Positions 1-64,000 of a DNA stretch of 64,000 bases are shown one piece after another (position 1 is the stretch's first letter; each line of letters opens with the position of its first letter). Source of the stretch: Eledone cirrhosa (taxonomy: Eukaryota). The stretch spans positions 83,018,001 to 83,082,000 of the forward strand of contig OZ024747.1 of NCBI GenBank assembly GCA_964016885.1, read 5' to 3'. The position numbers and the translations under genes are program-made. Below the pieces are notes generated by a model that saw nothing but the letters and a program-made list of their open reading frames with translations, was not told the DNA's origin and searched no databases.

Positions 1-336
1 TAAGTACTGCGCTCCACTTGATACAGATTGCCAGTTTTGTCGGAATGGACGTGCACGGCATTAGAATCCTTAATAGAACGAATTCTATTCTTCAGGTCCT
101 GCTGGAAGGAATTGCTCCTATTCCGAAATTTTATACTCCGTATGAGTTCCAAGACATCATTTTCGAAGGGTAGCAATGCTGGGTTACACGGGGAGTTATT
201 ATAGGTTTTAAACCCAAATTTATCCTGTTTGTTGTCTGCTTTTTGCGGATTATCGAAATAAAAGGCACGCCAACGCAACCTTTTAATGAACGCGTCTGTT
301 TTCTGTATCAGGAGTTTTAGGTATGTTTTCCTGGTC
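1..336 (-). mobile_element. Penelope-like element RT N-terminal fragment (DKT type, Naiad-like), open frame running off the window start
   Basis: Manual minus-strand translation with no stop: TRKTYLKLLIQKTDAFIKRLRWRAFYFDNPQKADNKQDKFGFKTYNNSPCNPALLPFENDVLELIRSIKFRNRSNSFQQDLKNRIRSIKDSNAVHVHSDKTGNLYQVERSTY. The FIKRxRWxAF, FGFK, PFEND and DKTxNxY motifs match the PLE RT N-terminus. Not in the ORF track. Confidence 0.85.
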
Positions 337-437
337 TGTTATTTTAATAAATATTTGCTCTACGGTCCTTATATATTCGATATATATTTATCCTTATCGA
401 GCCCTCTTTGGATTTTAGTCTTCAAATTTATTATTAT

Positions 438-452
<15 letters not shown>
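335..452 (+). mobile_element. Inverted PLE terminal-repeat (pLTR) 3' end joined to the truncated RT, ending in (TA)n
   Basis: The tail ccttatcgagccctctttggattttagtcttca..ttattattac recurs at 27663-27730 (-) and 50638-50688 (+), always abutting (TA)n. Its orientation is opposite to the RT fragment. Confidence 0.7.
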
Positions 453-480
<28 letters not shown>

Positions 481-483
<3 letters not shown>

Positions 484-829
484 TGGCTGCCAACTCGTTT
501 TCGAGTACGGCCACTACTTTATATCCATGTAGGAGAACCCTTACCGATGCACTGAACGAGTGTGACTTTTTAGTCCAGCCAACGACTGTTGCAGGTTGTT
601 ATATCAGAGTTTTCCTTCTCCTAGAATTCTGCCTTGACAAAGGCTAAGGGGTTATCTCTCCCGGTGATTTTGGATGGCCATTGACTCTTAAGAGCTCCTT
701 TGCCCTTTGACAGGTTTTGTTTTTAGTCCTGCAGGATGTCCAAAGTCACCCTCCTCACCAAGAAACCTTGGTGGGGTTGCCAGTTTAGTCGCCAACGACC
801 CGACCATGAGACAGGTTGTACTGGGATAC
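481..829 (-). mobile_element. Bipartite non-autonomous RTE derivative, internally deleted copy
   Basis: Near-identical to 35443-36047 and to the reverse complement of 26513-27123, but missing ~230 bp internally. Merges into (CATA)n at 830-918. Confidence 0.8.
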
Positions 830-990
830 ATACATACATACATACATACATACATACATACATACATACATACATACATACATACATACATACATACATA
901 CATACATACATACATACATGTGTGTGTGCGTATGAGTGTTCGTGTATACATATACATATACACTCACACGCACACACACATGTATGTATG

Positions 991-1028
<38 letters not shown>

Positions 1029-1542
1029 TGTTCGTGTATACATATGTATAAAGAAAGGGGGGAGAGAGGACGCTGATAGAATGAAAGGAAAGAGAAGGAT
1101 TTAAATTGAGAAATGGAGAGAATTGACAAAGAATCAACGAGAAAGAAAAGAAAATAAAATATATTCAAAGTTATTTCCATTTCGAAGTTCAGAAATGTTA
1201 TAACTGTATAAAGAATGTATTGAAGTTTAAGTAAAAGAATAGGAAATTCTACTGGGAAGCAAGGTAAAGGTGAGATCAGAAGAGAAACGAAGCGTACTAG
1301 CAGCGGGCAATCAGTTCGTCACTAAGAAGAGAGAGAGTAAGCGACAAGCTCTGAACTGAATAGATATATTATTAGTAATACATGCTTAACTGCATCCATC
1401 TAGCATTGGATCCACGAGAAAAAGGAATTTCTCTACAGCTTTGATTCGCTGAACAAATGCTTCGTATTTTGCGCTTGGCTGAAACATGGTTTAAAATTCT
1501 GAGATTAAAGGCTGCTTGTTTTGTTCAGTCACACATTTTTCT

Positions 1543-1598
<56 letters not shown>

Positions 1599-1606
1599 CT
1601 CTCTCT

Positions 1607-1684
<78 letters not shown>

Positions 1685-1720
1685 TATATATACATATAGA
1701 TAGATAGATATATAGATATG

Positions 1721-1777
<57 letters not shown>

Positions 1778-2329
1778 GTATATATATATATATACGCACG
1801 CAACTTCTGAAATGCTAAAATGCTACTTTATTTTATATCATATTTTGTTATTGTTCAATTCATTATTCATGGATCTTTGAACGTGAGACGTGGAAAAGTA
1901 CAGAATTTAAACAACACAAAAATAGTCGGCAGCGCAACCAGTCACAGCCATCCTATCATTTAGCATACCAACGACTATATTGATCACTCTGTTAATTTCT
2001 TTTTTTAAGACGGTGCGATTTGAAGAGAGATTTGGCTGCTACTTCTAACAGGTCAAAAAACTACATAGAGGATTCTTTGTTCGCTCTGTAGTTTAATCAG
2101 TTCTTTACGTTGTTAGTGTGGGTGACAAGTTCGCATTAACCCACGGATAGGTCTCTGGGCTTCCAGGTATTTCGGCTGCCTCGGGTACGTCAATCTTTCA
2201 CCTTACTACAACTAAAAAATCTGACGAGCCTCTAATCCCAGCGCAGCTCCTTGACTAATGAATAATACAGTCCTAGTTGGTATTGGTGTGGTTTTATCGT
2301 AGAAAACCTGCCAGAAACAGTTCTGTACG

Positions 2330-2435
2330 AGCAAGACACAGTCTCCCGACCAATCTCGCCTCAAGTGAGACAAAACCGTCGAACCCATGCTAGCATGGAA
2401 GATGGACGTTAAACGATGATGATGATGATGATGAC
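2330..2435 (+). mobile_element. SINE/LINE 3' end with RTE-type tail
   Basis: gtcgaacccatgctagcatggaagatggacgttaaac(gat)n resembles the 3' end of the RTE fragment at 57275-57341. Confidence 0.6.
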
Positions 2436-2450
2436 GATTTACATTATTTT

Positions 2451-2866
2451 GAGGGTGGTGGGTTGGCAGAGTCGTTAATTCGTCGAACAAGTACTTAGAA
2501 ATATTTCTTCTTAATCTTTACATTCTGAGTTCAAATCCCACCGAGGTCAACTTTGCCTTTCACCCTTCGGAGGTTGATAAAGAAAAGTACCAGTTACGCA
2601 CTGTGGTCGATATAATCGACTTTCACCCCACCCCACCAAATAAAGAAAAAGAAAAATTGCTGGCCTTGTGCTTAAATTAGAAATTGACAGTATCGGTAGA
2701 GAGTCGGACGCCATGCTTTCCAGCAGAGTTACGTCTCTTTACGGTCTGAGTTCAAATCCCGCCGAGGTTAACTTTGTCTTTCATCCTTAAGGGGTCGATA
2801 AAATAAAGTACCAGTAATGTACTGAGATAATTGCTGGCCTTGTGCCAAAAGTAGAAACAATTATTT
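2451..2866 (+). mobile_element. Two tandem tRNA-derived SINEs (Meta-domain-like family)
   Basis: A-box-like tggcagagtcg, B-box gagttcaaatccc, core gcctttcatcc..ggtcgataaaataaagtaccag, tail aattgctggccttgtgcc..agaaac. Confidence 0.8.
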
Positions 2867-3319
2867 ATGTTGTTTACGTTGTTCATCATAACAGATCGAG
2901 GGCGATAAGCTTGGAATCACATATGTATAATACGTATATTCGTGTTGACATTTCACCAAACACTGAAGACCTTCTCATTAGATTTAGAAGCTGTCTCTTA
3001 TTGAATCTTTTTCTTTTTCCATTACATTGAATGGTGAAAGAAACCATAGTTGAACTTAGCAATGTTAATGTTGCTTCTTCTTGTTACTCTTTCCACAGAC
3101 ATGAATTGATGTAATTTCTTGCAAAGGAAAACAAACAAAGATTCTCTTGACAAAAATGTTTTTTCCCCTTAAAATAAACATACTTTTAAGTTATCGGTAA
3201 CTGATTTTAAATGTTTTCAATTTCAAACTGAGTGTAAGTCTCACCAATCTCACCTGTCTGAAGTCTCGCTACAAAGGTCATGTGCACTTCAGCTGGCTAC
3301 TATGACAAACATATATGCA

Positions 3320-3642
3320 CAGGCACACACACGCACTCACACACACATACACAACACACACATACACACACACACACACTCACGCAGACGCACTCACACA
3401 CACACAACACACACACACTCGCACTCACACACACAGCACACACATACACACACTCTCACACACACGCACTCACACACACACAACACACACGCACTCACAC
3501 ACACGCACTCACACACACACTCGCACTCACACACACACGCACTCACACACACACAACACACACACACACACTCGCACTCACACACACACACACACACTCG
3601 CACTCACACACACACAACACACACACACAACACACACTCGCA

Positions 3643-3716
<74 letters not shown>
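3320..3716. repeat. Compound (CA)n microsatellite
   Basis: (CA)n interrupted by recurring cgcact/ctcgcact/caaca motifs. Confidence 0.95.
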
Positions 3717-3719
<3 letters not shown>

Positions 3720-3726
3720 GTATTGG

Positions 3727-3882
3727 CAGTAGGTGGCGAATTGAAAAAGTCGTTGGAAAGTCGGATGGAATGCTTTGCAGTAATCGTTTCGATTCTCTAC
3801 TCTCTGAGTTCAAATCCTGCCGAGGTCAACTTTGCCTTTCATCCATTTGAGGTTGATAAAAAAAAGTCCAGTACTGGAGTCG
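3727..3882 (+). mobile_element. Meta-like SINE (another copy at 4170-4392)
   Basis: ctgagttcaaatcctgccgaggtcaactttgcctttcatcc core. Confidence 0.75.
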
Positions 3883-4399
3883 ATTCTTCCTCTATATATC
3901 TTTCTCATTTCCATTCTCTCACTCCTTATCCTCTCCGGAAGAAATCTGCTATATTCAGACCTGCAAAGGAGATAGGCTCCGCCAGGTTTTAAAATGCCCT
4001 AGAAACGCCGTATATCCATACAGTGCCTGTACGCCACCCTCGGGAGTTTCGGGACCATGTATACATATTAGCAGTAGCACTGAATATGTCACAGATGTAT
4101 CAGTAGCTATTGAGAATTCCAGACAAGAAGATCGTCAGCAAATGGTAAATCTTAATATTTGATACATGGAGGATGGTGGTTTGGTAGACTTGGCAGAGTG
4201 TCGGCTGTCAATGCTGTTACAGTATTTGTTCTGGCTTTTTATGTTCTGAGTTCAATTCCTGCCGAGGTCAACTTTACCTTTCCGCCTTCTTGAGTGGGTA
4301 AAATATTGTACCAGACAAGCACAGGAGTGGATTTAAACAACTTTCACCTCACCCCAAATTGCTGGCCTTGTGCCTAGATTAGAATACAATATTTCATGT

Positions 4400-5110
4400 A
4401 TAAAGATGGAAAAGACACGCGAAAGAAAGAATGAAACGAGAAAAAGAAAGAAGAAAAAGGGTAAAAAATAGCAAAGATTAACGAAGAAAGTAAAGAAGTA
4501 AAGAAATGGAAGAGACAAATGAAAGAATGAAAGAAAGGAATGAAGATAAAAAGAAAGAAAGAGTGGATATGTGAAAGAAAGGGAGGGATAAATGAAAGAG
4601 AACAAAGTGAACAGAATGAAATTGGGAGAGAGGAAGAGAGAAGAAAGGAGAAAGAGAGGAAGCGAGAAAGTAAGTGAGAGAGAGAAAGAGAGAGAGAGAA
4701 ATATTTGGAAAGAAAGAAATGAACGAAAGAGTGGATGTGTGAAAGAAAGGGAGATTAAATGAAAGAGAACAAAGTGAAGAGAATGAAATTGGAAGAGAAA
4801 AAGAGATATTCAGAAAGAAAGAAATGAACGAAAGAAAATGTGAAATAATAAAAAAGGAAAAATTAACAAAGGAAAGATTAGATGAAAGAACGAACGAACG
4901 AAGGAATGAAGGAATGAAGGGAGGGGAGATGGAAGGAAGAAGAGAGAATGAAGGAAAGAACAAAAGAAGGGAAATAACGAAAAGTAATAAGAAGATAGAA
5001 AGAGAAAATTTGAATGAAATAAAGATGAAATGAAACGTAAAGAGAGATGGGTGAAAGAGAGAGAGAGAGAAGGAATGAGATATAGTTGGGAAGAAGATTG
5101 AGAAAATAAA
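4400..5110. repeat. Long purine-rich low-complexity tract
   Basis: Almost entirely A/G, with a duplicated ~175-bp block (gaaagagtggatrtgtgaaagaaagggag..). Confidence 0.9.
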
Positions 5111-5274
5111 TAAAAAAATAATAATATCAATGCATACTTTTTTAAAAGGCAGTAATTATAGGATTTTTAATTATTTTTCTCATTAAAGGATCATTAAAAC
5201 ACAGAATACCTTAATCTAACGTTGGAATTCTTTTTACTATAATTTTGTTATTGTTTTCTACGTTTTGTTGCATA

Positions 5275-5760
5275 TTTCTCACACTCTCTCTCTATCTATC
5301 TCTCTATCTATCTCCCCCCCCCCTCTCTCTCCCACTCTCTCACTCTCTCTCTCTCTATATATATATATTTCTCGTTCTCTCTATCAATCGCACTCGCTTA
5401 CTCTCTCTCTCTCGCGCGCGCTCTCTCGCTCTCTTCCTCTCTCCCCTTCTCTCTCTCCTCCTCTCTCTCTCTCACTCTCTCTATATATATATATATATAT
5501 TATATATATATATATCTTCCTCTCTCTCCCTCTCTCTCTCCCTCTTCCTCTCTCACTCTCTCTCTATATATATATATTACATATATATATATCTTCCTCT
5601 CTCCCCCTCTCTCTCTCCCTCTCCCTCTCTCACTCACTCTCTCTCTCTATATATATATATATATTATATATATATATCTTCCTCTCTCCCCCCTCTCTCT
5701 CTCTCTCCCTCTCTCACTCTCTCTCTCTATATATATATATTTCTCTATCCATCTCTCTCT
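5275..5760. repeat. Alternating (CT)n/(TA)n composite repeat
   Basis: Repeated unit of pyrimidine tract + ctcact + (TA)n. Confidence 0.9.
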
Positions 5761-5869
5761 TTAGCTCTTTTATTTGGTAAGGAGTCAATGCAGTTTTAAT
5801 TGGAATGAAGACAAACCATAATGTTTGGTAATAGAGAGAGGGGGGGTGAGGGAGAAGGTGGAAACATGG

Positions 5870-6150
5870 GGGTGGTGATGATGATGATGATGAATATGAT
5901 GATGATGGTGGTGGTGGTGATGATGATGGTGATGATGATGATGATGGTGGTGATGATGATGATGATGATGGTAGTGGTGATGATGATGATGATGGTGGTG
6001 ATGATGATGATGGTGATGATGATGATGATGAATATGATGATGGTGGTGGTGGTGGTGATGATGGTGGTGATGATGATGATGGTGATGATGATGATGGTGG
6101 CGATGATGATGATGATGGTGGTGATGATGATGATGATGATGGTGGTGATG
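5870..6150. repeat. (GAT)n/(GGT)n trinucleotide repeat
   Basis: Direct inspection. Confidence 0.95.
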
Positions 6151-6355
6151 AGGGGGAGAGACGAAGGAAGAAAGAACTTTTTAAAATGCATGTTTAATCA
6201 TTGGCAGAATCACTGTCATATGAAAAAGAGAAAAATAAGTTAAGGCTATTATCGGTAAATAGATTTTGCTAGAAACGACGGATCCACCGACACACACACA
6301 CACACATGTGCGCGTACATTATATATATATGTGTGTGTGTATGTGTGTGCGTGTG

Positions 6356-6419
<64 letters not shown>

Positions 6420-6433
6420 TTTTAATATAGATG

Positions 6434-6484
6434 AGATTCTACAGGACTAGAACTGTTTCATTCTTTAGAAATCATCAGGAATCT
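6434..6484 (-). ncRNA. Type I hammerhead ribozyme, isolated ~70-bp insert inside (TA)n
   Basis: Minus strand: agattc CTGATGA t-ttct-aa-agaa-t GAAACAG ttctagtc CTGTA gaatct. Stem I agattc/gaatct, stem III ACAG/CTGT, GUA cleavage triplet. Confidence 0.8.
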
Positions 6485-6491
6485 GGGTATA

Positions 6492-6534
<43 letters not shown>

Positions 6535-6535
6535 G

Positions 6536-6566
<31 letters not shown>

Positions 6567-6624
6567 GTTAGATATGTGTGGAACTATAGCTGTCGCAATC
6601 GAGTATGACTTGGTAGTATGTACC

Positions 6625-6905
6625 ATGTTTTCTAATCTAAAGTCTGTCTTAAGCCAGAAGTTAGGCCAATGTTTATCCCGGTTTCATAACGTGAAGCGGC
6701 TGAAAGTACAAGAATCCCCCTGGGCAGGACGCCAGTCCAGCGCTGGGTTAAACCCCCAGCTATTGCTGGTACTCATTTTCAACTGAATATAATGAAGCAA
6801 CGTGAAATGAAGTGTTTTGCTCAAGAACACAACACGCAGCCCAGGAATCGAACCCACGACATTATGATCGTAAGTCCAACACCCTTACCACTAAACCACA
6901 CGCCT
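6625..6905 (-). mobile_element. tRNA-derived CORE-like SINE (same family as 16797-17072)
   Basis: tRNA head (tagtggtaagg..ggttcgattcc), tgttcttgagcaaaacactt core and gcg.tggactggcgtcctg.ccagggg segment. Confidence 0.75.
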
Positions 6906-7309
6906 CCATTACCATGCTTTCGCTAAAGATTTTTGGTACCGATACAGTCACGAACACACATAGACACCCTCTTTCGACACTCCTCTCCTCCCTTTATTCA
7001 GTGGAATATCCAGGATTGTGACAACTTGAAGGAGAGAGGGCTACACAACAAGCACTCGGCTGGTACTTTCTTTATCGACCCCGAAAGGATGAAAGGCAAA
7101 GTGGAAATCGACGGGATTTGAACTCGGAATGCAGAGATCCGGAACAAATATCCAATACGTTCTGCCAAATTGATATATGTGTACGAGTGTGTGTATGTGT
7201 GCGTGTGTATGTGTGTGTGCCTATGTGTGTGTGTGCGTATGTGTGTACCTCTGTGTGTATCTCTGTCTCTCTCTCTCTCTTTCTCTCTCTCTCTCACTCT
7301 TTCTCTCTC

Positions 7310-7350
<41 letters not shown>

Positions 7351-7575
7351 GTGTATGCACTTACTATTGAGTGTAGGCCATAGAAATTATTATAAGCCTT
7401 ACTTTCCATCACAATTTCAATTTCTAATTAAGATGTTGTCCTCTCCTTTTACCTATACCTGAACTTCCTGTTATGTATTCAATAATAGACGAAATACTGC
7501 TTTGTCTTCGCAATATATCGTGAAAAGATGCCCTTGGTTGTGAACCAATTACATAATTTGATTTGCGAGAAAACT

Positions 7576-7608
<33 letters not shown>

Positions 7609-7713
7609 GATTTAAGAAAATTAACAAAGAAAGGACAAGACAAAACAAAACGTAAAACAATGTTTTGAAAGGAAACCTTAAAATTTTTTTTTAACATAAA
7701 TATATATACAAAC

Positions 7714-7811
7714 CAAGGACACAAAGCTCCATGGTAATCGGCCGTTGAGATGGACGTGGGCAGATTCGACCTCGACCAAAAGTACTGATGGTCCATCCGA
7801 GGTCACAGCGC
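7714..7811 (-). other. Candidate internal exon of an unidentified host gene (98 nt)
   Basis: Non-repetitive, GC-balanced island bounded by ttatgtcAG| and |GTttgt. Two frames are open, e.g. (G)AVTSDGPSVLLVEVESAHVHLNGRLPWSFVSL. No homology recognised. Confidence 0.3.
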
Positions 7812-7922
7812 CTGACATAATAAGCCAAAAGAGTAAGAGACGAAAGTCGAAACACACACACTCAAACACACACAAACAAACACACACACACACACACACA
7901 CAAACAAACACACACACACACA

Positions 7923-7987
<65 letters not shown>

Positions 7988-9135
7988 TCACACACACACA
8001 CACTTTGGTGCTTCCCAGTCTTCTCAGATAGTGCCATACTGTGGCAGGTTTTGCTATCTTGGCAGAGTCGTTCGATCATCGAATTAAATATCTTGCCATT
8101 TGTTCCAGCTCCAACTTGTTGTCTTTCTTTGGTTATATTCTTGCTGTCTGTTATCCTTCTTCCTTTTTCCAATCTCTGCTGTTTTGTGTTTCAGTTGCTT
8201 ATATATTTATAGTTATCTCTAATTAAATTATATAATCTGTGCTTTACTTTTTGTGTGCAGCGTTTTTTTTTATGAGTTCTACCTTAATTAGTGATTCTCT
8301 TTATGTTTGAGTCATCTTCTTTGATTGCTTGATATGTATATTCTATTTACTTTTATTTGTAGGGGGTGTATTCTAAATCATGTCATAATTTTCATCGCTC
8401 ACTGTTTCTTGACGTACACAATTCTCAGATTATTACTATGAATCTGTAACTAATTACTCAGATGGCTAGTATCTGTTTATGTCAGTGATTTTGTTAGGTG
8501 CTTTTTATTTACAAATCTAATTCCTTTGCGTATGATCTATAGTGCCTGCTTCATTTATTCCCGAATATTAATATATCAATTCTCGTTTTAGCTATCAGTA
8601 ATATTTCCCGATGTATTCAATCAACTTTATTATATGTACCCTACTTGAATTATCCTTTTGATAAATTATAATAAATCAATATTATTCCCATTGTAGTTAT
8701 GTTCTGTTTCTTCCACCTTCATCAAAATTACCATCATCGTCATCATCATCATCATCGTCGTCATCATCATCATCATCAGCAGCAGCAGCAGTAGCAGCAA
8801 CGGCAATGGCAATGTACTTATACTTTTTGTAAATCGTATCACTGTTCTTATAGATACTACCTTGCTTTACTAATTCAATAAAAATCCCCGTTATTGCATT
8901 CTTACTATGTTTATAATAACATTATACCAGGATTATACCATTCTTATGATGTACTCACAAATATGATACTAGTATCACCAAAATCAGTAACATAAAAAAA
9001 AACCAATATTGCATTTATCATATACTAGCATTGTGTTATACTTACTGTGTGTATACTAACTTTGTATCAGCATTATTTCATTCTTATTATGTTTATACTA
9101 AAGGGCCGTTTACTTACTTATAGCTATTTATTGCA

Positions 9136-9318
9136 TTGGCAGTATCGGTAGAGAGTCGGACGCCATGCTTTGAGGCATAGAGTTACGTCTCCTTATGGTC
9201 TGAGTTCAAATCCCGCCGAGGTTAACTTTGCCTTTCATCCTTACGGGGTCGATAAAATAAAGTACCAGTAATGTACTGGATAATTGCTGGCCTTGTGCCA
9301 AAAATAGAAATAATTATT
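9136..9318 (+). mobile_element. Meta-like SINE
   Basis: Near-consensus copy with B-box and ggccttgtgcc tail. Confidence 0.8.
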
Positions 9319-9627
9319 ACTAGTTTTACCAGTGCATGTGTGCGTGCACTATCGTATGCGTGTCTGTCTATTTGAGTATATGTATGTGTGTGTATGAGTA
9401 CAATGAAAGGTATTTTCTTTTACTTCTTATAAAGCTTAATTTGACATCCAGTCTTCGTAAGATGTTAAGAATTTCATTGAAGTATATATATGTTTAAAGT
9501 TATATAAAGTTATTCAACATGAGACATAATTAATCCAGTCAACTTCTCAGAATATCAACTTTCACTTTCCACCGAGTATTGTCTACAACGGTCTTGTGAG
9601 TGAAATTATAGTGATAGAAACAGGTTC

Positions 9628-12600
9628 TAAACTGGGTGACAGTTTAACACCACCCCCTAACTGGGTGAGAGTTTAACACCACCTAACTGGGTAACAGTTT
9701 AACACTACCACCTAACTGGGTAACAGTTTAACACCACGTCCTAACTAGGTGACAGTTTAACACTACCACCTAACTGGGTGACAGTTTAACACTACCACCT
9801 AACTGGGTGACAGTTTAACACTACCACCTAACTGGGTGACAGTTTAACACTACCACCTAACTAGGTGACAGTTTAACACCACCACCTAACTAGGAGACAA
9901 TTTAACACTACCGCCTAACTGGGTAACAGTTTAACACTACCACCTAACTGGGTAACAGTTTAACACTACCACCTAACTGGGTAACAGTATAACACTACCA
10001 CCTAACTGGGTGACAGTTTAACACTACCACCTAACTGGGAGACAGTTTAACACTACCACCTAACTGGGTGACAGTTTAACACTACCACCTAACTGGGTAA
10101 CAGTTTAACACTACCACCTAACTGGGTAACAGTTTAACACTACCACCTAACTGGGTAACAGTTTAACACTACCACCTAACTGGGTAACAGTTTAACACTA
10201 CCACCTAACTAGGTGACAGTTTAACACTACCACCTAACTGGGTGACAGTTTAACACTACCACCTAACTGGGTGACAGTTTAACACTACCACCTAACTGGG
10301 AGACAGTTTAACACTACCACCTAACTAGGTGACAGTTTAACACTACCACCTAACTGGGTGACAGTTTAACACTACCACCTAACTGGGTAACAGTTTAACA
10401 CTACCACCTAACTGGGTGACAGTTTAACACTACCACCTAACTGGGAGACAGTTTAACACTACCACCTAACTAGGTAACAGTTTAACACTACCACCTAACT
10501 GGGAGACAGTTTAACACTACCACCTAACTAGGTGACAGTTTAACACTACCACCTAACTGGGTGACAGTTTAACACTACCACCTAACTAGGTAACAGTTTA
10601 ACACTACCACCTAACTGGGTGACAGTTTAACACTACCACCTAACTGGGTGACAGTTTAACACTACCTAACTAGGTGACACTTTAACACTACCACCTAACT
10701 AGGTGACACTTTAACACTACCACCTAACTGGGTGACAGTTTAACACTACCACCTAACTAGGTGACAGTTTAACACTACCTAACTAGGTGACAGTTTAACA
10801 CTACCACCTAACTGGGTGACAGTTTAACACTACCACCTAACTAGGTGACAGTTTAACACCACCACCTAACTAGGTGACAGTTTAACACTACCACCTAACT
10901 AGGTGACAGTTTAACACTACCTAACTGGGTGACAGTTTAACACTACCTAACTAGGTGACAGTTTAACACTACCACCTAACTAGGTGACAGTTTAACACTA
11001 CCTAACTGGGTGACAGTTTAACACTACCTAACTAGGTGACAGTTTAACACTACCTAACTAGGTGACAGTTTAACACTACCTAACTAGGTGACAGTTTAAC
11101 ACTACCTAACTAGGTGACAGTTTAACACTACCACCTAACTAGGTGACAGTTTAACACTACCACCTAACTAGGTGACAGTTTAACACTACCACCTAACTAG
11201 GTGACAGTTTAACACTACCTAACTGGGTGACAGTTTAACACTACCACCTAACTAGGTGACAGTTTAACACTACCTAACTAGGTGACAGTTTAACACTACC
11301 TAACTAGGTGACAGTTTAACACTACCTAACTGGGTGACAGTTTAACACTACCACCTAACTGGGTGACAGTTTAACACTACCACCTAACTGGGTGACAGTT
11401 TAACACTACCTAACTAGGTGACAGTTTAACACTACCTAACTGGGTGACAGTTTAACACTACCACCTAACTGGGTGACAGTTTAACACTACCACCTAACTA
11501 GGTGACAGTTTAACACTACCACCTAACTAGGTGACAGTTTAACACTACCTAACTAGGTGACAGTTTAACACTACCTAACTGGGTGACAGTTTAACACTAC
11601 CACCTAACTGGGTGACAGTTTAACACTACCACCTAACTGGGTGACAGTTTAACACTACCACCTAACTGGGTGACAGTTTAACACTACCACCTAACTGGGT
11701 GACAGTTTAACACTACCACCTAACTAGGTGACAGTTTAACACTACCTAACTAGGTGACAGTTTAACACTACCACCTAACTAGGTGACAGTTTAACACTAC
11801 CTAACTAGGTGACAGTTTAACACTACCTAACTAGGTGACAGTTTAACACTACCTAACTGGGTGACAGTTTAACACTACCACCTAACTGGGTGACAGTTTA
11901 ACACTACCACCTAACTGGGAGACAGTTTAACACTACCACCTAACTGGGTGACAGTTTAACACTACCACCTAACTGGGTGACAGTTTAACACTACCTAACT
12001 AGGTGACAGTTTAACACTACCTAACTGGGTGACAGTTTAACACTACCACCTAACTGGGTGACAGTTTAACACTACCACCTAACTAGGTGACAGTTTAACA
12101 CTACCACCTAACTAGGTGACAGTTTAACACTACCTAACTAGGTGACAGTTTAACACTACCTAACTGGGTGACAGTTTAACACTACCACCTAACTGGGTGA
12201 CAGTTTAACACTACCACCTAACTAGGTGACAGTTTAACACTACCACCTAACTAGGTGACAGTTTAACACTACCACCTAACTGGGAGACAGTTTAACACTA
12301 CCACCTAACTGGGTGACAGTTTAACACTACCACCTAACTGGGTGACAGTTTAACACTACCACCTAACTAGGTGACAGTTTAACACTACCTAACTAGGTGA
12401 CAGTTTAACACTACCACCTAACTAGGTGACAGTTTAACACTACCTAACTAGGTGACAGTTTAACACTACCTAACTGGGTGACAGTTTAACACTACCTAAC
12501 TGGGTGACAGTTTAACACTACCACCTAACTAGGTGACAGTTTAACACTACCACCTAACTAGGTGACAGTTTAACACTACCACCTAACTAGGTGACAGTTT

Positions 12601-12803
12601 AACACTACCACTTAACTAGGTGACAGTTTAACACTACCACCTAACTAGGTGACAGTTTAACACTACCTAACTGGGTGACAGTTTAACACTACCTAACTGG
12701 GTGACAGTTTAACACTACCTAACTGGGTGACAGTTTAACACTACCACCTAACTAGGTGACAGTTTAACACTACCACCTAACTAGGTGACAGTTTAACACT
12801 ACT
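9628..12803. repeat. Minisatellite of 29-bp and 26-bp units (~110 copies)
   Basis: Unit cctaactrggtgacagtttaacactac(ca). Variants are ggg/agg, gtg/gta/gag and presence or absence of a 3-bp cac. Confidence 0.98.
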
Positions 12804-13484
12804 CGTCTAGTAATTTATTTTATCAAGGATGAAAGGTAAACATGACCTTGGGGGACTCAACTTTTCCTTTCATCCTCCCGGTGCCGAGACCCCAACCTAG
12901 ACATTAGCGTTAAAGGGAATAGAAAGGAACCGACTAAGTATTATATTCTTATTTGTATCAGATGAAGGACTTGTCTTGGGTTGAGAACAGGTTTTAAAGA
13001 TTCTCTGCAAAGCATTTGATGAGACCCTCTACCACTTCTGATAACAAGGATTTTCTAAATTCTATTATATATTTATCCCTTAAAATTAAAATATATTGAT
13101 TTCTAACAAGCGTGCGGTACCACGGATTTGGTTAGAAAACAAATAGTCGATTATATTGATCTCGGTCTTTGACTGGTCTTTTACTTCATTCACTCTAGAA
13201 GAAGGAAAGGCAAAGCTGATCATAAGTCACTTTGACCATCACTCTACCGATTATGCCAATATACCACCCTGGTTAATATTAATATATATACTTAGAAATA
13301 TATATTTCACATTAACGTTATAAAGGAAGGGCAACATTCCTATATCTATCTATCAATACACACACGTGTATATATAAATAAATATATATATATATATATA
13401 TAAGGGCGGTGCCCCAGCATGGCCTCAGCCGGATGGCTGAAACAGGTAAAAGAGTAAAAGAGTAATATATATATATATATATAC

Positions 13485-13760
13485 AATATTAAATAAATGG
13501 AAAACTATATTTATAAAACCATATTTATTTCATTATATATATTTCGGGGATATCATATTAACAATATGCTATGCCTTCATCAGACAAAATACAATATAAA
13601 CAGTTTTATAGATAAATATATTCGACATACCGTAATGAACATCAACTTCATTTGAAGAGGTTCACTCTATATTGTAAATATACTCCAAGTATTTGTCGAG
13701 TGCTTTTATATCAGTTATAAATATTTACTAGTTGTAACCCAACAATTTTAAATATAACTT

Positions 13761-13766
<6 letters not shown>
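13485..13766. mobile_element. PLE pLTR insertion: minus-strand HHR arm plus plus-strand tail
   Basis: Minus strand 13528-13590: ttttgt CTGATGA aggcatagcatattgttaatatgatatcccc GAAA tatata. Same family as 48014-48470 and 52321-52761. Confidence 0.75.
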
Positions 13767-13832
<66 letters not shown>

Positions 13833-13910
13833 AAGTTATATTTAAAATTGTTGGGTTACAACTAGTAAATATTTATAACTGATATAAAAGCACTCGACAA
13901 ATATATGAAT

Positions 13911-14160
13911 ATAACACCACTGACGATGTTGCAGATGTGCAACGAAAGATTTATGTAAACTATATATATATGTGTTTGTCTATATTGTATCTGTATTATT
14001 TTTGACCGCCGGTCAGTCAATGGCAACATTGAGGACCGAGTAAGTTAGATCGCAGATATATATATATAAAAGACAGCGAGAAGCGAAAACCAACCAAACA
14101 GTGAGTGTGTTCTGTTATTAATTCTGGCAATATTACGCAAATATGACCCTCCCCAAATAT

Positions 14161-14166
<6 letters not shown>
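13911..14166 (+). mobile_element. PLE pLTR with HHR (family of 55798-56851)
   Basis: CTGACGA t gttgca-gatg-tgcaac GAAA at 13920-13947. About 250 bp is homologous to the reverse complement of 55854-56100 and ends in ccccaaatataacaa(ta)n. Confidence 0.8.
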
Positions 14167-14214
<48 letters not shown>

Positions 14215-14702
14215 AGAATAATGTGAAGAACTCAGCGCAAGCAAGCTGTTAAAACAGTAAAATGCTGTCAATGACAGCCTCAAGTAAAATTTACCTCAAA
14301 GGACAGAAATCAGCAACTAGAAATGTATTGACCCGCAGATATGATAGAAAGAGGGGAGCAAAGAAAGAAAATGAATGAGAAAAGATCAAACAGACATCTT
14401 TGAACCTCTTCAGCACTCAGGCCGACTGTGGTTTCGCACGATTTAACTTAAGACTATCACATAAAATGGTCGGCTCGTGCAACAGAAAAATAAATATTTC
14501 TGTTGGTATATATATATACACACATATATATATATACATACAGCATGGCCTCAGTCGGATGGCTGGAACAGGTAAAAATAATAAAAGAATATACATATAC
14601 ATATATATATATAAAGACTATTTTTCTACTATATCAAGCGTTAAACTAATATATTTATTCATTGTACTGTGTTGTTTGCTTTGTTGCTTCCGTTTACCTT
14701 TT

Positions 14703-14806
<104 letters not shown>

Positions 14807-15389
14807 AGCTTGTCGTGGTGCAACTGCTGAAGAAATATGGTTAAGTTTATATGCTTATATGTATGCTTTAGAAAAATACTAATATTACAAAAGTTTTCTT
14901 ACACTGGCGACAAGTTTAAATCCCTGAAGATATAGAATAGCTACAAAACTTATGACTACTACGAGAAATACTTCAATTCTCAAGCTTTACTTAGAAATCA
15001 AAGATAAATAATATCTCTGCTGATCTCATGAGAGGATTGTGTGTTGGTATTGTATATTAAAAAAAAATACATATTTAATTTCCAGACAGTTGGAGAATGT
15101 CAGTCCTTGTAGAATTAGGGTCTTTTCAGTTATGTCAAGACAATATCACATAATAAAATATAGTATACTTAGCTCAAAACTACGCTGTCTCCATTAACAC
15201 ATAACACTTTTATACCAACTAACGTGTTTGGTTACTTCACTTGCTAGAAATGGCAGCTAAATCTTTCCAAAATCACACTTTACTACCGTAAAAAAATGGA
15301 ACGACCGACATATTGGACAATGGATTCCTAAGTAACTATAAACAGGCAGAATGGTCCTGACTGTAACGCATTTTAGTAAATGTTAGCTA

Positions 15390-15575
15390 AGGGCTAAAAT
15401 GGATGGAAGACGAGATGTAGGCTCCCGAGTGTTGAACCTAGGGAGGGAAGCAGGAATGTTTAACATTGAAGAAAACCGATTGATAAGCTCAATCCATTCA
15501 ATATTGAGAAATAAATGGTTCACTAAAGTTGAGATTGACGCTATGGAGGAAGAGGTACTAAATACTGGCAATAAA
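15390..15575 (+). mobile_element. Degenerate R4/Dong-clade LINE N-terminal fragment
   Basis: GMFNIEENRLISSIHSILRNKWFTKVEID resembles the Dong/R4 N-terminal motif (xxFxxTEQRLxDQxRxIxKNxWxSxxE), recalled from the family and not searched. Confidence 0.5.
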
Positions 15576-15639
15576 GGAGATCGTGGTAACTAAATACTTG
15601 GAAATGAGAATGGAGAAGAAAATGAACGAAAACGAGCAG

Positions 15640-15817
15640 AGGAGGTGGTAGTGGTGGTGCTGGGGCTGGTGGTGGCGGTGGTAGTGGTGGTGGTGGTGCT
15701 GGAGGTGCTGGAGGTGCTGGTGGTGGTGGTGGTGGTGGTGGTATTGATGGTGGTGCTGGCGGTGCTGACGGTGCTGGTGGAGGAGGAGGAGGAGGAGGAG
15801 GAGGAGGAGGAGGGGGG
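15640..15817. repeat. (GGT)n/(GGA)n repeat
   Basis: Source of the spurious poly-Pro and poly-His ORFs. Confidence 0.9.
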
Positions 15818-16520
15818 CTAAGTGATCTAAGAAACGAGACAAATAAAAGTGATGGGATGACAAGTGGAAAGAGCAACAAGTACGTTCAGGTGAATGCATT
15901 TCAGAGACTTCACCATTTAATCTTTGTATCATTTCTTTAGATTGTCAGCATTTATCCTGTCTTGAAATTTTCTTTACGAAGCAGATCACGCATCAGATTA
16001 TGCATCCGACCGGCGAAGCTAGTATTTGCTGACATTCGCCTCTGAAGTAATGATTCGTGCGAGATGGAGAGGGGTGACTGTTTAGGCAACTTCCTTTTTC
16101 TAACTGATTCTTAAGATAAGATCCAATTTAAAGAAGTAAAAAGAAAACATTTGTTTCGAGTATTTTGAAAGATGATTCATGAACCATGATTCCAATACAT
16201 GCAACAACTAGAATTTGCAAATTACTTTGTACATGTAAGGCAGTGTATTGGCAGAGTCATTAGAACGTCAGCTAGAATGTTTTACAGTATTCATTATGGC
16301 TCTCTACGTTCTCTGAATTCAAATCCCTCCAGGTCAACTTTACCTTTCGTCCTTTCAGTTCAGTTCTTCCTCTATATCTCCTTTTCATTTCCTCTCTATC
16401 AACTCTCTCTTTCTCTGGAAGAAAGTCGCCTCTTCAGACATGGAGAAGCATGAGCTCCACCAAGTTCCAAATACCCAGGAAACTCTGTATATCACTATGT
16501 TTGTTGTTGTTGTTGTTGTT

Positions 16521-16762
16521 GCGACAGCTCACACCTATGCAGGTTTAGCTGGCCTCCTCTAAGGTATATCTCGTTGGAGGTGTCTTGGGTGATTTAATGA
16601 TAGGGACCCCAGTCCTATCATCTCATTTCTACAGCTGAGTAAACTGGAGCAACGTGAAATAAAGTGTCTTGCTTAAGGAAACAACACATCACCCGGTCCG
16701 AGAATTGAACTCACAATCTTTCGATTGCAAGCCCAATGCTCTAACCACTAAGCCATGCGCGT
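16521..16762 (-). mobile_element. Young CORE-like SINE (near-identical copies at 29846-30090 and 33455-33697, partial at 53484-53645)
   Basis: gacagctcacacctatgcagg..gctcaaggaaacaacacatcacccggtccgagaattgaactcac..aaccactaagccatgcgc, which is a tRNA head on the minus strand. Confidence 0.85.
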
Positions 16763-16796
16763 TCCTACGACTCTATAATTACTTACAAGTCAAGTG

Positions 16797-17072
16797 AAGG
16801 TGCGTGGCCTAGTGGTAAGGATGTTGGACTTACGATCATAGTGGGTTCGATTCTTGGGCTGGTTGCGTGTTGTGTTCTTGAGCAAAACACTTCATTTCAC
16901 GTTGCTCCAGTATACTCAGCTGAAAATGAGTACCAGCGATAGCTGGAGGTTTAACTCTGCGATGGACTGGCGTCCTGTCCAGGGGGAAGTCTTGTGCTCT
17001 CAGTCGCTTCACGCCATGAAACCGGGATAAGCATCGGCCTAACTTCTGGCTTAAGACATACTTTAGACTTCA
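16797..17072 (+). mobile_element. tRNA-derived CORE-like SINE
   Basis: gtggcctagtggtaagg A-box and gggttcgattc B-box. Head-to-head with 16521-16762. Confidence 0.8.
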
Positions 17073-17374
17073 GAGACCATATACTTACATGTGCTGATCT
17101 TGATACTAAAGCCGAGGTTTAAAACTTTTGGAATGTTATTTGTGTCGTGAGGCAATGGGATGTACGTGAAGCGAGAGTAATTGTTGGCAGTACATCATCA
17201 ATCTTGGACGAACGATGAGATTGGGCAGACATTTGAACAAGAGAATCATCTATATCTGGTGAGCGGTGATAATGAATACAGGAGGATTTGGTGAAAGTGT
17301 AAGCCAATGAACCATTAATTCTTACTTATCGGTATTATCAGCAATTACAATAACAACTACGATATAACTGAAAT

Positions 17375-17405
<31 letters not shown>

Positions 17406-17983
17406 GTTATTGCATTGCTATACAATTACAACAACAACAAGCAAATATCAATATGAGTTTGAACTACAACGAAAAACTATTGTTTATACGACTACTACAT
17501 CCAATACAACGACTGTCACTACTACTACTACTACTACAATGACTACTACTACTAGTACTACTACTACTACTACTACTAATGCTGCTGTCACAATGACGAT
17601 GATAAATAAGAAGACAATAAGCTGAAGGAAAACTTAATTATCAATTCCGTCATCTAAATTCTTCCATTATTTTTACCCTGGTTTGTGAAAGAGTGACTAA
17701 CTGTGATGGTGGTGGTGGTGGTGGTGGTGGTGATAGTATTGGTGATTGTGATGGTGGTGTCAGTTTCTATCATTATGTTGTTGTTGTTGTTATCATAGTA
17801 GGGGGTGACTTAATGTGAGATTGTGAGTTCGATTCATGGGTCGAGGGGTGCGTTTTATCCTTGGGCAAGAGTTTATTTTACGTTGCCCCATTTCACTCAG
17901 TTGTAGAAACAAATTACGGCGTCACATGTGCCAAGCTATATCGGCATTCGTCTTTCCCTTGGACAACATCACCACCATAGGGG

Positions 17984-18110
17984 CTGAGCTGGCCAGCCGC
18001 TGGTGTGAGCCTCGCGAGCTGGAATGGCTTTTCCAGCGCGTCTCCTTTGCCGTCCTCCGGGGAAACGCCTTCTCCATTCTGTCCGCCGGGGCTGTGGGAA
18101 GGCCACCAAT
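17984..18110 (+). mobile_element. CRE-like (RLE) non-LTR retrotransposon C-terminal fragment
   Basis: ELASRWCEPRELEWLFQRVSFAVLRGNAFSIL matches the LFQRxSxAxxRGNA C-terminal motif. A diverged copy lies at 43465-43560 (KLATRRSEPRELESLFQRVSLAILSHNAFSTL). Confidence 0.65.
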
Positions 18111-18898
18111 ATGATTGACTGACTTGTCATTTTATCAGTCAGATATTCGAATGATTCTATTATCATCGCTATTTACATTAGTACGTCAGTAGTGTGTAGA
18201 GGGGAGGTCGTTTTGCATGAGTCTTTCACAAAACCACCTTGCCCGGGCTTGTGTCACAGAGGGGAACTTTCTAGGTGAAGACTCATGGTGCGCTATGATG
18301 GAAGGGGGCCTACCAGTAGTGGTGGTGGTGGTGGTCGTCGTCGTCGTCGTCGTCGGAGTTGTGGTGGTCGTCTTGGTGGTCGTGATGGTGGTGGTGGTGG
18401 TCGTCGTGGTCGTGGTCGTGGTCGTGGTTATCATGGTCGTGGGGGAGGGATTGTGGTAGTGGTGGTGGTGTGGTAGTGGTGGTGGTGGTGGTGGTGGTGG
18501 TGGTGTGCTGCTGCTGTTGCTGCTGCTGTTGTTGGTGGTGATGGTGGTTATTGTATCGATTGTAACTCTATAAAGATTAGTTAGCTGGTGAGTAGAGAAG
18601 AGGTTATTTAGATTTAACCATTGCAGTGTTTCTAAAAGAGAGAGAGACGGTGTTGCGTGATATCGTCTGTTGCCTATCGCTTCTTATTTAATCTCACAGT
18701 GAGTTTACCTTCATCCTCAGCTCTGATATTATAATCACCGTATTTAAATTAACACAGACCACTCACCAATTTCAGAGAAATTATTCTGGTTTTTATACAT
18801 TTGTTCTGAAATCTTCGGAATAGTAAAAGTCAGTCTCAGTGAAATGGTGTTAGCCTAAAATAAAGGTAAAGATAAATACATATCAATAAATATTTGAA

Positions 18899-19078
18899 GG
18901 GCGGTGGATTGGCAGTATCGGTAGAGAGTCGGGCGCCATGCTTTGCAGCAAAGAGTTACGGTCCTTTATGATCTGAGTTCAAATCCCGCCGAGGTTAACT
19001 TTGCCTTTCATCCTCACGGGGTCGATAAAATAAAGTACCAGTCACGCACTGGGGTCGATTTAATCGACTTTCCCCTCT
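18899..19078 (+). mobile_element. Meta-like SINE (inverted partner at 19434-19625)
   Basis: Consensus head ggcggtggattggcagtatcggtagagagtcgg plus core. Confidence 0.8.
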
Positions 19079-19302
19079 AATATATAAGAAAAAAATAAAT
19101 ATTTGAAGATAACTTGCACCAAAATCGAATTGTATGTGAAAACCAATAATACACTCTCCGGTGCAGTATCTCGTTCTGGAATCTGAAGTTAACACGAAAA
19201 CAAACAACTGGAATGTTATATACACATATATATATATATATGTGTGTGTGCTTGTGTGTGTGTGTCTGTGTGTCTGTGTGTGTGTGTGTCTGTCTGAGTG
19301 TG

Positions 19303-19341
<39 letters not shown>

Positions 19342-20429
19342 CCATTCTTGTAAAAACGTTTCTTCGTTTATTAACTAATTTCATTATAAAAAGGGTTTCT
19401 GATGTAAGTAATAAACCAGTTCCTTATAAGATATAATTGTTTCTACTTTTGGCACAAGGCCAGCAATTCACCAGTACATTACTGGTACTTTATTTTATCG
19501 ACCCCGTAAGGATGAAAGGCAAAGTTAACCTCAACGGGATTTGAACTCAGAATGGCAAGGGCCGTAACTCTATGCGTCAAAGCATGGTGTCCGACCCTCT
19601 ACCGATACTGTCAATTCACCGCCTTATAAGATATAATAATGTATCTTAGAATACGTTTGTACATATAGAAAGGCCCTTATCGTGCTCCTGTGAGATGTGA
19701 TTTGTAATTGTGAGAAAATTTCTTCATTTTGTTATCGAACGACAGAACTATGAATCTGATGTCTAAATTATTCAAGTTCGTACAGGTATTCCTTAAGAGG
19801 CTTATTATGTAATATGTTAACGTCTAATAGACTAAATACAATAAAAAGTTTTATCAAACTTACCTAGTGAAATATATTGGCTCTTAGATGGCATTATATT
19901 TTTACTTGACTTGTATTTATTTACCTGTTAATTGTTTAATAAACGGTCAGCTGATATAAGAATCTCTAATTTAAACACACGGCCACAAATGGTTGATTTA
20001 TTTAACCTTAGTAATTAAATGTTTCCTGATTTTGTCGTACCTGAGGAAGTTAACATCTGAGTCTACTGCCGATCTGCCAACCTTTAAAAACCATTTAATT
20101 TGAGCAAATCAGAAGACACATTATTAACAAGTATTTCTGAAGATAATTGAAAATAACTGAAAATAATTTTAGTACACCTGAAACGTCCAGAATTTTAAAT
20201 ATTCTCTCTACGGTGTTAAGGTATTAATGGTGCAATCAAACGTAAATTCAGATGGAAAACTTGACAGTGTTAAGTAATGAAATAAGTCATGAAATATATA
20301 GTATATAGTATAATCATATTTTCATCATTAATATATACATATATATTTATTAATATATACATATATATTTATAAATATATATCTATATCTTTATATATAT
20401 ACATATATCTATATATATATACATATATC

Positions 20430-20464
<35 letters not shown>

Positions 20465-20473
20465 ATATATATG

Positions 20474-20546
<73 letters not shown>

Positions 20547-20624
20547 TATATACATATATATATATATACATATATAGACATATATATATATATATAGAGA
20601 GAGAGAGAGGGGGGAGAGAGGGGG

Positions 20625-20676
<52 letters not shown>

Positions 20677-21159
20677 TTCACACACGCCACATAAATATGT
20701 AAGCCACAAATTATTAGCGATACCGATAAATTACACACACATACACACCACTCGCACATACATATGTGTGCACGCAAGCACACACTCGAAATATTTCCTG
20801 TGGTGGAAAACCTGAATATATCTTAAAAATAATTTCCCAGATGGAAATCTAGATTCATACATTATACATTATCAAGAACTAAGTTATTCATGAAAAAGTT
20901 CGGAAATAACTCATATTGCTAGCAGCTAAGTCTGTCCCTCTTTATGCTGATAACATATGCAATCTGATTTGGCATACTAACTATCAGATTATCTGAACAG
21001 CTTTCGATGTCATCATGATGTAAACAACATTGAATAATAATAATAATTATGGGGTTTTGTCTGCTTGAAAGTTACGTAATTCACCTTTAATATTTCGTAA
21101 TAGCCCTGAAATCTGAATAGGTAAACCAGCCAGAACACGTCAGACAAAAAATAATCTTA

Positions 21160-22300
21160 AACGTGTGTTCTCAATGAACATTGGTTTTGCTGAATTTTCA
21201 GAATAATGGGCATCAACCTGTTTTTAAAAAATGTCTGCCTAAGCATCGTATCCAGAACATTCTCAGAAAAAACTAGGTACTTTTTGGCGGGGTAGGGTTC
21301 TGTAATCTTATATAGCTTTGCTCTCATGCCAAATTTATACTTGAATGCTGCTTGATAAGCGAGAACCACTCGAGAATAAAAAAACATTTGACCCCAATAA
21401 AAAAAGGAATATGGACAGCTTCTTGCTATAAAATAGCCTAATATAACACTGAAAAATAGTTATCTTGATAATAACCTCCAACATGTCTTTCTCACAAGCA
21501 TTCCTGATTATATGTCACATATTTTACCTATCACGATATGCAGTAGGTTCTATCTGTTAGTCTGGAACAATATGTATTATAATTGGTATACTTTCCAGAG
21601 TTATGTTTATTAAACATGACAGCATCCGTAAAGAAGGTATTTTTATTTTTGTTTGTGTATGTGTGTGTGTGTGCTAAACTTAAAACGGATGTCAACCATG
21701 TACGATCCATTATGGATTGGTTCACGTAATTTAATAGGCAATCAACTTTAAACAAATGTGAAGTACGTATTTGTGTAACTAGACTAATACGTACTACACA
21801 TGCATACATACGGCTTCCTATCAAATCCAATGATGACAATTTTTTTCATTTATCCATCTGTTCATGATTGTACCTAATAATCTTTGACATGCAGTCTCGT
21901 CTGCAGACGAAACATGCAGTTGTTCTGTTGGAGAGTCCAGATATATCTCCGTGTACATATCTTTCCGGATATAATTGAGTGATTTTTCTCTTGCCGTGTG
22001 TATCCAGTTTAGAATGGAAGTGCCGTATCGTAAAAGGCGACCAAAAGGGAAAAGCCACCTAGCCATAAAACATTTTTTTCAAAAAGGACTCGAAAAGAGT
22101 TCGCATGCTTAACTCCCAGAGGAAATGACCTTCGGTCGCTTGAGAGGGTGAGTACATCTCTCCTCCCTATCTTTACTCTCACTTTAAAACTGCAATGTAA
22201 CGACCAAACTGAGTGGAAGTTATTGATGTCTTCCACATTCAAAAGGCGGATTATCTCCTCTTTAAAATGGTCTTTTCAGCTGAAGGGGATTTTGAAGAGG
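21160..22300 (-). mobile_element. Highly decayed CR1/L2-group RT remnant
   Basis: Scattered motif-like peptides (YGTSILNWI, YIRKD..SADET, KLYK..PY..SENV) broken by frameshifts. Confidence 0.35.
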
Positions 22301-22383
22301 AGCAGCATCAACTCTTCACACGTCGGTAAACTCACCTCACTTTGGTGGTCACACTTTTTCTTTGGGAGGGAGGGGGGTGATTA

Positions 22384-22450
<67 letters not shown>

Positions 22451-22504
22451 ATGTATGTGTGCGTATATCTATCTATCAATAAACAAATATATATATATAT
22501 AATA

Positions 22505-22766
22505 TATATAAATCATACTCAAAACGCCAGCACCAACAGTTTTGCAAGAGATGTCAACATGAATGGACCTGTTATTTTTATCTAAAGACATTTTTTCCAA
22601 TTCCATCCCGCCTGTCCCCTCAATCTATCTTATTTCTCATTCTTTCTTCTGATGAAGGACTAGTGTCCGAAACGTTAAGACCCTCTTCCTGCTATATCAA
22701 GCGTTAACCTAATATATCCCTTCCATATACTGTACCGATTGTGTTGTTATTTCTGTTTACCTTTTA
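22505..22766 (+). mobile_element. PLE pLTR with minimal HHR (22645-22680)
   Basis: tctt CTGATGA a ggac-tagt-gtcc GAAACGTT aaga, with palindromic stem III AACGTT. Reverse copy at 40418-40555; tail-only copies at 14615-14703 and 49303-49337. Confidence 0.85.
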
Positions 22767-22792
22767 TATATATATATATATATATATAAGGA

Positions 22793-22865
<73 letters not shown>

Positions 22866-23119
22866 GACAAGCAGAGACAGACGGGCTGCGAGAAAGGTAG
22901 ATAGAGAGGGGGGAGAGAGACAGAGAGAGAGAGGGGGGAGAGAGACAGGAAGACAGGGGGAAAGAGAGGAAGAGAGAGACAGAGAGAGAGAGAGAGGGGG
23001 AGAGAGAGAGTGGGTGGCTGGGAGAGGAGATAACAGTAATTAGAGTAAATATTTTTTCTTTATTACTATTTGAAAACATTTAACAGAATAACATTGTTAT
23101 CTATCACATATAGAATAAT

Positions 23120-23628
<509 letters not shown>

Positions 23629-23857
23629 CAGTAATTATTAATTTCGATGTATATAAACGTTTGATTTCACTGATGAAATATGATATTTACATTATAAATT
23701 ACTTAATACAGGAATATGTTTTTAACCTCGCTACTTGACATAAAGATTCTGTTTAGTTATATTCCCATTAACATTGTATATGTTATTTGTAGTCTCAGCT
23801 ATATGAATTATTGAACAACAGGAGTTTATTTCAAAAACAAAATTATAAGTATGAATG

Positions 23858-23920
<63 letters not shown>

Positions 23921-24032
23921 GCAAGGTAACTATATTCGTGTTCGAGGTTCTCGTTAATTGTTTATGATACCTACGTAACTATGTGTTTACACTCTTTACA
24001 AATCATCCCCTGTAATTGTTTGATGTGCTTAT

Positions 24033-24064
<32 letters not shown>

Positions 24065-24142
24065 GGTGTGTGTGTGTGTGTGTGTGTGTGTGTCTGTGCG
24101 TGTGTGTGTGTCAATCGATTTTTAATTTAATGCTATATATAT

Positions 24143-24681
24143 ACAGTGAAATAAAATAACAAGGACGATTGGTTACTCCTTCATTACGTTTATTTGTTGG
24201 TGACGCGCGTTTCGTCACTGATCAGCTCAAGATTCGATCTGTATCGAAATCTGATGTTGCTATGGTGGTCAGTGAAAATTGTTTTGATCAAATTTCACTG
24301 ACCACCATAGCAACATCAGACTCTCTCATACGCCATGTATCCATAGCAACATCAGACTCTCTCATACGCCATGTATCCATAGCAACATCAGACTCTCTCA
24401 TACGCCATGTATAATCAGTTTTCCATTACCATTGTAAGGGGTCTGACGAGCCGCGGATTACAGAGTCGGGCTAGATCGATACAGATCGAACCTTGAGCTG
24501 ATCAGTGGCGAAACGCGCGTCATCAACAAATAAACGTAATGAAGGCGTAACCAATCGTCCTTGTTATTTTATTTCACTGTAATACACTCTGTACAGCTCT
24601 ACACCTCGACACTGAAGGGAACCTAAATATCGAGTGCTCACCCGGGTGAACCTACAGTAACTCTAAGTTACACTCCCTGGA
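24143..24681 (+). mobile_element. Fold-back PLE pLTR insertion with HHR (24440-24524)
   Basis: Arms 24143-24247 and 24476-24580 are inverted. HHR: ggt CTGACGA gcc[~55 nt]ggc GAAAC gcgc GTC atc. Unique 3' tail to 24681. Second copy at 47335-47553. Confidence 0.85.
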
Positions 24682-24749
24682 TATATATATGTGGGGGGGG
24701 GGGGGGTGTAACCACATTTAGCAACCTAGAATAATATCTACCAATCTCA

Positions 24750-25398
24750 CTCGTGTTAATATTCCAAACGTAAACTTAGACCTACACACATGCACAGAAA
24801 CACATTCACAAACCCAATGAAAATCTTACCTATGTTACAAAGGCTCTAGTCATCCATTTACAGTTTTCAAAAATTTCATCCAAACCATGACCATGATCTT
24901 TGACAAGGCAGCCTCCTACAATAATGCAGCCCTAAGCAACAGCAGCTTCTCTGCGAAAATCTCTTCCTCTCCAGATCCCCACCCTAAATCCAGCAATAAG
25001 AAATCTAAGCATAAGGCCGTCGTGTGGTTCACGCTGACATTCACGCTCAACGTTAAAACTAACGTGTGTAAAAATTCCTACCATTTTTAGATTCACACTT
25101 CCCTGTAGACCATAAATACCGGCTGATTTTAACCGCCACAATGAAAATAGACTACTCATGTACTAAAAACATAAAGTACTAAAACTACATTAGTAATAAA
25201 CACAAAAGCCTTCCACCTTCCGGATGCTTATGCAGAAGGCTAGAAGTATACCCACTTGTCCGACAGTGCAACACTCCAGCGGTGATATCTAAAGTAGTAG
25301 GGACCTCCACCAACCAGAACCACCTAACAGAAGCCTAGACTTGTGTAGGTATGTTAGAGAACCCTTTCAAAAGCCGTTTCCTGAACCACGAACTTTAT
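24750..25398 (+). mobile_element. Decayed Naiad-like PLE: RT thumb, CxC linker and GIY-YIG endonuclease
   Basis: Across frameshifts: KPNENLTYV..SSHP; IFDKAASYNNAAL..KAVVWF..LNVKTNV; LDSHFPVDHKY; KIDYSCTKNIK; GCLCRRLEVYPLVRQCNTPAVISK; TCVGMLENPFKSRFLNH. Confidence 0.75.
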
Positions 25399-25399
25399 T

Positions 25400-25967
25400 G
25401 AATGGCCGTTGACTCTCCTGAGTTCCTCTGCCATTTGACAGGTTATGTTTTTCATCCAGCAGGGTGTTCAAAATCACCCTCCTAACCAAGCAAGCTTGGT
25501 GGGGTTTAGTCGCCGATAACTCGACCTTGCACAAGTTGTACTAGTGAGGACAGACTGTGCACTGAGCCAATCCCACTCTCTGAGAGACAGTAGCTATAAC
25601 CCGAAAAGAAGAAAAGATGAACATCATCGGTAACTACTGAGCCGCAGGTTTTATATCGGAGTTATCCCAGTTTCCTGAGTCGCCTTCTCCAAGAGGAATG
25701 CCCTGACAAAGGCTAGGGGTCCTTTACTCCCAGTGGTTTAACCGCGCGGTACATGTGTATATACATATTTACACACTTTTGGATGGCCGTTGACTCTTAT
25801 GAGTTCTTCCGCCCTTTGTAAGGTTTTGTTTTTTATCTTGCAGGGTGTCCAAAATTACCCTCCTCACCAAGTAAACTTGGTGGGGTTGCCGGTTTAGTCG
25901 CCGACGACCCGACCATGCGACGGGTTGTACTGGGTTACATGTTACCAGTAGCACTCAAGACTGACCC
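25400..25967 (-). mobile_element. 5' parts of a second bipartite RTE subfamily (two head copies)
   Basis: Homologous to 35680-36047 and 35026-35336. Followed by (CATA)n. Confidence 0.7.
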
Positions 25968-26257
25968 AACATACATACATACATACATACATACATACAT
26001 ACATACATACATACATACATACATACATACATTCATATATACATACTTACATACATACATACATACATACAACGACCTGACATATATATATATATGTATA
26101 CATACATGCATGCATACATACATACAGCGACCATACATATATACATGTATACATATATATATATATTCTGCACTTGAACATCCGACATCTTATAAATTTA
26201 TTTCGAAAATTCGAGCTACACACACACCGTTTGTGTGTGCGTGTGTGTGCGTGAATG

Positions 26258-26299
<42 letters not shown>

Positions 26300-26512
26300 T
26301 GCGTGTGTGTGTGTGTGTGTATGATGAAACTCCTGGGATGCTCGAGCTATAATAAAATAAAATTTACATTATTCTACCCAAGTATTGAGATTTGTTTCTC
26401 CTGTTTACACAGTCAAATTTATGTATTTTGTATGTGTATATGTATGTATGTATGTATGTATGTAGTATGTATGTATGTATATATGTATGTATGTATATAT
26501 GTATGTATGTAT

Positions 26513-27123
26513 GTCAGGTCACCAGTTGGTGCTACTGGTAACATGTATCCCAGTACAACCTGTCTCATGGTCGGGACGTTGGCGACTAAACTGGCAACCC
26601 CACCAAGGTTTCTTGGTGAGGAGGGTGACTTTGGACATCCTGCAGGACTAAAAACAAAACCTGTCAAAGGGCAAAGGAGCTCTTAAGAGTCAATGGCCAT
26701 CCAAAATCACCGGGAGAGATGACCCCTTAGCCTTTCTCAAGGCAGAATTCTAGGAGAAGGAAAACTCTGATATAACACCTGCAACCCTGATGGTATCCAA
26801 TGATGTTGACTTGTTCTTCTTTTTGGTAAATATCATCTTGGTTAAGAGAGTGGGACTGGCTTTGTGCAGTGCCTTTGCTCACTATAAAAGCTTCACGGCA
26901 CAGGCATTGCTTTATATCTGGAGATCTCTCTGCACTTGTCCTCACATGGTACCATGGGCCCACCACTATGTGTCAATAATTGTCACAAGTGTAGTGTTTG
27001 TACCAGAGTTTTCAATACGCTGGCTGGACTAAAAAGTCACACTCGTTCAGCGCATCGGTAAGGGTTCTCCTACATGGATATAAAGTAGTGGCCGTCCTCT
27101 AAAACGAGTTGGCAGCCACCACC
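26513..27123 (+). mobile_element. Full-length bipartite non-autonomous RTE derivative (~610 bp) flanked by (TATG)n
   Basis: The 5' part carries the RTE 5'-region motif ctaggagaaggaaaactctga. The 3' part encodes a terminal C2H2 finger, HKCSVCTRVFNTLAGLKSHTRSAHR* (26984-27061), then a 3' hairpin (ctcg-aaaa-cgag in other copies) and an (ATGT)n tail. Confidence 0.85.
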
Positions 27124-27540
27124 ATGTATGTATGTATGTAGGTAGGTATATGCGTATATATGTGTATATATATATATATTTATATATATTTATATATATG
27201 TGTGTGTGTGTGTGTGTGGAAATTGTCTCCCATATGTCTGTTTGTAGGATATAGGTATAAAAGTTTAGCTAAACAAAAATATAAATATCTACAGGAGAAT
27301 GTTTGTGGGTTACACTCAGTGACTCGTTAGCTGCAGATCAACTATAAGATAGAGTAAAGAAAATAATAAATTAGTCAAAATTAGAATATAAAAATAGCTT
27401 GAAAGAAATACGTAGTTTCTGATAAGATAATGTTATAGAAAGAATGTAATTTTATAAAATACGATATAAATATGTGCGTCCAATGTATGTGTATGTATGT
27501 ATATATTTATATATATATATGTGTGTGTGTGTGTCTGTGT

Positions 27541-27666
<126 letters not shown>

Positions 27667-27899
27667 ATAATAATAAATGTGAAGACTAAAATTCAAAGAG
27701 GGCTCGATAAGGATAAATATATATCAAATATATATATATAGAGAGAGAGAGGTAGAACACTGGAAGGTAATATCCGTAGTGGTAGAGCACTCAGTCCATG
27801 GGACAAATTAGGTAGAAGTGGTTACACAACAGTTAGTTCACCATATCGAGAGAGAACAATTGTTTCACCTTAGTGGATCTGTTGTGTTACCACTTATAT

Positions 27900-27998
<99 letters not shown>

Positions 27999-28427
27999 AG
28001 TGTATGAGTACCATGTGTGTTTGTGATAGTGTTGTATATGAAGTCATATAAGGTATGTTTATGTATAATAAACATACAAGAGTCTTGCTATTGATGTTTT
28101 AAGCTCTGATCATGTTACAGCTATCTCAGTAGCCGGTGAGAATGCCAGACAAGTGTTTTTTTTTCTTGCTCTTATCCGTCACTGGTGCCATATATATGTA
28201 CAACAGTGTAGGGAGAAAGGTTGGCTAGGTCCAGTCGAGGTGGGCTGTATGGGATTCCCAGCTCACTCTGTATGAAGAATAGTCATTGGAATGACAGGAA
28301 GAGAGAAGAACGCTACAGCTGGCAGGGTGGGTGTCTAGCAGAAACGGCTTCCTGGTGACTTTGGAGCAGGAAAAAAAGGATAAGTTGGATCCAGGAGAAG
28401 AAGAAGAAGAAGAAGAAGAAGAAGAAG

Positions 28428-28480
<53 letters not shown>

Positions 28481-28530
28481 GAGGTGCTGATGATAAACTT
28501 CAAGGTGTATACGCTCGTGTGTGTGTGTGT

Positions 28531-28571
28531 CAACTATTGAATACAGACGTACACATATAGTGAAGAGTGCC

Positions 28572-28602
<31 letters not shown>

Positions 28603-29095
28603 CAACTATTGAATACAGACGTACACATATAGTGAAGAGTGCCTCTATGTGTGTGTGTGTGAGTGTGTGTGTGTGTCAACTATTGAATACAGACGTACAC
28701 ATATAGTGAAGAGTGCCTCTATGTGTGTGTGTGTGTGTGTGTGTCAACTATTGAATACAGACGTACACATATAGTGAAGAGTGCCTCTATGTGTGTGTGT
28801 GAGTGTGTGTGTGTGTGTCAACTATTGAATACAGACGTACACATATAGTGAAGAGTGCCTCTATGTGTGTGTGTGTGTGTGTGTGTCAACTATTGAATAC
28901 AGACGTACACATATAGTGAAGAGTGCCTCTATGTGTGTGTGTGTGAGTGTGTGTCAACTATTGAATACAGACGTACACATATAGTGAAGAGTGCCTCTAT
29001 GTGTGTGTGTGAGTGTGTGTGTGTGTGTCAACTATTGAATACAGACGTACACATATAGTGAAGAGTGCCTCTATGTGTGTGTGTGTGTGTGTGTG
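28531..29095. repeat. Tandem array: invariant 46-bp unit with variable (GT)n spacer, 8 copies
   Basis: caactattgaatacagacgtacacatatagtgaagagtgcctctat at 28531, 28603, 28677, 28745, 28819, 28887, 28955 and 29029. Degenerate 9th copy at 29097. Confidence 0.95.
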
Positions 29096-29811
29096 GCAAT
29101 TGTTAAATAACGTACAAATACAGTGTATTGTGTGTGTATGAGCGAGAGGGGGGGGGTAAGAGAGAAAGAGAGAGAGAGAGAGAGCAACAGTCGACTCAGT
29201 ATTTAACAAGTCCTATATATATCAATGACGAAAGGATAAAATACAAAGTTGACCTCGGTGGGATTTGAACTCAGAGTGTAAAGAGCGGGAACAAATACCA
29301 CAAACCATTCTATCCGACGTTCTAACAACTCTGTCACTTCGCCACTTTAGTCTTACATATATTGTGCTTTAAAAATACAGGATGTATTAAAAATACAGGT
29401 GTATTAAAAATACAGGTGTATTAAAAATACTCGGATCAGGGTTGACCTGTAGCAAAGCAACGATGAAGCTCTGTGCCTGGCTGAGTTGTTTGATTTCACC
29501 AGTCCTGAGTATACACCTTCGAGAGGAATAATATAGAGCATAATAAGATTATATTCAGGACCTGAGTATGTGCAAGGATCTCCTCTGAAAAGGGTTGAGA
29601 GGTATCTTTTGAGATGGGGAATCAGAATATTCATGGGACCCCCTTCTTGCTTGGTTGTCTGAGTCACAGATCTGTGTACAGGTTGAACCCCTCTCTTAAA
29701 GGCCCTGGTATATGACATTACGCGGCAAACTAGCAAAGTCGGTTTAAATATCTCGTTTTTCGTTGGCGTTTTTTCTGGCTCAACTTTCGGACTCAACTTT
29801 GCTTTTCATAC

Positions 29812-29848
<37 letters not shown>

Positions 29849-31354
29849 CAGCTCACACCTATGCAGGTTTAGCTGGCCTCCTCCAAGGTATATCTCGTTG
29901 GAGGTGTCTTGGGTAATTTAATGATAGGGACCCCAGTCCTATCATCTCATTTCTACAGCTGAGTAAACTGGAGCAACGTGAAATAAAGTGTCTTGCTCAA
30001 GGAAACAACACATCACCCGGTCCGAGAATTGAACTCACAACCTTTCGATTGCAAGCCCAATGTTCTAACCACTAAGCCATGCGCCTTCACATACATTCAT
30101 ACATTCGATGTCGATAAATAAGTAGCAGACCAGGAGATGTGGATTGGCAAAATTGTTAGAGACGGAGAGGATGCTTCGCGATTTCTGATCTGGCTCTGCG
30201 CGTTTCTGAGTTAAATTCTTACCTCATTCTCCAAGAGTTGCTACTCGTAGATAGTATTAGTAATTGAAAGACCAATAGAAACAGAGTTTCCTTGGTCCAA
30301 TCTGACGATCAGCCCCTTTCCTTTCATCAACCATCCATACGTCTTCTGCATAGATAATTGTTTTCATAAATAATTGTTTCTAGTTTCGGCACAAAGCCAA
30401 CAATTTGTGTAGAGGGAAAAGTCGATCAACCCGACCCCAACAACTGACTGCTACTTTATTTTCTGGAATGTTAGCTCTGAGCAAGGCTTTTCATATCAGT
30501 GAAAAACAAAGTTTGGGTGATTTTTGTATCTTAAATGTGCTTATTTGCTTTTCTTGTTACACTTAATTCGATTGAACACAGGCGTGGTCGAATGAGCAAG
30601 AAGTTAGCAAGGAATTCGCTTCACAATCATGGGGTTCCCAGTTCGATCCTACTGCGTGACATCTCAATTTTTTTGTCTTGTAAAAGAAACTAGGTTGACA
30701 GATACTACTTAGAAACCCATCGAATTGACTGCACTTCAAATTCAAAAGCCCTGTCTTCTCACACTGAATCTCCCTGAAAATAAGGTTAAAAACGTAAATA
30801 TCTGTGGTATACTCAGCCACTTACACATTAATTTTATGAGTAGGCAGTTCTATTGATCGGACAACTGGAATGCTCAGCGTCGAAACAGCCGAAGATCCAT
30901 TTATTATTATTACCTATTCCAACAGAAGTAATTGTCTTCTGTAGATTGACAATTTCTCTTTCAATTTCAAGTTTTCATATTAGTGTGTTGAGATGGTCTC
31001 TCTTCTATTTATTACTTCGATATCTCCAACTTAAAGCTTAACTGTTACGATAAGAGAATATAAACAAGAGTTTATTTGCCAGGATGCTGGTTCATTATTT
31101 TATCAATATTCTATCATCTATTTATAAATCTCTGTCATTATCAGTTCCGTTGTTTTTTTTTTGTTTGTTTGTTTTTTCTTAGGGATGATAAGATATGGTC
31201 TCGTAGCCGTAATTTGGGGATGATAAGATATTTCTCCTAGCCGTAATTTTGAGACCAAATAATTTCCCCGGTAGCTTTTCTTTAATACTGATTTTCACTT
31301 GGTTGTTATTCTCCACAGTATTCTAACACAAGACATTGATGCTATTATTTGTAA

Positions 31355-32580
31355 AGGGCGGTGGATTTGGTAGTATCGGTAGAGGGTCGGACGCCATGCT
31401 TTGGAGCATAGAGTTACGGCCCTTTATGGTCTGAGTTCAAATCCCGCCGAGGTTAACTTTGCCTTTCATCCTTACGGAGTCGATAAAATAAAGTACCAGT
31501 AACGTACTGGGGTCGATTTAATCGACTTTCCCCTCCCCCGAATTACTGGCCTTGTGCCTTATAGTAGAAATCATTATTTGTAAATTGGCAGTATCGGTAG
31601 AGGATCGGACGCCATGCTTTGCAGCACAGTTACGTCCCTTTACGGACAGAGTTCAAATCCCGCCGCGGTTAACTTTGCCTTTCATACTTACGGGGGTCGA
31701 TAAAATAAAGTACCAGTAATGCACTGGGTAATTGCTGGCCTTGTGCCATAAGTAGAAACAATTATTTGTAAAGGGTGGTGGATTGGCAGTATCGGTAGAG
31801 AGTCGGACGCCATGCTTTGCATCAAAGAGTTACGGTTCTTTACGTTCTGATTTCAAATCCCGCCGAGGTTAACTTTACCTTTCATCCTTACGGGCTCGAT
31901 AAAATAAAATACCAGTAATACACTGGAATAATTTCAGGCCTTGTAACAAAAGTAGAAACAACTATTATTTGTAAAGCAGTAAGCGGTGGATTAACAGAGT
32001 CGTTGGAGTGTCGGACAAATGCTTCACAGTATTTGTTCCGGCACTTTACGTTCTCAGTTCAAATCCTGCCAATGTCAACTTTGCCTTTCATCCTTCCAAG
32101 GTTGATAAAATAAAGCATCAGATAAGTACTGGAGTCGTTATAATTGACTTTTCCCCTAAATTGTTGACCTTGTGTCAATGTTAGAAAGAATTATTTGTAT
32201 AGTACTGTTGTTGAAGTTGTTAGTGTTGTTGTTGAGTCGGTTCTTATGATCGAGAACATTCCAACCGTTCAGTGTCTCCTTTACTGACTTAAAACAGTAC
32301 GAAATTTGAGGGGATTGGGTTGCTATTTCTAGCAAGTCGAGTGACTAAATAAAGCTTCTCTTGCTGGTTCATTATTACTGTTGTGGGGCGGTGGATTGGC
32401 AGTATCAGTAGAGGGTCGGACACCATGCTTTGCAGCAAAGAGTTACGGTCCTTTACGGTCTGAGTTCAAATCCCGCCGAGGTTAACTTTGCCTTTCATCC
32501 TTACGGGCTCGATAAAATGAAGTACCAGTAATACACTGGGATAATTGCTGGCCTTGTGCCAAAAGTAGAAACAATTATTA
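31355..32580 (+). mobile_element. Cluster of five head-to-tail Meta-like SINEs
   Basis: Copies at 31355-31577, 31585-31765, 31772-31968, 31982-32193 and 32386-32580. The first four are joined by attatttgtaaa linkers. Confidence 0.85.
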
Positions 32581-32649
32581 CTGTTGTTATTTATTTAAGA
32601 GCTGATTTAATCAATTTTGCTCTTCCACTAAAATTTACCTAAATTAGAA

Positions 32650-32960
32650 ATCAATATCTCTGTTCATGCATGTCATTTAGCTCTGGTGTGACGTATCTAG
32701 TTACATGTTGATGGCAGTTAGGTGTTAGAGGTTCAAGAAGAGTTAAGGACAGTACCACCTCGTTAAATGTGTATGGTGTTAGAATGAAAGCAAGCTGGTC
32801 GTTAATGTACAGTAGGAGAATTGGCGACACATTGAATCTTGGAGTACAACACAATTCATAGGAGTATCAGAGAAAATCTCGTTTGTATTTGCTGCGATAG
32901 TTTAATCTGAGAGGAAGCTTCTTACGTAAGATGTCATGCTGAATTTTCAGATTGTTGTCA
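32650..32960 (-). mobile_element. Decayed CR1/Jockey-group RT fragment
   Basis: SPILLLYIND preceded by a degenerate VPQGS-like segment. Confidence 0.5.
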
Positions 32961-34768
32961 ACTGACAAAGCTAATTCACATCGTTAAATTCTTTTTTTTT
33001 TTTAAGGCAAATTCTACCGCAGCTAGGTGTGTCCAATTTCTTTTGAAGTATTTCATCTTTTTCTTCATAGCTAACAGCAGTTGTTCATGTATTTATTTGT
33101 TTTAGTTAAGTTTGTTTAGAAATAAAGTCCCTATCAGCAGTTCTCTTTCATTTAACAAATGCTGCGTGCTGGCGTAATTGTTTCAGAATAAAATAATTAA
33201 AATGAAGACAAAGAATTGCCCTGGTGTGATTTCATTCTTTTCATCTTATCCAGTTGAAGTATTTTGACTTGTAACATTTATAAATATCACTATTAAGGTT
33301 ATAACTCCAAGTAAAACATGACAATTCCTTTTATGATCAAATGATTTTCTGGTGTTGACAATGTTGTTGACATTGCTGTTGTTGAGGTTGTTGTCATCGT
33401 TATATTTAATCATGTTACTTGTAGTGATGATTGTGTGTGTGTGGGGGGGGGGGGTGACAGCTCACACCTATGCAGGTTTAGCTGGCCTCCTCCAAGGTAT
33501 ATCTCGTTGGAGGTGTCTTGGGTAATTTAATGATAGGGACCCCAGTCCTATCATCTCATTTCTACAGCTGAGTAAACTGGAGCAACGTGAAATAAAGTGT
33601 CTTGCTCAAGGAAACAACACATCACCCGGTCCAAGAATTGAACTCACAACCTTTCGATTGCAAGCCCAATGTTCTAACCATTGGGCCATGCACCTCCAGT
33701 AGTGATGATTACCTTTGGTGAACTGAAATTCATATAAATTATCGCTACAATATTGAATAAAAATAAATCAGATTTCCCTGATTCGTGTAATGAAAATAAT
33801 GAGAACTTATCGAACAGGATTAATACTGGTGATATAGATTTCTGAAATACTTGTCGTCGAAACTTAGTACATTATTTCCTTTCCTAAGCCAAAATACGTC
33901 TGCTTATAAGAGCGGCGTTGTGTATGTTGAAGTATGTGTGTTGAAGAAAGAAGTGGAGAAAACACAATACATATTGTATGTAAGTAGGATTTTTACAATT
34001 AGAGTTTCCCATCATTGACCTGAACGAACGCCAGATGACAAACTAAGTATATCTACAGAGTTAGGCTTCAGTTTCTATAATCAAGTTAGTGTTAACGTTT
34101 AATGTAGTAAGAACAAAAATACTTCGTTTTTGTAATTGTTTGGCAAGACTGGATGTGTAAGACAAGCTGGAGTAAATAAAACAACATCAAAACGAAGAGG
34201 AGACACAGAGAAGCAAGAATAGTCATTGAGAAGGTTACAGAATGTGTGACGAAAGCGTTTTAATTATTAAATAGCTATCCGGTTACTCAACTAACCTAGA
34301 AATGGATTAGTTACCTGACTTGTAAGAAAGTCGATTTGAAATCAGAACATAAAGAACCGTAACTCTAACCCGTGAAGCATGGTGTCCGACGCTCTACCGA
34401 TTCTGCCAATCCACCGCCCTTGCCTGACTAATAATAAAAGCGAAGTGAAACTCGATATAACTATAAAAAATAATCTAATTGAAAATACTTGCAGTGAGGA
34501 AAAGATACCCTTTTCTTAATTGGCAGAATCGGTAGAGGGTCGGACGCCATGCTTTCCAGCATAGTTACGTCCCTTTACGGTCTGAGTTCAAATCCCGCCG
34601 AGGCTGACTTTGCCTTTCATCCTTACGGGGTCGATAAAATAAAGTACCAGTAATGTACTGGGTAATTGCTGGCCTTGTGCCTAAAGTAGAAACAATTATT
34701 TTGATTAATTCAGCAAGTTAGGGATACGACCCCGAACGTATTTCTGTCTGCTATATTAGACCCCCTGC

Positions 34769-34803
<35 letters not shown>

Positions 34804-34920
34804 CATACATACACACACACATAACACATACATACATAATACATACATACATACATACATACATACATACATACATACATACATACATACATACATACAT
34901 GCATACATACATACTTACAT

Positions 34921-35336
34921 GATGGCTACCCCTCGTTATCGAGTATGGCCATTGCTCGATATACCATTATTAGTAATTATTAATTAATTCTATCGTGCAA
35001 TGTCTGTGCGCAAAATTTTTTTAAAGTGAGGAAAGACTGTGCACTGAGCCAATCCCACTCTCTGAGCGACAGTAGCTATAACCCGAAAAGAAGAAAAGAT
35101 CAACATCATCGGTAACTACTGAGCCGCAGGTTTTATGTTAACGGCCATCCAAAAATGTGTAAATATGACTATACATGTGTATGTATATGTGTGTGCATGT
35201 GTATGTATATGCGCGGGGACATAGAAATAGTCGGGCTGGATACCCGATCGCGCGGTTAAACCACTGGGAGTAAAGGACCCCCAGTCTTTGTCAGGGCATT
35301 CTTCTAGGAGAAGGCAACTCAGGAAACTGGGATAAC
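34921..35336 (-). mobile_element. Bipartite RTE derivative (second subfamily) with internal 5' inversion
   Basis: The 3' hairpin end (reverse complement ggccatactcgataacgaggggtagccatc) lies next to (CATA)n. Segment 35026-35135 is colinear, whereas 35140-35336 is inverted relative to 25660-25790. Confidence 0.7.
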
Positions 35337-35442
35337 ATACATACATACATACATACATACATGCATGCATACATACATACATACATACATACATACATAC
35401 ATACATACATACATACATACATACATACATACATACATACAT

Positions 35443-36047
35443 GGTGGCTGCCAACTCGTTTTCGAGTACGGCCACTACTTTATATCCATGTAGGAGAACC
35501 CCTACCGATGCGCTGAACGAGTGTGACTTTTGAGTCCATCCAGCGACTTGAAAACTCTGGTACAAACACTACACTTGTGACAATTATTGACACATAGTGC
35601 TGGGCCCATGGTACCATGTGACAAGTGCAGAGAGATCTCCAGATATAAAGCAATGCCTGTGCCATGAAGCTTTTATAGTGAGCAAAGGCATTGCACAGAG
35701 CCAGTCCCACTCTCTTAACCAAGATGATATTTACCAAAAAGTAAAACAAGTCAACATCATTGGATACCATCAGGGTTGCAGGTGTTATATCAGAGTTTTC
35801 CTTCTCCTAGAATTCTGCCTTGACAAAGGCTAATGGGTCATCTCTCCCGGTGATTTTGGATGGCCATTGACTCTTAAGAGCTCCTTTGCCCTTTGACAGG
35901 TTTTGTTTTTAGTCCTGCAGGATGTCCAAAGTCACCCTCCTCACCAAGAAACCTTGGTGGGGTTGCCAGTTTAGTCGCCAACGACCCGACCATGAAACAG
36001 GTTGTACTGGGATACATGTTACCAGTAGCACCAACTGGTGACCTGAC
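35443..36047 (-). mobile_element. Full-length bipartite RTE derivative
   Basis: Highly similar to the reverse complement of 26513-27123. C2H2 finger HKCSVCTRVFKSLDGLKSHTRSAHR*. (CATA)n on both sides. Confidence 0.85.
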
Positions 36048-36573
36048 ATACACATACATACATACATACATACATACATACATGGTTGTCGTGGTGTGTG
36101 AGAGAAAGTTTGTTTTATTTGCATAGAATACACAAATGTATATAATCATACATACACAGTAAGACAACAAGAGGTCAAATTTCGTTTGTTTGTGTGGGGG
36201 GTTTTTTTGCTTTGTTTTTTATTTGTCTTGTTGTTGTTGTTGTTTTTGTTTTGTTGTGGTGGGGTTTTTTCTATCAGACGTGAATAGCAGACGAGATCTT
36301 TCTCTTAAAAAATAATTTAACAAACAAGAACTTAACGATCAGCAGAACGCCAACTAAATGTTCCGGGTGAGAAATCACTAAAGAGATATTGATTGCCTCA
36401 ATTCTAGGTTAAAGGTTCATTTTCGATAAGGGGCAACAAGTATTAAAGCAGACGATAAAGAGAATCTTCAAAGTCTGTTGATAGACAGGATATTAAAACA
36501 AAGTCATCAACAACACGAAGTGAGAGAGAAAGAAAGAAAAACAGTTTTATGTAAAAAGAAAAAAATTGTAAAA

Positions 36574-36591
36574 AAAATGGCGGCCGTAAGC
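36574..36591 (+). promoter_or_regulatory. YY1-type motif AAAATGGCGGC followed by a possible GTAAG donor
   Basis: aaaatggcggccgtaagc in a locally repeat-poor stretch. Motif only. Confidence 0.3.
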
Positions 36592-38458
36592 CTGTTTGGC
36601 ATTGCGTGAGAGGAGTGTTGTTGTTGCTGTTGTTGTTGTTTCTTTGCTTCTCGCGTGTTACATTTTTTTTGTCTTTGGTACCGGCATTGTGATCCTTTCT
36701 TGATTATTTATAAGTAAAATAGGAGACAATAACTTTTTTAAATTAGAATAGATGAGCTGGGTTTTATTTTATATATATATTTTTATTTCTCTGTCTTTGA
36801 AATTGTTGTTATTGATGATGATGATGGTGGTGGTGGTGGTGGTGGTGATGATGGCAATGATGGTGGTGGTGGTGGCAATGATGATGGTGGTAGTGGTGAT
36901 GGCAATGATGGTGGTGGTGGTGGTAGTGGTGGATGCAATGATGGTGGTGGTAGTGGTAGTGGCGGTGGTGGTGGTGTTATGATAGTTGTGCAGCTATTTT
37001 TCTTACTACAGTCATCATTTTAGATGCTTATTGTGATTTGACTTAAAGCTATCGTCGTTGTACTTAGTATGTGTGTGTTTTTTTACTAAACAATACTATT
37101 TTTAGTCAATTTTGTTAGTCCAGTTGTCTCGTTGTCTCATACTAGATAAATCAAATAAGCACACGCGCACACACACCCACACACTTACAGTAGAACTCTT
37201 CAAATAGTGTCAGAGCATTCAAGTAACTCAAACACATTTTATACTTTATATTGACTGGATACAAATCTTTTATTAATATTATATTAACTGTATACCTTTT
37301 ATTAATATTATATTAACTATTCTAGAACGACCTTTTACTGTCACCGCAACAGTTAAAATGAGTACACTACATTTATTTCATTGTTAAACCTTCGTTCTGA
37401 ACGAAAATTTTCCTCGGGATGTTTTAGCGTTAAAATTCTATTGTTACTTAAGAATTCTTGCCAAATCCAAATGTTTCCGCTAATCTTGACCTAAAGCACT
37501 CATAACTATATTCAATCGATTTCTTTTCCTTCTTCTTCGACGACAACTAGAATTAAATTTCTCTTCTTTTGGGGTTAGTAGTCTAAATGTTAAAATTTGC
37601 AAATAGCTCTTTTCCGTGTGTCCTTTGCTTCTGGCGACGTACTGGCTCCATTGAGGCAGTTGACTTATTTCTTACTTTATCCCTTACAATCAATATCGTA
37701 AAACTTGCTACAGTTTCATTATCCCAATTCAAATATTCTTGGTCCTCTTAACAATCTTAAACGGTCTTTTTATTCGAGTTCGTAGGGTGAGCATAAAAAA
37801 TGGCTTTGGTCTTAGAAGAGGGGGATGATAATATGTATGGTTAGTGTGTCTATTCTATTAAGTCTTGATGCTGAAAATATTTTATGAGGAGAATGTTCCT
37901 AAAGATTGTAGCAACAACATTCCCTTCCTATAAAATTTTAGATTTTGTTTTTAAATAAATCTTACTTATTACATAGGGACCTGTTATTTTACATATCTTA
38001 TACTGTTACTGTCGGTAGCATACGAAGTTGTTACTGTCACATAATGTAATATCTATAATTCTGAAAATGTGAGAATCCTAAACGTAAAAATAACAGTAAT
38101 AACAGTCGATTGCTACGGATAATAGCTGAGAAAATCGGGTAAGATACCTTTCAAATTTCAAGTTTCTTAGCGCTTCGATAATTCATATGTTTTATCTATA
38201 ATCCTGGTCGTTCTTTAGTGGGAGACTTGACCTACGCCAGTGTGTTGAAACTGAAGCAATTGTATTGTGGAACAACTACTTTAGCCATCTAAAAACACAA
38301 AAACTCTTATGTTAAGTTTTCATTTACTTCGTGTGGTTTGAGAAAACTTTCTTAAGCCCCACTGCGAGCTGTGGGCCCGTCGCCAGGCTTTGGTTCTCTT
38401 TTGTTTCAGAACTTTGGAGGTGGGTATTCTAACCCGCAAAAAAACGTAGTTCAGGGTG

Positions 38459-38499
<41 letters not shown>

Positions 38500-39920
38500 A
38501 AATTATTATTTAAAACATCACAATCCAGAAGAGTGAAAATAACATTTATTGCATAACACTGACATGTGTTTCATTGATGTATAACATATCAGTCTAGGAT
38601 CGCTAATATTTGACTATTTCAATGCAACTTGTGATATACATAACCTATCCCTCTCCAAGTCTGAACACAGCCTATTTCGTACACAAGAGAGAGAAAGAAT
38701 GATAGAGGAAAAATCGACTCAGTACTAGACTGCTGCTATTTTCTATCGAGATCGAAAGGACAAAAGGCAAAGTTGATGTTGGCGGGATTTGAACTCAGAG
38801 AGCCCTAAGAGCCATAACGAATACTTCAAAGCATCTATCAAACGGTATAACAACTCTGCTAATTCGTTGTCTTATATGTACAAAATAATTTTCAATTTTT
38901 AGTTCTTGCATGAATTGGAGTCATGATTCATGAAACATCTCTCGAAAATACATGAAACAATGTTGTTGTTTTTTAACCAGTTAGAAAAAATAAAGTTGCC
39001 CAAACATTCACTCCTCTCCATCTTGCACGAATCATTACTCAGACATCAGAGAGCCAGAATGAATATCACAAAGCAGTCTATCCAATGTTGTTATCATTCT
39101 ACCAACTTGCCGCCTTTACGTAGGCTTGACTGTTTCGTCAATATGTCCTTCGTCTATTCCATTGACATCTAGAATACATTGTAGAAACATAAATTGACCC
39201 TAGTACATTGGAAGGATTAAAAGCAAAGTAGCTGTAACTAAATACCATGTAACATATTGTCCAACACTCTAACAATTCCACTATATCACCACCACCCACC
39301 CCTAGTTCCCGAATTGGATGCGACATTTTTATATTATTATTCTCTCTTTTATTTTTCAGAACTGAAATAAATATTATCCTGGAAAATAAAATCTTGGGAC
39401 CTTCTAGAACAGAAATCCCACTTTCTAGACCTATGAGCCCTTCATGGAATCTTTGACCCTTCATCGACTCCTGGCTTGTACAAAATAAATAAGTAAATAA
39501 ATAAATGAGTAAAGTGGATATAAAATAGATAAACTATAATGATCAGTTCCACAAATGGACTGTTCCATTGTTCAAACAACTGGAGCACTTACATGAGTGT
39601 ATGTCCGTGAAATATATATATATACATACACAAGGTCCAAACACAAGAGAACTAAATTCCCACTATCACTGTCTCCATCTCTCTCGCTCTCCACATCTCC
39701 CACTATTTATATATAAACCTCTAAAAGCAAATTATATTTTATTGTATTATTTTATGTAGTTTCATGGCGATGGATTATCAGAATCGTTAAAGTGTCGGAC
39801 CAATTATTTCTGGTATTTATTAGTTCTTCACATTTTTGGTGATGGATCTTCATATTCAATGCAATGAAGACGCTTTGTTTTCTTTGTATTTTATTTATTT
39901 TATTTTTATTATTATTATTT

Positions 39921-39950
<30 letters not shown>

Positions 39951-39951
<1 letters not shown>

Positions 39952-40330
39952 GGGCGGTGGATTGGTAGTATCGGAGGAGGGTCTGACACCATGCTTTGCA
40001 GCATAGAGTTACGGTTCTTTACAGTCTGAGTTCAAATCCCGCCGAGGTTAACTTTGCCTTTCATCCTTACGAGGTCGATAAAATAAAGTACCAGGAACGT
40101 ACTGGGGTCAATTTAATCGACTTTCCCCTCCCCCCAAATTACTGGCCTTGTGCCTATACTAGAAATCATTATTTTTATTTATTTACGGTAGTGAATTGGC
40201 AGCATAGGTAGAGCGTCGGACAAAATGCTTTGCGGTGTTTAATTACGACTTTCTACGTTCTGAGTTCAAATCTCGCAGAGGACAACATTGACTTTCATCC
40301 TTCTGAAGTTGATAAAACACCAGTCGATAT
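39951..40330 (+). mobile_element. Two Meta-like SINEs
   Basis: Full copy at 39951-40172 and diverged copy at 40186-40330. Further copies at 34330-34420, 34519-34700, 38705-38875 and 42612-43070. Confidence 0.8.
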
Positions 40331-40365
40331 ATCGTATTTTCTGGCCTATTGGGTGTGTGTATATG

Positions 40366-40417
<52 letters not shown>

Positions 40418-40422
<5 letters not shown>

Positions 40423-40755
40423 GGTAAACAGAAATAACAACACAATCGGTACAATATATGAAAGGGACATATTAGGTTAACGCTTGATATAGCAGGAAGA
40501 GGGTCTTAACGTTTCGGACGCTAGTCCTTCATCAGAAGAAAGAATGAGAAATAAGAAGAAGGTGGTGTAAGAAGATTGTTGTAGAGGAAAAGTGATAGAG
40601 AGTCGTGGAATATTTAAATGCAAGAAGCAAAGAACATTTCAATGATACAAAAGATTTCCTGGTGGAAGTTCAGGTGTACTCGGGGTTGGTATCCAGTTCC
40701 GGGGTGAAAATCCAATTAGAAAATCCAACGAATTTTGAGAGGTCCACGTAAGCGT

Positions 40756-40757
<2 letters not shown>
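40418..40757 (-). mobile_element. PLE pLTR with minimal HHR (40504-40539)
   Basis: Minus strand: tctt CTGATGA a ggac-tagc-gtcc GAAACGTT aaga. Homologous to 22628-22766. Confidence 0.85.
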
Positions 40758-40823
<66 letters not shown>

Positions 40824-40825
<2 letters not shown>

Positions 40826-41218
40826 GGCAACCTGACAGATACCTCAGGCACTGATGATGATTATCGCTAAATACTGATGTTGGTTAGATTATCAATATTA
40901 GTATTATTGGGGCACCCACTGATGAATTATAGGAGCCCACTTGAATATATATCTATTGATGGTATACAAGCTCCTACATAAATTGGTATAATTTCACCCC
41001 AATTGTAGGAATCCTATAATGAAACGAGACGTCCGTCTGGGAAGAGATATATTCGATATGTTTCATATGAAATAATACAGCCAATTTTCCACGCAATACT
41101 TTTAGTTAGCACCCCGAACGCATAATTAGGAATATAATCACTTATTTCCTAATGTTTGTTGAGTGAGTTGGAATTTGGCCGGAGTATCGCTAAAAAGCTT
41201 TCTCCGATATTGTATTTA
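40824..41218 (+). mobile_element. PLE-type pLTR with HHR carrying a ~95-nt stem II (40915-41041)
   Basis: ccca CTGATGA attatagga[...]tcctataat GAAACG agacgtc CGTC tggg. The tail is homologous to 47575-47735. Confidence 0.8.
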
Positions 41219-41231
41219 TATATATATATGT

Positions 41232-41389
41232 ATGTTGATTTAAAACTGCACTATCCACAAGTGTTTTTTAACTTTCATATCATGTCTTCCTATTTTATCT
41301 GATGAAAACACAAATGTTATTGCATGATGATATTTGTTTTTGAAATGCGCATAATAAAATACATGGAACTCTTTTAACCATCTTTTGAT

Positions 41390-41393
<4 letters not shown>
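41232..41393 (+). mobile_element. PLE pLTR with HHR (41292-41360)
   Basis: attttat CTGATGA [stem II] GAAA tgcgca TA ataaaat, with a perfect 7-bp stem I and palindromic stem III. Reverse copy at 55119-55280; 3' half repeated at 41583-41633. Confidence 0.85.
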
Positions 41394-41486
<93 letters not shown>

Positions 41487-41489
41487 ACG

Positions 41490-41538
<49 letters not shown>

Positions 41539-41631
41539 TTTTAAATCTCTTATTTAATCTATATATATATATATATATATATAAATGCGCATAATAAAAT
41601 ATATTGAACTCCTTTAACCATCTTTTGATCT

Positions 41632-41662
<31 letters not shown>

Positions 41663-44325
41663 CGCGTGTGTGTCTGTGTGAGTATGTGTGAGTATGTGTG
41701 CGTATGTGTGTGAGAGTGTGTGTGCGTATGGCTGCGTGTGTGTGCGTATGGCTGCGTGTATGTGTGTGAATTTGTGTGTGCATGTGAGCGTTCGGGTTGA
41801 ATGTGTATGCATGTATATGCGTGCATGTGTATGCATGTGTGTGTTTCTCTCACTGGTTGTCTGTCTGTCTGTCTGACGTCTACCATGCATAACAGTTGGT
41901 CACGTTTCTTTATACCTGTAACTTAGCACTTCGTGAAATACGGATCAAATAAGAGATTTAAAAATATGCACTGGGTTCGATATCACTGACTAAACTTTGC
42001 AGGCAGTGCCCCAGCTTGGCCGCAGTACAATGACTGAAACCAGTCAGTGAATACAAGAATATTCACACGTACTTGATCGTGTGTACGTGTGTGTGTGTGC
42101 ATGTGCACGCGTATGCGTGTGTGTGTGCATGACTGTAAAATGGTGAGCCGAATTGCGTCCCTTTACGTAAAAAACGGAGATTGAAAAATAAATAACAAAC
42201 TGGTGCAGATAATGGGCTGGGCAGAACCGGTGCTACCCTTAAAGCCAACTAGGCAGCTGCCAAGAGACGCAACCCTCAGACTAAGGGACGCAGACCTCAG
42301 ACCAAGGGACGCAGACCTAATTTTCTGCAATCAATAAATTGATCGATAAACATATTTGCCGTGTAGCAACGTTGTGAAAGTATTCAAAGTGGTGGAGAGG
42401 GTCGTATTGTGTTATGACCTCATATAGGATTTGGCATGGGTGATTGTGGACTGTGTAATAGAAAATTCAGGCTTGATAATTTTATTAGAGTGGTCAGAGG
42501 AAGAAGTGTCAAAACAGCTTACCAAACTGTACGTTGAACACGTTTATTTGTGAGATGGGGGCGCACAGGGTAGGAGAAAGAAATAATAGACATCTAAAGT
42601 GATGATAATATTGGTAAGGCCAGCAATTTGGGGAGAGAGGAAGTCGATTGAATCGACTATAGTGCATGACTGATATTATATTTTATCGACCTCCATAAGG
42701 ATGAATGGCAAAGCTAACTTAGACGAGATTTGAACTTAGAACGTAAAGGGTCGTAACTCTATACCACGAAGCGGGGTATTCGACGCTCTACCGATACTGC
42801 CAATCCACTGATAATATTGAAGCGAAATACAACTACTGTGGCGGATATCCTTTGCGATGAAATGACAATACTACACATAGGAGATAAAGGTAGTAAACCA
42901 GCAATTTGGCGGATGGGAAGAGTAGATTATATTGACCCCAGTACTTAACTGGTACTTTATTTTTTTCGACCCTACAAGAATGAAAAGCAAAGTTGAACTT
43001 GACGGAGTTTGAACTTAGAACGTAAAGAGTCATAACCAAATACCATAAAACATTTTGCCTGACATTCTGTCGACATTGTCAATCCTAAGGGAAATAACTC
43101 TTACTAAAAATATCGCGCTACACCAGTCACTTCGCAGTTATTTCCACTTTACAAATTTTTCTTTTTTCTTTTTCTTTGCTTCTTTTGCCTCTTTTTCCTT
43201 CTCTTTCTTTCCTCTCTCTTTCTCTCTCGCTCTCTCTCTCTCGTGATTGGGGGGGGGGGGTTAATTATAAGAGGTTATCTCTCCGTTTTAACTGATTAAA
43301 TAAATAAATAGTATAAAAATATATTTGTCGTTTCAGTTTTTTTTCCGCATTTTTTTTTTTTTTTATATTGTAACATGTCTGTGTTTAAGTTTCTTTTACT
43401 TTTATGTATTCTTTAGTTTTTTGTTTTAACCATCAGAGTTGAAGAAATAAATGTTTAACTGGATGAAGTTGGCCACCCGCAGAAGTGAGCCCCGCGAGTT
43501 GGAATCGCTATTTCAACGCGTCTCTCTCGCTATTCTCTCACATAATGCTTTCTCCACACTGCCCAGACAATTATCATTGGGTAAGCGATTGTATAAGTTG
43601 CTGATAGCTACAACATGATTTGGCAATAATTATTGTTAACATTGGCGCAAAGCCTATCGGGTGCAAGTCTGAGATCACCTTCTGTAGAGTTAAGTAACAC
43701 CATGTCGTCTGCAAATTCCAGTCGACTGATTTTTCAACCGTCAGTCATGACACAACTTCCAACCCGGCCTGTTCATGAAATAACTGACATCCAGTGACGG
43801 GCCTACCGCATGCTGCTTCCACCCTCCCACTATGCCCAGTTCTGCTTCCCCAAAACGTCAGCTCCCAACATGTTTTTCTCTTGCAGCCATCGACTTGCAA
43901 CTGTTTGAACTAAGCATTGACTTCGTCGATCTCAGTAGTGTTTGAGGATCTACGAAACCATAGCTGACATCCCCTTTCTTGAAACTAATCTAATTAAGAT
44001 AACAAAATGACGACCATTATCCCAATAACTAACTAAGCCACAACTTCTATAACTTCCAACACTACTACAATTATTACCAACAACTCACCACTATAACTTA
44101 CGCCATGTTGTTGAAGCTATTATAGTTGTCGTTCTCGTCGCCGTTGTTGTTGTTGTTGTTGTTGTTGTTGTTCTCGTCGTTGTTGTCATTGCAGTAGCAT
44201 TTATATAGGTTTAGCTGTCTTCCTTCGAGGTTGCATCTCATAATTTATTATAATGGAGTCCTCAGTCCTTTGCAGGGATTAATCCTTGCTGCTGTTGGTA
44301 CTCATCTTTTTTTCTTTTTTCATTG

Positions 44326-44396
<71 letters not shown>

Positions 44397-44429
44397 TCGC
44401 TCTCTCTCTATATCTATCTATCTATCTAT

Positions 44430-44750
44430 ATCTTGCTTCAACTCTGCAACCCTTGTCACATCGACGCGACGTCGCCAGTCTTAGTCTTTTCTATCGTTAT
44501 TACTACAGGAAGTATTCAGATGAACTTTTTCTTTTGGTTCCAGATCACTTTATGTCATCTCGCCTAATTCAAAACTCAGCGTCTTCATCTGGATGTCTGT
44601 TGTGGTTCCACGAATAAAGAAGCTTTTCTCCGGTCCTATCTTTCCTTCTCGAACTATCAGTCTTTGGAACTCTCTTCCATCTCATTGTTTTCTCCTTCAT
44701 AAGACCTGAACTCTTTCAAGTCTGAAGTAAATTCATTCCTTTCGTCTTAA
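44430..44750 (+). mobile_element. CR1/Jockey-group LINE 3' end
   Basis: LQPLSHRRDVASLSLFYRYY..SDEL..LVP and RTISLWNSLP..DLNSFKSEVN. Confidence 0.75.
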
Positions 44751-46696
44751 TTTCTCCTTCACGCCTTGTTTGGGACTTTAAAAACAAAAGGTTGTGTGGG
44801 CTGAAGCAATGCAAAATGAAGTGTCTTGCTCAATGACACAACGCACCACTCGGACCAAGAATTGAACCCACAACCTTATAATTGTGTGTCTAACACATTA
44901 ACCATTACAACCAACAGACACCTATGATTATATTCGATACGATAACCTTGATTACAAACATCTCAATTAGTTGATGGTAAGAAGCAAATGACAGGAAGTA
45001 AATAGAACCCCATTGAGCGAAGAAATACCATTTAAACAACGCAAACATTTCCATTGCTCCATCTTGTCTACAGGAAATTAAGTGAGGCATTCTGCCATTA
45101 ACAGTAAGAGAATATGGTTTATTGTGTAACTAGTGACTGGTGATACTGGCTGAACAATAATGTACATAATTTGTAAGTTACGTTATTTAAACTTTTTATA
45201 TCGTCACGAGCGACATACAATTAGAACTCTTTAGTCATGTGGAAAAAATGTTGATTTCAGCCAAGACTGTGTGTATGTATACTTATAAATGTAAATAGTG
45301 AATGAGCGTGACTTAGTAGCTATGGTGTTCGGATTACGATCGTAAGGCAGTGAGTTCGATTCCCGGTGGCGTACTCTGCCTTTGAGCAAGATACTTTATT
45401 TCCCGTTATTAGTTGTACTAGTAATTCTAAAGACCAGCCTTGTCACACAGGCTCAATCTCCCAAGAAAATGAGTTATGGGTACACGTGTCTATGGAGTCC
45501 TCAACCATTTGAACGTTAATTTCATAAGCAAGCTGTTTCGTTGAACGAACAACTGAAACATTCATTGTTGAAGCTGACCGAAGTCCGATGCAAGTACATA
45601 TATATGTTGAAGAATATCGTATCTACACACACATACAGACACACATATACATACTTACATATATACATACATACATATATACATACGTACATATATACGT
45701 ACTTACTTGTGTGTCTTGAACTTCCGTTGATATCGATTACGAGTTTTCCGGTTGATTCGATCCTTGCTTATAAAATTAACGTGCAGATTCCACAAACACA
45801 TGTACCCTCAACATAATTCAGGGAGATTCAGCATGACAAAACTGGCCTTTTGAATTACATGTACATTTTCTAGCTGAGTAGACTGAAGTAACATAAAATA
45901 AAGTATATTGCTCAAGGATACAGTGCACTACCTAGAAGCGAACTTACGCTCTATGGCCGTGAGCAGAATACCCGAACCACTAAGCCGCACACCTTCACAC
46001 ACACACACATATGCTTTTATCAAGAGATACGTGTAATTTTTCTGTCCGTTCTTGGTTGGGTAGATTGGTGTTACAAATGCAATCCCACCTTATTGCACGA
46101 AACTGCACGCCAGAATGTGGCTGAAGAGGTAGAGATGCAGTTGTATGTTCGTCTTATGTAACTGTTTTCTGTGTGCATTTTTCTGCTGATACTATACAAA
46201 GAGAGAGGGGGGGGACATACAGGTATATATAAAAATATATACACACGCATCAATCCACATACAAACGCATAGGAGTGAATGAAGACGTTGTGTCAGGGGG
46301 AGAGAAGGGGTGGGAAATAAAGAGAGACAGGAAGAGAAAGGTGAATTGAAAGCAGAGAGAAATATTTATCAGACTGAACTAGAGAGAAAAACACAAATGA
46401 GAATGTTTTGTTTTAGTACAATGGCACTTCGTCTTTCTTCCATTCCGACTCTATTAGAACTTTCAATGATACCACGTGTTACACCTGGAGGAGCTCAGAC
46501 TCAGAATAATTTTAGATTTCTTTGATTTTTATCCGCCTTGATAAGTTCTATTTGGATATTGTTGCACCACGATTATACCGTTTATGAGTTTGCTCTGATA
46601 CAAATTTGTTCACGCCTGTTATCATCGAACAGTTTTGTGGACAAGGTCGAATTCATTGAGAAGAATTCTATACATCTAACAATGTATCGATCTAAA

Positions 46697-47553
<857 letters not shown>

Positions 47554-47733
47554 TATATATATATATTTATTTATCTCATATAAAATAATACAGCCAATTA
47601 TCCACACAACACAATATAGTTAGCACCCCAAACGTTTAATTGGGAATATACTCCGGTATTTCCTAATGTTTGATGAGTGAGTTAGAAATTGGTCGGAGTA
47701 TCGCTAATAGCTTTCTCCGTTTATGTAATTATG

Positions 47734-47877
<144 letters not shown>

Positions 47878-47878
47878 G

Positions 47879-47912
<34 letters not shown>

Positions 47913-47914
<2 letters not shown>

Positions 47915-48470
47915 GCAAAAGGAAACATACCTCATCAGTTGAATTTTCCTTGGATAATTCACCTGATAAGGTATGTTTCTTGGCTATGTCAAAATTTATA
48001 AAACCCACTTTGTATTTTATCTGATGAAAGCGTATCAAAGTTTTTGGTACCCTTGAAATATATATAATAGAATAAATATGGTTTTATAAATATAGTTTCA
48101 ATTTATTTAATATCATTGAATAGTTACTCCAGAAAACTGTCGAGTGCTCTGAATCAGTTATAAACATTTATATTTGTTGAATTTCCAACAAATTAAATAT
48201 CCCTTCTACTTATAAGCAAAAGGGATATTTAATTCATATTCATCTTAATAATTTGAAATATTTGACTTTTCTTCTCTTTCCCTTCTTTCCTTTTACTATC
48301 CAGGAAAAAGTTGAACCGTTAAAATCTTCTTCCTGGATATGTCAATATTTATAAAACAAACTTTGTATTTTATCTGATGAGAGCGTACTAAAGTTTTGGT
48401 ACCCTTGAAATATATATAATAGAATAAATATGATTTTATAAAGATAGTTTCAATTTATTTAATATCATTT
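47913..48470 (+). mobile_element. Two tandem pLTR copies with HHRs (48014-48073, 48367-48425)
   Basis: attttat CTGATGA (a/g)ag..ctt GAAA tatata TA atagaat occurs twice. The first copy has the 3' tail and the second lacks it. Confidence 0.75.
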
Positions 48471-48650
48471 ATATATATATAAATGGAAGTATAGAAATTA
48501 TTGTGAGCATGAAGCCAACAGTATTCCATAATATATAAGTGACTATAACGTCAAAATGGAAAAATAATTAACGTAAGATGTGGGAATATATATATATATA
48601 TATATTAAAATACAAATATTAATAAAATAGATGTTCTTTTGATCAATTAC

Positions 48651-48703
48651 ATTTTATTATACATATTTCGGATGTACAACAGTACGTCCTCATCAGACAA
48701 AAT
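48651..48703 (-). ncRNA. Type I hammerhead ribozyme in a PLE-type repeat
   Basis: Minus strand: attttgt CTGATGA ggacgtac-tgtt-gtacatcc GAAA tatgta TA ataaaat. Confidence 0.8.
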
Positions 48704-49363
48704 ATAATGATACATGACATACCCTGAGATGTTAAATGGTTAAGATTTAATCAAGGTAGTGATTAACCCAAGAAAAATTTAACATTTATACCCTAATAAT
48801 GAGAAAATGCGAAAACGTAATAAATTCAATAGAGAAAGTGCGAGTAAGAAAAACGTTGCTTAATGTAACAGTTATATAGATATTAAGGTGTATGATACTA
48901 CAATTTATGAATAAAGGGGGGTAATATGCTGAAGGAGATTTATTTTTGCCGAAAGTTAAATGGTTAATTTTGAAAATATTTAATTTATGTATTATAGGAT
49001 GAAGATTCAAGATTTTGGTGTGTTTTTTTTATTTAAAAAAAAAAAAAAAATATTGCTGGTTATTTATGTATTAATTTTATAAATTCTCTCTCTATATATA
49101 TACGCACACATACGGGGGGGGGTTTAGAAAATAGATTATATCAAAATAATGTTGCAAATGTCCATTTGTAATAAAGCACGTTTATTATAACGTAATACAT
49201 AATATTCTTCACGTCTAACCCTTCTGGAGACGTTTAATTGAATGCAGCTTCTATCCTTTCAAATGTGTATTGTGTGTGTCCACAGACACACACACACACA
49301 CACTACCGATTATGTTTTTATTTCTGTTTACCTTTTACACACACACACATATATATATATATG

Positions 49364-50042
49364 TGTAACCCATTTGCAACTCCGCAGCACGTTTATTCTC
49401 ATATTTACACATATTTTTTCCCCGGCTATGACCCGCCTATTTCGTTCTTACTGCTTCCTCTTTCTCTGTATCTTTACCCTCTCTAACAGTCACTCTCTCT
49501 GTTAGCCTCTTCCTCACCCTTCACTCACTCACTCTCTGTTACTACCTCTCCTCTTCCTCCTTCTTCCCGTTTGACCTGTGCGTAATTCTTTTCTTTCGCA
49601 CGCTTGGCCAGGCCGGTTCGCCTTTTTTCTCTCTCTCGTCTCCGATTTCACAGAACTTATGTTCACCGAATTCACGGACTAGACCCCTTCTTCCTCCCGT
49701 TAGACCTGTGCAAAATTCCTTCCTTGCTCATATTTCAACCAGGTTTAATGGTCTTTATTCTCTCTCGTTCACGATTTCACCGAACTTATATTCATGGAAA
49801 TTTGGGACTTGACTCGTTCTTCCTCACTTTCGTTGCTTCACCATTTTTGTTTGTTTACACTCTCGCTATTCCCTTTATTTACGTGTCCCAATGACTTTCT
49901 TCAGCCGTTGCTCGCACCAACCGGAGGTATATCGTCTTTAAAGCGAAGAAATACCGATGATGGTTGGAAGATCACTGATGAAAGACCACTTTATTCATAT
50001 GTAACCCATTTGCACCTCCGCAGCACGTTTATTCTCATATTT

Positions 50043-50047
<5 letters not shown>
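49364..50047 (+). mobile_element. Non-coding element with 48-bp direct terminal repeats and an HHR-like motif (retrozyme-like)
   Basis: Direct repeats at 49364-49411 and 50000-50047. aata CCGATGA tggt-tggaag-atca ctgat GAAAG acca CTT tatt at 49950-49995. Internal ~135-bp duplication; (TA)n on both sides. Confidence 0.65.
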
Positions 50048-50118
<71 letters not shown>

Positions 50119-50119
50119 T

Positions 50120-50683
50120 TATTTATTAAAATAACAGATTAAAGTTTAAGCAAAGAATCGCTGCTTTCACCCTTAACGGGATCTTCTGAAACTAACAAAG
50201 TCAATCTGTAAACGCAGAACTGGATATTTCAAAAAACGTTGCAACCGGAGGAAGACAGGAAGACGATACTTTGGTTCGTGGAAACGTTCGCTGGCAAAGA
50301 ACGGGAAAAAACGAATAATACGTCATTAATAGGAGCGGTGAAAAACAATTACGCGCAAAGACAGAACCACGTTTATGGTATAAAAGAGGTCGTGGACTAA
50401 TGTTCTCTTAGGTGGTACATAGAGACGTTCTCTGGCAATGAACGAAAAAACGAAGATAATAAGTCATATGTGGAGCGTGGAGAACAATAGCACGCAAAGA
50501 CAAAACCACGTAAATGGTATAGCAGAAGTCGTAGACTAAAATTCTAACTAGGAGACCAAATGAATCTCACAGAAGTAATAGAAATAAATAAATACATACC
50601 CGCAAACAAATACGTACATACACAAGCTTACGCAAAACCTTATCGAGCCCTCTTTGGATTTTAGTCTTCAATTTTATTATTAT

Positions 50684-50688
<5 letters not shown>
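50120..50688. mobile_element. PLE pLTR (family of 335-452): minus-strand body with degenerate HHR plus plus-strand tail
   Basis: atttattaaaataacaga is the reverse complement of 335-352. Minus strand reads CAGAAGA t-ccc-gttaa-ggg-t GAAAGC at ~50163-50189. Tail at 50638-50688. Confidence 0.6.
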
Positions 50689-50736
<48 letters not shown>

Positions 50737-50990
50737 GCTTTGTTGGTTCACCACTGGATAGAATTGGTCATTCCGTGTGGTCAATCTCGATGTATTATTA
50801 TGGAGAGTACTCAACGTAATGCAGCTCACTCGTCTTCGTTTGTGTAGTTGGTGGTGCGAGTACGGAGTTAAATATTATAATAATATATATATATACTGTA
50901 CAGCATATATGTATATATATATATTCTGTATATATATACTGTAGAGCATATATGTGGATATATATATATATATATATATACTGTAGAGCA

Positions 50991-51032
<42 letters not shown>

Positions 51033-51112
51033 AGTATATATGTGTATATATATATATATATATATGTGTATATATATATATATATATGTATGTATATATA
51101 TATATATATATG

Positions 51113-52320
<1,208 letters not shown>

Positions 52321-52761
52321 GCAAAAGTTTTATTTAAGATTGTTGGGTTACAACGAGTAAATATTTTATAACTGATATAAAAGCACTCAACAGTTTCTGG
52401 GGTAGGTTTACGATATTAAACAAATGGAAACTATATTTATAAAACCATATTTATTTCGTTATATATATTTCTGGGATATCATATTAAAAATATGGTATGC
52501 CTTCTTCAGACAAAATACAATACATAAGCTGTTTTATAAATAATTAGTGACATACCTTGTAATAATGCAACTTCTACCAAATCAACTTTTTAAATGGAAG
52601 TTGCATTATTTCAAGGTATGTCACTAATTATTTATAAAACAGCTTATGTATTGTATTTTGTCTGAGGAAGGCATACCATATTTTTAATATGATATCCCAG
52701 AAATATATATAACGAAATAAATATGGTTTTATAAATATAGTTTCCATTTGTTTAATATCGT
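52321..52761 (-). mobile_element. Fold-back pLTR with two HHRs
   Basis: Arms 52411-52580 and 52600-52761. Cores CTGAAGA (-) and CTGAGGA (+) differ only at the tolerant N7 position. Tail at 52321-52410. Confidence 0.85.
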
Positions 52762-52768
52762 ATATATG

Positions 52769-52901
<133 letters not shown>

Positions 52902-52925
52902 GTGTATATATATGTATATATACAC

Positions 52926-52996
<71 letters not shown>

Positions 52997-53030
52997 TATG
53001 TGTGTATATATATATATGTGTGTATATATA

Positions 53031-53087
<57 letters not shown>

Positions 53088-53092
53088 ATATG

Positions 53093-53123
<31 letters not shown>

Positions 53124-53132
53124 GTATATATA

Positions 53133-53165
<33 letters not shown>

Positions 53166-53174
53166 GTGTATATG

Positions 53175-53205
<31 letters not shown>

Positions 53206-53214
53206 GTATATATA

Positions 53215-53246
<32 letters not shown>

Positions 53247-53645
53247 CGAAACGGCTTGAGCTCAGCCGTCGGGGTCTTACTGGTTCCTATTACCCACTCT
53301 ACTATCCTATGTATTGAGTACTTTGGTGCGTTATGGTCCACCTGGTTCCTTACCACATTTCCTTCGTTATATATGTATGTATATATATATATATGTATAT
53401 ATGTATATAACATAATCTATAAAGCTCAGTGAGTGCTGGGTCCTTTTTTGCCGTGGCACCTCCACGACCACTTTGCAGTGGAATGATAGGGGTCCCTATC
53501 ATCTCATTTCTACAGATAAGTAAACTGGAGCAATGTGAAATAAAGTGTCTTGCTCAAGGAAACAACACATCACCCGGTCTGAGAATTGAACTCACAACCT
53601 TTCGATTGCAAGGCCAATGCTCTAACCACTAAGCTATGTGCCTCC

Positions 53646-53739
<94 letters not shown>

Positions 53740-53740
53740 G

Positions 53741-53771
<31 letters not shown>

Positions 53772-53852
53772 GTATATATATGTATATATGTATATATATA
53801 TGTATATATATATATGTATATATATATATATGTATATATGTATATATATATG

Positions 53853-54113
<261 letters not shown>

Positions 54114-54116
54114 GTA

Positions 54117-54174
<58 letters not shown>

Positions 54175-54175
54175 T

Positions 54176-54662
54176 CTAAGGCGGGTAAAATTCCCGAGAT
54201 CCATGGACGAGTTCTCTCCAGCGGTCTCTGTCCCTCATTATCGCTGCCATGTCCTGCGTCTCCAATAGACCAGTGTCTGTCCTTAGGGCATCAACATACG
54301 TTAACCTTGGTCTTCCTCTTCTAGTGTGTCCATGTAGGGGCTCCCAAAGGAGCACTGAGTGCAATGTCAACTCTGGATGTCGGTGAGCATGTCCAGCTAA
54401 CCTCAGTCTCCTCTGTGTCACTTTTGAGCTGACTTTTGGGATGCTCCCATACAGCTCTGAGTTTTTCAGCCTCAGTGTTTACTGATTAATGTTCAGAGCC
54501 ATCCTCGGCATTCTCGTGTAGCACCCATCCACCATCTGAGTGAGTTTCTTGGTCAGTGTCCAAGTCTCAGACCCATACAGCAGCACAGACTCCACTACAG
54601 CAATGAAGAGGTGGATTTTCAGGTCTCTACGAAGGTCCAACTTCCACACCGATCTCAAGCTG
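54176..54662 (-). mobile_element. 5'-truncated RTE-clade LINE (C-terminal part, one in-frame stop) inside (TA)n
   Basis: [41 protein letters not shown] and RRLRLAGHAHRH..LLWEPLHG..RRGRP..DRDRWR. Confidence 0.9.
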
Positions 54663-54670
54663 TATATATG

Positions 54671-54705
<35 letters not shown>

Positions 54706-54729
54706 GTATATACATATATATATATACAC

Positions 54730-54825
<96 letters not shown>

Positions 54826-54830
54826 GTACA

Positions 54831-54863
<33 letters not shown>

Positions 54864-54959
54864 GTACATATATATATATATATATACATATATATATACA
54901 TATATATATATATACATATATATATATATGTACATATATACATATATATATATATGTAC

Positions 54960-55110
<151 letters not shown>

Positions 55111-55118
55111 CATATATA

Positions 55119-55280
55119 TAAGATCAAAAGATGGTTAAATGAGTTCCATGTATTTTATTATGCGCATTTCAAAAACAAATATTATCATGCAATAAAATGT
55201 GTTTTCATCAGATAAAATAGGAAGACATGATATGAAGGTTAAAAACACTTGTGGATAGTGCAGTTTTAAATCAACATATG
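55119..55280 (-). mobile_element. PLE pLTR with HHR (55152-55218)
   Basis: Reverse copy of 41232-41393. Confidence 0.85.
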
Positions 55281-55344
55281 AAAAGTAGTTTTAGATTGAT
55301 AATTGATATTGGGGAAAAAAACTTTTAGAGGGGGGGGGGGGGGA

Positions 55345-55776
55345 TAACACCAACTTTTACGCTAAACTCTTCACTATATTCGTTGTTAATTCTAACCTTG
55401 CTGACTGTTTCTTTATACATGGCTTGTATAGCTCTCACAAGCCATTCATCAATACCTAGTTTTCTAAGGGCCCACCAGATAATCGAGCGGGGTACTCTGT
55501 CAAAGGCTTTCTCCAAGTCAACAAAAGCTAAGTATAGGGGTTTACTTTTAGCTAGGTACTTCTCCTGTAGTTGTCGTACAATGAAAAGAGCATCTGTTGT
55601 ACTTTTACCTGAGACAAACCCGAACTGCATTTCATCTAGATCAATTCTCTCTCTGATTAGTTGCGCTACTACTTTTTCTGTGACCTTCATGACCTGGTCA
55701 ATTAATTTAATGCCTCTATAGTTACCCCTATTGTAGCAGTTAATGATGATTCTGCTGCGCCAGTCCTTCGGAACGA
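55345..55776 (-). mobile_element. RTE-clade reverse transcriptase fragment (domains 0-3)
   Basis: NYRGIKL..MQFGFVSGKSTTDALFIVRQLQEKY..LAFVDLEKAFDRVPR..MYK..VKVGV. Confidence 0.92.
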
Positions 55777-55797
55777 TATATATATATATATATATAT

Positions 55798-56851
55798 AAC
55801 GGCGATGAATTAGTTTTGCGAGGTTTTTTATATGAAATCGTGTGTCGAAACAAATATTGTTATACTTGGGGAGGGTCATATTTGTGTAATATTGCCAGAA
55901 TTAATAACAGAACACACTCACTGTTTGGTTGGTTTTCGCTTCTGTGTCTTTTATATCGGTAATCTAATTTATTCGGTCCTCAATGTTGCCATTGACTGAC
56001 CGACGGTCAAAAATAATACAGATACAATATAGACACAAACACATATATATAGTTTATCAAAGTTCTTTCGTTGCACATCTGCAACATCGTCAGTGGTGCT
56101 ATTGTTTCCTCCCGTTACATTGTATGTCTACGCCATTTTTATTTAGTCTGTCTATATATTTATTTATTTATTTGTTTGTTTGTTTATTTTATTTTGTCTT
56201 CTTTGCGCATGCGTTTGCGTGTGTGTATAGTGTTTTGTTTGATGTGTGTTCGTGATTGGGTGACTGTGTATCGGTTAATGTATTCTATCTTTACTAGTGT
56301 GTGTTTATATGTGTTTGTTGTTATTGTGCTTGTGTATGTATTTATTTATTTATTTATCTATCTATTTATTTATTTATTTATACTTCTCTTAGGTCAGTGT
56401 TGTTTGTTTGGGTGTTGTTGTTATTCCTTTCATTCTTTCTGTTTAGTCTTGGCCTTCTAAGTTCTATTTCCCTGACCTTTCTGATTTGCCTATCTGCTGG
56501 GTCATTTCTATGTTTAGATATTATTCTAATTTCTATGTTGTCTATGTTACCGTCGTGTTGTTGTCTGGCATGTTCGTATAGTACTGACCCGTTTTTTCGT
56601 CCTTTTAGTGCCCCCCAGTGTTGGTCTATCCTTTCACCTATGCTACGAGCTGTCTCGCCTATGTATGTTGTTGTCATGTTTCTGCAAGTACCCTCTGTAC
56701 ATCTTATGCTATAGACTACGTTTCGAGTTTTACAGTTTATCCGGGGGTTTACCTTACATATGATACATTTCCTATTAGTACAGTGAGTGTGTTCTGTTAT
56801 TAATTCTGGCAATATTACACAAATATGACCCTCCCCAAGTATAACAATATA
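55798..56851 (-). mobile_element. 5'-truncated Penelope-like element: GIY-YIG ORF end, pLTR with HHR, tail, and inverted pLTR end
   Basis: HHR at 56056-56097 (-). Segment 55854-55924 is repeated in inverted form at 56780-56850. Tail 55798-55853 is related to 62341-62397. Confidence 0.9.
56378..56783 (-). CDS. PLE GIY-YIG endonuclease domain (partial, open frame)
   Basis: CTNRKCIICK..NCKTRNVVYSIRC..C..TYIGETARSIGERIDQH..LYEH..H..DRQI..I..RPRLNRK: VVY/YIG motifs, conserved R and H, Cys-rich linker. Confidence 0.9.
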
Positions 56852-57341
56852 TACGAAAGGCCGGTTGTATGATGCCTGTGTGAGGAGCGCGATGCTGCAT
56901 GGTAGTGAGACATGGGCAGCTACCGCAGAAGATATGCGACGGCTGGAGAGAAATGAGACAAGCATGCTCCGTTGGATGTGCAGTGTAAATGTGCGTGAAC
57001 GACCCAGCATAAATGTGTTGAGAGAGAAACTGTGTCTGAGAGGGATAGAATGTAGTGTACGGGAGAGGAGACTGAGGTGGTATGGACATGTGATGCGCAT
57101 GGAGGATGACCGATGGGTGAAGAAGTGCCAGGAAATGCCAGTTGAAGGAAGACGTGGTAGAGGTAGACCACGAAAAACATGGGCGGAGGTGGTGAGAACA
57201 GACCTCAGATCATTGAAGCTCACGGTGGAGATGACAAGGGACCGTGACGAGTGGAGAGATGCTGTGCTGAATAAGACCCGTCCCACCCTTGCAAGCAGGG
57301 AAAAGCGGACGTAAAATGATGATGATGATGATGATGATGAT
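56852..57341 (+). mobile_element. RTE-clade LINE 3' end with (GAT)n tail
   Basis: LYDACVRSAMLHGSETW..RRLRWYGHVMRM..GRRGRGRPRKTW..DRDEWR, stop at 57314. Confidence 0.92.
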
Positions 57342-57508
57342 ATACTGTAGAGGCTAAAAATTCTAATATAGTCCAGAAATAGCCGTCGAAACGGCTTGAG
57401 CTCTGCCGTCGGGTCATACTTTTTCCTCACCTACCCCCCACTCTCCTGAGCGTGAATCTAATAAACATTTGTCGTACTGCCTCTCTGTTCTGTCCCTGTT
57501 CAATTTTT

Positions 57509-57545
<37 letters not shown>

Positions 57546-58544
57546 AGCATATATGTATTCTGCAACACTCCCCATCACTCTAGCCTGCTGCGTATAACCG
57601 ACCTCTCAGTACTTCCTTAACATTCCATGCTTGAGTCCAAGTAAATAACAACTGCATTGTATACACGGATGTGCTTCAAGACACATTAGTACCAGGCAAG
57701 TTATTTGACGAAATGTTTAAGTTTGAATGATTCGTGAGTAAACAGAACTATTTATAGTCGTTGACACAGAAATATTAGTTGTTTACTTAAAAGTCTTTAC
57801 TGTCGTTAACATGACTTGGGCGTTGAATTGGCAAACTTGTCAGCTCATAGGAGAAAATTGCTTGTGGTATTTGTTCCAGCTCTCTGCACCACAAGATTAA
57901 ATCCTGTTGAGGTCAACTTTGCCTTTCTTCTGTCTGCGTCACTAAAGTATTGTACCAGCGCGGCAGCTGGACTAACCCTTTCGTTGACGTATTTTTAATG
58001 AAATACACTGCCAATGTGTTTCAATAAATTTGGAAAATAATCAAATATTTTGAGGAATTTAATAAAATAACTAACTCTTTCATTAATAACTTGGTATTTA
58101 GAACATTACTTGACAAAGATTTCTCAAATTTGGTATCAAAAGGATTAATTTCTTTTGAGACCAAAGCACTTACAAGATTATAGTATCACCCCAATCCATT
58201 TATAAAGACTGAAAAAATTGGTGGGGGTGATGGTGGAAGGACAATGACAAATACATTTAATTTGAATAGAATGGTGCCACTCTTCCCTTGATACCCTAAA
58301 CATGTGCTTAATTTGCTTCATAGTTAATCCGGCCAGGAATATTATGTTTGTTCTGGCTCTTTCTGTTTCAAATTCAAACCCTAGCGTGACCTATTTAGAT
58401 GGTAGATTTAACACCACCACTGCTTCATCATTGTGTACCTTTAGCTGAGTCTACTTTGTTGCAAAGACTTAAACTAGATATCTTGTTTCTTCTTACCAGT
58501 CTCTGAAAAAGGGTCATGTACTGCATGCTTGTCTTTCTTTGACT

Positions 58545-58865
58545 ACTTCTTCGCCCACTTATTCCTAAGAGGGTCGTGGAGTAGAGTCCTCAAATACTCC
58601 GTCCAGTGGGTCCTGTCAAAAGCAACCGACTCCAACTGATCCAGCTGGATCCGGAAGCCCATAGATGTTATCCAACCATCTTGCTCAGGGTCTACCCCTG
58701 GGTCCCCTGCTAGTTGGTTTTGCCCATAAAATCTGTCCAGCGATTTTTTTCCTGAGACATTCTAACCACATGCCCATAGTATCGGAGTTGTGACCTCTCA
58801 ATTCAGAGAAGTAGTGGCTCTACCTGGAGTGACTCTCTGATCTCTTGGATATTTGTTCTATGTCT
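58545..58865 (-). mobile_element. Decayed RTE 3' fragment (related pieces at 59670-59885 and 60755-61170)
   Basis: IRESLQVEPLLL*IERSQLRYYGHVVRM..AKP..RGRP; at 60839-61069 LKQVEKFMYL..VPTLFSGHESW. Confidence 0.75.
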
Positions 58866-61800
58866 CTGTGTGTTCTGAGTTCAAATCCCACCAATGTCCA
58901 CTTATTATTTCAATCTTTCAGGGATGATAAAGAAAGTACCTGACCAAGGTTTGTGCATCTCTCTCTCCTTCCTGTTGTCACATCCTAATGGTGGTGGTAG
59001 TGGGATTCATGGTAGTGGCACCAGTAGTGGCAATGAAGGTGATGGTGATGGGGTGGTGTTGATAGGCATGATGATGGTGATTATGATGATGATGATGGTA
59101 ATGAGGTATCCTCTGCTGGTTTCAACAAAAGACATTCAATTGTTTGATCAACTGAACGTCCAATCTGTGAATTAATATGCAAGTGGTTGAGTATTCCACA
59201 GGCATGTGTACTCTTAACATAACTCCCGATCTGAATTAGTGTGACCTTTGAATAACTATCCATCCAAATGGTTCTACACAGTTTGCATCGATCCAATTTC
59301 AATCACAAGGCTTGAATAAACTCAAAACTATGGTAAACACATCTGGCCATGGTGCCATGTTGTGGGATCAAACCCAGGACTTCATGAAAGCAAAATGAAC
59401 CACTACCCCATGCCAGTGTCCACTAAAATATGAGGATTAATAGTCCAAATACTGAATCAGAGACTAAGGGTGAGCAGTAGCAGTCGCTCTGGCCACATGT
59501 GGAAAGGGGCACAAAATTTATCTTGGCTTATAGTGTTTGTTAATTTGGATGAAGAAGCAGGCCAAAATTGTCATAGACACTGGGGCACTAAGAGCCCTTA
59601 CACTACATTGCCAAATAATTAGTTTTCTACCTAATCAATAGAAATTATCATTATTATCTTCATAGTTAGGGCTTCTTCTTTGCCCACTTTTTCCTGGGAG
59701 GGTCATGGAGCACAGTCCTCAAGCATGTGCTCCACTGAGCCTGTTAGAAGCAACCATCTCCAACTGACCTGACTGGATCCCCAAGCAAGACCAGCAAAGC
59801 TCATAGATGTTACCCATCAATCTTCCTTGGGTCTCCTCAGTTGGTTTTGCCCATAAAATGTGTCCAGCGTTTCTTTCCTGAGAACTACCATCATCACCAC
59901 TGCCACAGTAATTGTTAACATAAAACTCCTCGTTCCCTCTCCATACCACTTCCCTCCACCACCTGGTTCTACAACAAATTGTAACATATAACCCCCTCAC
60001 CCTCCATTTCTCACTACTACCTCCACCATCATCTCCACCAACAACAACCATCACCATCACCATCATCGATCAGTAACCCCCCCCCCCCTTTCATAACATT
60101 TCCTAATAAGTTCTCTACTCCCACCCCACCATCACCACATCTTTGTTTTCTGTTTTCTTTCTTTTTTTTTTCTCCTTCAGAAGTTTTATTTTTTTATTTT
60201 TACGGAACAACTAAAATCAATATTTGTTGATATTTTAAAAAACTCTTGCTGGAATCAGTGAATTTCGATTGATTGAAGCAACTACAGGTTTGGGAAAAAA
60301 AATATTTCAAGGAATCTTGTCTGTCAATCAATATGAACTATTGATTTCAATAGCATATTGATAAACTTCTCCTTGTGCACTAATTCTACATATTAGTATA
60401 TGTAAGCTATGTTATATCCTATGACATAAACTGATATTAACCAATATATTTGTAATACCATGTGTATTTAAAAAATACAAAAATGTAAACTTGAAAATGA
60501 AACCTTGAAAAGTTATCCATAGCTGAAACTGATCATTACAAAAACAAATGAGATAACGATGATTCTTTCTGAAATTGCATCTTTTATTTTGTATGAACTG
60601 ATTTCTTTCCAGGGTTTGGGGTTTTTTGGGTTTTTTTTGCTCACTCAAATCAAGGCAATAAAGTTACAAAAATGAAAGGGATTACTGAGAAGAGAGGACA
60701 AGAAAGAACATAATTCAAGGAATGAGAAGATGATGATTGATATTGAAGTAACAGCTCTACCTGAGTGACTCTCTGATCTCTGAGTTCTGCACTCTATCAA
60801 CTAACATTACTCTAAAAATCTTTCAGAGGATCCCCATTTTAGCTGCTTTCAGTCATTGACCAAGATTCATGACCAGAGAAAAGGGTTGGCACAAATACCA
60901 AATTAAAGATAGCGAATTTGGCTTTTGCACCTGAATGCTGAAACTGGCAAATTATTGCTCCAGTTCCTGAAGTTCTTGCCCTTAATTCAGACCCCTGTCT
61001 TCTATCATTTGTGAAAACAGCCCAGAGATACATGAACTTCTCAACCTGCTTCAGTGGAACTCCACTCACATGTAAAGTGCACTACACAGGCTTCCTTGAG
61101 AGGACATGTGTCTCAGTCCTCACAACTATTATGTTCGTTCTTGCCATGCAGCACCTAAGAAGAGATAATTGTTGTGATTCTATTGCCTATGACTATTCTG
61201 AGCTTGAAAATTATGTCACTTATTCTAACTACCTTCATTACCTTATCGACTCACTTCTCGGCTAGTAGAATGTCTACTCATATGAAGGTTTCATCATCAA
61301 TATTTTATTTGGATTCAGAATAAAAATATTCTCTATCTAATGCTGGTACACCCAGTGGTTGGTGATAGGAAGGGCATCATTCTGTAGGAAACATGCCAAA
61401 AAAGGGTCATGAGGACTTTTCAGTAATGACCATAGCACAACAACCTCTCTACTGTTGGTGATCTACATGATAAACACAGCTATAGAAAGCTTGTCAAACA
61501 AAGAGTTGGAAGGACTCTTCAGCTGTATCAAAGACATGACAACTTTTCTAGTGTTGATACTCTACACAATAAATGCACCCAGTACACTCTGTAAAGTGGT
61601 TGGTGGTAGGAATGTCATCCAGCTGTAGAAAACCTTCCAAGCAATGAATCAGGACGACTCTTCAGCTGTGTCAAAGACATGACAACTGCCCTAGTGCTGG
61701 TGCAACAATAAAATGTAGTCAGTCGACCGCAGGAATGTATATAAGCCTGATGTAGGCTGCATCCCATCTGGACACTTAATAGGACAGGGGAATGTATATA

Positions 61801-61908
61801 TGTGAGATGTAGGCCCCCAGCCAATATGAGAGGTCAGTAGTTTCACTTGAGTACTGACTCATATAACCCTTGCTAGCACTTTTTATAATGTACATTTTTG
61901 CCTCAAAA

Positions 61909-62265
61909 GGCACCCAGCCCACACTGTGAAGTGGTCGTGTAGGTGTTGTGACAAAAAGTACACAGTCCACACTGTGAAGTGGTCGTGTAGGTGTCATGAC
62001 AAAAAGCACTCAGCCCACACTGTAAAGTGGTCGTATAGATGTTGTGACAAAAAACATCCAGTCTACACTGTAAAATGGTCGTGTGTGTGTCACAACAAAA
62101 AGCACTCAGCATACACACTGTAAATGTGGTTGGCATTAGGAAGGGCATCCAGTTGTAGAAATCTAGCCAGAAACATTTCTGTATGAGCAAGACATGTTCA
62201 CCTGACCTAGCATTGCCCACAACAGGACAACTCGTCTAACCCATGCTAGTGGGGAAATTGGACGC
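61909..62265 (+). repeat. Four ~49-bp tandem units running into an RTE-tailed SINE
   Basis: cacactgtraagtggtcgtgtaggtgt..gacaaaaagcactcag x4, then gtggttggcattaggaagggcatccag..aacccatgctag. Confidence 0.75.
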
Positions 62266-62340
62266 ATCTTGCAAAATAAATACATCGCACACACATACAT
62301 ACATACATTTACTGATACATATATGTGTATATATATATAT

Positions 62341-63104
62341 TTCGTTTCTGAATTTGTTTAGCAAGATTCTTTATCTGAAAACGTGTGTTGAAACCGATAT
62401 TGTTATACTTTGGGAGGGTCATGTTGCCAATAAGAAACACACGCACCAGTTGCTTTCACTTCAATTTATTATAAATTAAATTTATAAATTTAGGAATTTA
62501 TAAATTTTCCGGTTGGTTGGTTGGTTCCACAACCAGATGATTGTTCATATATTGTCAAAGTTCTTTCGTCACACATTCTGTGACCTCTTCAGTGACTAGG
62601 GATTCTTTTCTTTGTTTTTGTGCCTCTCCTTTGTTCATGTGTTACATCCGGGTGTCCGTGTGTGTTTATATTTGTTTATTTATTTGTTTATTTACATATT
62701 ACTGGTTGGTTGTTTGTTCTATGTGTGTGTGTGTTTTCATTTTGTCCTTAATTGTAAGTTGTGATGTTGCTGTTCCATTCATGTTTTCTATTTAATTTTG
62801 GTTGGAGTTCATTTATGTAACACATGCGCAAACTAAGCACACAACACACACAAAAACAAGATGGCATAGGACAGAACAAAGGAGAGGCACAAAAACAAAG
62901 AAAAGAATCCCCAGTCACTGAAGAGGTCACAGAATGTGTGACGAAATAACTTTGACAATATATGAACAATCATCTGGTTGGGGAACCAACCAACCAACCG
63001 GAAAATTTATAAATTCCTAAATTTATAAATTTAATTTATAATAAATTGAAGTGAAAGCAACTGGTGCGTGTGTTTCTTATTGGCAACATGACCCTCCCAA
63101 AGTA

Positions 63105-63110
<6 letters not shown>
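62341..63110 (-). mobile_element. Fold-back PLE pLTR pair with two HHRs
   Basis: Arms 62402-62636 and 62874-63108 are inverted. gtca CTGAAGA g-gtcaca-gaatg-tgtgac GAAAG aa CTT tgac at 62554-62596 (-); the copy at 62914-62956 (+) has G15.2 changed to T. Confidence 0.88.
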
Positions 63111-63140
<30 letters not shown>

Positions 63141-64000
63141 GAGAGAGAAAGAGAGAAAGAGAGTCGTCATTAGTAAACAAAAATAGTCAAGAATAAAGAT
63201 GGTAAAAAAGAGTTATATAACCTTGCATAATCTCATGAAACAGAACAAATTATTTCTAAGTTTTGAATTAAAGAACAAAAATTAAAATTATCTCCCTTGG
63301 ACCGTGTCATGTTTAGTGGAATTTATTTTTACTTTTGGTATAAGACCAGCAATTTGAATGGCAGCCAAATCTCCCTGCCTGAAAACATGTGAATACCTAT
63401 GTGGTCACTACGCTTGCTAAAAATAGCAGCCAAAGCTCACTCAAATCAGATGAAAATAGTCTTTGTACTGACCATTTCTCGTGTGTTTTCAGACATTTTT
63501 GAGAAATTTTAGGGAAATTCAGCTACAATTTTCTGCATGTAAAACGACCATATAGAGATCCACTTGATTTCAGGCAGCAATATCATATTTGATTGAGGTT
63601 TGGTTGCTGTTGCAAAGCGGTTCGATTGTTTCCAAACGAAAATGATTGATTTAAAGGAAATCTGGCTGTTTTTCCTAGTAATGACCATGTAGAGGTTCAC
63701 TTGTTTACAGGTGATTTGAGGGAGATTCTGCTATTTTTAGCATGTACTGCGATTATATAGTAGTTCACGGGGTTTGAGATATTTATCACGGATTCTGCTG
63801 CTATTTTTAGCAAGTGAAGCGACCATGTGGGGGTTTACCTCTTTTCAGACAGAAATGAGAGATTTAAGAGCGATTTGGTTGCTACTTCTAATGTGTAGCG
63901 ACTATATGTTGTTTACTTATAAATGATTGGCCTTGTGCCTAAGTTAGAAACCATTATTATCAAACAGAAAAAAAGAAGCAAGCATGCTTCAATAGATGTC

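Follow-up and report, generated by a model that had tools for sequence, protein, structure and literature searches.

A young non-coding tandem repeat of Eledone cirrhosa with Penelope-like insertion retains a putative self-cleaving fold of the SGC hammerhead order

The window analyzed here, 64,000 nucleotides (64 kb) of contig OZ024747.1 of the Eledone cirrhosa genome, contains at positions 49364..50047 of its forward strand a copy of a young, multi-copy, non-coding repeat built of tandem units. On comparative sequence grounds it is likely that this repeat inserts in a PLE-like manner and conserves an SGC fold that would be self-cleaving and would have been inherited from Naiad elements.

The whole insertion (49364..50047, forward strand) spans 684 bp and comprises one unit plus 48 nt of the following unit. 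The repeat unit (49364..49999) is pyrimidine-rich and non-coding, with a length of 636 nt in the window copy and 638 nt in the majority of its family (family A). The 'tail' (50000..50047) has the same letters as 49364-49411, recurring with one mismatch at a spacing of 636, and spans two preferred 3' ends, at 49999 and at about 50039-50047. Target sequences read from the DNA flank the insertion on the left, (CA)n(TA)n at 49338..49363, and on the right, (TA)n at 50048..50116. The original prediction, of an element of ~685 bp lying between (TA)n tracts, without coding capacity and derived from a ~636-nt unit copied slightly more than once, is confirmed in its extent, its flanks and its tandem nature, and none of the three open frames of the element (102-126 aa) lies above the Pfam cut-off. 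The 48-bp direct repeats that it took to be terminal are present with their one mismatch, but the right-hand copy is the start of the next tandem unit. An LTR-like terminal repeat was thereby ruled out in favor of a partial tandem of variable length, and a plant LTR retrozyme was also rejected, as neither long terminal repeats nor a type III fold were found. Self-comparison reveals that about 130 nt were duplicated internally long ago, at 49556..49825 (forward strand), the two copies being 72.5% alike. The neighboring element at 50116-50690 (reverse strand), which has an internal repeat of 139 bp and, at its end, a degenerate hammerhead-like sequence, shares the right (TA)n tract and turns its 3' end toward the insertion; no significant sequence was found to be shared between it and the repeat unit.

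Within the 3.0-Gb genome of Eledone cirrhosa a 32-nt core pattern yields 1,830 exact matches (control 0), and the element is therefore not single-copy. A genome search with the unit gave 3,852 first-look candidates, of which 40 were scored, these copies being 93-96% alike. The 30 best copies differ by 0.4-3.8% from their own majority and the window copy by 2.9%. Insertion ends were surveyed in the first 100 pattern matches in genome order, which represent 79 non-overlapping loci with five overlapping duplicates dropped. Among 100 scored 3' ends, 67 fall at the site matching 49999, 28 about 40 nt further and 5 elsewhere, and (TA)n follows nearly all of them. The 104 5' ends at these 79 loci are spread over the unit, and both orientations are present at 20 of the loci. 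A six-unit array of the family, 3,850 nt long, was found at locus L285. The tails of families A, B and D and of L211 and L217 share a recurrent GTAACC motif, located between or near the 3' ends, which is possibly a protein-binding or start signal. A Poseidon element with a two-start optional tail and priming on both target strands is described in the available portions of PMC11167929, and the 95 of 100 3' ends located at two sites ~40 nt apart match that two-start 'tail'. The two-end 3' pattern recurs in Neptune families of the E. cirrhosa genome. The family thus combines a pair of fixed 3' ends in (TA)n with 5' ends that vary, with partial tandems and with inverted copies, and the element is almost certainly a non-autonomous repeat of PLE type, which upholds the earlier description of a retrozyme-like, non-coding element of this kind. 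The family also has the dispersed, non-coding tandem unit with one ribozyme motif each that characterizes non-LTR retrozymes; the type I hammerhead expected per unit was absent from the family in a motif scan.

A type I hammerhead had been proposed at 49950..49995 (forward strand), with cleavage after 49991 fixing the 5' end of the insertion. The letters of this fold fit loosely in the window copy, and 3 of 91 segments begin at the same unit junction versus 0.4 expected, a weak recurrence at a place that coincides with an ATAT stretch able to anneal to the (TA)n target. Against this, the hammerhead scanner finds stem I with 4 bp and stems II and III with 1 bp each in the window copy, folding prediction does not return the fold as that of minimum energy, and Rfam gives no hammerhead or other ribozyme match either in this region of the window or in five family loci. 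A scan of the family majority for types I, II and III, with one core mismatch allowed, was empty on the sense strand. Of the 30 best copies, 29 have G at position 49983, as do 101,904 of 101,981 depth units of sequencing run X1. The GAAA at 49980-49983 is present because of the A that is private to the window copy, and the type I fold is therefore an accident of this copy, its core lacking from the family majority. Sister families vary the CCGAUGA freely yet keep the SGC core. The 5' ends of other copies are scattered over the unit rather than piled at the cut after 49991, against the argument drawn from the 5' end; the type I fold is not conserved and was rejected, with a probability that we put close to nil.

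The conserved fold, a predicted type-SGC hammerhead with a split stem II and a kink-turn-like motif, occupies 49884..49987 on the forward strand by comparative reading, and this stretch holds every hammerhead core motif in non-circular order: cleavage site, GAAA and CUGANGA. The first element is an upstream strand (49885..49915) that holds the 5' side of helix H1 (49885-49888, pairing with 49983-49986), hairpin H2 (49890-49909) and the 5' side of helix H3 (49912-49915), which by the pair count pairs with 49943-49946 and stands in for stem II. H1 and H2 were read by eye, and the alignment used mis-registers family D over H1/H2 and has four truncated rows. The 5' side of P1 (49917-49922) pairs with 49962-49967, also by the pair count, and is followed by a kink-turn-like GA (49924-49925) whose partner is a bulge plus GA at 49956-49960. 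Block S (49926..49939) comprises the 5' side of stem III (49926-49929), U16.1 (49930), A17 (49931), the comparatively predicted cut between 49931 and 49932, and the 5' side of stem I (49932-49939). Block G (49947..49955) consists of position 11.1 (49947), GAAA (49948-49951) and the 3' side of stem III (49952-49955), and block C (49968..49986) of the 3' side of stem I (49968-49974), CUGAUGA (49975-49981), position 10.1 (49982) and the 3' side of H1 (49983-49986). The cut predicted from this arrangement sits 60 nt upstream of the one proposed originally and uses other strands. All families have the sequence pattern of a 3-nt bulge and then tandem G-A and A-G pairs between two helices. This extension of stem III into P1 is what we take to be a putative kink-turn, and it could bring H3 within reach.

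Support for the fold comes from diverged relatives obtained by a profile search with family A, which led to families B (unit 519 nt) and C (unit 534 nt). Family A is 76-83% alike to B and C over the last 125 nt, which contain the fold, versus 53-55% in the body. A pattern of core and kink-turn letters, written so as to exclude the stem III of A, B and C, had 14 matches (control 0), most of which constitute a new family D with different but complementary stems, and a second pattern had 76 matches (control 0) and gave family E. Pairing was counted in 30 sequences picked by hand from A, A2, B, C, D, D2 and E out of 202 cores. In the 24-pair structure 88.6% of 720 cells are paired, compared with 33-46% in slid controls, and 20 of the 24 pairs show two-sided change; these covariation counts represent 5-6 lineages and not 30 independent events, with the D and E rows having been picked through core patterns. 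Two-sided change is found in 7 of 7 pairs of stem I, 4 of 5 of stem III, 3 of 5 of H3 (77% paired) and 5 of 6 of P1 (89% paired). All four nucleotides, U, C, A and G, occur at position 7 of CUGANGA, as in hammerheads. The unselected majorities of A, A2, B and C retain CUGANGA, GAAA (in A2 part of the selection itself) and UA, and the S-G-C block order was found with an intact core, the exception being the family D majority, which has U4C. We hold with high confidence that the SGC fold is conserved in the family.

The fold departs from the published SGC form chiefly at stem II. A continuous stem II, joining the sequence after CUGANGA to that before GAAA, was sought, and only 0-1 bp were found. 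Its place is taken by one pair, 10.1-11.1, and by helix H3 with the upstream strand. The pair, formed between the base after CUGANGA and the base before GAAA, is A-U, G-U or G-C according to family. The strand that follows the core finds its partner still further upstream, forming H1, and a hairpin intervenes in A-D but not in E, as read by eye. The subfamily of the window copy has A-A at 10.1-11.1, as do 49 of 127 A/A2 cores; among the first 100 listed copies position 11.1 is U in 87 and A in 13. In family D (L359-L388, sampled by DNA similarity with no core selection) 22 of 32 cores have CCGANGA, which may represent either a natural U4C variant or a family whose CTGA copies arise through CpG decay. 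The window copy itself carries two private changes, a G>C at 49933 that breaks pair 2 of stem I and a G>A at 49983 in H1, and is probably impaired by them.

Members of the family probably self-cleave at the bond matching 49931/49932, judging by the retained core. An alternative view, which we consider improbable, is that the fold exists but has lost catalytic activity or never had it, being a hammerhead-derived structure to which the PLE protein is recruited and which sets the start of reverse transcription on uncut multimeric templates. Such a view is in keeping with the 5' ends, which are not piled at the predicted cut (1 at 49931/49932 versus 2.3 expected), with core variants in successful families (A-A at 10.1-11.1 and CCGANGA in D), with the 12 of 91 core-holding segments that span two or more cores, and with the hammerhead mutants that left in vitro insertion unaffected in the experiments available from PMC11167929. 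It does not sit well with the retention of the core letters and of a variable position 7 across families whose stems are wholly different, nor with the distribution of copy lengths, in which the excess moves with the start site and is not tied to one position.

Copies with a length of one unit plus 0-59 nt, the enriched class into which the window copy (unit + 48) falls, number 14 in A/A2 versus 2.9 expected (about five-fold), 20 versus 5.6 in A/A2, B and C together and 6 versus 3.0 (P 0.09) in B and C alone, in bins that were set after a first look, with later bins raised as well and with small numbers throughout. The observed excess fits the prediction made by a circle that is read once before the enzyme stalls on its own product. 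None of the 91 core-holding segments matches the ~68-nt product expected from a cut linear monomer. A circular template, which had been raised as a possibility in the original prediction, is favored by the excess, and we give it somewhat better than an even chance. Another reading, which seems doubtful though it carries more weight than the non-catalytic one, is that the ribozyme cleaves but insertions derive from linear multimers, the excess reflecting stalling in the knotted fold or at the cut end of the upstream unit. For copies that start at the first site the excess (unit 576-638) indeed lies directly below the upstream cut (16 versus 3.5 expected), and an array of six units is present in the genome. 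For copies that start at the second site, however, the excess appears before the fold, with 9 versus 3.6 in the unit + 0-59 bin, and little of it lies inside, the next bin, where the upstream cut falls, having 4 versus 2.7; these numbers too are small. In the favored scheme of cleavage and circles, each unit of a multimeric transcript would be cleaved once and a fraction of the product closed into circles of ~638 nt. A trans-acting PLE enzyme would nick (TA)n, and reverse transcription would begin at either of two internal positions, 68 and ~110 nt below the cut, in keeping with the two observed ends. It would then continue across the junction and in many cases end shortly after a single round, which would produce the length excess, and head-to-head pairs would arise from priming on both target strands.

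Candidates for the mobilizing enzyme were sought through the GIY-YIG domain, with 10,596 candidates found, 150 scored and 70 loci examined. These 70 loci are of Neptune or Penelope/Poseidon type or unclear, and none has the SGC fold as its own end. The exact Naiad RT motif has no match in the Eledone cirrhosa genome, and the motif with two mismatches has 11 (control 1), which correspond to eleven decayed Naiad-type RT remnants (L400-L410), 65-85% alike and all with stops. No SGC fold was found behind these 11 remnants, nor was an intact Naiad found in the genome. Given decayed Naiad remnants and no fold-ended locus among the 70, the young insertions would need either cross-mobilization by Neptune or a Naiad that was not sampled. 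The remnants are far older than the repeat families in which the Naiad-type fold occurs. A young Neptune-type PLE (L091:1380-4193, reverse strand, and L342) has an open frame of 938 aa, another copy at 96.8% identity and ends in (TA)n at two sites; it is a candidate for the trans-acting enzyme. A Neptune open frame beside a copy in L097 was rejected as a partner, its element ending in (TA)n before the repeat, which makes this a nested insertion. In the Neptune loci sampled (L091, L097 and their relatives), CUGANGA is absent from the shared 3' region of three out of four families. Outside Naiad and Chlamys, the canonical hammerhead is said to be a general feature.

According to the available sections of Craig et al. 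(2021; PMC8557442), no canonical hammerhead was found in Naiads, some of which were marked HHR_core or HHR_half_core. In the Naiad consensus sequences of its supplement, read by eye, the S-G-C order with paired stems I and III and H3 is present at the 3' end of 10 of 54, with the reading covering a subset of search hits and line breaks able to hide motifs. The ten are one Clytia sequence, three near-identical Acropora sequences, Naiad-2_Movir, Naiad_Plae and Naiad_EuTe (these two assigned by file order), Naiad_Obim, Naiad_Ovul and Naiad_Esco, and Naiad_Bfor probably carries the fold as well. Two octopus Naiad ends additionally show H2, P1 and the kink-turn-like motif, again by eye, and in the nematode Naiad hits the C block precedes the G block. 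It is probable, as far as this reading by eye can tell, that the fold was inherited from the 3' end of a Naiad. A broader proposal, which we favor with caution, is that Naiads and their non-coding derivatives use an undescribed S-G-C wiring, with stem II rebuilt from the upstream strand and braced by a kink turn in the E. cirrhosa lineage, that this structure would be self-cleaving, and that circles would be the templates for reverse transcription; such a wiring would explain the apparent lack of hammerheads in Naiads.

Several other features were observed in the window. It contains six minimal type I hammerheads, at 13583(-), 41299(+), 48021(+), 48374(+), 48696(-) and 55211(-), with a stem I of 8-12 bp and a palindromic stem III, belonging to at least 3 short repeat families. 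Most closely precede (TA)n, and those at 48021 and 48374 are in tandem, 353 bp apart. Inverted pairs of hammerhead-bearing repeats, an arrangement of PLE type, are found at 51505(-)/51998(+) and 62592(-)/62918(+). An RT fragment at 55325-55900 (reverse strand; Pfam RVT_1, E 1e-13) is presumably of the ordinary LINE type, and a 29-bp satellite occupies 9630-12802 with 113 copies at 94% matches.

Should these readings be correct, hammerheads that are not circularly permuted would extend from environmental RNA to animal genomes, in thousands of copies, and the strands adjoining the hammerhead core could be interrupted, contrary to assumption. The view that Naiads lack hammerheads would be overturned, together with the argument that the ribozyme is dispensable for the success of PLEs. 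Standard descriptors and Rfam miss the fold, and therefore counts of retrozymes would be too low. The excess in insertion length also offers a genome-only test of circles as the template for transposition. In a search of the openly accessible literature, no description of this fold in Naiads, PLEs or animals was found.

Among known systems, the SGC order was named with the type-SGC hammerheads HRIMA-1 and variants (Eckert et al., 2023; PMC10085705), where, in the sections available, none of the RNAs comes from the genome of a known organism, save one GCS candidate. The E. cirrhosa fold resembles these in its S-G-C order, pseudoknotted stems I and III, full core and the 3 nt that link stem I to the strand preceding GAAA; it differs in its stem II, made of one pair plus a helix with the upstream strand within a 3- or 4-way junction, in the kink-turn-like extension of stem III and in its presence in an animal genome. 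Naiad PLEs (PMC8557442, as far as its accessible text and supplement describe them) share the preference for (TA)n, tandem and inverted copies and, in octopus Naiads read by eye, helices H2, H3 and P1 and stems I and III, whereas the E. cirrhosa repeat is without an ORF. PAc Poseidon (Frangieh et al., 2024; PMC11167929, same portions) likewise has two internal starts below a hammerhead, an optional tail of 30-40 nt and priming on both target strands, but is autonomous, has a type I hammerhead and is without a strict (TA)n target. Animal non-LTR retrozymes, which the parts consulted of PMC7229834 and bioRxiv 10.64898/2026.07.22.740005 define by type I hammerheads, are similar in their non-coding tandem unit with one hammerhead-like motif each, in their dispersed monomers and short multimers and in their link to PLEs. 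In those elements the motif is of type I and circles have been shown, whereas the order in E. cirrhosa is SGC and circles are suggested by insertion lengths. By its predicted workings, the E. cirrhosa repeat is like both a non-LTR retrozyme and an SGC hammerhead, yet misses one defining feature of each.
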